Shown: positions 1 to 64,000 of the stretch, one piece after another
How the letters are laid out: every line of letters starts with the position of its first letter
Position numbering within the stretch: position 1 is the first letter of the stretch
Assembly: GCA_963753185.1 (NCBI GenBank)
Contig: CAVWBO010000007.1
Span: 1,019,538-1,083,537 of the forward strand
Source: an uncultured Acidimicrobiia bacterium
GTDB lineage: Bacteria; Actinomycetota; Acidimicrobiia; Spongiisociales; UBA5794
Reading direction: 5' to 3'
DNA: 64,000 nucleotides
Notes under the pieces: model-generated
Databases searched by the model: none
The model's input: only the letters and a program-made list of their open reading frames with translations
Told to the model about the DNA's origin: nothing
Program-made: the position numbers and the translations under genes

Positions 1-1008
1 CTGCCCAGAGGAGATGTCGGATGGGTACCCCTCGAGGTGCGTGTAGTAGTACACGACGCCATTGTCGGCGTACAGGTGGGTAGAGCGTCCGCCGAGGCTG
101 TTGGAGCTGAACGTGACCCGTCCATCGACCACCGCCACAAGCGGGGTGTTGCGGGCATTGAACATGTCAACCCCCTTGTGGGTGCGTCCCCCTGACCTCG
201 GGAAGCCCCACGAGTCGATGAAGGCTGCTCCGCCCTGGACGGGGCATATGAAGCCAGGGGTCGACGCGGCGGGAGCACCGCCCGCCGCCCCCGGCCTCGA
301 CGAGGACTGTGCCGCGGCCTGCTTCTTGCGTCGGTCGTCCTCGATCTTCTTCTCCCGAATCTCGCGATTGAGGGTGTCGATGGCATCCCTGAGGGCATCA
401 TCTGCCGCGTCGAGGATGCGACGCTGCTCGCCCTGGAGCTCGGCGATCTCCTCTACGACACCGGCTGCCTCGTTCTCGTTTGCCGCGACCTCGGCCCTCC
501 GGACGTCGAGTTCGGCGGACGAGCGGTCAGCTTGTCGCGAGACCGCGTCGAGGTTGTCCATCGATGCGAGCTCGCGTTCTGCTGCGCGATCGAGGAGGGC
601 CTGTGACGTCACGAGGTCCTGGATCGAAGATGCGGTGAATGCTGTGCCGATCAGGCCGCGCTGGCCCGACATGTACGCGTCGACGACGATGGATCGCGCC
701 GTTTCTTCGAGTTCATCTGCCTCGGTGGTGTATCGCTCGACCGCGGCTTCCATGCGCGAGATCCGATAGAGCAGGTCCTCGTGCTCGGCATGGATGATCT
801 CATACCGCTCGACGGCCTCGTCGAGGCGGGCTGTGACCTCGACGTAGTCCCGGTACGCCTGTGACTGGCGTGCTTCGGCGGCTCGCTTGTTGCGTTCAGC
901 GGCGTCGACGTCGGATTGGGTCTGGGCGGACGCGCCGATGGGAACGAGCGCCAGGAGAGCGAACGTGGAGATCAGGATTACCCAGCGCCGAGCGGAGTGT
1001 CGGACCAT
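1..1008 (-). CDS. Secreted M23 family metallopeptidase with N-terminal coiled-coil region (3' end runs off the window start)
   Basis: My own reverse-strand translation from ATG at 1008. MVRHSARRWVILISTFALLALVPIGASAQ is a signal peptide. A long E/A/R-rich coiled-coil-like stretch follows. It ends ...FICPVQGGAAFIDSWGFPRSGGRTHKGVDMFNARNTPLVAVVDGRVTFSSNSLGGRSTHLYADNGVVYYYTHLEGY, which carries M23/LytM motifs. Absent from the ORF track because there is no stop inside the window. Confidence 0.8.
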   Translation of the reverse strand, partial: MVRHSARRWVILISTFALLALVPIGASAQTQSDVDAAERNKRAAEARQSQAYRDYVEVTARLDEAVERYEIIHAEHEDLLYRISRMEAAVERYTTEADELEETARSIVVDAYMSGQRGLIGTAFTASSIQDLVTSQALLDRAAERELASMDNLDAVSRQADRSSAELDVRRAEVAANENEAAGVVEEIAELQGEQRRILDAADDALRDAIDTLNREIREKKIEDDRRKKQAAAQSSSRPGAAGGAPAASTPGFICPVQGGAAFIDSWGFPRSGGRTHKGVDMFNARNTPLVAVVDGRVTFSSNSLGGRSTHLYADNGVVYYYTHLEGYPSDISSGQ

Positions 1009-1075
1009 GAACCCGTGAGGATAGGGCGAGTTCCCCGAAACCCCACTGTGTGGCCAAGGGCAGTCGATCGAACGG

Positions 1076-2068
1076 CTACCCGAAGACCCAGATCACGAGC
1101 CAGAACAGCGGTGCCGCGACGATCGCGCCATCGAACATGGCAAGGGATCCGGGCGCATTCTCGGTGTGGACGACGGTGCCGGTGCGAAGCATCGATCCGA
1201 GCGCACGCCCGGCGATGATGCCGGCCGCCACAGCAACGGCCCCCAGCATCCCTGCTGCGATATCGAGCTCGGTGATGACGAGCCCTGCGACGAGGCCAGC
1301 GAGGAGGGCGCCGAGGAGGGCACCCACGTTGGCGTCGACCGACTGGATCGCCTGACCGTAGGCGCCGGCGATCCACGCTCCGGCGAGTGCGAGGACCGTG
1401 ATGAGCACGAACGCGACGACGGCGTACGAGCCCGTGAGCCGGATGAGCACCAAACCTCCTGCTGCGGAGGCCGCGATCGTGGTGACGAGTCCGGTCGCGG
1501 CGATCGTCCGGAACTCCCGTGCGGAACGATCGAAGACGGGCCATGTCACGGCGACGGCGAGTCCGAGGGCTGTCGCTCCCGCGAGACCATCGAAGCCCCA
1601 TGCGTAGGTGAACGCACCCGCTGCGCTCGCCGCGATGAGAGGGGGGAACACGACGAATGAGTCCCGTGTCGCTTGTGCCGTCTCCGATACATCCCACACC
1701 CAAGCGAGCACGGCGCCCACGGCGACGATCACGAACCATTCCTCTTGTGCCCACGCCACGGCGAGCAGCGACACGACGAGGGCGAACGACAGGATGTTCG
1801 GCGCTGCGTCGATCGTCGAGGCCATCGACGCAGTCCCGCCGCTCACTGGTGGAATGAGGGCGACCTCGTCGTTCGCCGAGAGCGGGGTCGACAGGTCCGC
1901 GGCCTCACCGTTCACCCACGTGCCAGCGCTCGGGAGGCCTGAGCGGAACGGCTCGCCGAAGCGTTCGGCAGCCGTCTCGACGAGGTCCCCGACCGTCGGC
2001 GCGTCGATGACGACCGAGTCCGTTCCGGCGGATTCCCTGAGGTTGGCGAAGAGTCGGAGCGTGGCCAT
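1076..2068 (-). CDS. MoaD/ThiS-like beta-grasp domain fused to a polytopic (about 8 TM) membrane domain with a degenerate CdsA-like C-terminal motif
   Basis: ORF 1076..2104. Internal ATG 2068 gives MATLRLFANLRESAGTDSVVIDAPTVGDLVETAAERFG...NDEVALIPPVSGG (MoaD/ThiS pattern ending in GG). About 250 aa of hydrophobic helices follow, ending GRALGSMLRTGTVVHTENAPGSLAMFDGAIVAAPLFW. Confidence 0.7.
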   Translation of the reverse strand: MATLRLFANLRESAGTDSVVIDAPTVGDLVETAAERFGEPFRSGLPSAGTWVNGEAADLSTPLSANDEVALIPPVSGGTASMASTIDAAPNILSFALVVSLLAVAWAQEEWFVIVAVGAVLAWVWDVSETAQATRDSFVVFPPLIAASAAGAFTYAWGFDGLAGATALGLAVAVTWPVFDRSAREFRTIAATGLVTTIAASAAGGLVLIRLTGSYAVVAFVLITVLALAGAWIAGAYGQAIQSVDANVGALLGALLAGLVAGLVITELDIAAGMLGAVAVAAGIIAGRALGSMLRTGTVVHTENAPGSLAMFDGAIVAAPLFWLVIWVFG

Positions 2069-2125
2069 CGCTGCAAGCGTAGTGCCCCCTGTCCCACCAG
2101 ACACGTCGGCGATCGGGCACCCTCC

Positions 2126-3277
2126 TCAGGTGGGGAGGAGAACGGGATCGACTCGGTCCGGGTCCGCGATGTAGGCGATCCGCCCACCGACGATCGTGCA
2201 GACCACCCTTGATCCGCCGGCGTCTGATCCGTCGAGGATGGCGATGTCCGCCCTGGCCCCTTCGCGGATGCGCCCGAGGTCCCGGCGGCGGACCGCGCTG
2301 GCGGGGTTGACGGTTGCAGCCCTGAGGACCTCGGACACCGGTGATGACACGACTCCTGCGAGGATGTCGACAGCACGGTCCATGGTGGTGGCGGCACCTG
2401 CGAGTGTGCCGTCGTGCTTTCTCACGGCACCGCCGTTCGCGGTGACCGGAACGCCGCCGATGTGGTACTCACCGTCGGGCATGCCAGCGGCGGCGATCGC
2501 GTCGGTGATCAGCACGAAGCGGTCGGCGGCTGCGTTCCATGCGAGTTCGATGGTCGCCGGATCGTGGTGGTGGCCATCCACGATCATGCTGAAGTACGTC
2601 CGAGGATCGGTCAGGAGGACACCCGCGATCCCCGGATCGCGGGCCGTGATCGGGGGCATCGCGTTGAGGAGGTGGGTCCCCATGGTCGCACCCGCTTCGA
2701 GGGCCTCCCTTGCCTGGTCCGTCGTCGCAGCCGAGTGACCGATCGACACGATCGTCCCGGTGGCGGTGAACCGCCGGATCATTTCGAGAGCGCCACGCAG
2801 CTCCGGAGCGATCGTGATGATCGCGATGCTCGGGTGGGGCTCGAGCCTCGTGTGGGACGGCGCGGTGAGGAGGTGCTCGGGATGAGCCCCGCGTCGAGTG
2901 CCGGCGAGATGCGGTCCCTCGATGTGAAGTCCCATCGGTTCTGCGCCGACGTAGGCCTCGGGGCGCATCGCCATCGCGGCGATCGCGGCCTCCACCCTCT
3001 CGTGGGGAGCCGTGATGATCGTGGGGAAGAACGATGTGACGCCCGTGCGCGGGAGGAGGGCGCCCACCCGCCATATGGAGGACGGATCCTCAGTGAAGTC
3101 GGACCCGAAGGCGCCGTTGATCTGGAGATCGATGAAGCCGGCGACCACGGTCAGCCCTGAAGCATCGATGACATGGCCCTCGAGGTGGTCGACCCTCGCC
3201 TGGATGCCGTCCACGACTCCTACGGTGATCGGCCCACCTTCGGCTCCCCTGCCTCCCTCGATCCGGATTCGTGTCAC
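2126..3277 (-). CDS. nagA: N-acetylglucosamine-6-phosphate deacetylase
   Basis: ORF 2126..3355 has GFIDLQINGAFG (Q-x-N variant as in E. coli NagA), HIEGPHL and THLLNAM motifs. The start is uncertain: GTG 3277 avoids a 50-nt overlap with fahA, and ATG 3355 is the alternative. Confidence 0.8.
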   Translation of the reverse strand: MTRIRIEGGRGAEGGPITVGVVDGIQARVDHLEGHVIDASGLTVVAGFIDLQINGAFGSDFTEDPSSIWRVGALLPRTGVTSFFPTIITAPHERVEAAIAAMAMRPEAYVGAEPMGLHIEGPHLAGTRRGAHPEHLLTAPSHTRLEPHPSIAIITIAPELRGALEMIRRFTATGTIVSIGHSAATTDQAREALEAGATMGTHLLNAMPPITARDPGIAGVLLTDPRTYFSMIVDGHHHDPATIELAWNAAADRFVLITDAIAAAGMPDGEYHIGGVPVTANGGAVRKHDGTLAGAATTMDRAVDILAGVVSSPVSEVLRAATVNPASAVRRRDLGRIREGARADIAILDGSDAGGSRVVCTIVGGRIAYIADPDRVDPVLLPT

Positions 3278-3305
3278 GGTCGGGTCACGGAGGCGGCGGA
3301 TCCGA

Positions 3306-4553
3306 TCACGCAGTGACGGTCCCGGTGCACGGACCGAAACCGATGGCGACGCCATCGGCGTTGGAGCAGCGAGCGTGCATCGAGACGGTGTCCCCGTTCT
3401 CGAGGAACGTCCTGTGGGATCCGTCTGCGAGGACGAGCGGATCGGTTCCGTTCCATGAGGATTCGAGGAGGGACCCGAATCCCCCCCGTTCTGGTCCCGA
3501 CACCGTTCCCGATGCGAAGAGGTCGCCGGGACGAATGGTGGCTCCGTTGACGGTCGCGTGGGCGAGCTGCTGGGCCATCGTCCAGTACATGTCGAGGAAC
3601 GATGTGGTGCACACCGTCGTCGGGGTACCTGCCTCCGGAGTGAGGACGACGGAGAGGTCGATGTCGACGCCGCGCCTGGCGTCCGGTGTGAGGTAGGGGA
3701 GCGGTTCCGGGTGCTGGGCGGGGGCGGTAGCTCGGAACGGCTCGAGCGCCTCGAGAGGCACGATCCACGGAGAGATCGTGGTTGCGAAGGACTTGCCGAG
3801 GAACGGTCCGAGGGGAACGTACTCCCACGCCTGGAGGTCCCTCGCGGACCAGTCGTTCACGATGCACAGCCCGAAGATGTGATGCTCGGCCTCGTCGATC
3901 GGGATCGAGGTGCCGAGCTCGGGTCCTTGTCCCGTCACGAATCCGACTTCGAGTTCGAAGTCCAGCTTCTCCGAGGGTCCGAACGTGGGCCCATGCCCGC
4001 CCCTGCGCTGACCGTGCGGGCGACGGATGTCCGTCCCCGACACGACGACGGTGCCCGCCCTTCCGTGGTAGCCGACCGGCAGGTGCCTCCAGTTCTCGAG
4101 GAGGGGGTCGGCGTCGGGGCGGAACATCCTGCCCACGTTGGTCGCGTGCTGCTCGCTCGAGTAGAAGTCGACGTAGTCACCGATGGCGATCGGGAGCGAG
4201 AGGTGGACGGGGCCCGCGATGAGGAGGTCGTGCTTGTCGCAGAACCGCCTCCCCTCGAGGTCCGCCTTGTTGAGTACCTCCACGATGCGCGACCTCACGG
4301 TCGACCATACGCCCCGGCCCTGTGCGAGGAATCCGTTGAGCGATGAGGCTCGGAATGTGTCCGGTTCGAGTCCGCTGTTCGCGAACAGCCCCGCAGCCTC
4401 CGCCTTGGCGAGATCGAAGATCCGCTCGCCGATCGCCACGCCGCATCGCGTCCCCGTCATGTCGGTGAAGACCCCGTACGGGAGGTTCTGGATCGGGAAG
4501 TCCGACCCTTCTGGGACGTCGACCCAGGAGCGGATGTGCGGCTCGACCCTCAT
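3306..4553 (-). CDS. fahA: Fumarylacetoacetase (fumarylacetoacetate hydrolase)
   Basis: Internal ATG 4553 of ORF 3306..4961 gives MRVEPHIRSWVDVPEGSDFPIQNLPYGVF..., a typical FAH N-terminal domain, then the FAH catalytic domain. 415 aa. The start overlaps the upstream stop as ATGA. Confidence 0.9.
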   Translation of the reverse strand: MRVEPHIRSWVDVPEGSDFPIQNLPYGVFTDMTGTRCGVAIGERIFDLAKAEAAGLFANSGLEPDTFRASSLNGFLAQGRGVWSTVRSRIVEVLNKADLEGRRFCDKHDLLIAGPVHLSLPIAIGDYVDFYSSEQHATNVGRMFRPDADPLLENWRHLPVGYHGRAGTVVVSGTDIRRPHGQRRGGHGPTFGPSEKLDFELEVGFVTGQGPELGTSIPIDEAEHHIFGLCIVNDWSARDLQAWEYVPLGPFLGKSFATTISPWIVPLEALEPFRATAPAQHPEPLPYLTPDARRGVDIDLSVVLTPEAGTPTTVCTTSFLDMYWTMAQQLAHATVNGATIRPGDLFASGTVSGPERGGFGSLLESSWNGTDPLVLADGSHRTFLENGDTVSMHARCSNADGVAIGFGPCTGTVTA

Positions 4554-5464
4554 CCCCCGTCCCCGAGGAACGCCAGATCCGCCAGCCCATCCCTCGGCTC
4601 GTCGATGTCGCAGGAACCGAATCCGACGAGCCCGCGCTGGCGTGATCTCCTGATCGCAGATCCCGGGAGTACGACGTCCCTCCAGCTCGCCGCAACCGGC
4701 GTGATCGTGAATGCTGTCGGATCGGACTCCGCGATGATGTCCCTGACAACCGACCGCGGCTGACCGGCGTCGGCTGCAACCGACGCGATCAGCAGGTTGA
4801 CGAACCCGTGCCGCCATCCGTCGAGGTCGGGATCGTGGTGGCGAACAGGCTGATGCAGGCCAGCCGTGGCCTTGAACGGGACGTCGGCGAACGACGCTGT
4901 CCACACGAATGCGGTCACCTCGTCGATCGTTGGGAAGTCGTCCTTCGTCAGTCCCCCGCATCGGAGCTTCGCACCGCCGCGCCGTCCACGGTCGCGCAGG
5001 GCATCGCCGACGGCCCTGATCTGGTCGTCGAGCGGCGCCGCCCTGTCCACCTCGATGTACACGGCGAGGTCGGGATCGATCGTGGCGACCGTGTCGATGA
5101 GGTCGCCAGGGTCGGTTCCGGTTTCGAGCATCAGTTCGACGGCGCCGATCGACAGGGCCGGTGACATCTCCCTTTGGAAGTCATGGCCAACGGACGCACC
5201 TGCTCCGGGCGACATGTCGAAGACGACCCCGATGCTCCACGGCTGGTCTCCCGTTTCGAGGACGTGCGTCGCCACGGCGGCGAGCTCCTGGAGCTGGGAT
5301 GCCCTGACCAGGAACCGACCAACGATCCAGCGGTCGTCAGATGCCAGCGCGGCTCGATAGCTCGCCACCGCATCTGACATCGACAGCGAGGCGGGAGGGA
5401 ACACCCCGGCGTAGTCGATCAACCCGCTGAACGCTGCCGTCCTCGCGTCGATCGCAAGCCTCAT
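4550..5464 (-). CDS. Hypothetical protein (304 aa), translationally coupled between hmgA and fahA
   Basis: C-terminal part of ORF 4550..6673, starting MRLAIDARTAAFSGLIDYAGVFPP... It contains KLRCGGLTKDDFP and FKATAGLHQPVRHH. ATGA overlaps at both ends (5461-5464 with the hmgA stop, 4550-4553 with the fahA start). I do not recognise the family. Confidence 0.75.
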   Translation of the reverse strand: MRLAIDARTAAFSGLIDYAGVFPPASLSMSDAVASYRAALASDDRWIVGRFLVRASQLQELAAVATHVLETGDQPWSIGVVFDMSPGAGASVGHDFQREMSPALSIGAVELMLETGTDPGDLIDTVATIDPDLAVYIEVDRAAPLDDQIRAVGDALRDRGRRGGAKLRCGGLTKDDFPTIDEVTAFVWTASFADVPFKATAGLHQPVRHHDPDLDGWRHGFVNLLIASVAADAGQPRSVVRDIIAESDPTAFTITPVAASWRDVVLPGSAIRRSRQRGLVGFGSCDIDEPRDGLADLAFLGDGG

Positions 5465-6627
5465 CGACCCTCGAGCCATGTCCACGCGTATCCGTCTTCC
5501 TCGGTGTCGCGAGCACCCGGACCGAGGTCCAGGGGCCGGAACGTGTCGATCATCACGGCGAGCTCCTCGGTTCCCGATTTGCCGATGGAGGCCTCCACGG
5601 ATCCCGGCTGTGGTCCGTGGGTGTGCCCGCCGGGGTGCAACGAGACGGACCCCTGTTCGATACCGGCACCCTTGCGTGACATGAAGTCTCCGTCGACGTA
5701 GAAGAGGACCTCGTCGGAGTCGACGTTGGAATGGTTGTACGGGGCGGGGATGGCATCCGGGTGGTAGTCGAACAGGCGAGGCACGAACGAGCACACGACG
5801 ACACCTGGCGCCTCGAAGGTCTGGTGGACGGGTGGCGGCTGGTGGACTCGTCCCGTGATCGGTTCGAAGTCGTGGATCGAGAACCGGTAGGGGTACAGGC
5901 ACCCGTCCCACCCGACGACGTCGAATGGATGGTGCTCGTACACGAATCGGGTCATGCCACCGCGGTGCTTCACCAGCACGTCGACCTCTGAGTCCGACCG
6001 GAGGATCGGTGCGGAAGGGCCGTGCAGGTCCCGCTCGCAGTAGGGGGCGTGCTCGAGGAGCTGGCCGTTGCGTGACAGGTACCTGCGCGGCGGACCGATG
6101 TGGCCCCTGGTCTCGAGGATGAGCGCCCTGACCGGCTCCGAGGAAGCGTCGAGCTCGTACCGGTGGATCGTCGAGGCGGGAATCACGAGATAGTCGCCCG
6201 GTTCGAACCGGATCGCCCCGAACACCGTCTCGAGCGCCCCCGTCCCGCGTTCGATGAACACCATCTCGTCGCCTGTCGCGTTCTTGTAGAGGCCGGAGCT
6301 GTCGGATCCGACGAAATAGGAGATGACGCAGTCCTCGTTCCCCAGCAGGATCGACCGCGCCGTGATGATGTCGCCGCCCGCCTTGAGCTTGTGGGTGCGG
6401 AAGTGACGAGGTCGCAGCGGATGGTTCGGGGTCGTCTCCTGGTCCTCGTGCTCGACCGCCTCGATCGACTTGAGGGCCGTCGGCGGATGTCGGTGGTAGA
6501 GCAGGGCGGAATCGAACGAGAACCCCTCCTCGCCCATGAGCTCCTCCGCGAAGAGCGAACCGTCTGGCTGTCGGAACTGGGTGTGGCGCTTCGGCGGGAC
6601 CTCGCCCACCATCCGGTAGTACGGCAT
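5461..6627 (-). CDS. hmgA: Homogentisate 1,2-dioxygenase
   Basis: Internal ATG 6627 of ORF 5461..6906, preceded by GAGGAGA. MPYYRMVGEVPPKRHTQFRQPDGSLFAEELMGEEGFSFDSALLYHRHPP... matches bacterial HGD. 388 aa. Confidence 0.9.
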   Translation of the reverse strand: MPYYRMVGEVPPKRHTQFRQPDGSLFAEELMGEEGFSFDSALLYHRHPPTALKSIEAVEHEDQETTPNHPLRPRHFRTHKLKAGGDIITARSILLGNEDCVISYFVGSDSSGLYKNATGDEMVFIERGTGALETVFGAIRFEPGDYLVIPASTIHRYELDASSEPVRALILETRGHIGPPRRYLSRNGQLLEHAPYCERDLHGPSAPILRSDSEVDVLVKHRGGMTRFVYEHHPFDVVGWDGCLYPYRFSIHDFEPITGRVHQPPPVHQTFEAPGVVVCSFVPRLFDYHPDAIPAPYNHSNVDSDEVLFYVDGDFMSRKGAGIEQGSVSLHPGGHTHGPQPGSVEASIGKSGTEELAVMIDTFRPLDLGPGARDTEEDGYAWTWLEGR

Positions 6628-6681
6628 GGATCTCCTCGGTCTCGAGACCATGGTACGCACCCGAACGCGCCATGCACGGCA

Positions 6682-6698
6682 GCCGAACTTCGTTCGGC
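6682..6698. promoter_or_regulatory. Perfect 7-3-7 palindrome GCCGAAC-TTC-GTTCGGC in the hmgA/hppD divergent intergenic region (candidate operator)
   Basis: Read directly in the 136-bp spacer between the hmgA start (6627) and the hppD start (6764). Confidence 0.4.
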
Positions 6699-6763
6699 GA
6701 GCCGCGCGAGGATCATCCACCCTGCGATACTTGCACGGTCCGTGTCTGGTGAGAGGAGCCCCG

Positions 6764-7879
6764 ATGGATGTCGACATGACGCTGCGAGCGAGGGAGTTCG
6801 CGTCCAAGGACCCGTTCCCGATGAAGGGATTCGGCCCGGTCGAATGGTGGGTCGGAAACGCATTCATGACCGCGCAGGCGTTCAGGGCCCTCCTCGGCCT
6901 CAGCATCGTCGGGTATCGCGGTCCCGAGACCGGTGTGGCCGATCGATCGTCCTACCTCCTGCGCGGTGACCAGATCCAGTTCATCGTCACAGGCGCCCAG
7001 GACGGGGATCACGAGATCAGCGAGCACGTCAAACTCCATGGTCCGGGCGTCAAGGACGTCGGGTTCCTCGTCCCCGACGCCGTGGCAGCGTTCTCGCGTG
7101 CGGTCGAACGCGGCGCCACCGCCCACCGTGAGCCCGAGGTGATCGAGAACGACCTCGGCCGCATGGTGATCGCCGCCATTGGCGCCTACGGAGACACCGT
7201 CCACTCGCTGATCGAGGTCGATGGCGAGGATCCTCGCTTCGAGCCTCGCACCGATTCGATTGCTCGCGACACCGGGCTCCACGCGATCGACCACGTCGTC
7301 GCGAACGTGGAGCTCGGCGGTATGAACGAGTGGGTGCAGTTCTATGAGCGGATCTTCTCGTTCACCATGTTGCGCCACTTCGACGACGAGGCGATCTCGA
7401 CCGAGTACACGGCGCTCATGTCGAAGGTCATGGCAGGAGGGAACGGCGTCATCAAGCTCCCCATCAACGAGCCTGCTCCGGGGAGGAAGAAGAGCCAGAT
7501 CGAGGAGTACCTCGACTTCTACAAGACTCCAGGGGTCCAGCACCTCGCCTTGTCGACGTCGGACCTCCAGACCACGATGGAGGAGATCCACGGAAGGGGC
7601 CTCGAGACGATCGAGGTACCGCACGAGTACTACACCGAGGCCCAGCAGCGCCTCGCGGAGTACGACCTCGACTGGGACCGCATCGAACGCCTGAGTCTCC
7701 TCGTCGACAAGGACGAGGACGGGTACCTGCTGCAGACCTTCACGAAGATGCTCCAGGACCGTCCCACGGTCTTCTTCGAGTTCATCGAGCGACGCGGGGC
7801 CACCGGCTTCGGTATCGGGAACTTCAAGGCCCTGTTCGAGGCGATCGAAAGGGAGCAGGCCAAGCGCGGAAATCTCTGA
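6764..7879 (+). CDS. hppD: 4-hydroxyphenylpyruvate dioxygenase
   Basis: Internal ATG 6764 of ORF 6626..7879, preceded by GAGAGGAG. Two VOC/glyoxalase-type halves and the HPPD C-terminus ...FFEFIERRGATGFGIGNFKALFEAIEREQAKRGNL. Confidence 0.9.
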   Translation: MDVDMTLRAREFASKDPFPMKGFGPVEWWVGNAFMTAQAFRALLGLSIVGYRGPETGVADRSSYLLRGDQIQFIVTGAQDGDHEISEHVKLHGPGVKDVGFLVPDAVAAFSRAVERGATAHREPEVIENDLGRMVIAAIGAYGDTVHSLIEVDGEDPRFEPRTDSIARDTGLHAIDHVVANVELGGMNEWVQFYERIFSFTMLRHFDDEAISTEYTALMSKVMAGGNGVIKLPINEPAPGRKKSQIEEYLDFYKTPGVQHLALSTSDLQTTMEEIHGRGLETIEVPHEYYTEAQQRLAEYDLDWDRIERLSLLVDKDEDGYLLQTFTKMLQDRPTVFFEFIERRGATGFGIGNFKALFEAIEREQAKRGNL

Positions 7880-7936
7880 TCGTGATACGAGGAGCGAGTG
7901 TCGCGTTCTTGCGGATTGAGCGTGAGCGAAGTCTGA

Positions 7937-8815
7937 TCAGGGCAGGTACTGCTCTTCGATGTGGACGATCACATCGTCGGCGATGAACAGCCAGTAGGGG
8001 AGCGTTCCGCTGCCGTACCACTGCCACCCGACCGTTGCGACATCGTTGGACGGGTTCTCCGTCAGGGCCCGGAACGCCTCGAAGTCGACTGCCTCCCTGG
8101 TGAGGCAGGGGCCGTCCACGTAGCAGGCATGGAGGACCACGGAAGCTCCGGCGTCGATGGGGAGGGTACGCAGGCGCTCGTTGACGTTTCGGATGTAGAA
8201 CCCGCCGTCCACGGTCCCATCGGCGTTGGCAACCCCGTCGTCGTCGGCCGCCGCATCCGCTTCCTCACCGACGAACCACTGCGCGTAGTCGGCGATGATC
8301 GTCGATGGCTCGGCGGTGGTCGCCACGATGTAGGCGAACTGTCGGTCGAGCGTTGGATCGTGCACGACGGTGAGGGTTCGGGTGGCGGTCCTGCCGTCCG
8401 GGGCCGTCGCCTCGATCGGGATGTCGTGCGTGCCGACGTCCATGTTGGTCAGGTCGGCGAAGAAGCTCGTTCGGCCGTCGGGATCGCTGCGCGTCTCCGT
8501 CGGTGTCCCCCCGACCGTGACCGCGGCGGGTGTGGCGACCCACCCTTCGACCGAGAGGTCGCCCGTGGTCGTGTATGCGACGGCGCCGCCGGAGAGGGTG
8601 ATCACCAGAGGATCGAATGCCGTCGAGGTGGTGGTCTGGGATGCGCCCGTCGTCGTGCTCGTGGTGGTGGCCTGCGTCGGCGTACTGGAAGGGAGCTGCG
8701 GTGCGACAGACGACGTGGTCGAACCCGAACTCGAGGAGCTACATGATGCGAGCACCAGTGCAATGGCGAGCACCGAACCGGCGTGACGCCCAAGTGGGGT
8801 CAAGTCGCCTTTCAC
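7937..8815 (-). CDS. Hypothetical lipoprotein with Ser/Thr-rich linker
   Basis: The N-terminus ...VLAIALVLASCSSSSSG has a lipobox (L-A-S-C). A T/S-rich linker is followed by a globular domain of unknown family. Confidence 0.7.
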   Translation of the reverse strand: MKGDLTPLGRHAGSVLAIALVLASCSSSSSGSTTSSVAPQLPSSTPTQATTTSTTTGASQTTTSTAFDPLVITLSGGAVAYTTTGDLSVEGWVATPAAVTVGGTPTETRSDPDGRTSFFADLTNMDVGTHDIPIEATAPDGRTATRTLTVVHDPTLDRQFAYIVATTAEPSTIIADYAQWFVGEEADAAADDDGVANADGTVDGGFYIRNVNERLRTLPIDAGASVVLHACYVDGPCLTREAVDFEAFRALTENPSNDVATVGWQWYGSGTLPYWLFIADDVIVHIEEQYLP

Positions 8816-8862
8816 GCGACCAGCGTATCACCGCTCGCTAGACGTAGACGCAACCTCGATAC

Positions 8863-9699
8863 TCAATACAGCTCAGGCACGAAGGTCTGCTCGGTGATCG
8901 GCGGCCGGATGTACCCGTGATCGGGCTGTCGCGGCGGGAGTTCGATCGTTCCCAGGGTGCGGTCCTCGTAGGGGATGAGGGACAGCAGGTGGCTGATGCA
9001 GTTGAGCCTGGCGCGTTTCTTGTCCTCTGCGTTCACGACGTACCACGGAGCCTGCTTGATGTCGGTGTGGTCGAACATGATGTCCTTCGCCTTCGAGAAC
9101 TCGACCCACCTGGCGCGCGACTCGAGATCCATCGGCGACAGCTTCCAGCGCTTCGTCTTGTCGTCGATCCGTGACCGGAACCGCCGTTCCTGTTCCTCGT
9201 CGCTGACGGAGAACCAATACTTGACCAGGACGATCCCGCTGCGCACCAGCATCCGCTCGAACTCGGGACACGATCGGAGGAACTCCCTGTACTCCTCCTC
9301 CGTGCAGAACCCCATCACGGGTTCAACGAGGGCCCTGTTGTACCAGGACCTATCGAACATGACCATCTCACCCGCGGCGGGCAGGTACGGAACGTACCGC
9401 TGGAACCACCACTGGGTCTTCTCGCGCTCGGTCGGGGTGCCGAGGGCCTCGACCCTGCAGATGCGAGGATTGAGCCGCTCGCTTATCCGCTTGATGGCGC
9501 CCCCCTTGCCGGCGGCGTCCCTGCCTTCGAATACCACGATGACCTTGATTCCCTCGGTGCGGATGTAGCTCTGCAGCTTGACGAGCTCGATCTGGAGGCG
9601 TTCGAGCTCCTCCTCGTAGAAACGCGTCTTGAGCTTGGGCTTCTTCTCGCCACGTACAGGTTCGATGGTGTTGAACACCGACTCGCTGGCATCGGTCAT
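8863..9699 (-). CDS. ppk2: Polyphosphate kinase 2 (PPK2, single-domain)
   Basis: VVFEGRDAAGKGGAIKRI (Walker A), FDRSWYNRALVEPVMGF, KRWKLSPMDLESR. ATG 9699 is preceded by GGAGAAAGAG and lies inside ORF 8863..9783. Confidence 0.9.
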   Translation of the reverse strand: MTDASESVFNTIEPVRGEKKPKLKTRFYEEELERLQIELVKLQSYIRTEGIKVIVVFEGRDAAGKGGAIKRISERLNPRICRVEALGTPTEREKTQWWFQRYVPYLPAAGEMVMFDRSWYNRALVEPVMGFCTEEEYREFLRSCPEFERMLVRSGIVLVKYWFSVSDEEQERRFRSRIDDKTKRWKLSPMDLESRARWVEFSKAKDIMFDHTDIKQAPWYVVNAEDKKRARLNCISHLLSLIPYEDRTLGTIELPPRQPDHGYIRPPITEQTFVPELY

Positions 9700-9782
9700 G
9701 GTGACTCTTTCTCCGAGGATCATCCCCGACGATACTCGACGCGCAGGTGCCGCTGACGCCCCCGATCGGTAGCCTGCAGGCA

Positions 9783-10628
9783 ATGGCTGTCCCCGTGTCC
9801 TTCCTCAGCGACTTCGGTCACGAAGACGAGTTCGTCGGCGTCGTCCACGGCGTCATCGCCCGGATCGCTCCTGAGGTTCGATTGATCGACGTCACCCATG
9901 GCATCCGACGCGGAGACGTCCACGGTGGCGCACTCGCCCTCACCCGTGCGGTCCAGTTCATGCCGGACGGTGTGTTCCTCGCCGTCGTCGATCCGGGGGT
10001 CGGGACTGCACGAAGGGCGATCGCGGCGCGTACCCCGGTCGGCTACTTCGTCGGACCGGACAACGGGCTGCTCGCACCCGCTGTGGCGATGGTCGGAGGC
10101 GCCGATCGCATCGTGTCCCTGGAGGATCCTCGGTTCCGACTTCCGTCCGTCGGGGCGACCTTCCACGGTCGGGACGTGTTCGCTCCCGCGGCCGCCGTGC
10201 TCGCATCGTCCCAGGCGGTCCTCGAGGACCTCGGCCCCGTCCTCGCTCCCGAGACGATCACGCCCCTGATGGTTCCCCTCTCGGAACCGGCTGGCAACGG
10301 TGGGGTCAAGGCGACCGTCCTGTGGATCGACTCGTTCGGGAACATCCAGTTCAACATCGGACCGGAGGATCTCGGCGCGCTCGACCTCTCACCGGGTGAT
10401 GATGTGCGTGTGTCCTTCGGGATGACGGACCTCCGCATCGTCTGGGGCGACACGTACGGCTCGGTGGACGAAGGGGAGGCGGTCATCCATGTCGACTCGC
10501 ACGGCCAGATCGCCCTCGGCGTGCGGGCGGGCCGCGCAGCGGACGACTTCGCGCTCCACGTCGGTGACTCGGCGGTGATCGGGCGCCCCGACGGCGGAAA
10601 CCGCATCGAGATCCGCGCCGTCGACTGA
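9783..10628 (+). CDS. SAM hydroxide adenosyltransferase family protein (DUF62; fluorinase/chlorinase-like fold)
   Basis: MAVPVSFLSDFGHEDEFVGVVHGVIARIAP...LAVVDPGVGTARR...VGPDNGLL are typical DUF62 N-terminal motifs. Start taken at ATG 9783 inside ORF 9747..10628. Confidence 0.8.
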   Translation: MAVPVSFLSDFGHEDEFVGVVHGVIARIAPEVRLIDVTHGIRRGDVHGGALALTRAVQFMPDGVFLAVVDPGVGTARRAIAARTPVGYFVGPDNGLLAPAVAMVGGADRIVSLEDPRFRLPSVGATFHGRDVFAPAAAVLASSQAVLEDLGPVLAPETITPLMVPLSEPAGNGGVKATVLWIDSFGNIQFNIGPEDLGALDLSPGDDVRVSFGMTDLRIVWGDTYGSVDEGEAVIHVDSHGQIALGVRAGRAADDFALHVGDSAVIGRPDGGNRIEIRAVD

Positions 10629-10637
10629 GGGCGCGGA

Positions 10638-10733
10638 CTACGGGGTGAGGCCGCCGGAGGCGAGCTTGATCAGGAACGCGACCACGATGAACGCCATGAG
10701 GACGGCGATCGCGATCGATGTGACCGGTCGCAC
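10638..10733 (-). CDS. Possible 31-aa single-TM micropeptide directly downstream of the geranylgeranyl reductase gene
   Basis: My own translation: GTG 10733, (M)RPVTSIAIAVLMAFIVVAFLIKLASGGLTP, stop at 10638-10640. It starts 4 nt after the upstream stop. No clear SD and too short for the ORF track. Confidence 0.3.
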   Translation of the reverse strand: MRPVTSIAIAVLMAFIVVAFLIKLASGGLTP

Positions 10734-10737
10734 GATC

Positions 10738-11961
10738 TCAGGATCCCACGTTGACGGTCCGCTCGATGGCGGTGTAGATGTGCTCGGACATCTTCGCCTC
10801 CTCGGGATCGAGCAGGTTGGCCATCACCTTCAGCGTCCATTCCATCAGCGGCTTGTTCCGGATGCCGACCGTCGTGAGGGTCTTCATGATCGTCGGGTTC
10901 CCGATGACCCTGACGAAGACGCGTGCGACACGGTGGTAGTCGCCATAGGTTGCCTCGAGCTCTGCGTCGTAGCCCGCGAGTGCTGACGCGTCACCGGCTA
11001 CCGCATCTGCCATGTATCGGGCGGCCATGCGCCCCGTTTCGTAGGCGTAGTCGATGCCCTCGCCGTTGAAAGGGTTGACGGCGCCCGAGGCGTCCCCGAC
11101 GAGCGCCCAGTTCCGACCGACCTTCGGCCCGACGGACAGCGACATGGGGAGCTTGCCACCGATCGGACGGGTGTGGCTCGTGTCGTCGTCGATCTTCCAG
11201 TGGTCAGGTAGTTGATGGACATACGCGTCGAGGATGCTCGAGGTGTTGATGTCCTTCCATCCCTTGAACGTCGAGACGAGGCCTGCACCGACGTTGATCT
11301 CGCCGTCGCCGAGAGGGAATACCCATCCGTATCCCGGCATCGCCCTGCCCTCGGCATCGCGGATATCGAGTTGGCTCTCGATCATGCGGTCGTCCGAGTT
11401 CGGGCTCTCCCAGTACCCGCGAACGGCGAGACCGTACGGGTAGTCGCGACGTCGTGACGCACCCACGCCGCGCCCGAAGCGGGAGTTCGATCCGTCGGCG
11501 ATGATCACGAATTCGGGGTGCACGGTCCTGGTCCCGTCTGCGTTCGTGAGGGTGACCGCGGTGACCCTGTCGTTGTCGAGGACGGGCATGGCCGTGGTGC
11601 CCTGCTCGACGACGGCGCCCTGGGCTGCGGCGAGCCCGGCGACGGTGCCGTCGAGGTCGGCGCGCCGCATGGTGGCTCCCCAATTCGGGTACACGGAGTG
11701 CTCCGGCCATGCGAGTTCGATCTTCATGTCCCCCGCATAGGCGCGGAGGCCCTCGACCCTGTGGAGGTCGAGGCCGGCGAAGTCGAATCCCATGTCAAGG
11801 AGCTGCTTGATCGCCCGTGGTGTGAGGCCGTCGCCGCAGGCCTTCTCACGCGGGTAGCGCTTCTTCTCGACGAGGTGAACCTCGACGCCGTTTCGTGCCA
11901 ACCAGTAGGCGGCGGATGCCCCTCCGGGCCCACCACCGACGACGAGGACGCTTGCAGTCAT
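10738..11961 (-). CDS. Geranylgeranyl reductase family FAD-dependent oxidoreductase (MenJ-like)
   Basis: MTASVLVVGGGPGGASAAYWLARNGVEVHLVEKKRYPREKACGDGLTPRAIK is a dinucleotide-binding GxGxxG plus the GGR-family motif. Start ATG 11961 inside ORF 10738..12030. Confidence 0.85.
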   Translation of the reverse strand: MTASVLVVGGGPGGASAAYWLARNGVEVHLVEKKRYPREKACGDGLTPRAIKQLLDMGFDFAGLDLHRVEGLRAYAGDMKIELAWPEHSVYPNWGATMRRADLDGTVAGLAAAQGAVVEQGTTAMPVLDNDRVTAVTLTNADGTRTVHPEFVIIADGSNSRFGRGVGASRRRDYPYGLAVRGYWESPNSDDRMIESQLDIRDAEGRAMPGYGWVFPLGDGEINVGAGLVSTFKGWKDINTSSILDAYVHQLPDHWKIDDDTSHTRPIGGKLPMSLSVGPKVGRNWALVGDASGAVNPFNGEGIDYAYETGRMAARYMADAVAGDASALAGYDAELEATYGDYHRVARVFVRVIGNPTIMKTLTTVGIRNKPLMEWTLKVMANLLDPEEAKMSEHIYTAIERTVNVGS

Positions 11962-12075
11962 GGCGGTGAGGGTACCGGCCGGTCGGCACATCGCAGCGGC
12001 TCGGTCGAGGCACGAACGGAGCTGATACACCGATCGTGAGCGCCACGGTCACGACCGAGGATGGTGTGCCGAGCC

Positions 12076-13833
12076 CTACGGCTGGCTCGCCTCGACGGTC
12101 TCATCCTCGACTTCGACGAGACCACAGTCGATCTCGGCCTCGGTGCGGTCCTCGCCTCCGAACGCCACCCGCTCGTACAGGACGACGGCGGCGATCTGCT
12201 CGGGTGTGAGGACGCCGTCATAGCCCGGCATCAACCCGACGCCACCGACCGGCTTGTTCGTGTCACCGTACGTCGGCTCTGGGAAGTTCGCCGTGCCCAG
12301 CGTGACCCACTCAACGTGGTCGGTGCACGCCGAGAAGGTCGCCAGAACGGCGCCACCTGTGAAGGCCGGTCCCACACCTCCACCGCCGTCGGCTCCGTGG
12401 CAGGCGGCGCACTGGGCGTAGATGCCGGCGCCCATCGACAGGTAATCGACCGAAGACGACCCGTACTCGGACCCGTCGCAGTTGACGGCAAGCCCGGTCG
12501 CTGGATCGATGTTGAGTTGGCCAGCGGTGCCACAGTCAGGGCCGTTCGGGGAGACGAGGATGTAGGTAACGGCGAGCAGCGGGATGATGATGAACGCCGC
12601 CGCGAGCCACGTCGGGTACCTGCCCCTGCGCGGGGCTGCCAGTTCTTCGGTCCGATCGCCTCCGGGTTCGTCGGCCTGCACAGTTGCGGAAGCTGCGATG
12701 ACCTCCACGTCGTCCGCTGCCGTGGGCTCATCACGCTGCGCTGCGGGTTCGACCGGTGGAGAGGTCTGCACATCTGAGGATGTTGCCGACGTGCCGCCAG
12801 ATGGTGCACCGACCGTCGCCGGGTCGACGCCGGCCCATTCGGCGAGGACTGCCTCGAGGGGTTCGCCGGTCTTCTTGGCGCGTGCCTCGGCGGAGCGCTT
12901 CGCGATGGGTGCCGGCATGCCCTTTGCCTCTGCAACCTTCTCCAGGAGTTCGTCCATCGACATGGCCGCCGCCGCGGCAGGTGCTCCGGCAGACGGAGGA
13001 GTTGCCTGGGCGGTCGGTGCCTCTGGTTGCTCCGGTTGCGACGCGCCCTCAGTGGCAGCGCCCCCGACGGTCGCTGGGTCGATGCCTGCCCATTCGGCGA
13101 GGACTGCCTCGAGGGGTTCGCCGGTCTTCTTGGCGCGTGCCTCGGCGGAGCGCTTCGCGATGGGTGCCGGCATGCCCTTTGCCTCTGCAACCTTCTCGAG
13201 GAGTTCGTCCATCGACATGGCCGCCGCCGCGACTGCTGCGGGTGCGGCTGCTCGCTCGGCTGTCGGTGCCTCGGCTGGCTCTGGTTCGGCGGCATCCGCG
13301 GTTGCAGGCGTCTGCGGGGTCGTGGCGACGGGCTGGCCTGGTCTCTCTGCGACGGGGAGTTCGAGACCTGCGTCGGCCCTGGCTCGGAGATCGTCGAGGT
13401 CGACACCGGCCCACGTCGCGAGGACCGAGTCGATACTGGTTCCCGCGTTTCGGGCACGAGCATCCGCAGACGACCGCACGAGCTTCTCCGGCATGCGCTT
13501 CGACGCTGCCGCGAGCCCCACCAGATACTCCGTGGAGACCTCAGTCGGCGCACTCTGCGGCGCAGGGGTATTCGAAGGCACGGGATCGGGCGCCGCCGTC
13601 GCCGCCGGCGGGCTGTCGGCGCCCTCGTTCGGGCTATCGAGCGCCGCGGCATCCATGCCGGCGGCGGGCCCGGTGGGCTCGTCGGTGCCTTCGCCGGCGT
13701 CTTCCCCCGCCCATTCGGCGAGGACGGCCTCGAGCGAGATGCCCTCCTTGTCCGCGCGCGCCTGCGCGGAGCGCTTTGCGAGCGCGGGGGGCATGCCCAT
13801 CTTCTCTGCCGCTTTGTTGAGGAGTTCGTCCAT
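12076..13833 (-). CDS. Membrane-anchored monohaem cytochrome c with four N-terminal ~45-aa helical repeats
   Basis: C-terminus YAQCAACHGADGGGGVGPAF...GLMPGY (CxxCH plus Met ligand). One TM (YPTWLAAAFIIIPLLAVTYILV). The N-terminal 400 aa hold 4 repeats of the type MSMDELLEKVAEAKGMPAPIAKRSAEARAKKTGEPLEAVLAEWAG, separated by P/A/T-rich linkers. Confidence 0.85.
   Translation of the reverse strand: MDELLNKAAEKMGMPPALAKRSAQARADKEGISLEAVLAEWAGEDAGEGTDEPTGPAAGMDAAALDSPNEGADSPPAATAAPDPVPSNTPAPQSAPTEVSTEYLVGLAAASKRMPEKLVRSSADARARNAGTSIDSVLATWAGVDLDDLRARADAGLELPVAERPGQPVATTPQTPATADAAEPEPAEAPTAERAAAPAAVAAAAMSMDELLEKVAEAKGMPAPIAKRSAEARAKKTGEPLEAVLAEWAGIDPATVGGAATEGASQPEQPEAPTAQATPPSAGAPAAAAAMSMDELLEKVAEAKGMPAPIAKRSAEARAKKTGEPLEAVLAEWAGVDPATVGAPSGGTSATSSDVQTSPPVEPAAQRDEPTAADDVEVIAASATVQADEPGGDRTEELAAPRRGRYPTWLAAAFIIIPLLAVTYILVSPNGPDCGTAGQLNIDPATGLAVNCDGSEYGSSSVDYLSMGAGIYAQCAACHGADGGGGVGPAFTGGAVLATFSACTDHVEWVTLGTANFPEPTYGDTNKPVGGVGLMPGYDGVLTPEQIAAVVLYERVAFGGEDRTEAEIDCGLVEVEDETVEASQP
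12815..12976. repeat. Direct repeat copy A (near-identical to 13070..13231, offset 255 bp)
   Basis: cccattcggcgaggactgcctcgaggggttcgccggtcttcttggcgcgtgcctcggcggagcgcttcgcgatgggtgccggcatgccctttgcctctgcaaccttctc[c/g]aggagttcgtccatcgacatggccgccgccgcg occurs at 12834-12976 and at 13089-13231. I saw a single mismatch. Identity decays at the 5' flank. Confidence 0.9.
13070..13231. repeat. Direct repeat copy B (see 12815..12976)
   Basis: Same ~143-bp core as copy A. It encodes protein repeat 3 of the cytochrome c, and copy A encodes repeat 4. Confidence 0.9.
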
Positions 13834-13840
13834 GGTGGCC

Positions 13841-15739
13841 CTACCTCAGGGTCTCGATGTAGCTGACGAGGGCGTTGAGGTCCTCGGAGGAAAGATACGC
13901 GTACGACGGCATCGTCGACCATGGCACCACCGAGCGCGGGTTCGCGAGGTGGGCCTGGACGATGACCTTGTCGAAGAATTCGACCCTGCCGGCGTAGTGC
14001 ATGAGATCAGGGCCGAATCTCGACGTGCCGAGGAGTGCGGGGTTCTCGTTCGCGTAGTCTCCTGCGACGCTCACCGGTCCGAGCCCGACGTCACTGCCGA
14101 TGGGGCGAACCTGTTGGGTGTGGCACTCGATGCATCCTTCCGAGATGTAGAGGTCGCGGCCGATCGCCTGGGGCGAACCGGTGACATAGGTGCGGTTGGA
14201 GTCGGCGAGGATGGTCGCTTCGCGGTCGGCCCTGTCGGCGACGGGGAGCACCCACGTCATGAGGGCTGCGAAGACCCATACGCCGACGACACCCGTCACG
14301 AGCCGTCCCCACGACGCATACCGGGTCTGGCCCTCGAACTCGAGGTCGTAGTCGGTCGAATCGAATGTCACGGCGCCAGCAGGCTCACCATGTCGAGGTT
14401 TCAGGAAAGCGATCTGGCCGATGGCGAAGATCGCAATGCCGATCGCGGCGACCCAGAGGAACAACTCCGAGCTGTCTGCCGTCACCTTCCATGCATCCCC
14501 TGCGTTCACGAAACCTTGGCTCGCGGGTCCCGCCGCCCAGCTGAAGCCGACGACAACCCCGCCGACGAGGAGACCCGCCGTTGCGGCGAGCAGGCCCAGC
14601 GTCGACAGCACGAAATGGATCGACGGCCCACCGGTGCGGCCGCCGCGGAGGATCGACACCGTGGCGAAGATCGCGAATGATCCGCCACCGAGGACGATCA
14701 GGGCATCGAGGCCGTCGACCCACGGTGTGAACTGGACGACGCCGCTGGTCGCTCTCCACGCGGTGAGCAATACCACGACGGTTGCGAGCGTGAGGGCCAG
14801 GGAGGCGATCACGGCGTACCGGAGGGTCGCTCGGTCCGTGATGGAGGAGACCTTGCCCGCGATCATCAAGCCGAGGTCGGCCGCGATCGTCAGGGCCGGT
14901 ATCAGGGTCGCGATCGCGAACGCAACGGCAAGGGTCTCGTACCAATCCGGTGTGGGGGAGAAGATGAAGCGCACGGCAGCGAGATTCGCCCATACCAGGG
15001 CCAACGACCAGAAGCCGAGCGTCGACAGCGGTCGTGGAGCAGTCGGATCGGTGCCGGTGAGCGACGTGAAGGCGTGGTACAGCAACCCGACGGACGCGGT
15101 GACGAAGAACAGCCCGGTCGTGCCGGCGCTCGAGAATGCCATCTGGATGGACCCTGCGATCCCTTCGGACATCGGGACGATGGCAACGAGACCCGACAAG
15201 GCGAGCCAGATCGGAGCTGCGGTGAGATACCAGCCGGTCGCTCCGAGCGAGTCACGCCTCGTCCGGGCCGTGCCCACCACGGCGACCGCTGCCAGGAGGT
15301 AGCCGATCGCCAGGATCGCCCTGGCCCACAGGGGAGAAGCGATCCCCGCGATGCCAGAGCTCATGCCGAGCGCCACACCCACGGCGGCGCCGAGAGCTCC
15401 AACGGCGATGACCAGAAGGGAGGCGAATGCGACGAGCGAACGCACGACATCGGAACCGGTCACCCTCGACAGTGCCAAGTACGAGCAGCCGAGGAGTCCG
15501 ATCGTGAGCCACCCATCCGTCAGGAGTATGCGGGCAGCCGGGGCGAGGCGGCCATAGGTCGTGAACGCACTGCCCGAGAGCAGGTCGGGAAGCACCAGTT
15601 GCAGCGCGGCGATGGCTCCGATCACCGAGCCGAGGATGAGAAAGATCGAGGCGACGGTCACATGGGTGCGAATGACGCTCGTGCCCCGGGGAGAACCGGA
15701 TGCCTGATCCGGATGGTTCGATGCAGTTTCGGCGGTCAC
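13841..15739 (-). CDS. CcoN-like (haem-copper oxidase subunit I fold, all metal-ligand His missing) fused to an intact CcoO/FixO monohaem cytochrome c
   Basis: C-terminus GRDLYISEGCIECHTQQVRP...FGPDL...HLANPRSVVPWSTMPSY is CcoO. The N-terminal ~450 aa align with CcoN (AALQLVLPDL..YGRLAP, SPTPDWYETL), but RPLHTN, WYGHN, GPHHLHY and GHVH are replaced. Start taken at GTG 15739 (AGGAGGA 11 nt upstream) inside ORF 13841..15859. Confidence 0.8.
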   Translation of the reverse strand: MTAETASNHPDQASGSPRGTSVIRTHVTVASIFLILGSVIGAIAALQLVLPDLLSGSAFTTYGRLAPAARILLTDGWLTIGLLGCSYLALSRVTGSDVVRSLVAFASLLVIAVGALGAAVGVALGMSSGIAGIASPLWARAILAIGYLLAAVAVVGTARTRRDSLGATGWYLTAAPIWLALSGLVAIVPMSEGIAGSIQMAFSSAGTTGLFFVTASVGLLYHAFTSLTGTDPTAPRPLSTLGFWSLALVWANLAAVRFIFSPTPDWYETLAVAFAIATLIPALTIAADLGLMIAGKVSSITDRATLRYAVIASLALTLATVVVLLTAWRATSGVVQFTPWVDGLDALIVLGGGSFAIFATVSILRGGRTGGPSIHFVLSTLGLLAATAGLLVGGVVVGFSWAAGPASQGFVNAGDAWKVTADSSELFLWVAAIGIAIFAIGQIAFLKPRHGEPAGAVTFDSTDYDLEFEGQTRYASWGRLVTGVVGVWVFAALMTWVLPVADRADREATILADSNRTYVTGSPQAIGRDLYISEGCIECHTQQVRPIGSDVGLGPVSVAGDYANENPALLGTSRFGPDLMHYAGRVEFFDKVIVQAHLANPRSVVPWSTMPSYAYLSSEDLNALVSYIETLR

Positions 15740-15871
15740 GCTTTCGGCGTCCTCCTGTGCGTGCTGACAGCGCTGCCCATGGGATGGCTGGCGAAACTCT
15801 AGCCGCGGACATGCCGGCAACCCGCATCGGTTGGCGTGCACGCAGCGAAACGACCACAATCACCGGATCGG

Positions 15872-15893
15872 TTCGCCCGGTATTCGCCCGGTA
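15872..15893. promoter_or_regulatory. Tandem direct repeat TTCGCCCGGTA x2 (11-bp period) in the divergent control region
   Basis: Read directly as ggTTCGCCCGGTATTCGCCCGGTAacc. It lies between the ccoNO-like start (15739) and the start of the b6c-type operon (15961). Confidence 0.35.
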
Positions 15894-15960
15894 ACCATGA
15901 AGGTGCACCCGCGTGAGTTCTCGGGCACCGTAAACTGCCTGCACTCGGACAGGGACATAC

Positions 15961-16545
15961 GTGACCGAACGGAAGCAACTCATCGCAGGGCTGGGTCTGA
16001 TCCTGGTGGGCATCGTCGTCGCGATCGTCGGCTCCTTCCTGGTCCACACGGCCGAAGCTGATGAGTTCAACGAGTTCGGTCAGGAGATCTACGCGAACTT
16101 CCCCAGGGGTTGGGTGCCCGCCACGATCGCGCAGATGGTCGCCCTCGGTGGCGTGTTGATGGCGATGGCGGGTGCGGCCTTCGGATTCATCTACGGCCGG
16201 ACGCTCACGTGGGCGCGTGCGATGCTCGGCGCCCTCCTGTTCACCGGATTGATGTTCATCCTGTTCGCGATCATCCCGAACCAGATGCTCACGCTGTTCC
16301 AGTCGACCCTCGAGTGGACGCAGGTCAAGATCTTCGTGACGATCCCGCCGTTCCTCGTCCTCGGCAATGAGATCTCGATCTCCTACGCGGCGCTGAAGGA
16401 CATGATCGTCGCCGGGTACGTCACGACCCTCCTCATCGTGCTGCCTGTCGTCATGTACCAGTGGCAGGAGCGCGCGAAGCGCTCCGACGTGCCGAAGCCC
16501 CAACCCGTCTCGAACTACGGGCGCCCGATGCGGACGGTGGAGTGA
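15961..16545 (+). CDS. Hypothetical integral membrane protein, first gene of the Rieske/cytochrome b6 operon
   Basis: 194-aa ORF from GTG with 4-5 predicted TM helices (LIAGLGLILVGIVVAIVGSFLV, MVALGGVLMAMAGAAFGFIY, ...). Its stop overlaps the next start (TGATG). Confidence 0.7.
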   Translation: MTERKQLIAGLGLILVGIVVAIVGSFLVHTAEADEFNEFGQEIYANFPRGWVPATIAQMVALGGVLMAMAGAAFGFIYGRTLTWARAMLGALLFTGLMFILFAIIPNQMLTLFQSTLEWTQVKIFVTIPPFLVLGNEISISYAALKDMIVAGYVTTLLIVLPVVMYQWQERAKRSDVPKPQPVSNYGRPMRTVE

Positions 16546-16988
16546 TGGCCAAGGAAGCGTGGCTCGAGACGCCGCCGATGCGAGACGACTACCAGCTCGC
16601 CATCGTCGACACCTCGTATGTCCAGGCAGGTGTGAAGCCGAAGACGTTCATCCACATCAACGAGTCCGAGTGCATCCTGTGTGCCGGCTGCGTCGACATC
16701 TGTCCGTGGAAGTGCATCCACTTCCTCTCCACCGACATCATCTCCGAGACCTTCGGCGTCGACAACCCCGCGGACAAGGAAGAGAACGGCGCGATCTTCG
16801 TGATCGACGACACAGAGTGCACGCGATGCAAGCTGTGCGTCGACCGGTGCCCGACGAACGTGATCACGATCGGGAAGTTCGCAGGCTCGCTCGCCGACCA
16901 GGGCTCGCAATACGAGATGGCGCCCTGGGAGTACGACACGGGCGAACGTGACGACAAGAGCGGCGTCAGCTACGGGACGCGGTGGTGA
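16545..16988 (+). CDS. 2x[4Fe-4S] ferredoxin-type protein
   Basis: Two CxxCxxCxxxCP motifs, CILCAGCVDICP and CTRCKLCVDRCP. ATG 16545 lies inside ORF 16461..16988 and is coupled to the upstream gene. Confidence 0.85.
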   Translation: MAKEAWLETPPMRDDYQLAIVDTSYVQAGVKPKTFIHINESECILCAGCVDICPWKCIHFLSTDIISETFGVDNPADKEENGAIFVIDDTECTRCKLCVDRCPTNVITIGKFAGSLADQGSQYEMAPWEYDTGERDDKSGVSYGTRW

Positions 16989-17006
16989 CAGACATGGGGA
17001 AGCAAG

Positions 17007-17783
17007 GTGGCTGACGGTAACGGGAGGACAGGGCTCAAGGAAGCCGTGACCGGACTGGGTGACCACGTCCGGAATTCCCAGGTGTGGACGTCGATCTTCC
17101 GCCCCGGCTCGTCGATGCGGGCCGACAGTGGCGACTCGCCACGCAACCGCGCCTACGTCGTGATGAACAATGTCCTGTACCACCTGCACCCTGTGAAGGT
17201 GAAGCGCCACGGCGTCAAGCTGTCGTACACGCTGTGCCTCGGGGGACTGAGCTTCTTCCTCTTCATCCTCCTCACGATCACGGGCATCTTCCTGATGTTC
17301 TATTACCGGCCGACGTCACCCCAGGCCTACTTCGACCTCCAGGCGCTCGCAACGGACGTGGCGTTCGGCCAACTCGTGCGCAACATGCACCGGTGGGGTG
17401 CCCACGTCATGGTGCTCACCGTCTTCCTCCACATGTCACGGGTGTTCTATCACGGCGCGTACAAGCCGCCCCGTGAGTTCAACTGGGTCGTCGGCATCAT
17501 CCTGCTCCTCCTCACGCTGCTCCTCTCGTTCACCGGCTACCTCCTCCCATGGGACCAGCTGGCACTGTGGGCGGTGACGGTCGGGGGGAACATGGCCGCG
17601 TACACGCCGGTGTTCGGTGAACAGGTGACATTCGCACTCGTGGGCGGTGTCCAGATCACCGCGGACACCTTGTTGCGGTTCTATGTTCTCCACGTGTTGT
17701 TCCTCCCCTTCATCATCACGATCTTCATGGCCGTGCACTTCTGGCGAGTCCGCAAGGACGGCGGAATCTCGGGACCCCTCTAA
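17007..17783 (+). CDS. Cytochrome b6-type protein (N-terminal half of split cytochrome b, 4 TM)
   Basis: LSYTLCLGG (compare FYCLGG, the haem ci Cys of cyt b6). Also [55 protein letters not shown]. The C-terminus [10 protein letters not shown] is as in cyanobacterial PetB. Confidence 0.9.
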
Positions 17784-17792
17784 GGAGCTGGC

Positions 17793-18692
17793 GTGGCAGA
17801 GCTACCAGAACATCTGAAACGCAGGGCGGCCGAGGCGAGGGCGAAGGCCGCGGGCATCACCGTCGAGGAGGCGATGGCCGCCATGGACGGCGAGAGCGCC
17901 CCCGCTCCTGCGGCTTCAACACCCGCCCCACCATCCCCGGAAGGCTCCGGAGGCGAGCGCGATCTCGATGCCGAGTCCGCCCGCTACGGGGTACCGCGAC
18001 CACTGCTCCAGCGCGCCATGATGGCAAGGGCAAAGGCCGATGGAACCGGCGTACCCGCCCTTGTCGGGGCCGGAGCACCTGCAGCCACCGCACAGGCCTC
18101 GACCTCGTCGCCTGCCCAGGGGTCGGGGACGACCAGCCGGGCCGCATCGCCGCCTGCTCCACAGGGCCCGCCGCCGGGCGTCCGCACGCAACGGCTGCTC
18201 ACGGTCGTCAAAGCCGGCGCCATCCAGGGCACGACGAAGGAACCCGCGGACAAGGTCAATGTTTGGCCGCACCTCCTCGCCATCGAGTTCGTGGCACTGC
18301 TCGGAATGCTTGCCTTCCTGACGCTTCTCTCGGCGTTCGTCGACGCGCCCCTCCTCGAGTTCGCGAACTTCAACCAGCAGCCGAACCCTTCGAAGGCGCC
18401 GTGGTACTTCCTCGGCCTCCAGGAGCTGCTCGCGTACTTCGACCCGATGGTCGCGGGCGTCATCGTGCCGGGCTTCGGCCTCGCAGCTTTGGCGTTCATC
18501 CCGTACATCGACCGCAACCCGTCGGTGAGGCCCTCGGATCGCAAGCTCGCAATCTCGATCTACACGGTGTTCTTCATGGCGGCGGCGATCCTGACGATCT
18601 TCGGATCCTTCTTCCGGGGTCCCGGATTCAACTTCACGTTCCCGTGGCGCGACGGCATATTCTTCGACGACCTACTGACGATCCTCGAATGA
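17793..18692 (+). CDS. Cytochrome b C-terminal half (subunit IV/PetD-like) with ~150-aa N-terminal extension
   Basis: The core is VWPHLLAIEFVALLG...NPSKAPWYFLGLQELL (PEWY-type motif)...IPYIDRNP. The N-terminal extension has two copies of the ARAKA-type motif (LKRRAAEARAKAAGITVEEAMAAM; LLQRAMMARAKADGTGVPAL). Confidence 0.85.
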   Translation: MAELPEHLKRRAAEARAKAAGITVEEAMAAMDGESAPAPAASTPAPPSPEGSGGERDLDAESARYGVPRPLLQRAMMARAKADGTGVPALVGAGAPAATAQASTSSPAQGSGTTSRAASPPAPQGPPPGVRTQRLLTVVKAGAIQGTTKEPADKVNVWPHLLAIEFVALLGMLAFLTLLSAFVDAPLLEFANFNQQPNPSKAPWYFLGLQELLAYFDPMVAGVIVPGFGLAALAFIPYIDRNPSVRPSDRKLAISIYTVFFMAAAILTIFGSFFRGPGFNFTFPWRDGIFFDDLLTILE

Positions 18693-19555
18693 CCGGCGCA
18701 CTCCTCTTCGCTTCGCTCCTCATCCTCGTGACGCTCGCTGCTGCGTTCGCGATCGTCACGATCGCGGCGAGGCGATCGGATTCCGACGGTGCGGTGACCG
18801 CCGCCGAGCTCGATCGGCGCGCCGCCAAGGCGGATCGGGACCGGAGGAAGGCCATGGCAGCCGCAGCCGCGGCCGGTGCTGCCGACGAGGGAGAAGGGTC
18901 ATCCGTTGCCACGCTCGTCGCTGCGCCCCTCGAGTTCCAGGAGGACCCTCCTCGCACGGAGATCTCGGCGACGGAGTACGGCGTCACTCGCCGCAAGTTC
19001 TTCAACAGGGCGATCGGTGCCGTCTTCGGGCTGTTCATGCTCCAGTTCGCCCTCGCGGGGCTCGCGTTCTTCTGGCCGAAGCTCAAGGGCGGATTCGGCA
19101 CGCCGATCAAGGCCGGGTCGGTCGAGTCGTTGAAGGCCGAGATCATCAACGGTGCGACGATCATCCCGAAGTTCGTGCCCGCGGCCCAATCGTGGGTCGT
19201 CCCCTTCGACATGTCCAAGCTCGCGGGGTCCTCCTTCGAGGCGACGCCGTTCGTCGTGGCTGGGGGCGAAGCCGATGGGGTCGGACTGATGGCCCTCTGG
19301 CAGAAGTGTGTCCATCTCGGCTGCCGGGTTCCCGAATGCCTTTCATCGCAGGGATTCGAATGCCCGTGCCACGGATCGAAGTACAACCAGCACGGCGAGT
19401 ACAACTCCGGACCCGCGCCACGGAACCTCGACCGCTTCTCGGTCAGCGTGGATGCTGCCGGGGAGCTCGTCATCGATACGGGTGTCGTCGTCCAGACCTC
19501 ACGGGCGAAGGTGCTGACGATCGCGTACCCGCAGGGTCCGTTCTGTGTGGGGTGA
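18689..19555 (+). CDS. Rieske [2Fe-2S] iron-sulfur subunit
   Basis: CVHLGCRV...CPCHGSKYNQHGEYNSGPAPRNLDRF are the Rieske boxes. Twin-arginine-like TRRKFFNRAIGA. ATG 18689 overlaps the upstream stop (ATGA) and lies inside ORF 18263..19555. Confidence 0.9.
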   Translation: MTGALLFASLLILVTLAAAFAIVTIAARRSDSDGAVTAAELDRRAAKADRDRRKAMAAAAAAGAADEGEGSSVATLVAAPLEFQEDPPRTEISATEYGVTRRKFFNRAIGAVFGLFMLQFALAGLAFFWPKLKGGFGTPIKAGSVESLKAEIINGATIIPKFVPAAQSWVVPFDMSKLAGSSFEATPFVVAGGEADGVGLMALWQKCVHLGCRVPECLSSQGFECPCHGSKYNQHGEYNSGPAPRNLDRFSVSVDAAGELVIDTGVVVQTSRAKVLTIAYPQGPFCVG

Positions 19556-21170
19556 TGGACTCGTGAAGACACTCTCGATGATCAGCGCCGTCGCGGAGGA
19601 GACCGAGGTCGTCGACTCCTCCGTCGGGCTCGGCATCGGTGCCATTGCGCTCCTCATCGCGGTGAGTCTCATCCTGGGATGGATGGGCTTCTTGTATGTC
19701 AATTCGCGTCGCTCCCGTGCCTCGTCAGGTGAGGCGATTCCCCCGAACCTGTCACCCCATGCAACGGACGACGAGCTCGAGAACACCAAGCTCACGAAGG
19801 TCCTTCGTGCCGCCCTGTTCGGATCTGCGCTCCTGGCCGTCTCACTGCCGTGGTACGCGTTCAACGAACCGGACCGCCAGGCCGAGGCCGCCGTCGCGAT
19901 CGAGGAGCTCGACGTCGAGGAGGGCGCGCATTGGTTCAGCGTCGACGGCTTCCAGTGTTCCAACTGCCACGGCCCGGCAGCCGGTGGCGGAGCAGCGGCT
20001 TTCGTCGAGGCCCGAAGCGGAGTCTCGGTTTCGTGGACCGCCCCGTCACTCGACGACGTGCTGTATCGATATGACGAGGAGGAGGTCGCGTACTGGATCA
20101 TCTATGGGCGTGCGAATTCCCCGATGCCCGCCCTCGGCCTCGACGGTGGTGGCGCCATGACCGTCCAGGAGATCGACCAGACGATCGCCTGGCTCGACTC
20201 CATCCAGGTGAGCCAGGCCGATGCGTTCGCTCGCTCAGGTCCTGCCGCGGACCAGGCGCTCGCCCGCATCGACGGTGGCGAGGCATTCACGCAGAACCTG
20301 ATCGCCCGCCAGGAGGCCGAGATCGCCGATGTCGAGGCTGCCGAGGGGAGGGTTGCCGTCGTCGGAGGCTTCCCGGAGGACATCAAGGATCTCTTCCAGG
20401 CGCCGGCAACGTGCACACCCGCATCCGCAGCCCTCGTTGGTGCCTCGTGCACCGATCCAGGGGTCGACAGCGACCGCGACGGGTTGTCGGACGCGACCGA
20501 ACGCGCCCTGACCGTGATGGCGGGAGTTTCGAAGGACACGATCAGGGTGGTCACGGTGGACTCGTCGGTGGTGCCGAACGTCTACACGAACCAGCCGAAC
20601 ACGCTCTACGACGTCCGGTTCGATCCGTTCGTCGCCTTCACCAATACATCGGACGCCGGCCCCCTTGCCGATCTGGACGCCGCGGAGGAGCTGCTCGGCC
20701 ATCTCGAGACGGATGTGTTGCTCCTCACCGTCACAGCCGAGCGCATGGACGCCTTCCTCGCCGACCTCGAGCCCGGCCTTGCCTTCCTCGAGAGAGCCCT
20801 CGCCGAGAAGCCGTGGGCGGTCGACTTCGATGCTGTCGCTGCAGACATGGGGGTCGCCGTTGAGGACGCGCAGCTCGCAGTCGGGCTCTTCAATGCCTAC
20901 TGCGCCAGGTGCCACACGGGCGGATACAGCGCCGGACCTTCGTTCGAACAGGGGGCGGGATCGGGAGCGTGGGGACCGGCGCTTGCGGATGGCCGTTCGC
21001 TGGTCCAGTTCCCCGACCCTGCCGATCAGATCGCGTTCATCATCTCGGGATCCGACAACGCCGTCGGGTACGGCGTCAACGGGATCGGGTCCGGTCGGAT
21101 GCCGGGCTTTGGAAGTGTCCTGTCCCAGGAACAGATCGAGCTGATCGTCAGGTATGAGAGGTCGATGTGA
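19545..21170 (+). CDS. Membrane-anchored dihaem cytochrome c with large inter-haem insert
   Basis: Two CxxCH motifs, FQCSNCHGP and AYCARCHTGG, each followed by a Met-containing segment (NSPMPALG, GSGRMPGFG). N-terminal TM GLGIGAIALLIAVSLILGWMGFLYV. The start may be GTG 19545 or GTG 19563. Confidence 0.85.
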   Translation: MWGDGLVKTLSMISAVAEETEVVDSSVGLGIGAIALLIAVSLILGWMGFLYVNSRRSRASSGEAIPPNLSPHATDDELENTKLTKVLRAALFGSALLAVSLPWYAFNEPDRQAEAAVAIEELDVEEGAHWFSVDGFQCSNCHGPAAGGGAAAFVEARSGVSVSWTAPSLDDVLYRYDEEEVAYWIIYGRANSPMPALGLDGGGAMTVQEIDQTIAWLDSIQVSQADAFARSGPAADQALARIDGGEAFTQNLIARQEAEIADVEAAEGRVAVVGGFPEDIKDLFQAPATCTPASAALVGASCTDPGVDSDRDGLSDATERALTVMAGVSKDTIRVVTVDSSVVPNVYTNQPNTLYDVRFDPFVAFTNTSDAGPLADLDAAEELLGHLETDVLLLTVTAERMDAFLADLEPGLAFLERALAEKPWAVDFDAVAADMGVAVEDAQLAVGLFNAYCARCHTGGYSAGPSFEQGAGSGAWGPALADGRSLVQFPDPADQIAFIISGSDNAVGYGVNGIGSGRMPGFGSVLSQEQIELIVRYERSM

Positions 21171-21670
21171 TGATGGATACCCGCCGTATCGTTCGCTCGG
21201 AGTCGGGCATGTCGACGCTCGAGATCGTCGGGCTCGTTGCCTTCGCCGCCGCGATGCTCTCGATGGTTCCGTTCGTCAGGGAGTTCGTCGTCGATCTCAT
21301 CGGTACCGTGTTCAACCAGCGGGATCCCGACACCGGCGAGCTGACTGACTTCTCCGTTGCGATGCGAGGGTTCGGCGTCGTCGCCGGGGCGATCTTCGTC
21401 TTCATCGGTGCAGGTTGGTTCCTGCTATGGACCGACCTCGGCAAGCGGCTCGCATTCCTCCTCACCGGGGCAGCAACGTTCGGGTGGCTGGCGATCAACG
21501 GGATCCTCTTCATCGTCTACGCCCCACGGGGAATCCGTCCCGCGAACCTCGAGGGCCTCAACGCATTCCAGATCCGGCTGCCGGCGATCGCCATGACCCT
21601 CGGCTCGCTGTTGTTGTTCGCGATGTTCTCGGTCGCTCTCACGCGCTACGAGGCGGACACCGCCAACTGA
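21167..21670 (+). CDS. Hypothetical integral membrane protein, last gene of the Rieske/cytochrome b6 operon
   Basis: 167 aa with 4 predicted TM helices. ATGA overlap with the cytochrome c stop. Confidence 0.65.
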   Translation: MMMDTRRIVRSESGMSTLEIVGLVAFAAAMLSMVPFVREFVVDLIGTVFNQRDPDTGELTDFSVAMRGFGVVAGAIFVFIGAGWFLLWTDLGKRLAFLLTGAATFGWLAINGILFIVYAPRGIRPANLEGLNAFQIRLPAIAMTLGSLLLFAMFSVALTRYEADTAN

Positions 21671-21715
21671 CCTGCGCGCTCGGTGCACCACGGAGCCATC
21701 GTCGCCGGCCAATGC

Positions 21716-22354
21716 CTACGAATCTCCCGTGGGGCGTGCGATGCTCAGGTGGTGGGCGAGGATCCCGAGTTCGGTCGATAGGTCGACGCGACGCACCGAG
21801 ACGTCCTCGGGGACCTTCAGGATGATCGGTGCCAGGTTGAGGATCGACTTGACGCCGGAAGCAATGAGTCGGTCCGCCGCCGACTGGGCCGCACCAGGGG
21901 GAGTCGCGATGATCCCGATCTCGACGCCCCCCGACGTCACGATGTCCTCGAGCCTGTGGATCGACTCGACGACGAGGCCGTTGAGCCTCGTTCCGATCTT
22001 CGACTCGTCCACATCCAGGATTCCGACGATCGTGAATCCCCAGTTGGCGAAGCCCTTGTAGTTGCTGAGCGCGGAGCCGAGGTTCCCTGCCCCGATGATC
22101 ACCACAGGGTGGCTGCGTGTCATGCCGAGCACCACGCGTATTTGGGCCATGAGCTGATCGATCTCGTAGCCGACGCCCCGCGTTCCGTGGCTCCCCACAT
22201 AGGAGAGATCCTTGCGCACCTGCGCAGCAGTGCACCCCGAAACGGACGCCAACTGCTCCGATGAGCACTGGTGCGTCGTCGAGGCCATGTCCGAGAGGCA
22301 CCGAAGGTACCTTGGCAACCTCGCGACCGTCGCTGACGGGATCGTCGACTTCAT
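21716..22354 (-). CDS. rex: Redox-sensing transcriptional repressor Rex
   Basis: IPSATVARLPRYLRCL...SSEQLA...AAQVRKDLSYVG..GTRGVGYEI is the winged helix. VVIIGAGNLGSAL is the Rossmann motif. Divergent from nuoA. Confidence 0.9.
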   Translation of the reverse strand: MKSTIPSATVARLPRYLRCLSDMASTTHQCSSEQLASVSGCTAAQVRKDLSYVGSHGTRGVGYEIDQLMAQIRVVLGMTRSHPVVIIGAGNLGSALSNYKGFANWGFTIVGILDVDESKIGTRLNGLVVESIHRLEDIVTSGGVEIGIIATPPGAAQSAADRLIASGVKSILNLAPIILKVPEDVSVRRVDLSTELGILAHHLSIARPTGDS

Positions 22355-22442
22355 GTCGGGAACAATAGGAAGGCCTGCGGTCAGCCATGTATCGGGTCCG
22401 GGGTTCCCGGATGGCCCACACGCGGGGGTATCCTCCCGACCA

Positions 22443-22865
22443 ATGGAGCTCGCCGACTACCTCCCGATCGCCCTCATGACACTGCTCGGCATCGGCTTCG
22501 CCGTTGCCTCGCTCTTCGTCTCGAGGATCCTTGCGCCGAACAACCCGAGCCCGGAGAAGCTCGCCCCCTACGAATGCGGCATCGTGCCTCTCCAGGAGCC
22601 CGTCCAGCGGTTCCCCGTCAAGTTCTACCTCGTAGCGATGCTGTTCGTGATCTTCGACGTCGAGATCATCTTCCTTTTCCTGTGGGCGGTCCGATATGAG
22701 CAGTTCGGTTGGGCGGGTGTCGGTGCCGTCGTCGTGTTCATGCTGATGCTCATCGAGACGCTCGCCTACGTGTGGAAGCGGGGAGCGCTCGATTGGAATG
22801 TCGCGCGTAGGTCGAGGTATCGGCGCATCGTCGCTCCCGACGCCCCCCTCGAGGAAGCCGCCTGA
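22443..22865 (+). CDS. nuoA: NADH-quinone oxidoreductase subunit A
   Basis: [16 protein letters not shown]...APYECGI...[12 protein letters not shown] 22443 inside ORF 22212..22865. Confidence 0.9.
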
Positions 22866-23350
22866 TGGCAGGTGTCTCGAAGGAGCCCGGCGTCCTCGTC
22901 ACGACCCTCGAGAAGGGAGTGAACTGGGCACGCACGAACTCGATGTGGCCAGCGTCATTCGGGCTCGCATGTTGTGCAATCGAGATGATGGGAACGGGAG
23001 CGGCCCACAACGACCTCGCCCGCTTCGGCATGGAGGTCTTCCGCGCCTCACCACGCCAGGCCGACCTCATGATCGTCGCCGGACGCGTGTCCCAGAAGAT
23101 GGCTCCTGTACTCCGCCAGGTGTACGACCAGATGGCCGAACCGAAGTGGGTCATCTCGATGGGTGCATGCGCCTCATCGGGTGGGATGTTCAACAACTAC
23201 GCCCTCGTACAGGGTGTCGATCAGGTCGTGCCCGTCGACATGTACGTTCCCGGTTGTCCTCCTGGTCCCCAGTCGCTCATCCACGGGATCCTCAGCCTGC
23301 AGGAGAAGATCATGTCGGGTGAGATCCGCCGATCGACGGGCGTGCTGTGA
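22865..23350 (+). CDS. nuoB: NADH-quinone oxidoreductase subunit B
   Basis: [33 protein letters not shown] (N2 cluster Cys). TGATG overlap with nuoA. Confidence 0.95.
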
Positions 23351-23895
23351 TGGACGTCGAAGGCAACGATCCCGCACCCGGTACCGAGGCGTCGACGCCG
23401 ATTCCCGAGTCCGCCGTCGTTGCATCGATCATCGGCCAGTTCCCCGATGCGACGCATGAGCTTCGCACGTACGCGTCGAGCTCGGTCACATACCATGCGA
23501 TCACCGTTCCGGTAGGGGACTGGGTGGCCTTCGCGGAGACAGCGCGGGCCGCCGGCTTCGACACCTTCATCGACCTCGCTGCGGTGGATCACTACACCGA
23601 CGCTCCCCGGTTCGAGGTTGCCCTCAACGTGCTGAACATGGAGGCGGTGGAACGGATCGTCGTGTCGACGAGGGTGCCGTACGACCAGCCGTCCGTCCCG
23701 ACCCTCACCGATGTGTTCCCAGGCGCGAACTTCTATGAGCGAGAGGCCTTCGATCTCATCGGTGTCGAGTTCCCCGGCCATCCCGACCTCACCCGCATCC
23801 TCCTCCCCGACGACTGGGAGGGCCATCCCCTCCGAAAGGACTATGCCGTAGGGTCGGTTCCCGTGGAGTTCAAGGCAGGGAGCGCGAACCTGTGA
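23347..23895 (+). CDS. nuoC: NADH-quinone oxidoreductase subunit C
   Basis: [12 protein letters not shown]..., [22 protein letters not shown]. Overlapping start and stop. Confidence 0.9.
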
Positions 23896-25322
23896 CGGAC
23901 ACGACGAACCCGACGAACGGCGACGAAGCCGTCGTGGACGAAGGCATCCCGACCACGGGACCCGCGCCAGGGAGTGCCGACGAGCGGCGAAGGCTCCATG
24001 ATGTATGGGTGTCGGGAACCGAGGAGCGGTTCCCATTCTCCGGTGCGACGAACGAACGTGCCCAGGAGCTGCTCTCGCGAGCGGACGAGCCGGCACTCGC
24101 CGTCCAGGAGGGTGTCCTCGTCGTCGACGACTACGTCTCCGATCCCGAGGTCATCGACGAGGAACGACAGATCATCAACATGGGGCCCCAACACCCTTCG
24201 ACGCACGGAGTGCTCAGGCTCCAACTCGAACTCGAGGGTGAAACGGTGAGGCGCGTCAAACCCATCGTCGGCTACCTCCACACCGGCATGGAGAAGACGG
24301 CTGAGACCCTCAACTACTCCCAGGGTTCGACGAACGTCACCCGGATGGACTACCTCTCACCCTTCCACAACGAGCTCGCCTTCTCCCTCGCCACCGAGCA
24401 GCTGCTCGGCATCGACGTCCCGCCTCGTGCGGACGCGATCCGAGTGCTCATGACGGAACTGAACCGCGTCGCCAGCCACCTGCTGTGGGCCGCGACCATG
24501 GGAATGGACATCGGGGCGCTCTCGATGATGATCTACGGCTGGCGCGAACGCGAGGTGTGCCTCGACTTCTTCGAGAAGACGACCGGTCTGCGGATGAACC
24601 ACAACTACATCCGGCCGGGCGGGGTGGCGGCGGACCTCCCTGACGGCTGGGAGGAGGACGTCGAGGACCTCATCCGCCTCGTGAACATCGGGATCTCGGA
24701 GTACGAGGAGCTCTTGAACGAAAACCCGATCTTCCTCGACCGCACCCTCGGTGTCGGCGTCATCACCCCGGATGAGTGCAAGGCGTATGGGATCACGGGA
24801 CCCATCGCCAGGGCGTCCGGCATCACATGGGATCTGCGAAAGGCGATGCCCTACTGCGGCATCGAGCAGTACGAGTTCGATGTGCCGACCGGTCTCCACG
24901 GAGACGTGTTCGATCGGTACATCGTCCGCATGGAGGAGATCCGCCAGTCGCTGCGGATCGTCGAGCAGGTCGTCGAGGCGATGCCCCGCGGCGACTACCG
25001 CAACCCGGACCCCAAGGTCACCCCACCACCGCGCAAGCGCATCGACGAATCGATGGAGGCGCTCATCCACCACTTCAAGCTCTTCACGGAAGGCATCGTC
25101 GTGCCTCCCGGCACGGCGTACCAGTCCGTGGAGGGCCCACGCGGGGAGCTCGGGTGCTACCTCGTTTCGAAGGGTGGAGCGCGCCCGTGGCGGATGCACT
25201 GGCGTGCCCCGTCGTTCGCGGCGGTGCAGGCCCTCCCCATGATGATGACGGACTCCCTCGTCGCCGACGTCGTCGCCGCCCTCGCGTCGGCGGATCCCGT
25301 CCTCGGGGATGTCGACCGATGA
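23892..25322 (+). CDS. nuoD: NADH-quinone oxidoreductase subunit D (long N-terminal extension)
   Basis: INMGPQHPSTHGVLRLQLELEGE...GYLHTGMEK...ends DPVLGDVDR. About 95 aa precede the MGPQHPS motif. Confidence 0.95.
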   Translation: MTDTTNPTNGDEAVVDEGIPTTGPAPGSADERRRLHDVWVSGTEERFPFSGATNERAQELLSRADEPALAVQEGVLVVDDYVSDPEVIDEERQIINMGPQHPSTHGVLRLQLELEGETVRRVKPIVGYLHTGMEKTAETLNYSQGSTNVTRMDYLSPFHNELAFSLATEQLLGIDVPPRADAIRVLMTELNRVASHLLWAATMGMDIGALSMMIYGWREREVCLDFFEKTTGLRMNHNYIRPGGVAADLPDGWEEDVEDLIRLVNIGISEYEELLNENPIFLDRTLGVGVITPDECKAYGITGPIARASGITWDLRKAMPYCGIEQYEFDVPTGLHGDVFDRYIVRMEEIRQSLRIVEQVVEAMPRGDYRNPDPKVTPPPRKRIDESMEALIHHFKLFTEGIVVPPGTAYQSVEGPRGELGCYLVSKGGARPWRMHWRAPSFAAVQALPMMMTDSLVADVVAALASADPVLGDVDR

Positions 25323-25948
25323 CCGCCGCCATCGCCCACTGGAGTCCCGCGAACCAGGAGCGGGCGCGGACGATCCTCGCGTCGTATCCCGAACGGAGAT
25401 CGGCGCTCATGCCGCTCATGTACATCGCGAGCCTCGAGCACCGATACGCCTCCGACGACGCAATGCGCGAGGTTGCCGAGCTGATCGGCATCACCCCTGC
25501 GCAGGTCAAGTCCGTCGTGTCGTTCTACACGATGTTCAAACAGGAGGAGCCAGGTGCGTACCTCGTTTCGGTGTGCACCTCGATCTCGTGCCATCTCCTG
25601 GGAGCTGACGACGTCCTGGCAGCCGTCGAGAACGAGTCAGGGGTGCAGGCTGGTGCAACCGGCGAGGATGGTGCGTTCACCGTCGAACACGTCGAGTGCA
25701 TCGGCGCCTGTGGTGGCGCCCCTGCCGTCCAGGTGAACTACGAGACGGTGGAAGGCCTGACCCCCGACAAGGCGAAGGCGCTCATCGGATGGCTGCGCGA
25801 CTCCACTCCATCGGTGGTCCTCGCCGACGAGATGCAGCAGCTGTTCGGCGGTCGCCGTTCGTTCGACTGGGGGTCCACCGAGGCCGACGGTGCGGTCGGG
25901 CCCGTGCCGGCGTTCGGCCCCTACGGCTCTGCGAGGGGCGGGCGATGA
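25319..25948 (+). CDS. nuoE: NADH-quinone oxidoreductase subunit E
   Basis: SVCTSISCHLLGADD...VECIGACGGAPAVQVN ([2Fe-2S] Cys pattern). ATGA overlap with nuoD. Confidence 0.9.
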   Translation: MTAAIAHWSPANQERARTILASYPERRSALMPLMYIASLEHRYASDDAMREVAELIGITPAQVKSVVSFYTMFKQEEPGAYLVSVCTSISCHLLGADDVLAAVENESGVQAGATGEDGAFTVEHVECIGACGGAPAVQVNYETVEGLTPDKAKALIGWLRDSTPSVVLADEMQQLFGGRRSFDWGSTEADGAVGPVPAFGPYGSARGGR

Positions 25949-27267
25949 CCGATCCCATCCTCACCCGTCGAATGGCCGCGCACCCTTCAGACAGCCACAC
26001 GCTTGCCAGGTATGAGGCGACCGGCGGGTACGACGCGCTGCGCAAGGCGCTTCGAGAGATGACCCCAGAGCAGTTGGTGGATGAGGTGAAGGCGTCGAAC
26101 ATGCGGGGCAGGGGAGGCGCCGGCTTCCCCACCGGGATCAAATGGGGCTTCCTGGCGCCGACCGAACCGCGGTACCTCGTCATCAACGCCGACGAATCCG
26201 AACCTGGCACGTTCAAGGATCGGCAGCTGCTCGAGCGCGACCCGCACCAGTTGATCGAAGGCATCGTGATATCCGCCTATGCCCTCGGCGTGCACACGGC
26301 GTTCATCTATATCAGGGGCGAGTATCCCAAGCCTGCGCGGCGCGTCCAGCGGGCAGTCGACGAGGCATACGAGGCTGGATTCCTCGGATCGGACATCCTC
26401 GGGAGCGGGTTCGACCTCGACGTGGTCGTCCACCTCGGTGGGGGCGCCTACATCTGCGGCGAGGAGACCGCGCTGCTGAACTCGCTCGAGGGTCGAAGGG
26501 GGGAACCCAGGCTCAAGCCGCCGTTCCCCGCCGTTGCAGGCCTCTACGCGAAACCGACGATCGTGAACAACGTGGAGTCGATCTCCAACGTCCCATGGAT
26601 CACGCTCAACGGTGGGAACGCGTACGCAGCGATCGGGCCGGAGCGTTCGGCAGGAACCCGGTTGTTCTCGCTGTCCGGCCACGTGAGGAAGCCGGGCAAC
26701 CATGAGATCGTCATGGGCATCACCTGGGCGGAGCTCATCCACGAGATCGGAGGAGGGATCAGGGACGGAAACGCCCTCAAGACCTGGATCCCCGGTGGCG
26801 CGTCCGCACCGTGGCTGGTGCCGTCGGAGCACCTGGAGACCCTGGTGACGATCGACGATGTCGCCCACCACGGATCCATGCTCGGATCGGGGGCGATCGT
26901 CGTCATGGATGAGACGACCAATGTCGTCGCTGCTGCACACAGCATCGTCAAGTTCTTCGCCCACGAATCATGCGGCCAGTGCACGCCATGTCGGGAGGGG
27001 ACGTCGTGGCTCGAGGACGTCCTCCAGCGCATCCTCGACGGTTCTGGGCGGACGAGCGACATCGACCTCCTCCTCGACGTGTCGGACAACATCTCCCCTG
27101 GGCTCACATGGCCACCGGCGATGACGACGATCTGTCCACTCGGCCCGTCCGCAACGGCGCCGATCGTCTCGATCATGAGGTGGTTCAGGCCGGAAGTCGA
27201 AGCGATGATCGCAGGCGCGAACGCAGGGAAAGGGACGATCGGGGTCGGGGAGGTCGCCCGTGTCTGA
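25945..27267 (+). CDS. nuoF: NADH-quinone oxidoreductase subunit F
   Basis: MRGRGGAGFPTGIKWGF (FMN site), ADESEPGTFKDR, ESCGQCTPCREG (N3). ATGA overlap with nuoE. Confidence 0.95.
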   Translation: MTDPILTRRMAAHPSDSHTLARYEATGGYDALRKALREMTPEQLVDEVKASNMRGRGGAGFPTGIKWGFLAPTEPRYLVINADESEPGTFKDRQLLERDPHQLIEGIVISAYALGVHTAFIYIRGEYPKPARRVQRAVDEAYEAGFLGSDILGSGFDLDVVVHLGGGAYICGEETALLNSLEGRRGEPRLKPPFPAVAGLYAKPTIVNNVESISNVPWITLNGGNAYAAIGPERSAGTRLFSLSGHVRKPGNHEIVMGITWAELIHEIGGGIRDGNALKTWIPGGASAPWLVPSEHLETLVTIDDVAHHGSMLGSGAIVVMDETTNVVAAAHSIVKFFAHESCGQCTPCREGTSWLEDVLQRILDGSGRTSDIDLLLDVSDNISPGLTWPPAMTTICPLGPSATAPIVSIMRWFRPEVEAMIAGANAGKGTIGVGEVARV

Positions 27268-29686
27268 CGCAGCGACGACCGTCTCGATCACCATCAACGG
27301 CGTCGTCCATGAGGTCGAGGCAGGCCAGCGCCTCATCACCGCCGCGGAGAAGGTCGGCGAGATGATCCCCCGCTTCTGCCACCACGACAAGCTCGAGCCC
27401 GTCGGGAAGTGCCGTATGTGCCTCGTCGAGGTCGAGGGTCCTCGAGGGAAGGCCCTCATGGCGAGCTGCACGCTGCCGGTGAGCGATGGCATGGTCGTCG
27501 ACACGCAGTCCTCCGTCGTCACCAAGGCCCAGGAGGGGGTCCTCGAGTTCCTCCTCATCAACCATCCCCTGGACTGCCCGATCTGCGACAAGGGCGGGGA
27601 GTGTCCCCTCCAGGATCAGACGATGCGGTGGGGCCCAGGGGAGAGCCGGTTCATCGAGGAGAAACGAACGTTCGTCAAGCCGATCCACGTTTCGGACGTC
27701 GTGCTCCTCGACCGCGAGCGCTGCGTCCTGTGCGACCGTTGCGTGAGGGTCGCGGACGACATCGCAGGGGATCCGCTCCTCGTCTTCCAGGACCGCGGCA
27801 ACGGTGTCCAGATCCAGACGTTCCCCGGTGAGCCGTTCTCCTCGTACTTCTCGGGGAACACGGTTCAGCTGTGTCCGGTCGGTGCATTGACGTCGGTCGA
27901 CTATCGATTCAAGGCCCGACCGTGGGACCTCGAGCACACACCGTCGGTCTCGCTCGTCGACACGTTCCAGTCGACCGTCGACGTGCAGACGTCGCGGGGC
28001 AAGGTCATCCGCGTCTACGGCGTCGAGAACGACGACCTCAACGAGGGTTGGCTCTCCGACAAGGATCGCTTCGCCTTTTCGGCGATCCATTCCCCGCGTC
28101 GGGTGACCGTCCCCATGGTCGACCAGGACGGGGAGTTCGCCGAGACAGGGTGGGGGGAGGCCCTCGACAGGGTCGCTTCCCGACTCGGAGCATTCCTCCC
28201 TGCGGAGGTCGGCATCATCGGGGGGGCGAACAACACGAATGAGGAGGCGTACGCGCTCTCGAAGTTCGCGAGGACCGTGATCGGTACTCCGCACGTCGAC
28301 GCCCAGCTCGGTGACGGGCTCAACCCCCACCTCGCCGCGGCCGTGACCCCCCGAGCCACGGTTCCCGACCTCGATCGCGCATCGACGATCCTCCTGTGGG
28401 GTCCCGACATCAAGGAGACTCACCCCGTCCTGTACCTGCGGGTGCGCAAGGCAGTGCGAAACGGTGCATCGCTCGTCGTGGCGAGCCCCGCGGGCACGGG
28501 ACTCGACGGCATCGCTACCCATGTGGCCCGATACCGGGCTGGGAGCGGCTCGGACACCCTTCGCAAGCTCGTGGCCGGGGACGGCGAGTTCGCCGACGCG
28601 AGGGCGGTGCTCGACGCAGGCCCCGTCGTCGGTCTGGTGGGACGCTCGTCACTCGCAGAGGATCCACGCCTTGCCGAGGCCGTCGCGGCATTCGCGCGCA
28701 CCCTTCCCGATGCGCGCCTCCTCACGTTGTTGCAACGTGGGAACGTGTACGGGGCGCTCGACATGGGCCTGTCACCGACACTCCTGCCGGGGCGCGTCAG
28801 CACAGGGGATCGGGTGTCGGCCGCGGCCATCGAGGACGCATGGGGACCCCTTCCCACGGACGCCGGCCGCTCCACGATGGAGATGTTCGCGGCGGTCCTC
28901 GAGGGGGAGATCAGGGCGATCATCCTCGTGGGTGCAGATCCGGTGAGCGATTGCCCCGACCCTGACCTCGCGGACCGCGCCCTCCAACACGCCGAGTTCG
29001 TGGTCGCCGTCGATTCCTTCGTCACGCACTCGTCACAGCATGCAGATGTCCTCCTCCCCGGCGCCGTCTGGGGCGAGGTCGACGGCACGGTGACCAACCT
29101 CGAAGGTCGTGTCCAGCGGGTAAGGCCCGCTATCCATCCCGTGGGGCAGGCGAGGCCGCTCAATGCCATCCTCGACGACCTCTCATACCGTCTCGGCGTC
29201 GAGCTCGGCACCGCAAAGCCCGGGGACATCTCGTCCGAGATCGCATCCGTGGCCCCCGCCTATCTCGGTGTCACGTTCGACTACCTCACGTTCGAGGCAG
29301 GTCCCGACGGGGCACTCGTCCCGATTCGGGGTGCCTCACAGCCACTCGGTTTCATCCCCGTCGAGATCAGCGTGCCGGTCGTCACGGACCGCATGACGCT
29401 CCACCTGGCACCCGCGCTCTACGACGACGGCGTCTGGAACCGCCACGCCGAGACGATCGCATCGCTCGTACGCCCCGCCGTAGCACGGATCCACCCGAGG
29501 GATGCATCGGTGCTCGCCGTCACGGACGGATCGATCGTCCTGGTCGCGGACCGCTTCGAGCTCCCTGTGGTGATCGACACGGCCGTGGCCGTAGGCTCGG
29601 TCGTCGTACCGTTCAATCACCCGGACACCCGAGGCATCGCGGCGACGCCGTCAGTCGCGGTCGACGCCGTCAGGAGCGACGAATGA
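27260..29686 (+). CDS. nuoG: NADH-quinone oxidoreductase subunit G
   Basis: FCHHDKLEPVGKCRMCLVEV, HPLDCPICDKGGECPLQD, RCVLCDRCVRV, followed by a molybdopterin-oxidoreductase-like domain. 808 aa. Confidence 0.95.
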   Translation: MSDAATTVSITINGVVHEVEAGQRLITAAEKVGEMIPRFCHHDKLEPVGKCRMCLVEVEGPRGKALMASCTLPVSDGMVVDTQSSVVTKAQEGVLEFLLINHPLDCPICDKGGECPLQDQTMRWGPGESRFIEEKRTFVKPIHVSDVVLLDRERCVLCDRCVRVADDIAGDPLLVFQDRGNGVQIQTFPGEPFSSYFSGNTVQLCPVGALTSVDYRFKARPWDLEHTPSVSLVDTFQSTVDVQTSRGKVIRVYGVENDDLNEGWLSDKDRFAFSAIHSPRRVTVPMVDQDGEFAETGWGEALDRVASRLGAFLPAEVGIIGGANNTNEEAYALSKFARTVIGTPHVDAQLGDGLNPHLAAAVTPRATVPDLDRASTILLWGPDIKETHPVLYLRVRKAVRNGASLVVASPAGTGLDGIATHVARYRAGSGSDTLRKLVAGDGEFADARAVLDAGPVVGLVGRSSLAEDPRLAEAVAAFARTLPDARLLTLLQRGNVYGALDMGLSPTLLPGRVSTGDRVSAAAIEDAWGPLPTDAGRSTMEMFAAVLEGEIRAIILVGADPVSDCPDPDLADRALQHAEFVVAVDSFVTHSSQHADVLLPGAVWGEVDGTVTNLEGRVQRVRPAIHPVGQARPLNAILDDLSYRLGVELGTAKPGDISSEIASVAPAYLGVTFDYLTFEAGPDGALVPIRGASQPLGFIPVEISVPVVTDRMTLHLAPALYDDGVWNRHAETIASLVRPAVARIHPRDASVLAVTDGSIVLVADRFELPVVIDTAVAVGSVVVPFNHPDTRGIAATPSVAVDAVRSDE

Positions 29687-30723
29687 GCGTCTTCATCGAG
29701 GCCGCGATCAGGGTCGTCCTCATCTTCGTCTTCCTCCTCGTCACGGTGCTGCTCCTCATCTGGGTCGAGCGGAAATTCGTGTCCGACCTCCAGAACCGGG
29801 TTGGGCCCGACAGGGCGGGGCCATGGGGAATCCTCCAGTCGCTGGCGGACGGCGTGAAGTCGTTCTTCAAGGAATCGATCCGACCGACGAAGGCTGAGCT
29901 GCTCATCTATGTAGCGGCGCCCGTCGCCGCCCTCGTACCAGCACTCCTGATCTTCATGGTCATCCCCGTCGGTGCGCCCATCACGATCGGTGACACCGAG
30001 TACGCCCTCGTCGGAGCAGACCTGAACATCGGATTGCTGTACGTCCTCGCGCTGTCCTCGATCGCCGTGTACGCCGTGACGCTCGCTGGATGGTCATCGG
30101 GTTCGAAGTATCCGCTCCTCGGGGCGGTGCGGGCGTCGGCACAGATGATCTCCTACGAGGCGGCGATGGGACTCGCCCTCGTGCCGGTCGTGATGTTCGC
30201 CGGCACGGCATCGATCGTCGGGATCGTCGAGGCGCAACAGGGAACGTTCGGCGGATTCTTTCCCGCGTGGAACGTCGTGCTGTTCCCCTCCTTCGTGATC
30301 TTCCTCATCGCCGGGTTTGCCGAGACGAACCGCGCGCCGTTCGACCTGGTCGAGGCAGAGTCCGAGATCGTCGGGGGCTATCACACGGAGTACTCCGGCC
30401 TCGGCTTCGCCCTGTTCTTCCTCGCCGAGTACATCAATGTGTTCAACATCTCTGCACTCACGGCCGTCCTCTTCCTCGGGGGATGGGCGGGTCCGACGTT
30501 CGGCCCGGCATGGCTCGCCGCCGTCCTCCCGATCGTGTGGTTCCTCGCCAAGACCTGGGCCGTCGTGCTGCTGTTCGTGTGGGTCAGGGCGACCCTTCCC
30601 CGGATGCGGTACGACCAGCTGATGAGCTTCGGGTGGAAGCGGCTCATCCCGGTGTCCCTCGTGTGGATCATCCTCGTTGCGCTGTCGCTCGGCGTGCGCG
30701 AATTCGGGGCGCCGTGGTCATGA
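29683..30723 (+). CDS. nuoH: NADH-quinone oxidoreductase subunit H
   Basis: WVERKFVSDLQNRVGPDRAGPWGILQSLADGVK...FAETNRAPFDLVEAESEIVGGYHTEYSG. Confidence 0.95.
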   Translation: MSVFIEAAIRVVLIFVFLLVTVLLLIWVERKFVSDLQNRVGPDRAGPWGILQSLADGVKSFFKESIRPTKAELLIYVAAPVAALVPALLIFMVIPVGAPITIGDTEYALVGADLNIGLLYVLALSSIAVYAVTLAGWSSGSKYPLLGAVRASAQMISYEAAMGLALVPVVMFAGTASIVGIVEAQQGTFGGFFPAWNVVLFPSFVIFLIAGFAETNRAPFDLVEAESEIVGGYHTEYSGLGFALFFLAEYINVFNISALTAVLFLGGWAGPTFGPAWLAAVLPIVWFLAKTWAVVLLFVWVRATLPRMRYDQLMSFGWKRLIPVSLVWIILVALSLGVREFGAPWS

Positions 30724-30765
30724 GGAGTCTGTCATGAGGGGCAAGGCATGAGGAGCGAGTCATGA
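30720..30765 (+). other. Relay of three ATGA-overlapping 5-codon mini-ORFs (MRSLS, MRGKA, MRSES) with 14-nt period bridging the nuoH stop to the nuoI start
   Basis: Read directly as tcATGAGGAGtctgtcATGAGGGGcaaggcATGAGGAGcgagtcATGAGCTGG. Each TGA overlaps the next ATG. The first ATGA contains the nuoH stop and the last contains the nuoI ATG (30762). Confidence 0.6.
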
Positions 30766-31406
30766 GCTGGGTAACCGACCTCCTCGGTCCGTTCAAGGGT
30801 TTCGCCGTCACCATGCGCCAGGTTGGCAAGCCCCGCGTGACGAGGAAGTACCCGGAGGACAAGCGGGTGAAACCCCCGCGATTCCACGGTCGTCACGTGC
30901 TCAACCGCTACGAGGACGGCATGGAGAAATGCATCGGGTGTGAGTTGTGCGCAGGCGTGTGCCCCGCGAACTGCATCTACGTGCGCGGAGCCGACAACCC
31001 CCCCGATGCGCCGGTCAGCCCTGGCGAGCGCTTCGGCTTCGTGTACGAGATCAACATGCTGCGGTGCATCTTTTGCGCCATGTGCGTCGAGGCCTGCCCG
31101 ACCGAGGCGATCACGATGACCCACCTGTTCGAGATGTCGGTGACCGACCGAAGTGACGCCATCTACACGAAGGCCGAGCTCCTCGTTGAGCGCGATGGCA
31201 CGCCGAACCATCCCCAGCCCGAGTCCAAGCTGATCGACCTCGACGAGCTTCGAATCGGTGACGGCTGGATGATCGCGACGTCACCGTCCGGGCGCGTCGA
31301 CTACGAAGGTGTCTCGGCGTGGTCACCGTCGGCTCGCACCGGTGACATGCCACCCGAGCGAGGACAGTCGGTGCCGCCCGACGCTGGGGAGGGCGATGAT
31401 GGCTGA
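30762..31406 (+). CDS. nuoI: NADH-quinone oxidoreductase subunit I (C-terminal extension)
   Basis: CIGCELCAGVCP and CIFCAMCVEACP (2x[4Fe-4S]). About 60 extra C-terminal residues. Confidence 0.95.
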   Translation: MSWVTDLLGPFKGFAVTMRQVGKPRVTRKYPEDKRVKPPRFHGRHVLNRYEDGMEKCIGCELCAGVCPANCIYVRGADNPPDAPVSPGERFGFVYEINMLRCIFCAMCVEACPTEAITMTHLFEMSVTDRSDAIYTKAELLVERDGTPNHPQPESKLIDLDELRIGDGWMIATSPSGRVDYEGVSAWSPSARTGDMPPERGQSVPPDAGEGDDG

Positions 31407-31932
31407 GACGGTCGTCTTCATCATCTTCGCTGCCGTGGCGATCGCAGGGGCCATCGGCATGCTGAGCGCATCGAACCCGGTCTACTCGGCAGTGGGCCTG
31501 CTCTCGACCATGTTCGCGATCGCCGTCATGTACATCCTCCTCGACGCGCACTTCGTCGCCGCGGTCCAGGTCATCATCTATGCAGGCGCCGTGATGACGC
31601 TGTTCCTGTTCGTCATCATGCTGATCGGGGTCGACCGCGACGACGCCTACGGGGTGCGGCCAGGCGTGCAGAGGGTGATGACCGTTGTCGTCGCCGTGGG
31701 ACTGTTCGCGACGCTCGCGGTCGCCGGACGCGCTGCGTGGGTCACCGGAACGACGAATGCCGGTACCGCCGACCTGAATGGAACGATCGAGAACGTCGCG
31801 GACGAGCTGTTCGGAACCTGGATCATCGTCTTCCTCGCGACGGTCATGCTCTTGACCATCGCTGCGCTCGGCACGATCGCGCTCGCCTACTTCCCCCACG
31901 GGTCCGAGAAGTCCGAGGAGGCGATCCCGTGA
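31396..31932 (+). CDS. nuoJ: NADH-quinone oxidoreductase subunit J
   Basis: [36 protein letters not shown]...[20 protein letters not shown]. Start at ATG 31396 or 31399. Confidence 0.9.
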
Positions 31933-32234
31933 CGGTCACGGTGACGTGGTACCTCCTCCTCGGCGCCGCCCTCTTCTCGATGGGCGTTGCGGGCGTGATG
32001 ATCCGGAGGAACGCCCTGATCATGTTCATGTCGATCGAGCTCATGCTCAACAGCGTCAACCTCACCCTCGTCGCGTTGAGCAGGGAGCTCGGTCTGGTGG
32101 AGGGGCAGGTCGCTGCCCTGTTCGTGATGGTGATCGCCGCCGCCGAGGTCACGGTCGGGCTCGCGATCATCGTGGCGATCTTCCGCACTCGGGCGAGTGC
32201 GAATGTGGATGAACTCGCGGAACTGAAGGGCTGA
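31929..32234 (+). CDS. nuoK: NADH-quinone oxidoreductase subunit K
   Basis: GTG 31929 overlaps the nuoJ stop (GTGA). ...[37 protein letters not shown]...[13 protein letters not shown]. Confidence 0.9.
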
Positions 32235-32241
32235 ACGGGAG

Positions 32242-34122
32242 ATGACGGACTACCTCTGGTTGCTTGTCGCGCTGCCCCTGATCGGCGCCGTCGTCAACCT
32301 GTTCCTCGGGAGGCGCCTCGGGGAACCGGTAGCGGGATGGTTCGGATTCGCGGTCGTCGGGGTGAGCTTCGTCCTCGCGGCGGCGGCAGGGTTCGGATTC
32401 ATCATCGGAACGAGGGCAGTCGAGTCGATCCTGCTGTTCTCCTGGATCCCCGTCGTCGGGGCTGACGCCGCGATCCTGTGGGACCCTCTCTCGGCGCTGC
32501 TGACACTGATCGTCACGGGCGTCGGGGCGCTGATCCACCTGTACTCGATCGGGTACATGCATGGCGACGATCGTTATCCCCGGTTCTTCGCCTTCCTGAA
32601 CCTCTTCATCGCGTCGATGCTGATCCTCGTGCTCGCCGCGAACTATGCGGTGATGTTCGTTGGCTGGGAGCTCGTCGGCCTCTCGTCATACCTGCTCATC
32701 TCGTTCTGGTTCACGAAGCCGTCTGCTGCGGCCGCAGGCAAGAAGGCGTTCATCGTCAACCGTATCGGCGACTGGGGCTTCCTCGTCGCCCTCATGATCA
32801 TCTTCGCCACCTTCGGCACATTCGACTTCCAGACCATCTTCGAACAGGCCCCGTTGATGTTCGGTGTCGGATCGGGCGTGATCACGGCGATCACAATGCT
32901 GCTGTTCGTGGGCGCTGCGGGCAAGTCGGCCCAGATCCCCCTCTACGTGTGGCTGCCGGACGCGATGGAGGGCCCGACGCCCGTCTCCGCACTGATCCAT
33001 GCCGCCACGATGGTCACCGCCGGCATCTTCATGATCGCCCGATCGGCCGTCCTGTACGAGCTTGCGCCGGTGTCGGGCGCGGTCGTCGCCACGATCGGTG
33101 TCCTGACAGCGTTGCTCGCTGCGGTCATCGCGATCGCACAGACGGACATCAAGCGCGTCCTCGCCTACTCGACGATCAGCCAACTCGGGTACATGGCACT
33201 CGGCGTGGGTGTCGGCGCGTACTCGGCAGGGCTGTTCCACCTCACCACCCATGCATTCTTCAAGGCGCTGCTGTTCCTCGGAGCTGGATCTGTCATCCAT
33301 GCGATGCGCAATGAGCAGGACATGCGGAGGATGGGCGGCCTGCGCAAGGCCATGCCTGTCACGTTCATCACCATGGGAGCGGCATGGCTCGCGATCTCCG
33401 GCATGTTCCCGTTCTCCGGCTTCTGGTCCAAGGATGAGATCCTCGCAGCGGCGTACGCCCGTGGTGACTGGTACCTCGTGCTGTGGTTCGTCGGGGTCGT
33501 CGTCGCTTTGATCACGGCGTTCTACATGACCCGCTTGTTCGTCATGACATTCTTCGGTTCCCAACGATGGGACGATGGCATCCATCCCCACGAGTCACCG
33601 AAGACGATGACCATCCCGCTCGTCGTGCTTGCCGTGTTCACGGTCGTGGCCGGTGGCTTCAACACTCCATGGCGGCTCACGTTCGAGCACTTCCTGGAGC
33701 CGTCCTTCGAAGGTGTTCCCCACCCAGAGGCCCTGAGCGATGGGCTCATCGTCGTGCTCGCCGCAGTGGCACTCGTTGTCGCGACTGTCGGCATCGTCTG
33801 GGGTTGGCGCAGGTACGACAGGGACGAGCTACCCGCAGAGGTCGGTCCATTCTGGACGAGTGCGCTCGCCGCGTTCGGTGTCGACGACTTCTACGGACGC
33901 TGGATCGTCGCACCCGCGAGGGCCGTCTCTGAATGGTTCTCGGACTTCGTCGATCCGAAGGTCATCGACGGCGTCACGCACGGGATCGCTCGCGGCGTCG
34001 TCGGTTCGGGCTCGGCCATGCGAGCAGCGCAGACCGGCCATGTGCGGTGGTACGCGACCGCGACCGCGGTGGGTGGCGTCGTCCTGATCGTCCTGTTCCT
34101 TCTGCTGGGAGGGGCATTCTGA
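32242..34122 (+). CDS. nuoL: NADH-quinone oxidoreductase subunit L
   Basis: 626 aa, Mrp-antiporter-like. [50 protein letters not shown]. Confidence 0.95.
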   Translation: MTDYLWLLVALPLIGAVVNLFLGRRLGEPVAGWFGFAVVGVSFVLAAAAGFGFIIGTRAVESILLFSWIPVVGADAAILWDPLSALLTLIVTGVGALIHLYSIGYMHGDDRYPRFFAFLNLFIASMLILVLAANYAVMFVGWELVGLSSYLLISFWFTKPSAAAAGKKAFIVNRIGDWGFLVALMIIFATFGTFDFQTIFEQAPLMFGVGSGVITAITMLLFVGAAGKSAQIPLYVWLPDAMEGPTPVSALIHAATMVTAGIFMIARSAVLYELAPVSGAVVATIGVLTALLAAVIAIAQTDIKRVLAYSTISQLGYMALGVGVGAYSAGLFHLTTHAFFKALLFLGAGSVIHAMRNEQDMRRMGGLRKAMPVTFITMGAAWLAISGMFPFSGFWSKDEILAAAYARGDWYLVLWFVGVVVALITAFYMTRLFVMTFFGSQRWDDGIHPHESPKTMTIPLVVLAVFTVVAGGFNTPWRLTFEHFLEPSFEGVPHPEALSDGLIVVLAAVALVVATVGIVWGWRRYDRDELPAEVGPFWTSALAAFGVDDFYGRWIVAPARAVSEWFSDFVDPKVIDGVTHGIARGVVGSGSAMRAAQTGHVRWYATATAVGGVVLIVLFLLLGGAF

Positions 34123-35705
34123 TGCCTGTCCTGAGCATCCTCGTACTCCTTCCCCTGGTCGGTGCACTGATCATCGGGTTCCTCCCGAAGCGGCGGCCGG
34201 AGGTCATCTTCCCCGTGAGCATCGTGGCATCGCTGCCACCGCTCGCCGTTGCGTGCTACATCCTGTGGGAGTTCACGGCGGGTACGGCAGACCTTCAATT
34301 CGGTGAGGACGTCACCCTGTCCTCAGGATTCGACATCGGATGGCGCGTCGCCGTCGACGGCATCTCGCTGTTCCTCATCGTGCTGACCGCCCTGTTGTTC
34401 CCGATCGCGATCGCGGCGTCGCGCTCGATCGGGGAGCGAATCAAGACCTACATGATCCTCATGCTGATCCTCGAGACCGGTGTCCTCGGTGTGTTCATCG
34501 CACTCGACCTCCTCGTCTTCTTCGCATTCTTCGAGATCGTGCTGGTTCCGATGTACCTGCTGATCCGCATGTGGGGCTCGGACAATCGGGCGTACGCCTC
34601 GGTGAAGTTCGTCCTTTTCACTGCGGCAGGCTCGGCCTTCCTCCTCGCATCGATCATCGCCCTTGCCGTGATCACCGGGAACGAGCTCGGTCAGTTCACC
34701 AGCTTCGACTTCCGCAAGATGCTCACCGTTGAACTGTCGGACGCCGCGCAGCTGTGGCTCTTCCTCGGGTTCGGGATCGCGTTCGCGATCAAGGTCCCGC
34801 TCTTCCCGTTCCACACATGGCTTCCCGATGCCCACACCGAGGCGCCGACGGCCGGTTCGGTGATCCTCGCAGGGGTGCTCCTCAAGATGGGCACCTACGG
34901 GCTCCTGCGGTTCAACATGACGCTCTTCCCCCAAGCGACTGTCGACCTGAGCTTCTGGATCGCCCTCCTCGGTGTCGTCGGGATCGTCTACGGAGGGGCC
35001 GTCGCCATCGTTCAGCCGGACATCAAGCGGCTCGTCGCGTACTCGTCCGTGAGCCACATGGGGTTCATCGTGCTCGGCATGTTCGCCCTCACGTCCCAGG
35101 CCCTGCAGGGTTCGGTGTTCCAGATGATCAGCCATGGGCTGACCACGGGCGCCCTCTTCCTCCTCATCGGGATGATCTATGACCGGACCCACACACGGGC
35201 GATCGCGGACTACGGCGGGCTCGCAACGGTGATGCCGGTGTACGCAGGCATTTTCCTGTTCTCGGCATTCGCGTCTGCAGGGCTTCCCGGGTTGTCGGGG
35301 TTCATCGGCGAGTTCACGGTGCTCGTCGGCTCCTGGATGACCTTCCCCGTGCTCACCGTCGTGGCGGGATCGGGCGTGATCCTCGCTGCGGTCTACCTGT
35401 TGTGGGCATACGAGCGGGTGTTCACCGGGCCGGTGACCAACCCGAAGCTCGATGGCCTCAAGGATCTCGGCCTGCGGGAGATCGCCATCATGGTGCCGCT
35501 CGTCGTCCTCATCCTCGTGCTCGGTGTGTATCCCAAGCCCGTGATGGACCGCATCGAGCCGTCGGCTGAGGCGATCCTCGACAGGATCTCATTCGCGACC
35601 GATTACGAGGCTCCCGAGTTCGGGAGGGCGGATCAGGTCGTGGAGCTCGAATACGGGACGGTCGACCACGCCGATGCCGGCCCGAGCGAAGGAGAGGGCG
35701 GCTGA
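34122..35705 (+). CDS. nuoM: NADH-quinone oxidoreductase subunit M
   Basis: KVPLFPFHTWLPDAHTEAPTAGSVILAGVLLKMGTYG. TGATG overlap with nuoL. ATG 34122 inside ORF 33933..35705. Confidence 0.95.
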   Translation: MPVLSILVLLPLVGALIIGFLPKRRPEVIFPVSIVASLPPLAVACYILWEFTAGTADLQFGEDVTLSSGFDIGWRVAVDGISLFLIVLTALLFPIAIAASRSIGERIKTYMILMLILETGVLGVFIALDLLVFFAFFEIVLVPMYLLIRMWGSDNRAYASVKFVLFTAAGSAFLLASIIALAVITGNELGQFTSFDFRKMLTVELSDAAQLWLFLGFGIAFAIKVPLFPFHTWLPDAHTEAPTAGSVILAGVLLKMGTYGLLRFNMTLFPQATVDLSFWIALLGVVGIVYGGAVAIVQPDIKRLVAYSSVSHMGFIVLGMFALTSQALQGSVFQMISHGLTTGALFLLIGMIYDRTHTRAIADYGGLATVMPVYAGIFLFSAFASAGLPGLSGFIGEFTVLVGSWMTFPVLTVVAGSGVILAAVYLLWAYERVFTGPVTNPKLDGLKDLGLREIAIMVPLVVLILVLGVYPKPVMDRIEPSAEAILDRISFATDYEAPEFGRADQVVELEYGTVDHADAGPSEGEGG

Positions 35706-37207
35706 TGCAGAACGCCTCGTTCCTTCCCGTCGCCTTCGAGGTCGTCCTGCTCGCAGGTGCCCTCGTCGTCCTGCTCGTAGCCGTGGTGTTCGAACGCGAC
35801 CGCAGGTTCTGGGGCCCCGTCGCTGGGGTGTCGTTCGCTGCCGCGTTCGTCGTCGGCCTCCTCCAGTGGCGCGAGGTCGCCGATGGAGGGGGAGGCCTCT
35901 TCTTCTCCGCGATGGACCTCGATGTCGTCAAGTCCCCGATGGTCGTCCTCGACGGGTACTCGGCGCTCGCAGCCATGATCCTCGCCGTCGTCGGGTTCGT
36001 CGGATTGCTCGCCGCATGGGACCTCGTCGTGTTCGTCGGCAGGAGGGGACCCGAGTTCGTGTCGCTCGCGTTGCTTGCCGTGGCAGGTCTGCACGTGATG
36101 GCCGCGTCACCGAACCTCATCGTGATCTTCCTCGGACTCGAGACGGCATCGATAGCGTTCTACGTCCTTGCGGGTTTCGTGCGTACGGGCAAGGGATCCG
36201 AAGAGGCAGCCCTCAAGTACTTCCTCTTGGGTTCCCTTGCATCCGCCCTCTTCCTGTACGGCGTCGCGCTGACGTTCGGAGCGACCGGTTCGCTGTCCAT
36301 CTACGGGGTGGACTCGGTGAGGGTCTTGTTCTCGACCACCATCATCACCGAGCCAGGAATACTGCTCGCGGGCATGGCGCTCATGCTCGTCGGCCTCTCG
36401 TTCAAGGTGTCCGCGGCCCCGTTCCACCAATGGGCCCCTGACGTGTATCAGGGGGCCCCATCCGGTGCCGTCGGTCTCATGGCCGCAGGGGTCAAGGTCG
36501 CGGGCTTCGCTGCGATCGGGCGCATCTTCGTTGGTGGCCTCATCTCCCAGGTCGACACCTGGGGGCCGATCCTGGCGATCATCGCTGCAGCGTCCATGAT
36601 CATCGGAACGGTCATGGCCCTCGTCCAGACCGACCTCAAGCGCCTGCTCGCCTATTCGGGAATCGCACACGCCGGCTACATCCTCACGGGCCTGGTGGCG
36701 GGAGCCGACGGCATCCCTGCGATGTGGTTCTATGTAGCGACCTACTCGCTGATGGTCGTTGGGGCATTCGCCGTCATCTCGCTTGTGTCAGGGCCGGCGT
36801 CGTCCGATGCGCCCCTCGCCGATTTCGCAGGGCTCGCAAGGCGCAATCCCGAGATCGGCTGGCTGATGACGATCATCATCCTCGGCATGTCGGGGATGCC
36901 GTTCTTCGCAGGCTTCGTTGGGAAGCTGCTCGCCTTCGTGGTCGCGGCGTCCGTGGACAATCCCTGGCCAGGTGGGTCCAACGGTTACCTCTGGCTCGTC
37001 GTCCTCGGAACCCTCACCACAGTCGTCGGCCTCGCCTTCTACCTGCGTGTCGTGTCGACGTTCTTCTCCGCTGACGGACCGAGCGAGGAACTCGGGGCCG
37101 GCCTGCCCGCGCGGTTCGCCGTCGTGTTCAGCGGCGCAATCACCCTCGTGTTCGGTATCGTGCCGTGGCCCCTGCTCGATGTGGTACGTGACGCACTCCC
37201 ACTCTGA
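35705..37207 (+). CDS. nuoN: NADH-quinone oxidoreductase subunit N
   Basis: FKVSAAPFHQWAPDVYQGAPSGAVGLMAAGVK. TGATG overlap with nuoM. Confidence 0.95.
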   Translation: MQNASFLPVAFEVVLLAGALVVLLVAVVFERDRRFWGPVAGVSFAAAFVVGLLQWREVADGGGGLFFSAMDLDVVKSPMVVLDGYSALAAMILAVVGFVGLLAAWDLVVFVGRRGPEFVSLALLAVAGLHVMAASPNLIVIFLGLETASIAFYVLAGFVRTGKGSEEAALKYFLLGSLASALFLYGVALTFGATGSLSIYGVDSVRVLFSTTIITEPGILLAGMALMLVGLSFKVSAAPFHQWAPDVYQGAPSGAVGLMAAGVKVAGFAAIGRIFVGGLISQVDTWGPILAIIAAASMIIGTVMALVQTDLKRLLAYSGIAHAGYILTGLVAGADGIPAMWFYVATYSLMVVGAFAVISLVSGPASSDAPLADFAGLARRNPEIGWLMTIIILGMSGMPFFAGFVGKLLAFVVAASVDNPWPGGSNGYLWLVVLGTLTTVVGLAFYLRVVSTFFSADGPSEELGAGLPARFAVVFSGAITLVFGIVPWPLLDVVRDALPL

Positions 37208-38876
37208 CATCCCATCGCACCCTGCCCCCCGGTACCGGGCCTTCGCTGCCGTTGCGTTCATCGCGGCCCTGCTCCCGGGCCTCGGCGGCCTCGGCGCCCT
37301 CGTCACGACCGATCGGCACATCATCACGGAGGATCAAACGGTCGCCGAGGACCAGTATGTGACAGCGGTGTCGTCGATCGTCGAGGGAACCATCGACGGC
37401 GACCTGACCGTCTTCTCGGGCTCCGTGATGATCTCCGGCACGGTCTCGGGGAACCTGACGACGTTCTCGTCGGGCACCGTCACGATCACCAGTACGGGAT
37501 CCGTCGGAGGATCGCTGCAGGGCGCGGCCACGGCCCTCAGCGTTGCGGGTGACGTGGGTGGCGACGTCTTCTTCACAGCCGGATCCGTTGTGATCGAGGA
37601 GGATGCGACCGTCGGACGGGATGCCATCGCCTTCGGTGCGACCGTGAGGGTCGAAGGTCAGGTCGGCAGGGACATCCGCGGAAGGGCTGTCCGCCTGGCG
37701 GTCGACGGATCCGTGGGACGGGACGTCGACGTCGCCGCGAACATCCTCACGGTGGGACCCGGTGCTGTCGTAGGCGGCGACATCCTCTACCGGTCGGGAT
37801 CCGACGCCGACATCGCTCCAACCGCAAGCATCGATGGGACGGTCACGAGGCTGCCCGCCCAGGGGAACTTCCTCTATGGCGTCATCCTGACCCTCGCCAA
37901 CGTCGTCGGCTTCCTCGGCTTCGTCGTTGCGGGCCTCCTGGCCCTTTGGATCCTGAGAGGCGTTGGGAGCAGGGCTGTCGGATCGGTCATCCGCCGTCCG
38001 ATCCGGTCACTCCTGGTGGGAATCGCCGTCGTCGTGTTGGTACCCCTTGCCATAGCTGTGCTCGCCATCACGCTCGTCGGCATCCCCATCTCGATCGTGC
38101 TCATCGCGTTCGTTGTGGTCGGGTTCATCATCGGTCCCGTCCCCGCTGTGACGGCGCTCGGAAATCGCGTCCTCTTCACGCGAGGCGGAGTCTTCGGAGC
38201 CTTCCTCGTCGGCGCCGTTCTGTGGAGGCTTGGCATCTGGCTGATCCCCTTCGTGGGCGGCGCAATCTACGTGCTCGGACTCGTGTGGGGCATTGGCGGA
38301 TGGGTGCTCGGGGCATTCGCGGCTCGCCGATCGGACCCCACACCTCCACAGCTCATGCCTGCGAGCGTCGTCGTGGCGGGAGATACGACCCCGGACTGGG
38401 AGCCACCGTTGGCGCCATCGGCGGGACGAGTCGATCCGTATGAGGCGTGGGCATCCGGGTCCGCCGACGCGGAACCATCGTCCGATGGCATGGACGATGG
38501 TGAAGCGGCGCAGACGGCCGCGCCGGAGATCCAACGGGATCTCTCCTTTGCCACCGTTCCCGTCACGTTCGTCCAGGAAGGGAGCGACGTCGAGTCACCT
38601 GTCGAGCCCGAAGGCGAGTCCCACGACTCCGACGACGACGATGCCGACGCGGAGACCCTCGATGAGAGGCTCGCGACGCTCAGGACCGAACTCGAGACCG
38701 CCAAGCCGGAGCACTCACCCGACCCGACCGTCGAGAGATTCGAAGCGATGAGGGAGGAACTGGTGCCGGGATCGCATCCAGGTCCTGGACCGGAGGAAGG
38801 ATCGGAATCCGGCGAGGACCAGGATCCGACACCTTCAAGTGAGGGACCGGACGACTGGGGTCTTCCCAGGGCCTAG
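37179..38876 (+). CDS. Membrane protein with bactofilin-like (polymer-forming cytoskeletal, beta-helical) repeats, 4-5 C-terminal TM helices and an acidic tail
   Basis: Repeated G-x-V-x-G-D/N-hydrophobic units (GTIDGDLTVFSGSVMISGTVSGNLTTFSSGTVTI...GQVGRDIRGRAVRLAVDGSVGRDVDV), then hydrophobic helices, then a D/E/S/P-rich tail. ATG 37179 (inside ORF 36918..38876) overlaps the nuoN 3' end by 29 nt. The start is uncertain. Confidence 0.65.
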   Translation: MWYVTHSHSDIPSHPAPRYRAFAAVAFIAALLPGLGGLGALVTTDRHIITEDQTVAEDQYVTAVSSIVEGTIDGDLTVFSGSVMISGTVSGNLTTFSSGTVTITSTGSVGGSLQGAATALSVAGDVGGDVFFTAGSVVIEEDATVGRDAIAFGATVRVEGQVGRDIRGRAVRLAVDGSVGRDVDVAANILTVGPGAVVGGDILYRSGSDADIAPTASIDGTVTRLPAQGNFLYGVILTLANVVGFLGFVVAGLLALWILRGVGSRAVGSVIRRPIRSLLVGIAVVVLVPLAIAVLAITLVGIPISIVLIAFVVVGFIIGPVPAVTALGNRVLFTRGGVFGAFLVGAVLWRLGIWLIPFVGGAIYVLGLVWGIGGWVLGAFAARRSDPTPPQLMPASVVVAGDTTPDWEPPLAPSAGRVDPYEAWASGSADAEPSSDGMDDGEAAQTAAPEIQRDLSFATVPVTFVQEGSDVESPVEPEGESHDSDDDDADAETLDERLATLRTELETAKPEHSPDPTVERFEAMREELVPGSHPGPGPEEGSESGEDQDPTPSSEGPDDWGLPRA

Positions 38877-39919
38877 CTGACCGGTGCCGTCGTCGGAGCC
38901 GACGCGAGCTCGAAGACGATCGAGTCTGTGATCTCCACGTCGACAGTGTCGCCGATGTGCATCGGGATACGGCCCGGGACGAGGGCCTCGATCGAAGCAC
39001 CTCCGTGCATGCGGATCTCCACGCGCTGGTCGTGTCCGTAGAACTCACGGTCGACGACCCTCCCGGGCCCTGTGGCCGATACCGTCGGAAGGACCCATTC
39101 GGGTCGGATCATCACCTGTGCCGGTGTGCCGTCGGCCAGCCCTGCGCCGACGACCCCGATGGGCGTGGAAACGGCACCGTTGCTCACCACGCCGTCGAAG
39201 GTCACGGCGTCACCGAGGAACCGAGCGATCCATGGCGATACCGGCGCGCCGTATACCTCGTCCGGCGTGCCGGTTTGAACGACGCGACCGTCGCGCATCA
39301 CCGCGACGAGGTCGGCGATGGCGAGCGCCTCTGCCTGGTCGTGGGTCACGAAGACCGCGGTGACACCCGCTGTGCGGATGATCCGACGCAGCTCCCTGCG
39401 CATCTGCTCGCGCTTTGGCGCATCCAGGTTCGAGAACGGCTCATCGAGGAGGACCACGTCGGGTTCCGGGGCGAGCGCCCTGGCGAGCGCCACGCGCTGC
39501 TGCTCACCGCCGGACAACTCGTGGGGAAACCGGTTCTCGTACCCGACGAGCCCGACGAGCTTGAGCGTCTCGGCAACGCGTTGGACACGGTCTGCGCCGC
39601 GGACGCCGTAGCCGACGTTCTCGGCCACATTGATGTGGGGGAACAGCGCGAACTCCTGGAACACCATGCCGACCCGGCGCTTCTCGGGCGGGACGAACAC
39701 GCCGACGCCGGTGACGACCCGGTCCCTGATCTCGATCGACCCGGCATCCACCTGCTGGAATCCGGCAATGGACCGCAGCGCCGTCGTCTTCCCGCAGCCC
39801 GACGGGCCGAGGAGGGCGACGAGGCTGCCTGCAGGGACGTCGAGGGAGAATCCGTCGAGGGCGGGGACGCCAGCGAACGACACGCGGAGGTCACTGGCTG
39901 AGATCACGGGTGCGGTCAT
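38873..39919 (-). CDS. ABC transporter ATP-binding protein (FbpC/Fe3+-type importer)
   Basis: GPSGCGKTT (Walker A), LSGGEQQRVALARAL (signature), VLLDEPFSNLD (Walker B), plus a C-terminal TOBE-like domain. ATG 39919 inside fused ORF 38873..41569. Confidence 0.9.
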   Translation of the reverse strand: MTAPVISASDLRVSFAGVPALDGFSLDVPAGSLVALLGPSGCGKTTALRSIAGFQQVDAGSIEIRDRVVTGVGVFVPPEKRRVGMVFQEFALFPHINVAENVGYGVRGADRVQRVAETLKLVGLVGYENRFPHELSGGEQQRVALARALAPEPDVVLLDEPFSNLDAPKREQMRRELRRIIRTAGVTAVFVTHDQAEALAIADLVAVMRDGRVVQTGTPDEVYGAPVSPWIARFLGDAVTFDGVVSNGAVSTPIGVVGAGLADGTPAQVMIRPEWVLPTVSATGPGRVVDREFYGHDQRVEIRMHGGASIEALVPGRIPMHIGDTVDVEITDSIVFELASAPTTAPVS

Positions 39920-39921
39920 GC

Positions 39922-41550
39922 CTACGTCACGTCCTTGGGCTTGATCGAAAGGTAATAGACAGGCAGGACCGACACGGCGATGAGCAGGAGGGCGGAAGCA
40001 GCGGCGCGGGTGTACAGGAGCTCGTTCGAGGAGGACCAGATATTCACGGCGAGGGTGCTGAATCCGCTCGGTCTGAGGAGCAGGGTGGCAGGCAGCTCCT
40101 TGAGTGTCGTCACGAAGACGAGGAGACCGCCTGCGATGAGACCCTTCGACATGAGCGGCACCGTGACACGGGCGATGGTTGCCAGGTGGCCCTTCCCGAG
40201 CGACCGCGATGCATCGTCGAGGTGGGGATCGACCTGCAGGAGCGACGCCTTGGCAGGTCCCGTCGCCTGGGCGAGGAACATCGCGGCGTACACGATGACG
40301 AGGAGCAGGAGCGACTGGTACACGGGCCTCGCGTATCTCACGGAGAAGGCCACGACGGCGATCGCAACGGTGATGTGGGGCAGGGAGAAGATCACGTACA
40401 CGGACCGTTCGAGCCACGTCGTGGCTCGGCTCGAATGGCGCACCGCCAGGATCACGATCGGGATCGCCCCGACGACAGCGACGACGGCCGCCAGTGAGGC
40501 ACCGGTGAGCGAGCCGCGCACCGCTGTCCAGGGGATGCCGACCGCCGTCCCCGAGGCGATCCCCCTCGTCAGCCACCCGACGAGGACAACGACGGGGATG
40601 ATGACGCCCACCGTGACCACGACAGCCAGGAACGCCTCGGCACCGCGGCGTCGCAGACCGTCGAGTCGGTACAGGGTCGCAGGACGCGTGGGCTTCTGGC
40701 TGAAGTACGAGCCCTTGCCTCGTGTCCGTTGTTCGAAGCCGATGATCGCCATCGCCACGACGATCAACACGATCGACAGGACGATGGCGGGGGTCCGATC
40801 GAGCCTCCCGGAGTACTGGGCGAAGATCACCCTCGTGAAGACGTCGAATCGCATGAGGCTCACGGCGCCGAAGTCCGACAACGTGTACAGCGAGACGAGG
40901 AGGGCACCGGCGCCGATGGCTGGCCGTAACTGTGGCAACACGACCGTCGAGAACACGCGTGGGGGTGCGGCTCCAAGGCCGCGGGCAGCCTCCTCGAGGG
41001 CAGGGTCCACCCTCGAGAGGGCCGCAGCGGTGATGAGGAACACGTACGGGTACGTCGAGATCGTCAGGGCGATCCAGGCCCCGGGTAGGCCGATGAGGTG
41101 GGGGAGTGCGATGCCGGTGACATCGGCGAACAATCCCCGTGGTCCGGTGGCCGAGATCAGCACCATCGCCACGACGTAGGAAGGGATGACGAGCGGCATG
41201 GCGAATGCGACTCCCCACGCCCTCCTGTGTCGAAGGTCCGTGCGTGCGAGGAGCCACGCCCCCGCCACGCCGACGGCGGTTGCCGTCGCCGTCACGGCCG
41301 CCGTGAACAAGAGGGATCGAACGATGAGCTGGAGCGTCCGCACCGACATCAACGCGTTCCGAGCGGAATCCGACGCCTCGAGGGCCCGCACCAGGAGGCC
41401 CACAACGGGGATGGCGACAGGGACGAGGACGGCGACGGCTGCGACCCACAGCCACCAAGGGGCAGGGGAGTGTCGGGTCCGTGACCGGCCGGGCGCGGCG
41501 GCGGGAGTGCCGCCGACCTCGATCTCGATCACGGACCCTTCCGGGGTCAC
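39922..41550 (-). CDS. Iron(III)/thiamine-type ABC transporter permease (duplicated 2x6 TM)
   Basis: 542 aa with two permease halves, as in FbpB/ThiP. Confidence 0.85.
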   Translation of the reverse strand: MTPEGSVIEIEVGGTPAAAPGRSRTRHSPAPWWLWVAAVAVLVPVAIPVVGLLVRALEASDSARNALMSVRTLQLIVRSLLFTAAVTATATAVGVAGAWLLARTDLRHRRAWGVAFAMPLVIPSYVVAMVLISATGPRGLFADVTGIALPHLIGLPGAWIALTISTYPYVFLITAAALSRVDPALEEAARGLGAAPPRVFSTVVLPQLRPAIGAGALLVSLYTLSDFGAVSLMRFDVFTRVIFAQYSGRLDRTPAIVLSIVLIVVAMAIIGFEQRTRGKGSYFSQKPTRPATLYRLDGLRRRGAEAFLAVVVTVGVIIPVVVLVGWLTRGIASGTAVGIPWTAVRGSLTGASLAAVVAVVGAIPIVILAVRHSSRATTWLERSVYVIFSLPHITVAIAVVAFSVRYARPVYQSLLLLVIVYAAMFLAQATGPAKASLLQVDPHLDDASRSLGKGHLATIARVTVPLMSKGLIAGGLLVFVTTLKELPATLLLRPSGFSTLAVNIWSSSNELLYTRAAASALLLIAVSVLPVYYLSIKPKDVT

Positions 41551-42542
41551 AGGAGTCCGGCCTCCGCAACGAGGTCCGTGGCCAGGTCGAGCGTCGTCGC
41601 CAGCAACGACAGGTCGAGGTCGGGCGTCACCAGTGAGTCGAGCGGCGGCAGGACGTCGGCCGCCGGAACCCCGTCGATGAGGGGGTACTCGAAGGTCTCG
41701 TTCGCGAAGTACGCCTGGCTGTCGGGGGACAGGAGGAACTCGACGAACCGGAGCGCCGCGTCCTGCTCAACCGAGCTGGCGAGGACGCCAACGCCCGCAG
41801 GCATGACGATCGACCCTGCCGTGGCGACACCGAAGAAGTGGTTGGCTCCCGGGACGCTCGGGTCCTCGGCGAGGGCCCTGAGTAGGTAGTAGTGGTTGAC
41901 GAGACCGGCCTCGATCTGGCCATCGTTCGTGGCCTCGACGATCGACGAGTTGTTGGGGAACGTCGGCGATCCGATGGCCTCCATGCCCTCGAGCCACGTG
42001 CGGGTCGCGTCCTCGCCGTCGAGGAGGATCTTCGCTGCGACGAATGCCAGGAACGAGCCGTTGGTGGGGGCGATCGCCACACGGCCCGCCCAGGAGGGAT
42101 CGGTGAAGCCGTCCTCCGTCGGCGGGAGCTCGCTCGGATCGACGACCTCCGTGTCGTAGATGACGACCCGCGAACGCCCTGAAATCCCGATCCACGCCCC
42201 GTCTGCATCCGAGAAGCGATCTTCCACGAGGGAGCGCACGTCGTCGGGCAGGGCGATGAACAGGTCGTCGAGGGCGACGGAGCCGAGCGACGCAGGGTCC
42301 TGTGCGAAGAAGACGTCGGCAGGTGAACCCGAGCCCTCCTCGAGGATCGTGGCTGCCAGGTTCGCCGAGTCGTCGTAACGCACCGTGACCTCGATCCCCG
42401 TCTCATCCACGAATCGGTCGATGAGCGGTTGGACGAGTTCCTCGGCGCGTCCCGAGTACACGGTCAGCGAAGCGTCGTCAGAACCGGACGAGCATGCCGC
42501 AGCGACGAGGGCGATCACGATCACCAGCGCGAAGCGCTTCAC
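41547..42542 (-). CDS. Iron(III)-type ABC transporter substrate-binding lipoprotein (FbpA/AfuA-like)
   Basis: (V)KRFALVIVIALVAAACSSG is a lipobox. LTVYSGRAEELVQPLIDRFVDETGIEVTVRYDDSANLAATILEEGSGSPADVFFAQD. GTG 42542 with GGGAGAAAC upstream is preferred over the TTG at 42554 used by the ORF track. Confidence 0.85.
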   Translation of the reverse strand: MKRFALVIVIALVAAACSSGSDDASLTVYSGRAEELVQPLIDRFVDETGIEVTVRYDDSANLAATILEEGSGSPADVFFAQDPASLGSVALDDLFIALPDDVRSLVEDRFSDADGAWIGISGRSRVVIYDTEVVDPSELPPTEDGFTDPSWAGRVAIAPTNGSFLAFVAAKILLDGEDATRTWLEGMEAIGSPTFPNNSSIVEATNDGQIEAGLVNHYYLLRALAEDPSVPGANHFFGVATAGSIVMPAGVGVLASSVEQDAALRFVEFLLSPDSQAYFANETFEYPLIDGVPAADVLPPLDSLVTPDLDLSLLATTLDLATDLVAEAGLL

Positions 42543-42554
42543 TGTTTCTCCCAA

Positions 42555-42573
42555 CCTAATGAATTTGATTAGG
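42555..42573. promoter_or_regulatory. 19-bp AT-rich palindrome CCTAATgaatttgATTAGG upstream of the iron-type ABC operon (possible metalloregulator operator)
   Basis: Read directly. The flanks CCAACCTAA and TTAGGTCAG resemble IdeR/DtxR iron-box half sites (TTAGGTTAG / CTAACCTAA), but in swapped order. Confidence 0.3.
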
Positions 42574-42649
42574 TCAGGTTATAAGCACTACCACCGTAGG
42601 TGCAAATCGTTTCTCGACGCGGGTAATCGATTGCGGAGCAGGAAGACTT

Positions 42650-44301
42650 GAATGCCCGTCTGGATCGTCGAATTGGTTGTTGAAGCTCTCGGGCAACCAG
42701 GTCTCGTCGGTCGAGGAGGAGTGCCGACGATGCCCTCATGCTCCGCGGTTCGCCGCCGGATGTCTCACATCCGTCGACTTGGTGAAACTCGCTGGGCTCG
42801 GCTGCCTTCGCCGGGATTGAACAGGATGCTGTGGGCTGTCTCGGACCGTGCGTCAAGCCGAGCAGGTCCGCGGAAGTTGCGGGAGGAACATCAGTGCATT
42901 GGGATTCGCACGTTCGAGCAGTGTGTACCAGGTCGTCTGGAGGTAGACGGGTGCGAGCTCGACGATGTTCCACCACTTGGAAGCCGAACTACGATCCCGA
43001 GTTGTAGTTCAGCCGTCGGTCACGGTGGCGACCGCGGCGAATCTCTTCGAGGAGCAGATCATCGTTGAAGATCCACCCGGTTGCGTTGTTGGAGGCACTC
43101 GATCAGGCGGTCGGTGAGATCCCGTCCCTTCGAAGGGCGCCTCGAACAGCGTCGCTTGCAAGCGCAGCACCGACCGTTGTCGCCGGTCGGATCGAGGAGG
43201 TACTCCCACAGTCCGACGTTGTCGACGTGTAGCGACGGATTCGTGGCGAAGTCAGCCGTCGGGTGCAGAGTCTCGCTTGCCCCCGGCGGTCACCGACGTT
43301 CGAGGTCTGCCGGAGCCGACCCGGTACGTCGGCTGCCGTCGTTGACGGGTCGTCACCGAGGAAACCGACTCGAAGATGGATGTTCCTCGCAGCCAGCGTT
43401 CGATGTGTTGGTGTTCCCCGTCTGGGTGATCATGCGTACGGTACGTCACCGTCGCATGCCGAGGCGCAGTTGTCTGCTCCAGCGGTGCCGGGCCAGCGTC
43501 TGCCTCAGGGGTGCCGAACTCCTGATGACGTGATCGAGACCGAGCGCAATGTTGTGCGGAGTCCTCTCACTGAAGTTCGTGGTGGTCAGCACATCCCACC
43601 GGCCCCAGGGAAGTGTGGACGCCGGCACCGAACCACGGGCAGTCGACCATGCCGAAGTTGCCCTGCGTCGGACCGCCGCACGGGGCCGGATCATTGCGGG
43701 AGGAGGCCGGAGGGCGGTGTCGCGAGGCATTCCTCCTGCCCGTCGCTGAGATCGGCCGGGACCGAGAACGGAAGCACGCCGCCTGCACCTCGATTACCGC
43801 AATTCGGCGGTCGCCGTCGCCGAGATCGCGATCGTGTCGAATGCCGAGCAGTCGGGCGAAAGACGTCGGGCATCGCGTAGTCGGGCAGGCGAACCCGCAA
43901 CAGCGCAGGTCGTCTGCACCGCTTGAGGCTGATTCAGTCCGGATCGGCGCGGCGGGGGTGGCCGAGTGTCGAGATGGGTACGAAGTCAGCAGGTTCGTCC
44001 GGATCCGGGCATGCCGCCCAGTCGGCACCGTCCGTGGGAGCCTGGGTTCCCAGTTCAACGCGGTGTACTGCTTGATCGCGTCATAGAGGTCCTCATTGCT
44101 CGGCGAGGTGTCGTCGAGGAACTCGAGTCCTGCGGCGAGAACCGCAGCATCAGCCGTGGACTGTGCCTGACGGGTCTCCGCATAGGCGGCGGTTAGGTCG
44201 ACGGCCGAACGCCGCAAAGCCGAGGAGCATGACCAGCAACAACGGCGAACAGCGGCAGGATCGCCCCGGACTCCGATCGGGGGTGGGTGTTTGGTGTTCA
44301 T
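42650..44301 (-). pseudogene. Decayed TadG-like (Flp pilus-assembly TadE/G-like N-terminus) gene with multiple frameshifts and stops
   Basis: From ATG 44301, recognisable pieces lie in all three minus-strand frames. These include SESGAILPLFAVV / LLVMLLGFAAF / AVDLTAAYAETRQAQSTADAAVLAAG, ADWAACPDPDEPADFVPIS, VRLPDYAMPDVF / FARLLGI / DTIAISATATAEL, and VLPFSVPADLSDGQEECL. Also CGGPTQGNFGMVDCPWFG, TTTNFSERTPHNIALGLDHV and KWWNIVELAPVYLQTTWY. The 3' boundary is approximate. Confidence 0.5.
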
Positions 44302-44763
44302 GGGCACGTCACCGAGGTCGGCCCGCTCCCGAGTTGGGTGATGGGGCGTTCGATTGCGCATCGTGACCGTGGAATCGAGCGGTGTCCCGTCGAAGATGGG
44401 ATCAAGGAATCCGGTGAGGGACTCATACGCCTTGTTGATCTCGACGGTCACGTTCGCCGTGGGATCCCCGATCGGATCCGACACGTCGCCGCTGGTCGAG
44501 ATCACGACGACGGCACCTCCCGACGACAACGTGCGCGCGAGCACACTGGTCTCGATTGCGCGACTCGCCGTTGCGTCCCGGAAGTCGACGACGGCTAGCG
44601 TGCCACCCTCGCGGGCAGCGTTGCTCGCCTCGATCAGCTGGGCGAACAGCCAACCGGCTTCCATGATGCCGAAGACGAGGAGGAGGAACAAAGGCATGAC
44701 GAGTGCGAACTCGACAAGCGATGCTCCCTGCTCAGTCCGCCGCCCGACGGATGGGAGTCTCAT
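44302..44763 (-). CDS. TadE-like protein (recognisable domain; the ORF has no stop here and reads on to 43567 through the decayed downstream gene)
   Basis: RTEQGASLVEFALVMPLFLLLVFGIMEAGWLF is the TadE N-terminal motif, and the domain ends ...LDSTVTMRN. The 5' end overlaps the sigma gene 3' end by 32 nt. Confidence 0.6.
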
Positions 44764-45331
44764 GATCTGGATGCCTTCCTTGCATTTCTATGCGTTCGTA
44801 CTGGGTCTGGAGGTGGGCACGAGCACGGTGGCAAGCGACTCTGGTGGTCGCTGCGCTCGTACCGACACGCTCCCCTATGGATCGGTAATCAAGTCCTAGC
44901 ACCTCGCGGAGCCACAGGAGCTCCTGGTCCCGGAGGGAGAGTTGTTGGATGGCAAACCTGATCGTGGCGTGCTCCTCGCTGAGGATAGCGAGCTCGTCCG
45001 GTTGCGAAGGTGCGGGGCTGATCGGTTCCATGACAGCCATGCGGGGCTTCGCCCGCCAGAAGTCCCTGAGGCGGTTTCGGGCGATCGACCACATCCATGC
45101 GTCGTATCGGTTGACCGAGCGCAGGCTCGGCAGCCCCGAGATGATGGACTCGACCGCATCTGCGGCGAGGTCTTCGGCGTGGTCGACCTGGACGCCCGTG
45201 TACCGGTAGAACGTCACGATCCGGCGAAAGGCGGCCGCACCGAGGGCACCGATGGCCGTGTGATCACCGGCTCGAGCCGCGGCGACCGTGATCTCCGAGA
45301 TGTCATGCGGGAGTGGCTGCGTGTTGGTCAT
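44732..45331 (-). CDS. ECF-type RNA polymerase sigma-70 family factor
   Basis: Region 2 is DAWMWSIARNRLRDFWR. Region 4 is LSLRDQELLWLREVLGLDYRSIGERVGTSAATTRVACHRARAHL. ATG 45331 inside ORF 44732..45520 forms ATGA with the upstream stop. Confidence 0.85.
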   Translation of the reverse strand: MTNTQPLPHDISEITVAAARAGDHTAIGALGAAAFRRIVTFYRYTGVQVDHAEDLAADAVESIISGLPSLRSVNRYDAWMWSIARNRLRDFWRAKPRMAVMEPISPAPSQPDELAILSEEHATIRFAIQQLSLRDQELLWLREVLGLDYRSIGERVGTSAATTRVACHRARAHLQTQYERIEMQGRHPDHETPIRRAAD

Positions 45332-46074
45332 TGGTTGCGTCCGTGTCCGCTTCTGGAATTCGAAGCCTCGTCGCGACCCGGCGGGACGGAGGTGTCGTCC
45401 TGACCCGGCGGGACGAAGGTGTCGTCCTGGCCGGGCGGGATGAACGTGTCGTCCTGGCCGGGCGGGGTGAAGGTGTCGTCCTGGCCCGGTGCAACTCCTC
45501 CGAGTCCGGGAGGTGTCCAATCGGGATCGAGCCCGGGTGGTCGGACGATCGCGATGAGTTGGTCGATGGCCTGCTCGAGTTGGACGGAGGCGGCGAGATC
45601 GGTGGTGCCGACTGCGATGCTCGACGACAGGTCGGCGATGGTGTCGATGATCGCCGAGACCGCCGGATCCTGGTCGACATCTGTTGCCATGGCGTAGGTG
45701 ACCGCCGCCAAGCCCTCCGAGGACCCGATCCGAGCGAGTGCCCTGATGGCGATGTTCGTGGCAGGCTCCGGCAACACGACCGGCGTCGAGGCTGGGGCAT
45801 CGGGGGTCGTCGGTGACGCGTCGAACGTCGGTGTGACGGGCGACGGTGTCGCAAGATTTGCGGCGAGGACGCCGGTGCCGACAAGGCCTACCAAGACGAC
45901 GCCGACGAGTCCCACGAGAGCCTTGAGCTGAGGGGCACCGAGGCTGGATGTGACTGGTCGGGCGTCGTCTTGGTAGGCGCTGCCGACACGTTGAACCAGA
46001 CCATCATCGATGGCCTCTTCGAGGGACTGCGCGTATACACGCAGCGCCTCAACGGCGTCGTGTCGGTGCCCCAT
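45328..46074 (-). CDS. Single-pass membrane protein with C-terminal PGQDDTFxP repeats, upstream of and coupled to the ECF sigma gene (possible anti-sigma/partner)
   Basis: MGHRHDAVEALRVYAQSLEE..., TM ALVGLVGVVLVGLVGTGVLAA, an extracytoplasmic domain, then 4 x 9-aa repeats. RBS GGAAGGGG before ATG 46074. Confidence 0.65.
   Translation of the reverse strand: MGHRHDAVEALRVYAQSLEEAIDDGLVQRVGSAYQDDARPVTSSLGAPQLKALVGLVGVVLVGLVGTGVLAANLATPSPVTPTFDASPTTPDAPASTPVVLPEPATNIAIRALARIGSSEGLAAVTYAMATDVDQDPAVSAIIDTIADLSSSIAVGTTDLAASVQLEQAIDQLIAIVRPPGLDPDWTPPGLGGVAPGQDDTFTPPGQDDTFIPPGQDDTFVPPGQDDTSVPPGRDEASNSRSGHGRNQ
45377..45484. repeat. Tandem repeat, 4 x 27 bp (cccggcgggacgRaggtgtcgtcctgR)
   Basis: Units at 45377, 45404, 45431 and 45458, read directly. 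They encode PGQDDTF(T/I/V)P on the minus strand. Confidence 0.9.
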
Positions 46075-46086
46075 GTACCCCTTCCA

Positions 46087-46112
46087 GACGAACCCGGCCC
46101 GTCATTGTTACG
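46087..46112 (-). promoter_or_regulatory. Candidate ECF-type promoter cGTAAC-N16-CGTC upstream of the membrane-protein/sigma operon
   Basis: The minus strand reads aGACGTAACaatgacgggccgggttCGTCtggaaggggtacATG. The AAC-N16-CGT architecture resembles ECF promoters. Confidence 0.3.
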
Positions 46113-46186
46113 TCTATTGTCGTCCACCTCATCGGATGTTTGGATGGAAACCTCATGTCTCGTGCGAGATCGTCGAAACTGGAGCC

Positions 46187-46609
46187 ATGATGAACCCAAG
46201 GATCCTTGCGATCATCGTTGCCGGCTGTGTGGTGACGGCGGCGTGCACGGCCAGTGTCCTGACCCTGGAGACCGGGACCTGTTTCGATGATCCGGAGTCC
46301 TTCGAGGAGGTCACCGACGTGCCGGTCGTGGACTGTTCCGAGCCCCACGACAATGAGGTGATCGGCTCCTTCGACCTCCCAGCTGGTGGATATCCCGGTG
46401 ACGCCGTCGTTGCATCGCGGGCCGAGGAAGGGTGCCTCGTGCGGTTCGAGCCGTACGTGGGCATCGACTTCCCGAGCAGCATCTACGACCTCGGTTGGTT
46501 CACACCGACGAGTGAGTCGTGGGACGTCGGGGACCGCGAGGTGATCTGCTTCGTCTACGACGTGACATTTGCGAAGATCACCGGATCCGTGGCGGGCAGC
46601 GCTGCGTGA
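46187..46609 (+). CDS. Small lipoprotein (actinobacterial septum-formation-like Cys-rich domain)
   Basis: MMNPRILAIIVAGCVVTAAC (signal/lipobox), then CFDDPESFEEVTDVPVVDCSEPHDNEVIG...EGCLVRFEPYVG...REVICFVYD. ATG 46187 with GGAG upstream, inside ORF 46010..46609. Confidence 0.7.
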   Translation: MMNPRILAIIVAGCVVTAACTASVLTLETGTCFDDPESFEEVTDVPVVDCSEPHDNEVIGSFDLPAGGYPGDAVVASRAEEGCLVRFEPYVGIDFPSSIYDLGWFTPTSESWDVGDREVICFVYDVTFAKITGSVAGSAA

Positions 46610-46664
46610 GGTCCGGACCGATCCGGTTCCGATCACCTGATCGGTTGGCGCACAGGTCCACGCC

Positions 46665-46859
46665 CTACCAGCGCTCGACATCTTCATCTTCATCATCATC
46701 CACCGTCGCCGCGGCGGCTACGAATGCCGTTGCGTGTCGAACGCACAGCGCCCTGTCGCGAGCATCGAACGTCAATGCGGGTCGGTTGCACCGCACACAG
46801 ACCTGTCGGTATATCGGTGGTCTCTTTTCCACTCGACCATCGTCGGCGATCAGCGGCAT
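46665..46859 (-). CDS. Doubtful 64-aa ORF with CxxC...CxxH and an acidic tail
   Basis: MPLIADDGRVEKRPPIYRQVCVRCNRPALTFDARDRALCVRHAT...DDDEDEDVERW. No SD. Many A-ending codons (cga, aga, ata, gca, gta), atypical for this genome. Confidence 0.3.
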   Translation of the reverse strand: MPLIADDGRVEKRPPIYRQVCVRCNRPALTFDARDRALCVRHATAFVAAAATVDDDEDEDVERW

Positions 46860-46922
46860 CCGGTACAGACACAGATCGTGAGCGATTCACTGACTAGTCA
46901 GACCCCGAGCGGCCGCTGCGGA

Positions 46923-48014
46923 TCATCGAACGAGGATCGGTACCAGCCGCTCCGCGTCGGTGAGTCCCCCGTGGTACCCGACGAGCCGGTCGTTCATGTA
47001 GCGGGCGAACACGGCCCAGCCGGGATCCGGAAACAGTACGCCGTCTGGCAGGCGGTCGATGAAGCGGGGATCAACGGGATCGGGGCCCCAGAACGCCCCG
47101 AGGTCATCGCTGGGGATCCACGTTCCAGGGACGCGCTCGAGGATGCGGCTCGGATCACCGGCGACGAAGAGGGCGCGTGAATCGCCGTAGAGGTGGAGTC
47201 CGTCTTCTTCGGCCTCCGTCAATCGGACGCGTCGGTCCGGCGCGATGTCCGTATGGCCATGGTCCGCAGTACCGACCATGGCGACACCCGGGCTGAGTGA
47301 GGTGCACAGGCGGCCCCAGATCATGTCTGCGAGCGACAGGGCCTCGGCGTACTCACGGCTCGCCTGGCCATGCATGTGCGCGGCGAGGTCGACGAACGGC
47401 ACATAGAGGAACACGAACCTGCCGGGATGGGACGCGACATCGCTCGTCACCGACACAGCTTCGTCGAGCGAGTAGTACCCCTCGAATCGTGCGCCGCCGT
47501 AGAGGACCTTGGTGAGCGGCGTGTCGGCGAAGTTGCCTGGTTGCACGACGATGGGTTCGAGGCCTGCGCTCGAAAGCCTCTTCCACAGGTTCGGGCCTGG
47601 GAGGAACGTCCGAAGCGGCACGCCGACGTCGGCACCCCATGCGGTGCGCATGTGGATGGTGTTCAGTGTGGTGCCGAGCTCCGGGACACGGAGGGCATGG
47701 GCGAGGAGGCCGTGCCCTGCAGGTGACACGCCGGTGGCGATCGTGGCGAGGCTCACGGTCGTGGTCGTGGGGAAGGGTGCGTCGATCGACCCGACGAAGG
47801 AGCGGGCCATCTCCCTCACTTCTCTGCGATCGAGTTGGTCGGCGCCGAGACCGTCGAAGAGGACCATGACGAACGTTGTCGCCTCTGGGATCGACGTGGC
47901 GACATCGTGCTCGAGTCCGACACTCGGAGCCGTTCCGCCCAACCTCCGTTCGATGTCTGCGACCAGGTTCACGAGCCCCATGCCCGTCTGATTCGGTGGG
48001 GTGGGAGCAGCCAT
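46923..48014 (-). CDS. Alkaline phosphatase superfamily protein (nucleotide pyrophosphatase/phosphodiesterase-like)
   Basis: VLFDGLGADQL, TTTTVSLATIATGVSPAGHGLL, YVPFVDLAAHMHG, VGTADHGHTD are the metal-site motifs of the type I phosphodiesterase/NPP family. Confidence 0.8.
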   Translation of the reverse strand: MAAPTPPNQTGMGLVNLVADIERRLGGTAPSVGLEHDVATSIPEATTFVMVLFDGLGADQLDRREVREMARSFVGSIDAPFPTTTTVSLATIATGVSPAGHGLLAHALRVPELGTTLNTIHMRTAWGADVGVPLRTFLPGPNLWKRLSSAGLEPIVVQPGNFADTPLTKVLYGGARFEGYYSLDEAVSVTSDVASHPGRFVFLYVPFVDLAAHMHGQASREYAEALSLADMIWGRLCTSLSPGVAMVGTADHGHTDIAPDRRVRLTEAEEDGLHLYGDSRALFVAGDPSRILERVPGTWIPSDDLGAFWGPDPVDPRFIDRLPDGVLFPDPGWAVFARYMNDRLVGYHGGLTDAERLVPILVR

Positions 48015-48149
48015 GGGAGCACCGTACAGTGCCCCCGAAGCTGACGAGAGGTCCCACCGGCCGATGAATTGGGTGTGGCGCCATCACTCCCGTTACAATC
48101 CGCCCCCGTTGGCGACCGTACGGTCGATTCACGGCTCGAAGGGTTCGGG

Positions 48150-48533
48150 GTGCTCAACCAGTACTACGGCGACTACATCACGGTCGCGGTGTTCGTCACG
48201 ATGGGCGCAGTCCTCGTCGCTGGTGCCATCGGCGCGAACAAGCTGCTCTCGCCGAAGGCCCCGGGCGGCCTCAAGGATGTCCCCTACGAATCCGGCATCG
48301 AACCCATCGGCGGCGGGTGGAACCAGAGCCACATCCGGTATTACATCTTCGCCCTCCTCTTCCTCATCTTCGACGTCGAGGCCGTGTTCATCTTCCCGTG
48401 GGCGATCCAGCTCGAATCGTTCTCGGCTGCCGGGGGCGGATTGCAGGCCCTGGTGGTCATGTTCCTCTTCATCGCGACCTTGCTCGAGGGTCTGTTGTAC
48501 GCGATCCGGAAGGGCGTCCTGAAATGGGAGTGA
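48150..48533 (+). CDS. nuoA2: NADH-quinone oxidoreductase subunit A, second cluster
   Basis: GTG 48150 (GAAGGG 6 nt upstream) inside ORF 48069..48533. ...VPYESGIEP...[18 protein letters not shown]. Confidence 0.85.
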
Positions 48534-49021
48534 TCGACAAGTTCGGCGCTCCAAAGCCGCTCAGCTGGCTTCTCAACTGGTCACGGAAGTACTCGCTGTG
48601 GTACTTCCAATTCGGCCTCGCGTGCTGCGCCATCGAGGTGATGGCAGTCTCTGGGCCACGCTACGACTTCATGCGGTTCGGAATCGTGCCACTGCCGGCG
48701 TCCCCGAGGCAGGCCGACCTCATGGTCGTCGCAGGCACCGTGACCGACAAGATGGCGCCTGCGATCAAGCGCCTCTACGACCAGATGCCGGAGCCGAAGT
48801 ACGTCATCTCGATGGGATCGTGCTCGAACACGGGAGGCCCGTACTGGGATTCGTACTCCGTCACGAAGGGCGTCGACCAGATCATCCCTGTCGATGTCTA
48901 CGTGCCGGGTTGCCCTCCACGGCCGGAGGCTCTCCTCGAGGGCATCGTGATGCTCCAGGATCGGATCATGAACGAGGACGTACGCAAGAAGTGGAGCGGG
49001 GTCGATGAGCGACGCGCCTGA
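48524..49021 (+). CDS. nuoB2: NADH-quinone oxidoreductase subunit B, second cluster
   Basis: [39 protein letters not shown] 48524 inside ORF 48317..49021. Confidence 0.9.
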
Positions 49022-49631
49022 CACTGTGGCCGTCGAGGACGGTGTGGCGGAGGTGGATTCCCTCGATGCCTTCGCGTCGTCGCTGGCCGAGCGGCTCGGG
49101 GCGACGGGCTATGTCGTTGAGTTCGACACGGTCCGCATCCACGTCGAGCCGGATCGATGGGTCGAGACGGTCGTTGCAGCCAACGAGGAACTGCCCTTCT
49201 TCTCCTGGCTATCCGCCATCGATTGGTCGAAGGAGACCGAGGTCGGTGACCCTGTCGCGGACGTCGAGAACCTCGAGGAGCGATTCGAGATCCTGTGTCG
49301 CTTGTCCTCGGTCGAGACCGCAGACGGCGCGATCCTCGTGACCTCGATCGGCAAGGATGAGCCCTCGATCGCTTCGCTCACCCCGCACTTGCCGGGTGCG
49401 GCATGGCACGAGCGCGAGGCCCACGAGATGTTCGGCATCGACTTTCCCGGGAACGTCAACCTCGCACCCTTGTACCTACCAGACGACTTCATCGGTCACC
49501 CCCTCCTCAAGTCCTACCCGCTCCTCGCACGCGAGGTCAAGCCGTGGCCAGGCGACGTCGACGTGGAGGGAATGCCGGGATCCGATGACGATGAAGGCGG
49601 CGCGACCAACGCTGCGGACGGTGACGCATGA
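49005..49631 (+). CDS. nuoC2: NADH-quinone oxidoreductase subunit C, second cluster
   Basis: [10 protein letters not shown]..., [18 protein letters not shown]. Confidence 0.85.
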
Positions 49632-50812
49632 CCTCCATGGAGATGATGCACCGATCCGAGGCAGCGGTATCCGTCGAGATCCAGACGCCGGACATGACGC
49701 TCAACATCGGACCGCAGCACCCGTCGACCCACGGTGTGCTGAGGCTCGTCGCGAAGGTCGATGGCGAACGGGTCCAGGAGGTCGAACCCGTCATCGGCTA
49801 CATGCATCGCGGATACGAGAAGCTCACCGAGGTCCGCACCTACGCGCAGATCACCACCCTGGTCAATCGCATCGACTGGGTCTCGGGCTTTGCAAACGAG
49901 GTCCCGTTCATCCAGGGGGTCGAACGCCTGATGGGCATCGAGGTCCCCGAGCGGGCGCAGTGGATCCGACTCATCCTCTCCGAGCTCGCACGAATCTCCT
50001 CCCACCTCGTGTTCATGTCCTCCTATCCGCTCGAGCTCGGCGCGACCACGCCCCTCATGCATGCACTGCGTGAGCGTGAATACATCCTCGAGCTCATCGA
50101 GGAGACCACGGGTGGGCGCTTCCACCCGAACTTCAACCGCGTCGGTGGCGTCAAGCCCGTGTACGGGGGAGGGTCGGTCACCAAGAAGCAGTCGATGGAC
50201 CTTCCGAGCGGCTTCTTCGATCGTACGCGTGAGGCGATGGACCGTATGGATCGGATCTGCGATGACATCGACCAGCTCGTCACGGGCAACGAGTTCTTCA
50301 AGATGCGCACGGTGGGTGTCGGCATCATCCCCAAGGACAAGGCCGTCGCGTACGGGCTGTCTGGCCCGAACCTGCGTGCGTCGGGGATCGGGTACGACCT
50401 GCGGAAGGCCGAGCCGTACCTGACCTACGACAAGGTCGAGTTCGATGTTCCCGTCGGAAAGGACGGTGACTGCTTCGACCGTTACGTCGTGCGTCTCGAG
50501 GAGATCAGGCAGTCGGCGCGGATCGTGCGCCAGGCGATCGAGCAGATCCCCTCCGGGCCCCTCCAGACCAAGGTGCCTCGCGTCCTGAAGCCACCGAGGG
50601 GCCAGGTCTACTCGCGTGCGGAGAACCCGAAGGGCGAGTTCGGCTACTTCATCGTGTCAGAGGGAGGCAAGATCCCGTACCGGGTGAAGATCCGTTCGAC
50701 CTCGTTCTCGAACCTTTCGATCCTCCCGTGGGTCCTTCCCGGCCAGCTCCTTCCCGACCTGGTTGCGATCATGGGCTCGCTCGACTTCGTGCTCGGGGAC
50801 GTCGACCGATGA
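49628..50812 (+). CDS. nuoD2: NADH-quinone oxidoreductase subunit D, second cluster
   Basis: LNIGPQHPSTHGVLRLVAKVDGE...GYMHRGYEKL...ends [10 protein letters not shown]. 394 aa, with no N-terminal extension. Confidence 0.95.
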   Translation: MTSMEMMHRSEAAVSVEIQTPDMTLNIGPQHPSTHGVLRLVAKVDGERVQEVEPVIGYMHRGYEKLTEVRTYAQITTLVNRIDWVSGFANEVPFIQGVERLMGIEVPERAQWIRLILSELARISSHLVFMSSYPLELGATTPLMHALREREYILELIEETTGGRFHPNFNRVGGVKPVYGGGSVTKKQSMDLPSGFFDRTREAMDRMDRICDDIDQLVTGNEFFKMRTVGVGIIPKDKAVAYGLSGPNLRASGIGYDLRKAEPYLTYDKVEFDVPVGKDGDCFDRYVVRLEEIRQSARIVRQAIEQIPSGPLQTKVPRVLKPPRGQVYSRAENPKGEFGYFIVSEGGKIPYRVKIRSTSFSNLSILPWVLPGQLLPDLVAIMGSLDFVLGDVDR

Positions 50813-51834
50813 TGGAGTTCCTCGACGGCTTCTGGGTCCAGCTGATCATCAAGGTCGTCGGCGTGCTGCTGGTGGTCCTCACGGGAGCCCTCGTGGTCAT
50901 CTACGCGGAGCTCAAGATCGGTTCGCACATGCAGTCCCGCATCGGCCCCTACTACGCGGGTGGAAGGTGGGGATGGGCCCAACCGCTCGCAGACGGCCTG
51001 AAGTTCCTCCAGAAGGAGGACCTCGCACCGAACACTGCGGACAGGACCGTGTACGGGTTTGCGCCGTATGTCGTGTTGATGGCGACGATCGGTGTCTTCG
51101 TCGTGATCCCGTTCGGTCCCGACCTCGTGGGCGCGGACCTCGACGTGGGCGCCTTCTACCTGCTTGCGATCTCGTCCCTGTCGGTCCTCGGCGTGCTCAT
51201 GGCTGGTTGGTCGTCAGGGAACAAGTACTCGCTCATCGGCGGCCTCAGGGCGGCTGCCCAGCTCATCGCATACGAGCTGCCCCTCGTCCTCGCCGTGGTG
51301 GCCGTGGTGGTCCAGGCAGGGACCATGTCGCTCAACGGCATCGTCGACGCCCAGTCCGAGACGTGGTTCACCGTCGCAGGGTTCGACGTGTCCATGCCGT
51401 TCCTCGTTCGTGGTCAGATCCTCGGGTTCGCCATCTTCATGATCGCCGCCGTGGCTGAACTCAGCCGCATCCCGTTCGACATGCCGATCGCCGAGTCCGA
51501 GCTCACGATGGGATACCTCACCGAGTACTCCGGCATCCGCTTCACGATGTTCTTCCTCGGCGAGTACGCGTCGATGATCGGCCTGTCGGCGATCGCAGCG
51601 ACGTTGTACCTCGGCGGATACGCCGCCCCCGGGCTTTCGGGCACACTGGCCAACGTCGCGGGACCCGGCGTGTTGCTGTTCAAGATCGCGATCCTCGTCT
51701 TCATCATCATCTGGATCCGGTGGACCTGGCCCCGACTTCGTGAGGACCAGCTCCAGACCCTGGCGTGGACGTGGCTCGTTCCGCTCGGCCTCGCAAACAT
51801 CGCCATCGTGTCGATCTTCAAGGTGGTCCTCTGA
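50809..51834 (+). CDS. nuoH2: NADH-quinone oxidoreductase subunit H, second cluster
   Basis: ATGA overlap with nuoD2, so no nuoE/F/G lie between D and H. ...[33 protein letters not shown]...[28 protein letters not shown]. Confidence 0.95.
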
Positions 51835-52304
51835 TGCCAAAGAGCGTTCGATTCCCCTTCCTCGGCCTCTTCAAGGGCATGGGCCTCACCTTCCGGACGA
51901 TGATCCGGAAGGCACCGGTGACGATGTACCCCCAGGAGAAGGAGATCCCCGTTCCACGAGCGCGGGGCGTCATCTCCCTCGATGTCGACAACTGCACCGT
52001 GTGCATGCTGTGCGCCCGCGAGTGCCCCGACTGGTGCATCTACATCGAGGGCCACAAGGAGGAGCAGCCACCATCGAAGCCGGGAGGCCGCCCCCGAGCA
52101 CGGGCGACGCTCGACCGGTTCGACATCGACTACAGCCTGTGCATGTACTGCGGCATCTGTGTCGAGGTGTGCCCGTTCGATGCGCTCCACTGGAGCCCCG
52201 AGTACGAGTACAGCGAGGAGAACGTGTCGCTGATGCTCCACGACAAGGATCGCCTCACCTACTGGCTCTCGACCGTCCCCGACCCTCCCTCCCTGGAGTC
52301 CTAG
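51834..52304 (+). CDS. nuoI2: NADH-quinone oxidoreductase subunit I, second cluster
   Basis: [12 protein letters not shown] and [17 protein letters not shown] overlap with nuoH2. Confidence 0.9.
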
Positions 52305-52847
52305 ATGACGGTGTCCCTCTCCGATTGGCTCAGCGAGGTCGCGAACTGGATCTTCCTGATCATCGCGCTCCCGACGCTGTTCAGTGCCTGGATGACGGTC
52401 ACCACCCAGAACATCGTCCGTGCGGTGCTGTACCTGGTCGTCGCCCTCGCGGGCACGGCTGCCCTGTTCCTGATGCTCGGGGCAGAGTTCGTCGGCTGGA
52501 CCGTCGTCCTCGTCTACATCGGGGCAGTGATCATCCTGTTCCTCATCGGCATCATGATCACGAGGGCACCCCTCGGAACCACGACCGCCCTGAGCCAGGG
52601 CACGAACGTCACACGGCCAGCCGCCCTGCTGTCGCTCGTCCTGTTCGGCATGATCGCGTGGGGATCCGTCGATGCGTTCGGAAACGACATGATCGAGCCG
52701 TTCGAGTCGACGCCGACGTCGACGCTCGCCGACCTCATCTTCACCAGGCTGATCATCCCGTTCGAGGTGCTGTCCTTCGTCCTTCTCGCAGCCCTCATCG
52801 GAGGCATTGCCCTCGCACGGCGCGACGACAAGGACGGCACGCGATGA
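52305..52847 (+). CDS. nuoJ2: NADH-quinone oxidoreductase subunit J, second cluster
   Basis: Hydrophobic, 180 aa. [19 protein letters not shown]. Position in operon. Confidence 0.85.
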
Positions 52848-53149
52848 CGATCGTCCAGTTCGTGCTCCTCGGGACGGCGTTGTTCTCGATCGGCCTCTAC
52901 GGCGTGATCACCCGCCGCAACGCCGTGTTGGTCCTCGCCTCGGTCGAATTGATGCTCGCGGCGGCGAACGTCAACCTCGTCGCGTTCGACGTATACCTCC
53001 GCGACCCGACACACTCGGGACAGATCTTCTCGCTCTTCATCATCGGCCTCGCCGCCGCCGAGGTCGGCATCGGCATCGCGATCGTGCTGATGATCTTCAG
53101 GAACCGCCAGTCAGCTGATCCCGACGAGCTCAGGCTGATGAGGGGTTGA
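52844..53149 (+). CDS. nuoK2: NADH-quinone oxidoreductase subunit K, second cluster
   Basis: [45 protein letters not shown]...[17 protein letters not shown] overlap with nuoJ2. Confidence 0.9.
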
Positions 53150-55233
53150 CGATGCTGCACACACTGTCATCCGTCGTCCCGAACCTGATCCTCGCAGCCG
53201 AGGAGGGAGGGGCGGTCGAGCCCGGAATCACGTCCGGTCCCCTGGTCGAGTTCGCATGGCTCATCATGGTCGTGCCGATCCTCGCGACCTTCCTGGTCGT
53301 GTTCTTCGGGAAGCGGTCGCCGTTCAAGGGTTGGCTGATGGCCGAGCTCGCGATCGGCTTCGTCGCTGTGTACGGCACCGTGCTCCTCATCCTCAACGCC
53401 ACGGAGGGGATCACGTACTACGGCCAGATCGACATCGCCACGATCGGCGCGTACACGATCGAATGGGGTGTCGCGGTCGACGGCCTCTCGATCATGATGT
53501 ATTTCCTTGTGGGCGTCGTTGGTCTGCTCGTGTTCACGTATGCGAAGGGCTACCTCGAGGGTGACGTGCGGTTCACCTGGTTCTTCGCATCGTTCTCGCT
53601 GTTCGCAGGCGGCATGCTCGTCCTCGTCGCCTCCCCGAACCTCATCCAGTTGATCGTCGGATGGGAGCTGGTCGGTGTTGCCTCGTACCTGCTCATCGGC
53701 CACTACTGGGAGGACTTCGCGAACGTCGACGCGGCGAACAAGGCCTTCATGGTCAACAAGATCGCCGACGCCGGCCTGTTCCTCGGGGCCATCATCATGG
53801 CGACATCGGTCGGATCGTTCCGATTCAACGACGTCATCGACGTCGTCGTCGCCGGAGAGAGTGGCGCGCTCTCCCAATATGCCTTCTGGGCAGGCCTCCT
53901 CATCTTCATCGGGGCGATGGGGAAGTCAGCCCAGTTCCCGCTCCACGTCTGGCTCCCGGATGCAATGGCCGGGCCGACGCCCGTGTCGGCACTCATGCAC
54001 GCAGCGACGATGGTGACCGCAGGCGTCTACCTCCTGGGCCGCCTCTTCCCGTTCTACCTCGACCTCGACGGCATGTTCGCCGGTGATGTACGGAACATCA
54101 TCATCGTGATCGGAGGCCTCACCCTCTTCCTCATGGGATTCCTCGCGATCGTCCAGGACGACATCAAGAAGGTGCTCGCGTACTCGACGGTCAGCCAGCT
54201 CGGCTACATGGTCGCCGCCATGGGTGCCGGCGCTTACACCGCTGGCCTCTTCCACCTGTTCACCCACGCGTTCTTCAAGGCGCTGCTCTTCCTCGCCGCT
54301 GGCTCGGTCATCCACGCAGTGCATTCGAACAACATGTCTGACATGGGTGGCCTCCGGAGGTTCATGCCGAAGACCTTCTGGACGTTCGTGATGGGCACCC
54401 TCGCCCTCGTCGGCGTGTTCCCGTTCGCCGGGTTCTTCTCGAAGGATGAGATCCTCGCGTCGATGAAGTACGCCGGAGGGCACGGGCAGACCATCGCGAA
54501 CTTCATCCTCGTCCTCGGCATAGCGGGCGCCTTCGTCACGGCCTTCTACATGATGCGTGCCTTGTCGCTCACGTTCTTCGGCGAGTACAAGGGCCACGGG
54601 CATCCCCACGAGTCACCGACCTCCATGACCCTGCCGCTCATCGGGCTGGCCGTGTTCGCCCTCACCGCGGGGTGGGTCAATATGCCAGGCATCTACACGG
54701 GCTTCACGGATTGGCTCGCAACGAGGGTCCCGCTGACGGGGATCGGCGACCACCACCCCGAGACGTTCGACTTCGCCCTCATCGCGATCGTGACGCCGCT
54801 CGTGCTCATCGGCCTCGGCGTGGGATGGATGATCTACGGGCGCGGTGCCGCAGACAAGACGCAGGCCGAGCGAGACACATTCCGGATCCCCGTCCTGTGG
54901 CCGCTGTGGGAGCACCTCTATTACATCGACGACTTCTACATGGCTGGCATCGTCAGGCCCACCAAGGGAGCGCTCGCCAGAGCCGTCCTGTGGGTCGACA
55001 TGAATGTCATCGACGGCGTGGTGAACGCGGTGGGAGCTGGTTCGATGCAGCTCGCACGCGGCGTGCGCATCGCGGACGAGAACGTCGTCGATGGTGTGTA
55101 CAACGCAACCGGTGCCGCGACCGGTGCGTCCGGAACGGTGCTGAGGCGGACCTTCACGGGTCGGGTCCAGCAATACGTGGCGTTCAGTTTCGTCGGCGTG
55201 ATCGTGATCGCCGTGCTGTTCATCATCTTCTAG
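53146..55233 (+). CDS. nuoL2: NADH-quinone oxidoreductase subunit L, second cluster
   Basis: 695 aa. [51 protein letters not shown]. Confidence 0.95.
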
Positions 55234-55246
55234 GAGGAGCAAAGAG

Positions 55247-56839
55247 ATGGATTGGTTCGAAAACGGTTGGGGCCTGAGCCTCATCGTCTTCCTGCCGGTC
55301 ATTGGCTCGGTGGTGCTACTCGCCATACCGAAAGCGAAGGAGGCGGCCATCAAATGGACCGCCCTCGCCTTCAGTGTGGTGGCCCTTGCACTGTCGGTCA
55401 TGCTGGCGGTGAATTTCGATTACTCGGCCGCAGACACGTACCAATTCGGTACAGCGATCGACACGACATGGATCGAGGCGATCAACGCCAACTACCACAT
55501 CGGTGTCGACGGCATCTCGCTGTCGCTCGTCGTCCTGGCGGCGATCATCACGACCCTGTCGATCATCTACTCGTGGAACCACTGGCCGGAACCGCACAAC
55601 CCGAAGCTCCTCCTGGTGTTCGTGCTCCTCCTCGCCACCGGTATGACGGGCACGTTCGTCGCCCTCGACCTCGTCTTGTTCTTCGTGTTCTTCGAGGTCG
55701 TACTGCTCCCGATGTACTTCATGATCGGCATCTGGGGTGATCGGGGCATCCGTGAGGTGCCGCTCTTCGGTTGGAAGCTCGAGATGCGGCTCTACGCCTC
55801 CCTGAAGTTCTTCGTATTCACGCTCGCAGGGTCGGCCTTCATGCTCCTGTCGTTCCTCGCCCTGTACTTCAAGAGCGAGGAGGCGCTCGGCTATCGCAGC
55901 TTCTCGATGGTGGAGCTTGCCGACATCGGCGCTGCCGGTGCATTCACGGGGACGTTCGCCCTCCTCGTGTTCGGCGGCATGTTCCTCGGGTTCGCCGTCA
56001 AGGTGCCCATGTGGCCCCTCCACACATGGCTCCCCGACGCGCACACGGCGGCACCGACGATCGGCTCCGTCATCCTCGCCGCGATCCTGCTGAAGCTCGG
56101 TACCTACGGGTTCATCCGGATCGCCCTACCGATCCTCCCCGACGAGGCCGTCCGGTGGGCGCCGTGGATCGGGCTGCTCGCAGTGATCGGGATCATCTAC
56201 GGGTCCCTCGCATGTCTCGCCCAGACGGACATGAAGCGCCTCATCGCCTATTCGTCCGTTGGTCACATGGGATTCGTCATGCTCGGCATCGCGACGCTCA
56301 CCGACATCGGGATCAACGCCGCGATCATCGGCATGGTCGCCCACGGCCTCATCACGGGCCTGTTGTTCTTCATCGCAGGGTCGATGTCGCACCGGTACCA
56401 CACCCGTGACATGCGCAGGCTCGGGGGGAACCTGATCCTCATGCCGAAGATGGGCGTCCTGTTGGGGCTTGCGGCGATGGCGTCGCTCGGCCTGCCAGCG
56501 CTCGCGGGATTCTGGGGCGAGTTCATGGCGCTCATGGCGTCCTTCAGCCCCCTCGAGGCCATTGGTGCGACGGGCACCTTCAGGACCTTCATGGTCGTCG
56601 GGGCCATCGGGACCGTGCTCACTGCTGGGTACATGCTGTACATGCTGCGTAGCGTGAACTTCGGTGAACCCGGCGAGGAATGGGTCGGGCACGACTTCCA
56701 CGATGTCGACATGTCCGAGTGGCTCGCATGGACACCGCTCGTGATCGGCACGATCCTGATCGGGATCTTCCCGAGGGTGATCTTCGGCGCAACCAATGAT
56801 GCCGTGATCGGCCTCGTCGAGAAGGCCTTCGGAGGCTGA
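55247..56839 (+). CDS. nuoM2: NADH-quinone oxidoreductase subunit M, second cluster
   Basis: KVPMWPLHTWLPDAHTAAPTIGSVILAAILLKLGTYG. Confidence 0.95.
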   Translation: MDWFENGWGLSLIVFLPVIGSVVLLAIPKAKEAAIKWTALAFSVVALALSVMLAVNFDYSAADTYQFGTAIDTTWIEAINANYHIGVDGISLSLVVLAAIITTLSIIYSWNHWPEPHNPKLLLVFVLLLATGMTGTFVALDLVLFFVFFEVVLLPMYFMIGIWGDRGIREVPLFGWKLEMRLYASLKFFVFTLAGSAFMLLSFLALYFKSEEALGYRSFSMVELADIGAAGAFTGTFALLVFGGMFLGFAVKVPMWPLHTWLPDAHTAAPTIGSVILAAILLKLGTYGFIRIALPILPDEAVRWAPWIGLLAVIGIIYGSLACLAQTDMKRLIAYSSVGHMGFVMLGIATLTDIGINAAIIGMVAHGLITGLLFFIAGSMSHRYHTRDMRRLGGNLILMPKMGVLLGLAAMASLGLPALAGFWGEFMALMASFSPLEAIGATGTFRTFMVVGAIGTVLTAGYMLYMLRSVNFGEPGEEWVGHDFHDVDMSEWLAWTPLVIGTILIGIFPRVIFGATNDAVIGLVEKAFGG

Positions 56840-56843
56840 TCCC

Positions 56844-58358
56844 GTGTTCACCCTCGACTACCACGCGATCCTCCCTGAGCTGATACTCGCGCTCACGGTC
56901 GTCGTGACGTTGGCAGTCGATCTCGCGACGCGCAAGAAGCACCTCGTGGCCATCGTCGGTGTCCTCGGCATGTTCGCAGCAATGGTGCCAGTGCTGACCC
57001 TCACGTTCTGCGGAAGCCTGGACTTCTGCACGGACACCGGCGTGCGCGTGCTCTTCGACGGAGGGTACGTGATCGACTCCTACGCCCTCGTGCTCAAGGG
57101 CGTCTTCATCTTCGCCGGATTCATCGTCCTCATGCTCTCCATCGGGTACCTCGAGTCGGATCGGTACTACGAGGGCGAGTACTACTTCCTCCTCGTAGCG
57201 TCCGTCCTCGGCGGCGTCGTGATGGCATCCTCGCGTGAGTTCATCGGGCTGATCGTCGCCCTCGAATTGGTGTCAGGCGCGGCGTTCCTCCTCGCCGGTT
57301 GGCGGAAGGGGGATCCCCGCTCGAACGAGGCATCCCTCAAGTTCTTCGTCATGGGCGTGCTCGCCACAGCCCTTGTGCTCTTCGGCGTATCACTGCTCTA
57401 CGGGTTGACGGGAACGCTCCAGTTCGACGAGCTCGCGATCGCATCGGGTGAGGCATCGCGCATCCCGCTCTTCAACCTCGGCGTCCTCTTCGTGCTCCTC
57501 GGCTTCGGGTTCAAGGTCTCTGCCGTGCCGTTCCACTTCTGGACACCGGACACATACGAGGGATCGCCACCTCCGGTCACGGCCTGGCTGTCCGTGGGGT
57601 CGAAGGGTGCCGGCTTCGTCGCACTGCTGTCCGTGTGCTATCTGGCCTTCCCGTCCATCACCGACGTGTGGGGACCGATCATGTGGATCGTCGCAGCCCT
57701 CTCGATGACAGTCGGCAACGTCGTGGCCATCAAGCAGACGAACATCATCCGCCTGCTCGGATACTCGTCGATCGCCCAGGCCGGGTTCATGCTCGCACCC
57801 TTCGGTGCTGCCGCGGCGTCGGGATCGGACGACCTCACCGGCCCCTTCACGGCGACCGTCGTCTACTTCGTGATCTACGCCGTGATGAACCTCGGTGCGT
57901 TCGCGGTCGTCATCATCGTGGGGAGCAGGGTCGGCTCCTATGAGCTGGCCGACTGGGGAGGCCTGTACCGGTACGCCAGCGGCCTCGCCCTTGCTCTGGC
58001 CGTGTTCTTCATGTCCCTCGCAGGTGTGCCGCCCCTCGCTGGATGGTTTGCGAAGTTCGCGATGTTCCAGGCGACGATCGGTGTCGGGAACTGGTGGGGC
58101 TACAGCATCGCGATCATCGCGGCCGTCAATGCCGTGATCGCGTTCGTCTACTACGCCCGAGTGATGAAGACGGCCTTCTTCGATCCCGTGCCAGACGGTG
58201 TCGACGTCGAGGCGCTCGAAGCCATCGAGACCCCGGGACCGATCGGGTTCGCGGTCGGTCTCACGGCATTCGGGGTCATCATCCTCGGCGTGTTCCCCGG
58301 AATCGCCGCGAACGTCGGGGACTTCTCACGCGAAGTCTTCGCCGCCCTCGGGCTCTGA
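56844..58358 (+). CDS. nuoN2: NADH-quinone oxidoreductase subunit N, second cluster
   Basis: FKVSAVPFHFWTPDTYEGSPPPVTAWLSVGSK. GTG start. Confidence 0.9.
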   Translation: MFTLDYHAILPELILALTVVVTLAVDLATRKKHLVAIVGVLGMFAAMVPVLTLTFCGSLDFCTDTGVRVLFDGGYVIDSYALVLKGVFIFAGFIVLMLSIGYLESDRYYEGEYYFLLVASVLGGVVMASSREFIGLIVALELVSGAAFLLAGWRKGDPRSNEASLKFFVMGVLATALVLFGVSLLYGLTGTLQFDELAIASGEASRIPLFNLGVLFVLLGFGFKVSAVPFHFWTPDTYEGSPPPVTAWLSVGSKGAGFVALLSVCYLAFPSITDVWGPIMWIVAALSMTVGNVVAIKQTNIIRLLGYSSIAQAGFMLAPFGAAAASGSDDLTGPFTATVVYFVIYAVMNLGAFAVVIIVGSRVGSYELADWGGLYRYASGLALALAVFFMSLAGVPPLAGWFAKFAMFQATIGVGNWWGYSIAIIAAVNAVIAFVYYARVMKTAFFDPVPDGVDVEALEAIETPGPIGFAVGLTAFGVIILGVFPGIAANVGDFSREVFAALGL

Positions 58359-58832
58359 TCCCGACAGCCTCGCCCGTATCCCCTCGATGGCAGCCGACAT
58401 GATGTCCAGCGGCTGGAGCGGGTAACGGTCGCTCGACCACACCTCTTCTCCCGAGGGGAGGTGTGTCAGGTGCTTCGCGCCCTTGATCGGGTCGTCGACC
58501 AAAGGACTTCCCGGCTCGCGGTGGGGTGCGAGGTGGACGTGGAAGTGGTCCACGCCTCCACCGAACACGTAGGCATAGACCAGCTCAGCGCCCGTTTCGT
58601 CCCTGATCGCGTTCGATGCCATCGCCATGACCGCGCCGAGGGTGCCTGCCTCATCGCCGTCGAGGTCGGTGAGGTAGGGGATGTGGCGCCGCGGGCTCAG
58701 GTACGAGTATCCGGCGAGCTCGCCGACGCGAACGGTCGTGAGTCGCCACAGGTCGTCCCCCCACACCTCCTCCACCATGAGGGCGTGATCCATCTGCGAG
58801 CCTGCGCACAAGATGCAATCGGGATCCTGCAT
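58326..58832 (-). CDS. HIT (histidine triad) family protein
   Basis: CILCAG..., GGGVDHFHVHLAP (HxHxHxx). The 3' end overlaps the nuoN2 3' end convergently by 33 nt. Confidence 0.85.
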   Translation of the reverse strand: MQDPDCILCAGSQMDHALMVEEVWGDDLWRLTTVRVGELAGYSYLSPRRHIPYLTDLDGDEAGTLGAVMAMASNAIRDETGAELVYAYVFGGGVDHFHVHLAPHREPGSPLVDDPIKGAKHLTHLPSGEEVWSSDRYPLQPLDIMSAAIEGIRARLSGSEPEGGEDFA

Positions 58833-58855
58833 GCCACGAACCTACACTTTCCTGT

Positions 58856-59905
58856 GTGAGGGACAAGATACTCGCGGCGATCGACGGGGAAGGGCCACTG
58901 CCGTTCGATCGATACATGGACACGTGCCTCTATGACCCCGACGAGGGGTTCTTCGGTGCGGGCAGGGGCGCCCCCGGGAAGGATGCGGACTTCCTGACGA
59001 GCCCTGAGACGAGTGCCCTCTTCGGGATGCTCGTCGGCCTGTGGGCGCTCGACACGCCGCATCCGCCCGGAACACCGCTGATCGAAGCGGGCGCGGGTTC
59101 CGGTTCCCTGCTCGCCGAGCTCACCGACATGTGGCTCGGCGATGGACCGCTCTACGCCATCGAACGGTCAGAACCAGCGAGGACGAACCTCAAGTCGCGG
59201 TTCCCCGCCATCGGTGTCCTCGAGTCGCTCGATGGCCTACCCCCGAGCGATGGCGCCGTGATCATCGCAAACGAGGTCCTCGACAACATGCCAGCCGGGC
59301 TTGCGATGATGACAGGCAACGGCTGGATCGAGCTCGGAGTCGACCGCGACGGTGATGGGTTGGCCCTCGTCGAGATTCCAGCACGGCCCGAGGTGGTTTC
59401 GTGGTGTACCGCTGTTCATCCGGACGTGTCGCCGGGACAGACGGTCACGTCCCAAGTCGCCGCCACGCAATGGATCGAGGAGACCCTCGGGTCCTTCTCG
59501 AGGGTCAGCATGTGCCTCATCGACTACGCCGAATCCTCGGATGTGCTCAGAGCCCGGCCGATGCACCAGCTGGTGCGCGCGTATCGCAAGCACCGCGCTT
59601 CGGACGAGTGGCTTTCGAGCCCAGGTGAGACCGACCTCACGGTGGACGTGAACATCGATGGTGTGGTCATGGCCGTGGATTCCGCAGGAGGCACGGTTGA
59701 GGTGACGAGCCAGCGCACCTTCCTCCTCGATCAGGGGGCAGAGGAGGATCTCGCCGACCTCGCACACGCGGAAGTCACGGCGGCGAGCGAGGGCAGGATC
59801 ATGGACCAGCTCATAGCGCGGTCCAAGCGAGTCGACCTCGAAGCCGTCCTCGACCCTTCCGGACTCGGTGGTTTCACGGTGTTCCTGATCGGGAAGGGAA
59901 CCTGA
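58856..59905 (+). CDS. Class I SAM-dependent methyltransferase of the NDUFAF7/MidA (DUF185) family
   Basis: PLPFDRYMDTCLYDPDEGFFG...GKDADFLTSPETSALFGMLVGLW...LIEAGAGSGSLLAEL...IIANEVLDNMPA. Confidence 0.8.
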   Translation: MRDKILAAIDGEGPLPFDRYMDTCLYDPDEGFFGAGRGAPGKDADFLTSPETSALFGMLVGLWALDTPHPPGTPLIEAGAGSGSLLAELTDMWLGDGPLYAIERSEPARTNLKSRFPAIGVLESLDGLPPSDGAVIIANEVLDNMPAGLAMMTGNGWIELGVDRDGDGLALVEIPARPEVVSWCTAVHPDVSPGQTVTSQVAATQWIEETLGSFSRVSMCLIDYAESSDVLRARPMHQLVRAYRKHRASDEWLSSPGETDLTVDVNIDGVVMAVDSAGGTVEVTSQRTFLLDQGAEEDLADLAHAEVTAASEGRIMDQLIARSKRVDLEAVLDPSGLGGFTVFLIGKGT

Positions 59906-59952
59906 AGCCACGGTCCGTGCGTCTGACGCGTACGAACCCGGAGGTATGGAAC

Positions 59953-60414
59953 GTGAGGAAGATCATGATCGCCATGGCGGTCGCGGCGGTCCTCGTCGCA
60001 GGCTGCGCATCGGACGCCACGAACGGTGACAGCACGCTGCCGCCCGCCGAGGACGACAACTCCGATGCCACTGGGACACCTGTTGATCCGGGCGACGGCA
60101 TCGGGGACGGTTCGGGGGGAGGGGACAATCCCGTCGTATCGGACGACCTGGCGCCCGAGATCGAACTGGCCATCGCCGACCTCACGGAGAGGCTCGGGGC
60201 AGGCGCCACGATCGAGGTTGTCGTCGCCCACGAGGTCACCTGGCCCGATGGCTCCCTCGGGTGCCCGGAGCCCGGCATGTCATACACCCAGGCGCTCGTG
60301 GACGGCTACCGGATCGAGCTCACCGACGGTCAGGCGACCTACGACTACCACGGTGCCGATGGTGGCGATCCGTTCCTGTGCGACAACCTGATGATCGATG
60401 CTCCCGAGGGCTGA
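59953..60414 (+). CDS. Hypothetical lipoprotein
   Basis: GTG 59953 (GGAGG 8 nt upstream). (V)RKIMIAMAVAAVLVAGCASD is a lipobox, followed by a D/G-rich linker and a small Cys-containing domain. Confidence 0.7.
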   Translation: MRKIMIAMAVAAVLVAGCASDATNGDSTLPPAEDDNSDATGTPVDPGDGIGDGSGGGDNPVVSDDLAPEIELAIADLTERLGAGATIEVVVAHEVTWPDGSLGCPEPGMSYTQALVDGYRIELTDGQATYDYHGADGGDPFLCDNLMIDAPEG

Positions 60415-60468
60415 GGCAACCCACTCCGGCCTGTCGGGATATCCGGGACCTGTCGGTACGATTTCCGT

Positions 60469-61335
60469 ATGAACAACGTCAAGACGGCTGCGCTGCTCGG
60501 GTTCCTGGGCGCGCTCTTCGTTTCGCTCGGCTTCCTGCTCGGCGGCTCCCAGGGGGCACTCTTTGCCCTGGGGTTCGCGGTGCTGTTCAACTTCGGCATG
60601 TACTTCTTCTCGGACAAGATCGCCCTCAAGGCTTCGCGGGCCCGCCCGCTCGATCCGCTCGAGCTCCCGAACGTCCACTCGATCGTCTCTTCCCTCGCCC
60701 AGCGCCAGAACATGCCGATGCCCGCGCTCTACGTCATCGATTCACCCCAACCCAACGCATTCGCCACCGGACGGAGCCCACGACATGCAGCCGTGGCGGT
60801 CACGACGGGCATCGTGGAGGTCCTCGACATCCGCGAACTGGAGGGCGTGCTCGCCCATGAGCTCTCGCACGTCAAGAACCGCGACATCCTGATCGCGACG
60901 GTCGCTGCGACCATCGCAGCCGCCCTGACCTTCCTCGCACGCATGGCGTTCTGGTCGAATCTCGGAGGTAGGCGGGGGAATGACAACCCGATCGCTGGCA
61001 TCGTCGGGCTCATCTCGATGATCGTCGCCCCACTTGCGGCAGCACTCATCCAGATGGCGATCAGCCGTGCACGCGAGTTCGAGGCGGATCGCGATGGCGC
61101 TGCGTCAACCGGGTCGCCGCTCGCCCTTGCATCGGCGCTCGACAAGATCGCCGCGGGGACCGCCCGTCACCCCATGCAAGTCAATCCAGCCGTGTCCCAG
61201 CTCTTCATCGACGATCCGCTCAAGGCGTTCGGTCCCCGCTCGCGCCAGGGCCAGTTCTCGAAGATGTTTTCGACGCATCCGCCGGTCCACGAGCGCATCG
61301 AGCGGCTCCAGCAGATGGCGAGCGGGATCTACTGA
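60469..61335 (+). CDS. htpX: Zinc metalloprotease HtpX (peptidase M48)
   Basis: N-terminal TM pair, HELSHVKNRD (HExxH), downstream EFEADRDGA, ends ...HPPVHERIERLQ. Confidence 0.9.
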   Translation: MNNVKTAALLGFLGALFVSLGFLLGGSQGALFALGFAVLFNFGMYFFSDKIALKASRARPLDPLELPNVHSIVSSLAQRQNMPMPALYVIDSPQPNAFATGRSPRHAAVAVTTGIVEVLDIRELEGVLAHELSHVKNRDILIATVAATIAAALTFLARMAFWSNLGGRRGNDNPIAGIVGLISMIVAPLAAALIQMAISRAREFEADRDGAASTGSPLALASALDKIAAGTARHPMQVNPAVSQLFIDDPLKAFGPRSRQGQFSKMFSTHPPVHERIERLQQMASGIY

Positions 61336-61336
61336 C

Positions 61337-61880
61337 CTACCCGAGGGACGTGACCTCGAACAGCTGCCATGACCCAGGCACGCCCTTGAGCTCGACCGAC
61401 CCGCACGCCTCGAACTCGATCCCCGAACCGACGACGAGGTCCTTCACGGTGCTCGACACCATGACCCCGCCCCGTGACGCCTGATCCATCACACGAGACG
61501 CGATATGCATCCCGAGGCCGCCCGCCCTCGGTATCGCCGTAGACCACAGCCCTCTCGGAATCCGCAGCGTCGAGGACGGAGACCACGTCGTCCACGTTCC
61601 CCTCCAGGGGCAGCCACATGGAACGGTCGGGGACCGGGTCGCTCACCCCCGATCCCAACATGTCGAATTGGATCACCCTGCCCATGTCGCCGAGCCTGTC
61701 GAGGAAGCGCACCGCCGTCGGCTCGTCCCACACGGCGTCGAGGTTCGTGATGGCGCCCGTGATGAACATGATGTCGCGATCTTCCCGAACCGAACGCCTG
61801 GTAGGCGAGGTACCCATGCGGTGTCGCGACATATCGGGTTTCGAGTCGCCCGAGGTGACTGTACGAGGACGGCTGCACTC
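61337..61880 (-). pseudogene. Remnant of an alpha/beta-hydrolase / class III adenylate-guanylate cyclase fusion gene (frameshift plus large internal deletion)
   Basis: The minus strand shows YVATPHGYLAYQAFGSG (frame A). Then DRDIMFITGAITNLDAVWDEPTAVRFLDRLGDMGRVIQFDMLGSGVSDPV...AVVYGDTEGG (frame B), the hydrolase N-terminus. Joined directly to it is GLGMHIASRVMDQASRGGVMVSSTVKDLVVGSGIEFEACGSVELKGVPGSWQLFEVTSLG-stop (frame C), the last ~60 aa of a cyclase domain. Confidence 0.55.
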
Positions 61881-61977
61881 GATCCACGCTAGCTGTGTCC
61901 GATCGAGGTTCGTTGCTCGGCACCTGTCGCTAATCTCCGTCTGCCCCGGGAGCCGCCGTCGACGCCCGAGGCACACT

Positions 61978-62060
61978 GCCGGGATACCCAAGCGGCCAAA
62001 GGGAGCAGACTGTAAATCTGTCGGCTATCGCCTTCGGAGGTTCGAATCCTTCTCCCGGCA
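61978..62060 (+). tRNA. tRNA-Tyr (anticodon GTA), long variable arm, no encoded CCA
   Basis: Hand fold. Acceptor GCCGGGA/TCCCGGC, D stem CCC/GGG, anticodon arm GCAGA-CTGTAAA-TCTGT, T arm GGAGG-TTCGAAT-CCTTC. Confidence 0.85.
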
Positions 62061-62103
62061 CGAACGAGGTCGATAGCCTCGCTCACAGCTGGAAGACGTG
62101 CCT

Positions 62104-62180
62104 GCCGGTTAACAGCTCAGTGGTAGAGCACCTCCATGGTAAGGAGGGGGTCCCGAGTTCGAATCTCGGAGGAGGCTCCA
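62104..62180 (+). tRNA. tRNA-Thr-like (anticodon GGT) with canonical D, anticodon and T arms and encoded CCA, but an acceptor stem I cannot pair
   Basis: GCTC-AGTGGTA-GAGC; CCTCC-ATGGTAA-GGAGG; CCGAG-TTCGAAT-CTCGG. The 3' acceptor strand AGGAGGC-T-CCA needs 5' GCCTCCT. The 5' side reads GCCGGTTAACA, with 4 nt rather than 2 before the D stem. Confidence 0.55.
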
Positions 62181-62181
62181 C

Positions 62182-62235
62182 CGTTCTTGCGTAACTGGGT
62201 TCCACGCATAGGTGGAACCCAGTTACGCAAGAACG
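62182..62235. repeat. Perfect 24-bp inverted repeat with 6-nt loop, one nt after the tRNA-Thr CCA (hairpin, possible terminator or recombination site)
   Basis: CGTTCTTGCGTAACTGGGTTCCAC-gcatag-GTGGAACCCAGTTACGCAAGAACG, verified base by base. No T-tract follows. Confidence 0.85.
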
Positions 62236-62306
62236 CAGACCGAGGCTCAGGTGACGTGGATGTGCTTCGACTAGGTTCGGTGCTCACGTCGGCATAGGAG
62301 AGGTTC

Positions 62307-63224
62307 GTGGACCGCGTCAAGCTCGGGTTTGTGTTGGAGGTCTGGGAGGATCCGACGATCGGGTACGTGCCTCGATGGTCAGGGATCCGTCGCCAGGCGA
62401 GGCTGGCCGAGCAGGCCGGCTTCGACACGGTCTGGGTCGCGGACGAGCTCCAGTGGGAGTCCGACGCACAGGATGGCCCGATGGGCTTCTGGGAATGCGT
62501 GGCCATGATCGGCGCCGTCGCTGCCTCCACGGAACGGGTCGAGGTAGGTACCTGGGTGCTGTCGGCCCTGCACAGGAATCCGGCGTTGACCGGACGCGTC
62601 GCCGAGACGCTCTCGGAGATCAGTGGGGGCCGATTCATCCTCGGATTCGGCTCGGGGCACGCGGGCAGACAGGGCGAGGCGTTTGGGTTTCCCCTCGATT
62701 ACACCGTATCGCGCTACGAGGAGGCGCTCGCGATCCTCGTTGCGTTGCGCACTGCCGGCGAGTCGACGTTCGATGGATCTTTCCACTCCGCCAAGGGCGT
62801 CATCATGACGCCGCGCCCCGAAGGGCCGCCATCGATCCCCCTCATGCTTGGGGGTCACAAACCTCGGACCATGCGTCTCGCGGTACAGCATGCCGACATT
62901 TGGAGCGCTTTCGCCACCACCAGCAGTCAGCCGGAGGCCTTCACCGACCTCATCGCTCAGGTCGATGCGATCTGTGAGGACCTCGGGCGGGATCCTGCCA
63001 CGCTGGGAAGGTCGATCGGGGTCGCCGTGACCCCACCGGGAGAGGAGCCAGTCGGCATCCTTGCGGCTGATGACCCGATTCGGGGATCGCTCGATCAGAT
63101 CGTGGACGCGCTGTCCCGGTTCGAGGAGATGGGCTGCACGCGCCTGGAGATCATCGCGGCGTGCAGTCCTGATCACGCCATCGAAGGGCTTGCACCAGTC
63201 CTGGATGCCCTTCGGCGCGGCTGA
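62307..63224 (+). CDS. Luciferase-like monooxygenase (LLM) class oxidoreductase, probably F420-dependent
   Basis: GTG start after AGGAGAGG. KLGFVLEVWED..., AEQAGFDTVWVADELQWES, RFILGFGSGH are LLM TIM-barrel motifs. Confidence 0.8.
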   Translation: MDRVKLGFVLEVWEDPTIGYVPRWSGIRRQARLAEQAGFDTVWVADELQWESDAQDGPMGFWECVAMIGAVAASTERVEVGTWVLSALHRNPALTGRVAETLSEISGGRFILGFGSGHAGRQGEAFGFPLDYTVSRYEEALAILVALRTAGESTFDGSFHSAKGVIMTPRPEGPPSIPLMLGGHKPRTMRLAVQHADIWSAFATTSSQPEAFTDLIAQVDAICEDLGRDPATLGRSIGVAVTPPGEEPVGILAADDPIRGSLDQIVDALSRFEEMGCTRLEIIAACSPDHAIEGLAPVLDALRRG

Positions 63225-63342
63225 GAACGCGAACGCTCCGATTGCGTGAGTACGAGGGCTCGCATCTATACTCGCATCCGGCTTCCAGCCCTCTGTTCCA
63301 CCTCAGTTCGTGGTGCTCGGGGTGCCGGTACGGCGGGGGAGT

Positions 63343-63365
63343 CGGATCGGCCGACGGCCGATCCG
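63343..63365. repeat. GC-rich palindrome CGGATCGGCCG-a-CGGCCGATCCG (11-bp arms) between the LLM gene and tRNA-Met
   Basis: Read directly. Flanked by CCGGTAC direct repeats (63325 and 63364). Confidence 0.7.
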
Positions 63366-63391
63366 GTACCGCGTGAGCGGTGCGCGCATAC

Positions 63392-63465
63392 GGCGGCGTA
63401 GCTCAGTCGGTAAGAGCGCTCGACTCATAATCGAGAGGTCGGCAGTTCAAGTCTGCCCGCCGCTA
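63392..63465 (+). tRNA. tRNA-Met, elongator type (anticodon CAT), no encoded CCA
   Basis: GGCGGCG-TA-GCTC-AGTCGGTAA-GAGC-G-CTCGA-CTCATAA-TCGAG-AGGTC-GGCAG-TTCAAGT-CTGCC-CGCCGCT-A. The 1:72 pair is intact and the anticodon stem has no GGG/CCC, so it is not an initiator. Confidence 0.85.
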
Positions 63466-63516
63466 CGCACGGGCACATGCCAGGCAATACACATCGGGTT
63501 CCGGGAGGACCACACC

Positions 63517-64000
63517 ATGGCGAAAGCGAAGTTTGAGCGGACGAAGCCGCATGTGAATGTTGGGACGATGGGTCATATTGATCATGGGAAGACGACGTTG
63601 ACGGCGGCGATTACGAAGACGTTGGCTGATGCTGGTGTTGGGTCGTCTGCGTTTACGGCGTTTGATGATATTGATAAGGCGCCGGAGGAGCGTGAGCGGG
63701 GGATCACGATTGCGATTGCTCATGTGGAGTATGAGACGGTGAATCGTCATTATGCGCATGTGGATATGCCGGGTCATGCGGATTATGTGAAGAACATGAT
63801 TACGGGTGCGGCGCAGGTGGATGGCGCGATTTTGGTGGTGTCTGCTGCTGATGGTCCGATGCCTCAGACGCGTGAGCATGTGTTGTTGGCGCGTCAGGTT
63901 GGTGTGCCGGCGATTGTGGTGTTCATGAACAAGGTGGACATGGTTGATGATGACGAGCTGCTCGATTTGGTCGAGTTGGAGGTTCGTGATCTGTTGAATG
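63517..64000 (+). CDS. tuf: Elongation factor Tu (5' part; continues beyond the window)
   Basis: My own translation after GGGAGGA: [34 protein letters not shown]...[77 protein letters not shown]. Not in the ORF track because there is no stop in the window. Confidence 0.95.

Follow-up and report, generated by a model that had tools for sequence, protein, structure and literature searches.

Tyrosine and phenylalanine breakdown via homogentisate is textbook metabolism, in which homogentisate 1,2-dioxygenase (HmgA) produces maleylacetoacetate, the cis form, and fumarylacetoacetase (FahA) takes up fumarylacetoacetate, the trans form. The isomerisation between the two is carried out by a zeta-class glutathione transferase known as MaiA, HmgC or GSTZ1 (EC 5.2.1.2, TIGR01262), which in bacteria is encoded in the same operon. 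Gram-positive bacteria perform the corresponding cis-trans conversion in the gentisate pathway without glutathione, by means of maleylpyruvate isomerases of the DinB/MDMPI type that depend on mycothiol or L-cysteine, and maleate cis-trans isomerase works without any cofactor, a cysteine of the protein adding to the double bond, followed by rotation and elimination. For most bacterial phyla outside the Proteobacteria we know of no gene that is assigned to the maleylacetoacetate isomerase step, which leaves a gap whenever the metabolism of soil and marine bacteria is reconstructed.

The locus described here carries a different gene in this position. The window, a stretch of 64,000 nucleotides from the genome of an uncultured Acidimicrobiia bacterium (2.87 Mb, 95.65% complete), contains hppD, transcribed divergently from hmgA and fahA, and between the latter two a gene here termed gene X (Table 1), the only unassigned gene in the isomerase slot of this operon, the slot that MaiA takes in the pathway. 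A preliminary description had reported ATGA overlaps of X with both neighbours, which direct reading confirmed at either end. The minus-strand translation of the gene has no internal stop, begins with MRLAIDARTAAF and includes the motifs KLRCGGLTKDDFP and FKATAGLHQPVRHH, and a GAGGG Shine-Dalgarno-like motif is located a few bases 5' of the ATG. Homologues of 304-306 aa with 49-85% identity share the same MRL start, which makes X far more than a chance open reading frame. Gene X is real, and it is translationally coupled to hmgA and fahA.

Table 1. Genes and overlaps at the hmgA-X-fahA locus (positions within the window)
Feature	Position	Strand	Evidence and remarks
gene X, 304 aa, unnamed TIM-barrel family; candidate maleylacetoacetate isomerase	4550..5464	-	open frame and translation
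hmgA, divergent cupin-type homogentisate 1,2-dioxygenase, 388 aa	5461..6627	-	HgmA_N 42.7 bits; Cupin_2
fahA, fumarylacetoacetase, 415 aa	3306..4553	-	TIGR01266 522.6 bits (cut-off 375); FAA_hydrolase_N and FAA_hydrolase
hppD, 4-hydroxyphenylpyruvate dioxygenase	6764..7879	+	TIGR01263 376.9 bits (cut-off 277)
ATGA overlap, hmgA stop / X start	5461..5464	-	direct reading; ATG of X at 5464-5462
ATGA overlap, X stop / fahA start	4550..4553	-	direct reading; TGA of X at 4552-4550
nagA-like gene	2126..3355		TIGR00221 243 bits

The three pathway genes named in the preliminary description were recovered, hppD and fahA above the cut-offs of their NCBIfam models and hmgA as a divergent member that passes the Pfam cut-off for HgmA_N and reaches just 65.7 bits with TIGR01015 (cut-off 510); hmgA orthologues 45-88% identical to it adjoin X and fahA in many loci. 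X had also been taken for the only other gene in the hmgA-fahA unit. It does sit between both, but because a nagA-like gene follows fahA and a terminator-like site between these two was not found (in a promoter/terminator scan that was uninformative overall), X may not be the sole extra gene in the transcription unit.

Pfam, NCBIfam and PDB sequences were searched with X by itself, with 70 members and also with a profile, to no consistent result, and at E<=1 X matched no Pfam or NCBIfam model, including the GST models, PF11716, TIGR03083 and the Asp/Glu racemase superfamily to which maleate cis-trans isomerase belongs. Relatives numbered at least 1334 in one search and 4370 in another, and X is thereby a member of a very large, never-annotated family whose proteins are listed only as 'hypothetical protein'. 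fahA is located directly downstream of X on the same strand, as in the window, in 63 of 77 evaluable loci (62 of 76 without the unpublished locus L035); it lies within 4 kb of X in 8 more and is missing within 8 kb in 6. These loci belong to at least nine phyla (Actinomycetota, Acidobacteriota, Gemmatimonadota, Eremiobacterota, Planctomycetota, Chloroflexota, Bacteroidota, Krumholzibacteriota and others), over which the adjacency is kept at 30-35% identity. Within the Acidimicrobiia sample fahA is found beside X at 12 of 16 X loci, and at additional actinomycetotal loci in all cases (12/12), eight of which show the order hmgA-X-fahA. The synteny of X with fahA is among the strongest findable, and it is tighter than that with hmgA or hppD. 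In addition, while a fusion search with X alone yielded no longer forms, the family alignment retrieved five, including three proteins of 680-783 aa with X at the N-terminus and FahA at the C-terminus, and one fusion of acetoacetyl-CoA synthetase with X. Synteny and fusions together support well that X is a member of the homogentisate pathway.

Co-occurrence across genomes, a comparison proposed in the preliminary description, points in the same direction. Among 151 Acidobacteriota, X was detected in 21 genomes and fahA in 23, with both in 20 and the pairs always at most 3 kb apart; 20 of 23 genomes with fahA thus have X, and 20 of 21 with X have fahA. X goes specifically with fahA, other sources of fumarate or acetoacetate showing no such tie, from which we infer that its substrate is probably an intermediate specific to the pathway. 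The absence of a GST-zeta-like gene, noted before for the window, extends to the whole source genome, in which TIGR01262 (cut-off 171 bits) had no match. MaiA was above cut-off in none of 33 Acidimicrobiia, 50 X-bearing genomes of other phyla and 23 fahA-bearing Acidobacteriota, counts that refer to phyla none of which is rich in MaiA, as a sample built around a metagenome-assembled genome labelled 'Deltaproteobacteria' consisted of Acidobacteriota again. Both X and MaiA are missing from 16 of 29 Acidimicrobiia and 3 of 23 Acidobacteriota that possess fahA, which indicates that further isomerases exist or that the step can be bypassed; a non-enzymatic, thiol-catalysed bypass operates in mammals deficient in the isomerase (MAAI). 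No other isomerase candidate was found in the hppD-fahA-hmgA clusters of such genomes, where phenylalanine hydroxylase, regulators of the Lrp and TetR types and unrelated genes occur nearby, and two open reading frames of no known function in these loci show no similarity to X.

A glutathione requirement of X is unlikely, since gshB was above cut-off in none of five X-bearing genomes from five phyla. The source genome does encode three generic proteins with a DinB/MDMPI domain (TIGR03083), at 413, 1421 and 1989 kb of the contig (C7) whose positions 1019.5-1083.5 kb make up the window; none of them corresponds at equivalog level to an isomerase that has been characterised, all are distant from the cluster, and they might conceivably act as isomerases. 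Mycothiol synthesis is doubtful in this genome, which contains a single CysS/MshC homologue. Among fahA-bearing Acidimicrobiia, a second, MshC-like CysS paralogue (402-425 bits) is present in 11 of 16 genomes without X versus 0 of 13 with X. Complementarity of X and mycothiol was rejected as a general rule: the split within the Acidimicrobiia follows order boundaries, and six other Actinomycetota with a bona fide MshC (600-734 bits) retain hmgA-X-fahA. The presence of X in mycothiol producers implies that replacement of a thiol-dependent enzyme for want of the thiol is not the whole story, and that X is not simply a substitute for the DinB/MDMPI isomerases.

The preliminary description had read X as a non-orthologous isomerase or an accessory factor, a view that would have suffered had the genome contained a bona fide maiA or an isomerase dependent on mycothiol at another site and had synteny not been conserved. 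Neither was encountered, and the reading is supported as far as pathway membership is concerned; isomerase activity and independence of a cofactor are what we infer. The proposed reaction is an assignment by elimination, the isomerase step being otherwise without a gene in the X-bearing genomes searched. The position of the family directly in front of fahA in at least nine phyla makes X the best candidate for this step of tyrosine breakdown in bacteria without the usual glutathione-type enzyme, and we consider it rather probable that X, as a stand-alone (beta/alpha)8-barrel enzyme, serves the homogentisate pathway as a non-GST isomerase of maleylacetoacetate.

Structure prediction, likewise suggested earlier, gave a confident model (AF2, pLDDT 93) with eight alternating strand-helix units forming a (beta/alpha)8 barrel, and every top structural match was a TIM barrel, none a GST-like thioredoxin fold. 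X as modelled thus has no relationship in sequence or fold to the thioredoxin-like MaiA, nor to the four-helix bundle of the DinB/MDMPI isomerases (PF11716, TIGR03083), and its predicted barrel also sets it apart from maleate cis-trans isomerase. The nearest solved fold is that of deoxyribose-phosphate aldolase (DERA; VIA-align Z 13.9-15.1, rmsd 3.4-4.2 over 205-228 residues; Foldseek E 3e-5), a Z-score that exceeds those of many unrelated barrels by just 1-3. Unlike DERA, the X model has strands 7 and 8 connected through an additional beta-rich lid. As far as sequence goes, homology to DERA (TIGR00126) was rejected, as hhalign of a 70-sequence X profile with a 12-sequence DERA profile returned a probability of 0.3%. 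A normal deoC is present elsewhere in the source genome.

The family was defined by a length of ~280-330 aa together with D17, E110, E138, K166-x-R168, K198-x-T200, H204, N223, R275, S284-C285 and E289, each of these residues being shared by 94-100% of 147 representatives (by 97% in the case of Cys285, located where strand 8 ends), and X of the window carries every family-invariant residue. In the model D17, E110, E138, K166, R168, K198, T200 and S284-C285 lie in or at the C-terminal ends of strands 1, 4, 5, 6, 7 and 8, with the remaining conserved residues just past strands 7 and 8. Such a conserved polar set at the strand ends of a predicted barrel is enzyme-like anatomy, an active-site signature rather than an interface. 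A predicted complex of FahA and X scored 0.00, a value that carries no weight for or against their association.

If X is an enzyme, it could still act elsewhere in the same pathway segment, for example as a hydratase, a decarboxylase, a detoxifier of maleyl-/fumarylacetoacetate or succinylacetoacetate, or an enzyme preparing or handling the substrate or product of FahA. The predicted fold is suggestive in this respect, with class I aldolases such as DERA as nearest neighbours, other barrels acting on keto acids next (HMGL-like synthases, Z 11.7-12.8; 3-keto-5-aminohexanoate cleavage enzymes, Z 11.5-12.0), and lysines on strands 6 (K166) and 7, strands that bear lysines in DERA too, the Schiff-base lysine of which is on strand 6 and might have its counterpart in K166; one fusion partner, acetoacetyl-CoA synthetase, acts after FahA, and many genomes with fahA do without X. 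We nevertheless regard this possibility as unlikely, as the known pathway requires no additional step while its isomerase step has no gene in the X-bearing genomes searched, X tracks fahA and not acetoacetate or fumarate metabolism in general, and the likeness to DERA does not extend to the profile level. Counting against the isomerase reading, in turn, the structural neighbours of the model comprise aldolases and further kinds of barrel but no isomerase, and they provide no mechanistic precedent.

Still less probable is that X serves as a non-catalytic partner of FahA (or HmgA) in folding, stability, metal loading or channelling. A partner of FahA would fit the translational coupling, the N-to-C fusions and an adjacency that is closer to fahA than to hmgA or hppD, but not the conservation of about a dozen charged or polar residues across many phyla, mostly at C-terminal strand ends; moreover, FahA does without X in many cases, among them the X-less genomes analyzed here and eukaryotes. 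A precedent for an accessory protein comes from a fungal tyrosine cluster, in which HmgX is reported to be required for HppD function (PMC3203155).

In four related genomes of the same taxonomic family, which have lost hmgA and fahA, X has stayed in its syntenic place. Three of these genomes (G194, G198, G122) have other residues in place of E138, K166, K198, H204 and C285, and in the fourth (G038) all predicted catalytic residues are intact; with three of four relatives affected, the predicted catalytic residues thus decay where the pathway has been lost. That X is unrelated to tyrosine catabolism and merely carried beside fahA, the isomerisation being performed by a DinB/MDMPI protein encoded elsewhere or occurring spontaneously, would agree with the intact X of G038, the six loci without fahA nearby and the three TIGR03083-domain proteins, but is very improbable given the adjacency conserved over at least nine phyla at 30-35% identity, the near-exclusive co-occurrence with fahA in Acidobacteriota, the independent fusions, this loss of active-site residues, and a single CysS/MshC homologue that would leave a mycothiol-dependent enzyme without its cofactor.

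As a maleylacetoacetate isomerase, X would convert maleylacetoacetate (cis) to fumarylacetoacetate (trans) and thereby link HmgA to FahA. Because a simple proton shift cannot isomerise the C2=C3 bond, the reaction would have to proceed via transient addition to the double bond. We favour a mechanism in which the near-invariant Cys285 adds as a thiolate, like the catalytic cysteine of maleate isomerase, a likeness that consists in the conserved cysteine, whose role in X is conjecture. K166, R168, K198 and R275 may hold both carboxylates or polarise the 4-oxo group, and D17, E110, E138 and H204 might position a divalent metal at the 4,6-diketone. We put forward more tentatively, as slightly less than an even chance, that X founds a new and widespread class of TIM-barrel maleylacetoacetate cis-trans isomerases, in which a protein cysteine, perhaps together with a lysine or a metal, replaces glutathione. 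In a full-text literature search of partial coverage, neither a non-GST maleylacetoacetate isomerase nor the X family turned up as the subject of a paper.

If this is true, the homogentisate pathway of Acidobacteriota, Gemmatimonadota, Eremiobacterota, Planctomycetota, many Actinomycetota and others has its last unassigned step filled by non-homologous enzymes, the gap in the reconstructions is closed, and annotation pipelines could adopt the rule that X beside fahA denotes EC 5.2.1.2. It would also add new chemistry to the TIM-barrel repertoire, and it would allow the toxic electrophile maleylacetoacetate to be processed without glutathione. The isomerase activity proposed for X is directly testable because cultured carriers exist, for example the mycothiol producer Micromonospora rifamycinica (WP_067302118.1).

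X, the 304-aa protein encoded between hmgA and fahA, starts at an ATG that shares an ATGA with the stop codon of the upstream hmgA and ends at a TGA that shares another with the ATG of the downstream fahA, overlaps that had been described previously and can be read directly from the window sequence. The preliminary description also took X to be the only other gene of the hmgA-fahA unit. X does lie between both genes and is coupled to them, but a nagA-like gene may belong to the unit as well, because it is located 3' of fahA (the two share 50 nt if its longest ORF is taken) and no terminator-like site was seen between them; the transcription unit may thus extend past fahA and be longer than first assumed. 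The hmgA product scores 65.7 bits against TIGR01015, far under the cut-off of 510. Short cupin-type hmgA genes with 45-88% identity were found alongside X and fahA in many phyla, and standard annotation rules may therefore overlook hmgA in X-bearing lineages. The ThiS/MoaD-like and M23 peptidase genes form a pair that is syntenic in four related genomes (loci L120, L121, L172 and L173), and the 292-aa ORF has no Pfam or NCBIfam match.

Features of the X locus in the window and a second X copy in a related genome
Feature	Position	Strand	Remarks
M23 peptidase	1-1008	-	after ThiS/MoaD-like gene
342-aa protein, N-terminal ThiS/MoaD-like domain	1076-2104	-	~250 residues of unknown C-terminal sequence
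nagA-like N-acetylglucosamine-6-phosphate deacetylase	2126-3355	-	TIGR00221, 243 bits, above cut-off; 3' of fahA
fahA, bona fide fumarylacetoacetase	downstream of X		TIGR01266, 522.6 bits
X	4550-5464	-	open frame, 304 codons
hmgA, short cupin-type homogentisate dioxygenase	5461-6627	-	388 aa; passes Pfam HgmA_N
hppD	6764-7879	divergent from X	TIGR01263, 376.9 bits
292-aa ORF	7937-8815	-	putative gene between hppD and PPK2
Second, degenerate X paralogue	L174 5957-6856 (G094 C11)	-	catalytic residues absent

X belongs to a very large family, with 4370 cluster representatives at E<=0.001 (587 at E<=1e-30), although searches of Pfam, NCBIfam and PDB sequences with X alone, with 70 and 16 diverse relatives or with a profile gave no match. 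At least 1334 matches were found in a set of 5.8 billion proteins, and wherever a source names one, the name is 'hypothetical protein'. Screening a single genome from each species yielded 588 relatives. Of the best 80 loci, 77 could be evaluated, and in 63 of these fahA is the next gene 3' of X, in the same orientation (62 of 76 without the unpublished locus L035 of genome G205); in 8 more it is no further than 4 kb away, and 6 lack it. These loci are labelled Actinomycetota, Acidobacteriota, Gemmatimonadota, Eremiobacterota, Planctomycetota, Chloroflexota, Bacteroidota and Krumholzibacteriota, with three unclassified. Some MAG labels, among those of L045 (G212), L080 (G236) and L025, look wrong: G212, labelled 'Deltaproteobacteria', falls in the Acidobacteriota phylum sample, a 'Saccharimonadales' MAG measures 5.7 Mb, and the hmgA of a 'Kiloniellales' contig is 75% identical to the Acidimicrobiia gene.

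In the window's class, represented by 201 genomes, fahA adjoins X at 12 of about 16 loci; in 12 further Actinomycetota outside it this holds for all 12, eight of them ordered hmgA-X-fahA. A co-occurrence analysis, as called for in the preliminary description, covered 151 Acidobacteriota, where X is present in 21 genomes, fahA in 23 and both in 20 (always <=3 kb apart; X alone in 1, fahA alone in 3), related genomes not being independent. In addition, a search for longer proteins with a family alignment revealed three X-FahA fusions, for example a 783-aa planctomycetotal protein (X, residues 12-333; FahA, 364-779); domain order in fusions mirrors gene order, X then FahA, with gene-calling artefacts possible. 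In P0274, a 1005-aa fusion protein from a JGI metagenome, acetoacetyl-CoA synthetase (~1-705) is followed by an X domain (719-999), which ties X to the enzyme activating the acetoacetate that FahA releases.

The only known pathway step still without an enzyme in the window's cluster is the cis-trans isomerisation. The glutathione-dependent isomerase MaiA, previously noted as missing from the window, is likewise missing from the whole 2.87-Mb genome (95.65% complete), while synteny of X with fahA is conserved. Above cut-off, MaiA was detected in 0/33 Acidimicrobiia, in 0/50 X-bearing genomes of other phyla and in 1/151 Acidobacteriota, in a genome without fahA; glutathione synthetase was above cut-off in none of five X-bearing genomes from five phyla. 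Three proteins with DinB/MDMPI domains are encoded in the window's genome, distant from the cluster. TIGR03083, the only model whose cut-off they exceed, describes the domain generically and is no equivalog of a characterised isomerase; the best-scoring of the three also reaches 215.6 bits against TIGR03084 (cut-off 247.95). Mycothiol synthesis in this genome is doubtful because it contains a single CysS/MshC homologue (C7:2402749-2403909).

The proposed structure prediction gave a confident AlphaFold2 model (pLDDT 93.3, pTM 0.90; 26-sequence alignment), a predicted (beta/alpha)8 barrel in which a small beta-rich segment separates strands 7 and 8. Its closest solved folds are deoxyribose-phosphate aldolases (DERA; Foldseek E 3e-5, VIA-align Z 13.9-15.1), only slightly over many other barrels (Z 11-13). 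Kinship with DERA was rejected at the sequence level (profile-profile probability 0.3%), and the likeness of the model therefore concerns the fold and does not extend to the family. Thirteen residues (D17, E110, E138, K166, R168, K198, T200, H204, N223, R275, S284, C285, E289) are each 94-100% conserved among 147 representatives; C169 is conserved in only 64%. In the model, D17, E110, E138, K166, R168, K198, T200 and the S284-C285 pair are found within, or at the C-terminal end of, strands 1, 4, 5, 6, 7 and 8, the location of TIM-barrel active sites, and H204, N223, R275 and E289 just past strands 7 and 8.

In the family to which the window's genome belongs, four genomes without fahA and hmgA still have a gene derived from X at the syntenic position, followed by the ThiS-like and M23 genes and, in G194 and G198, preceded by SAM-hydroxide adenosyltransferase and/or PPK2. 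The G038 gene has kept its catalytic residues and has a 26-codon hppD relic next to it; in G194, E138, K166, K198, H204, C285 and E289 are replaced, and G198, G122 and a second copy in G094 have lost most of them. That the active site disappeared after pathway loss in 3/4 cases connects the putative catalysis by X with homogentisate breakdown. An accessory role in the pathway seems improbable, and an unrelated function very unlikely. The second copy in G094 has a nitroreductase gene on one side and an acetyl-CoA-synthetase-like gene on the other, and this genome also has a normal X-fahA pair.

X follows fahA and not general fumarate or acetoacetate metabolism, and its substrate should therefore be pathway-specific. 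That X catalyses a different reaction in this part of the pathway is conceivable but rather unlikely. The preliminary description had suggested a non-orthologous isomerase; the tie to fahA and the absence of MaiA hold, and X is probably the maleylacetoacetate isomerase, a candidate assignment from comparative data. Since rotation about C2=C3 of maleylacetoacetate needs transient addition to the double bond, nucleophilic catalysis by Cys285 would be favoured, possibly with help from the positively charged K166/R168/K198/R275 cluster and perhaps from a metal bound by D17/E110/E138/H204. Cysteine-nucleophile cis-trans isomerisation has a precedent in maleate isomerase. We found no description of a non-GST maleylacetoacetate isomerase or of the X family in the literature searched, and databases call the family hypothetical.

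X is absent from 16/29 fahA-containing Acidimicrobiia, 11 of which carry a second, MshC-like paralogue (mycothiol synthesis), compared to 0/13 with X. Complementarity between X and a mycothiol route was nevertheless rejected as a general rule: the split matches order boundaries, five X-less genomes have neither, and hmgA-X-fahA is retained in six Actinomycetota whose MshC is bona fide (600-734 bits), among them Micromonospora rifamycinica (WP_067302118.1, 'hypothetical protein'). Judging from these genomes, X therefore does more than fill in where thiols are lacking. No alternative isomerase candidate was found in X-less fahA clusters, whose genomes must solve the step in other ways or bypass it. 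New here are this negative result, the decay series of X in pathway-less relatives and a named cultured carrier. Among 33 Acidimicrobiia genomes, the number of CysS/MshC homologues does not exceed one in the window's order (one genome has none at this threshold), whereas other orders encode the second paralogue at 402-425 bits, just under the TIGR03447 cut-off of 485, which suggests an order-level difference in mycothiol synthesis within the class.

Follow-up and report, generated by a model that had tools for sequence, protein, structure and literature searches.

What defines the haem-copper oxidase superfamily is its haem/CuB site. Relics that have lost a cofactor occur in other respiratory complexes, where NuoG (complex I) and ActB (ACIII) are Mo-free subunits with a molybdopterin fold. 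The openly accessible full-text literature that we searched contained no such case in the haem-copper oxidase superfamily, and neither a ligand-less CcoN nor the b6c cluster of Acidimicrobiia treated here was described in it. This agrees with the first-pass annotation of the locus, which was aware of no described ligand-less CcoN-CcoO fusion. To our knowledge, the large, selected clade to which the protein presented below belongs would be the superfamily's first clear case of a pseudo-oxidase. Like NuoG and ActB, the protein would have kept a catalytic fold, minus its cofactor, for a structural or electron-transfer role in a larger complex.

The protein is encoded in the window, by which we mean the whole 64-kb stretch of DNA analysed. 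It shares with the cbb3 oxidase CcoN/CcoO/CcoP (P. stutzeri 3MK7/5DJQ) a 12-TM subunit-I fold (TM 0.82), a CcoO-like part in which a TM anchor precedes a monohaem domain containing CxxCH and Met, an N-O-(P-like cytochrome c) gene order and the motifs FGRL.P and PDW. Unlike in cbb3, other residues stand in place of the six His, of the cross-link Tyr and at the aligned proton-pathway positions, the P-like subunit is a monohaem protein with cytoplasmic repeats, and CcoO lacks its C-terminal third. The fused cbb3 oxidases (CcoNO; Nitrospina gracilis, PMC3578206) likewise join subunits I and II into one polypeptide with 13 TM helices, but they keep most or all binding sites. In Nitrospina a change of one CuB-site residue was reported as unprecedented (PMC3578206). 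The window protein has lost that site altogether. The nearest ligand-bearing relatives that we found (P0164 and P0166) are also CcoNO fusions with a cytochrome c gene after them.

The locus further resembles the bc1-cbb3 supercomplexes (R. capsulatus 6XKW, P. aeruginosa 8SMR, 9G83) in having a cbb3 module beside Rieske/cytochrome b, with c-haems bridging the two in the supercomplexes. These solved structures show cbb3 to be capable of docking on complex III. The cbb3 there is active, however, and the genes do not form one divergent cluster; for the locus described here we infer the association. A last comparison is with cNOR, whose NorB has a homologous fold and whose NorC is CcoO-like. Profile searches did match 4xyd_A, but much more weakly (E=9.6e-5 vs 1.6e-24 for CcoN), which rules out NOR ancestry in place of cbb3, and the haem and FeB ligands are still present in NorB.

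The gene is a single intact ORF, as the first-pass annotation had it, ending in a stop codon at 13841-13843 (Table 1). It starts with GTG at 15739, with AGGAGG lying 8 nt upstream, and MTAET... is the common start in all homologues; a longer TTG-start ORF reaching 15859 was unsupported. From the N- to the C-terminal, the protein consists of a 12-helix CcoN-like domain, a 13th helix corresponding to the membrane anchor at the CcoO N-terminus, and a CcoO-type monohaem c core with CxxCH and Met.

Table 1. Features of the CcoNO-like gene and of the adjoining genes, in window coordinates
Feature	Position (nt)	Strand	Remarks
Whole gene: ligand-less CcoN-like domain + CcoO-like monohaem cytochrome c	13841..15739	(-)	632 aa
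CcoN-like 12-TM domain, aa 19-446	14402..15685	(-)	Profile and structure alignments
Cytoplasmic linker aa 447-476 + TM13 aa 477-501	14237..14401	(-)	AF2 secondary structure; alignment to 8smr_F from residue 27
CcoO/FixO-type haem c core, aa 523-632	13844..14173	(-)	Pfam FixO and alignments
CxxCH, C536-H540	14120-14134	(-)	Haem c core
Axial Met610	13910-13912	(-)	Haem c core
Co-operonic membrane-anchored monohaem cytochrome c	12076..13833	(-)	Begins 7 nt after CcoNO-like stop
Divergent intergenic region between two operons	15740..15960	.	170-340 nt typical in relatives
memA, 194-aa conserved membrane protein	15961..16545	(+)	First b6c-cluster gene
2x[4Fe-4S] ferredoxin-like subunit	16545..16988	(+)	Start inferred, ATG overlapping memA stop
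Cytochrome b6 (split cytochrome b, N-terminal part)	17007..17783	(+)	
Subunit IV (cytochrome b C-terminal part)	17793..18692	(+)	N-terminal extension with two weak 45-aa motif copies
Rieske 2Fe-2S subunit	18689..19555	(+)	Start inferred; listed ORF begins upstream at 18263
Dihaem cytochrome c of b6c cluster	19545..21170	(+)	
memB, 167-aa conserved membrane protein	21167..21670	(+)	Last cluster gene

That the N-terminal part is CcoN-like, which had been proposed from an alignment by eye, was borne out. Pfam COX1 (PF00115) matched residues 23-434 with 56.5 bits (cut-off 34.8), and a profile of the CcoNO-like family searched against the PDB found 3mk7_A CcoN (E=1.6e-24) and CcoO (E~1e-22). An AF2 model (pLDDT 79.5, pTM 0.86) was superposed with Foldseek on cbb3 CcoN, a check suggested in the first-pass annotation, and gave a target-normalised TM of 0.82 and an rmsd of 3.2 A over ~450 columns; the supercomplex entries 6xkw, 8smr and 9g83 were among its best structural matches. 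In its 12-TM COX1 fold and its sequence homology, the domain matches subunit I of the C-family haem-copper oxidases. The scores for the NCBIfam model TIGR00780 ccoN (61.4) and for PRK14485 (fused I/II; 117.7) lie below the respective cut-offs of 583 and 1080.

All six CcoN metal ligands are replaced by residues other than His. In the phmmer alignment against three solved CcoN chains, the ligand columns read H60->A69, H207->A205, H257->V256, H258->R257, H345->L344 and H347->A346, and the Tyr of the His-Tyr cross-link (Y251) is W250. HMMER, profile and independent MAFFT L-INS-i alignments agree on this, and genuine CcoN representatives, placed on the same profile with hmmalign as a positive control, read HHYHH.HH at the ligand columns. 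Misalignment hiding the histidines was ruled out by these three independent alignments with their true-CcoN controls. The first-pass annotation was therefore right that the histidines are gone, and a profile alignment, which it had named as able to overturn that claim, finds none in register. Its pairing of the TM7 motif stood as regards the His loss and was off by one in register, as GPHHLHY pairs with AAVRFIF and not with AVRFIFS. The one-residue correction leaves the conclusion on ligand loss unchanged.

The same holds across the family. Bis-His ligation of the low-spin haem b (H60 and H347, P. stutzeri numbering) is absent: no homologue has His at the H60 column, where A/G/S are found, and 1/149 (P0126, and there only in the hmmalign alignment) has it at the H347 column. 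The column of the high-spin haem b3 ligand (H345) holds L/V/A/F/G. Of the CuB ligands (H207, H257 and H258, numbered as in PMC3578206), the H207 column holds A/S, and His appears in one of the 81 genome-derived sequences at the 256 column and likewise in one at the 257 column; P0005 and P0010 read AVH at 257. The cross-link position is W in 49 of the 54 metagenome homologues covering that column. Small or aliphatic residues at the ligand columns fit helices packing where haem once sat. The phmmer alignment also gave H243->G242, Y317->L316 and E323->V322, CcoN positions which we take to be proton-pathway residues. Because the ligands are lost, the CcoN-like domain is predicted from its sequence to bind no haem b, haem b3 or CuB, and hence to reduce neither O2 nor NO.

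The haem c part has kept its haem-binding core. Pfam FixO (PF02433) matched residues 525-623 with 80.8 bits (cut-off 29.6), and C536, C539, H540 and M610 align to CcoO. As in CcoO itself, the TM anchor precedes a cytochrome c domain that has CxxCH and the axial Met. The earlier description of an intact CcoO holds for this core (FixO positions 51-147 of 219) but not for the whole subunit, whose C-terminal third is absent; the TIGR00781 score is 80.7 against a cut-off of 200.65, and coverage is limited to profile positions ~50-147. CxxCH and Met are conserved in 75/77 genome-derived sequences, and in the genome and metagenome sets together all sequences reaching those sites have them except 2.

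The gene is carried by ~165 species-level genomes, nearly all of them Acidimicrobiia MAGs, at 31–89 % identity, and the ligand losses are common to them. No cultured host was seen among 80 of the ~165 genome loci or among the named cluster members. A survey of orthologues, also advised in the first-pass annotation, found the His-less state in 81 genome-derived and 68 metagenome-derived homologues. The His-less N-domain has a dN/dS of 0.11-0.13, equal to that of the haem c domain. The family thereby combines loss of all cofactor residues, purifying selection and phylogenetic persistence, the marks of a pseudoenzyme. On a neighbour-joining tree of representatives, which is crude and biased to the top 150 matches, ligand loss may have occurred once or several times.

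The gene context described earlier was confirmed, with a cytochrome c gene downstream and a b6c-type cluster running divergently. The cytochrome c combines four ~45-aa repeats on the cytoplasmic side and a single TM helix with a Cytochrome_CBB3-type haem domain at its C-terminus, a domain make-up by which it occupies the CcoP position. The nine-gene layout is identical in 80 genome loci wherever the flank allows, and the CcoNO-like gene lies upstream in all 62 of 62 metagenome loci seeded from memA, so linkage with the Rieske/cytochrome b6 complex is strict in both directions of search. Split ccoN-like and ccoO-like genes also occur in the same cluster, the fusion being one form of a wider set. 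The 45-aa cytoplasmic motif was found in the partner cytochrome c at 71 loci and in b6c subunit IV at 58 loci and is almost confined to these two proteins among 10,759 ORFs; it has no match in Pfam or the PDB, and memA and memB have no family match in Pfam or NCBIfam. The gene marks an undescribed respiratory module of Acidimicrobiia, in which a b6c-type complex III has a ferredoxin subunit, a cbb3 relic and two membrane subunits of no recognised family, and it raises the question of what a cofactor-free 12-helix oxidase shell does. Elsewhere in the 64-kb window, 10 ORFs sampled over 23.9-58.4 kb were mostly complex I subunits, with two complex-I-type operons, and no genuine terminal oxidase was present among the large ORFs scanned.

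Since it is conserved across uncultured Acidimicrobiia and stands beside complex III genes, the protein is probably a scaffold or electron relay and not the oxygen reductase named in databases. With moderate confidence, we read it as a dead C-family oxidase kept as scaffold and c-haem relay module of the Acidimicrobiia Rieske/b6 complex. The putative partnership with this complex, put forward in the first-pass annotation, has gained two-way synteny and the shared cytoplasmic motif in its favour. The CcoN-derived 12-helix domain would then be retained as a membrane scaffold, and the fused CcoO-derived domain would present a single His/Met-ligated c-haem at the outer face. The protein and the CcoP-like membrane cytochrome c would most likely form a permanent accessory module of the b6c complex, serving as docking platform and c-haem relay. 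Electrons would be taken from the b6c dihaem cytochrome c and handed to a genuine terminal oxidase of the aa3 type or to some other acceptor. Such an oxidase is assumed for the source organism from its relatives, which have genuine A-type oxidases nearby (L046 COX2-COX1-COX3, COX1 441 bits), a finding that we count for the relay. The module likely arose from an ancestral b6c-cbb3 supercomplex that lost its oxidase chemistry and kept a structural/relay role. Against this reading, a dihaem cytochrome c is already encoded in the b6c cluster, which leaves no obvious need for a further relay. The predicted cytoplasmic face bears conserved charged residues (D231, D288, D302, R303, R307 and H375) that hint at more than a passive scaffold. 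A 430-residue membrane domain is also a costly anchor for one haem.

Ligand-less CcoN is not confined to this cluster. Other lineages are found in ACIII operons, with neighbours suggesting Planctomycetota or Verrucomicrobiota, or upstream of aa3 genes, and in a sister lineage a ligand-less CcoN-cupredoxin fusion lies directly upstream of COX2-COX1. We tentatively propose, as something possible and still short of probable, that ligand-less C-family modules (dead CcoN with haem c or cupredoxin) make up an unrecognised, widespread respiratory class, fixed as accessory subunits of unrelated quinol:cytochrome c oxidoreductases (Rieske/b6; ACIII). Such modules may be the physical wiring of complex III-type enzymes to aa3 oxidases or may have a new coupling function. 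Their positions in ACIII operons and upstream of aa3 suggest a general principle of supercomplex evolution, testable by cryo-EM.

Other roles can be weighed against that of a scaffold and relay on the b6c complex. The protein could be a free-standing membrane-anchored cytochrome c without stable b6c binding, the CcoN domain being a mere anchor and the gene linkage reflecting co-regulation only. It would then shuttle electrons in the manner of cytochrome cy. The c-haem site is indeed conserved and the divergent promoter arrangement permits co-regulation, and monoderm actinobacteria are not known to have a periplasmic pool of soluble cytochrome c, which also counts for such a carrier. Yet one TM helix would be enough for anchoring, whereas 12 helices are under selection as strong as that on the haem domain, clusters of conserved residues lie at the two predicted membrane surfaces, and the motif common with subunit IV points to physical coupling. 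We consider this role unlikely.

A regulatory or sensory pseudo-oxidase, akin to the redox sensor considered in the first-pass annotation, strikes us as distinctly unlikely; in it the c-haem would register the cytochrome c pool's redox state and the 12-TM domain would signal cytoplasmically to modulate b6c. The cytoplasmic-face charged cluster with its invariant H375 and the cytoplasmic repeat modules on partner proteins would suit it, the ferredoxin subunit or the repeat-bearing tails being examples of targets, and a Rex-like regulator is conserved beside the cluster. The protein has no output domain, however, and we found no Rex operator in 15740-15960, six weak matches occurring window-wide against 9.7 expected. 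The varied periplasmic domains borne by dead CcoN elsewhere (haem c, cupredoxin) fit electron transfer better.

Reuse of the CcoN-like domain as a channel or transporter (for ions, protons, or as a quinone or lipid site), by way of the former cavities or proton pathway, we judge very unlikely. The domain is large and conserved, and invariant polar residues lie in or near its helices (Y221, E268, D288, S332, H375 and Q442). Against this stand the G, L and V now found at the presumed proton-pathway positions, the small or aliphatic ligand positions, which suggest collapsed cavities, and the lack of any similarity to transporter families in Pfam/NCBIfam-type profile searches.

Still more improbable is an active oxidoreductase with haem or metal held by non-His ligands at new positions. 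That some pseudoenzymes have migrated catalytic residues is noted as a general point in PMC10211241. Here, though, only H375 of the five N-domain His is conserved, and it aligns to a non-ligand His of P. stutzeri CcoN (H384) at the cytoplasmic end of TM11; the family alignment has no conserved Cys, Met or Lys at mid-membrane positions, and just one His occurs among 480 residues in the sister lineage. A decaying pseudogene or annotation artefact can be dismissed: scores far under the curated cbb3 cut-offs and frame changes in three MAG loci (suspected assembly errors) would suit it, but the ORF is intact with its Shine-Dalgarno sequence, and the low dN/dS and the conservation in species genomes and metagenomes rule out the decay that the first-pass annotation had considered.

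Homologues are named ‘cbb3-type cytochrome c oxidase subunit I’, ‘II’ or ‘I/II’ by the NCBI/JGI pipelines. Metagenomic studies of MAGs have reported cbb3 oxidases in Actinobacteriota (e.g., PMC8357290). If published cbb3 calls rest on genes of this kind, the high-affinity, microoxic respiration inferred for Acidimicrobiia would be unfounded.

The CcoNO-like gene (a CcoN-like N-domain joined to a CcoO/FixO-like haem c part) lies in a window of ~65 % G+C. On inspection of the sequence, AGGAGG stands at the usual spacing before its GTG start, which matches the N-terminus MTAET.SN, conserved in all homologues. A longer TTG-initiated ORF reaching 15859 was therefore rejected as the gene. Both domains named in the first-pass annotation pass the curated Pfam cut-offs, COX1 (PF00115) at residues 23–434 (56.5 bits, cut-off 34.8) and FixO (PF02433) at residues 525–623 (80.8 bits, cut-off 29.6). 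The best NCBIfam model, PRK14485 for fused cbb3 subunit I/II, gives 118 bits where its cut-off is 1080; for the ccoN equivalog the figures are 61 and 583. Judged by sequence, the protein is plainly a homologue of cbb3 subunits and plainly no ordinary member of their family.

Ligand columns (P. stutzeri numbering, for the CuB ligands after PMC3578206) were read from phmmer alignments to the solved CcoN chains 9g83_t, 8smr_E, and 3mk7_A, which were mutually consistent. The haem b ligands H60 and H347 of CcoN pair with A69 and A346, the haem b3 ligand H345 with L344, the CuB ligands H207, H257, and H258 with A205, V256, and R257, and the cross-link Tyr Y251 with W250. H243, Y317, and E323, which we take to be proton-pathway residues of cbb3, pair with G242, L316, and V322 in the phmmer alignments. 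To check the register, 1.84 billion proteins were searched and the best 150 representatives were aligned to a profile from 38 family members. Genuine CcoN reads H-H-Y-H-H over the first five columns (H60 to H258) and then H-H at the H345/H347 columns, and the CcoNO-like protein reads A-A-W-V-R and then L-A. Identical losses came out of an independent MAFFT L-INS-i alignment that included six true CcoN sequences. The absence of haem and CuB histidines, first noticed by eye, thus holds at all six columns with each method; the by-eye TM7 block was one residue out of register, with no effect on the outcome. On these alignments the N-domain lacks the known means of coordinating haem b, haem b3, or CuB.

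The CcoN ancestry of the fold was supported as well. The family profile matches 3mk7_A with E=1.6e-24 and NorB with only 9.6e-5. The AlphaFold2 model (pLDDT 79.5, pTM 0.86) comprises 12 helices plus a 13th (residues 477–501) and a small helical domain, and fits cbb3 CcoN in a Foldseek superposition with TM 0.82 and rmsd 3.2 Å. Residues 524–622 align to solved CcoO chains (E about 1e-19), including the CxxCH motif (C536, C539, H540) and M610 of NPR..VP.S.MPSY; the c-haem site is intact. The earlier description of an intact CcoO applies to this haem core (FixO profile positions ~51–147 of 219) and not to the C-terminal extension, which is absent.

More than 120 full-length homologues (37–88 % identity) were found by word-indexed search, and in a scan with a single genome for each GTDB species 165 genomes had the gene, the best 80 being almost all uncultured Acidimicrobiia MAGs. 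No cultured host was found among these 80 genome loci or the named cluster members. In 81 genome-derived sequences the six ligand columns are free of His but for two CuB columns, each with His in one sequence; the H60 column holds A/G/S and the H207 column A/S. Of the 77 sequences that extend to CxxCH and Met, 75 retain them, and 68 metagenome-derived sequences show the same pattern of ligand loss and haem c motif. Against the two closest relatives (dS about 0.5), the His-less domain has a dN/dS of 0.11–0.13 and the haem c part one of 0.11–0.12; purifying selection acts on both. Decay of the gene was rejected on these values and on the conserved His-less state. The alignments, the conservation and the dN/dS values therefore refute both objections foreseen in the first-pass annotation, namely histidines present in register and a decaying gene under relaxed selection. 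In three MAG loci (L071, L076, and L079) the gene is broken across two reading frames, which we suspect reflects assembly or sequencing errors and not real pseudogenes.

Coordinates of the CcoNO-like gene and neighboring features
Feature	Position	Strand	Remarks
GGR-family (geranylgeranyl-reductase) flavoprotein	10738..12030	-	directly downstream of partner cytochrome c; conserved in 56 loci
Partner cytochrome c	12076..13833	-	membrane cytochrome c in ccoP position; starts 7 nt after CcoNO-like gene
CcoNO-like gene	13841..15739	-	one ORF, 632 codons
memA	15961..16545	+	194-aa conserved membrane protein; dN/dS 0.035
Ferredoxin-like, 2x[4Fe-4S]	16545..16988	+	between memA and cytochrome b6; in nearly all loci
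Subunit IV	17793..18692	+	two weak copies of ~45-aa motif at N-terminus (aa ~4-90)
memB	21167..21670	+	167-aa conserved membrane protein
Rex-like redox-sensing repressor gene	21716..22354	-	directly after b6c cluster; conserved there in 48 loci
Complex-I-type set	~22.5-37.2 kb	+	NuoD/F/G/L-like genes; syntenic with b6c cluster in many relatives
Complex-I-type set	~49.6-58.4 kb	+	NuoK/L/M/N-like antiporter subunits

The partner cytochrome c has a C-terminal haem domain of the Cytochrome_CBB3 type (Pfam). Seven divergent genes from 15961 form the b6c cluster, in the order memA, ferredoxin, cytochrome b6, subunit IV, Rieske, dihaem cytochrome c, and memB. The cytochrome b6 passes the NCBIfam 'ExtP' equivalog cut-off (302.9 vs 290). 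A 2x[4Fe-4S] ferredoxin subunit is unusual for Rieske/b6 complexes, and this one is presumably cytoplasmic. memA and memB (provisional names) flank the cluster at either end; they match no family in Pfam or NCBIfam and are probably subunits of the b6c complex. The 80 genome loci have an identical nine-gene layout as far as their contigs extend. In the reciprocal test, a metagenome scan seeded by the memA alignment, the divergent CcoNO-like gene was present, usually 170–340 nt off, in all 62 loci that had 700 nt or more of upstream sequence. The CcoNO-like gene is inseparable from the b6c cluster, and the gene calls and both sets of loci uphold the first-pass view of an operon with a repeat-bearing cytochrome c, divergent from a b6c-type complex.

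The repeat is a motif of ~45 aa (...IAKRSAEARAKKTG..LE.VLAEWAG), present in four copies, the last two identical, in the cytoplasmic N-terminal half (aa 1–338) of the partner cytochrome c. Among the 589 ORFs of the window, the motif HMM has subunit IV as its sole further match (E=5.9e-6). Across the 80 related loci its hits are the partner cytochrome c (71 loci) and subunit IV (58 loci), with almost nothing else among 10,759 ORFs. The motif has no match in Pfam or PDB. The two divergent operons thus have one dedicated cytoplasmic module in common.

Ligand loss is also found in other settings. In roughly three quarters of 114 top representatives with a full N-domain, a sample biased to the query, at least four ligands are missing. 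The locus L081 (10001-12889, P0170) has the same b6c cluster with separate genes for a ligand-less CcoN-like protein (485 aa), a CcoO-like protein (179 aa), and a cytochrome c (298 aa); the fused gene is therefore a secondary state, and a two-gene ccoNO is the source of the module. Ligand-less CcoN-like and CcoO-like genes (fused or separate) and a cytochrome c also follow ACIII genes on the same strand in L083/L084 (10001-12076) and L170 (9001-12025). L170 has a complete ACIII operon (multihaem, ActB-like, NrfD/ActC, ActD, cytochrome c, ActF-like), and L083 has NrfD/ActD and the following genes. Neighboring genes suggest Verrucomicrobiota or Planctomycetota as hosts of these loci; one member of the P0184 protein cluster is annotated Verrucomicrobiota. 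In L089 (5020-7104 and 7246-9022) a ligand-less CcoN-like protein, with a single His in 480 residues, continues into a C-terminal cupredoxin; ResB/CcsA (cytochrome c biogenesis) and ferredoxin genes lie upstream, and COX2(+cytochrome c) and a genuine A-type COX1 directly downstream. In L087 (8309-10886) a ligand-less CcoN-like and CcoO-like pair stands alone beside a complex I operon, with no b6c or ACIII cluster within 9 kb, and diverges from FHA/flavoprotein, cNMP-binding polyferredoxin, and MtrC-like multihaem genes. The nearest ligand-bearing fusions (P0164 and P0166) are in plain ccoNO-plus-cytochrome c operons.

The CcoNO-like protein resembles cbb3 CcoN/CcoO and is derived from them, but lacks every catalytic feature that defines CcoN. 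Since it also falls below the curated family thresholds, we do not file it as a cbb3 oxidase, the name that family members carry in public annotations. cbb3 oxidases have been reported for Actinobacteriota by MAG studies (e.g., PMC8357290). The closest published oddity we met is the fused cbb3 of Nitrospina, where one residue beside the CuB site (Trp203) is replaced (PMC3578206); in the open-access full-text literature neither a ligand-less CcoN nor the Acidimicrobiia b6c cluster was found described.

We lean slightly towards a role as scaffold and relay. The CcoNO-like protein and its CcoP-like partner would be a fixed accessory of the b6c complex, in which the dead oxidase shell would serve as docking scaffold and the CcoO-like and CcoP-like haems would hand on electrons received from the dihaem cytochrome c to a genuine oxidase. 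With the helices of the model, family-invariant residues appear to lie mainly at both predicted membrane surfaces and not at mid-membrane cofactor positions, and the small residues that have replaced the ligands fit with helices closing over empty haem pockets. Relatives own a real A-type oxidase, since L046 has COX2-COX1-COX3 (COX1 441 bits) a few genes downstream. An ancestral b6c-cbb3 assembly is plausible by analogy, because solved bc1-cbb3 supercomplexes rank among the best Foldseek matches of the CcoNO-like model. The remaining probability is shared by a free-standing anchored cytochrome c, a redox-sensing or regulatory role, a repurposed channel, and a new cofactor site. As for regulation, the Rex-like gene adjoins the b6c cluster, and the divergent promoter region showed no Rex-type operator. 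A new cofactor site is unlikely: the N-domain has five His in 470 residues, and the only conserved one, H375, has as its counterpart in P. stutzeri CcoN H384, a residue where TM11 begins on the cytoplasmic side and not a metal ligand.

In many loci the wider block reads nuo operon, Rex, and b6c cluster, and divergently from these the CcoNO-like gene, cytochrome c, GGR-family flavoprotein, SAM_HAT, and PPK2. The window holds two complex-I-type gene sets. The GGR-family flavoprotein may have the menaquinone side chain as substrate.
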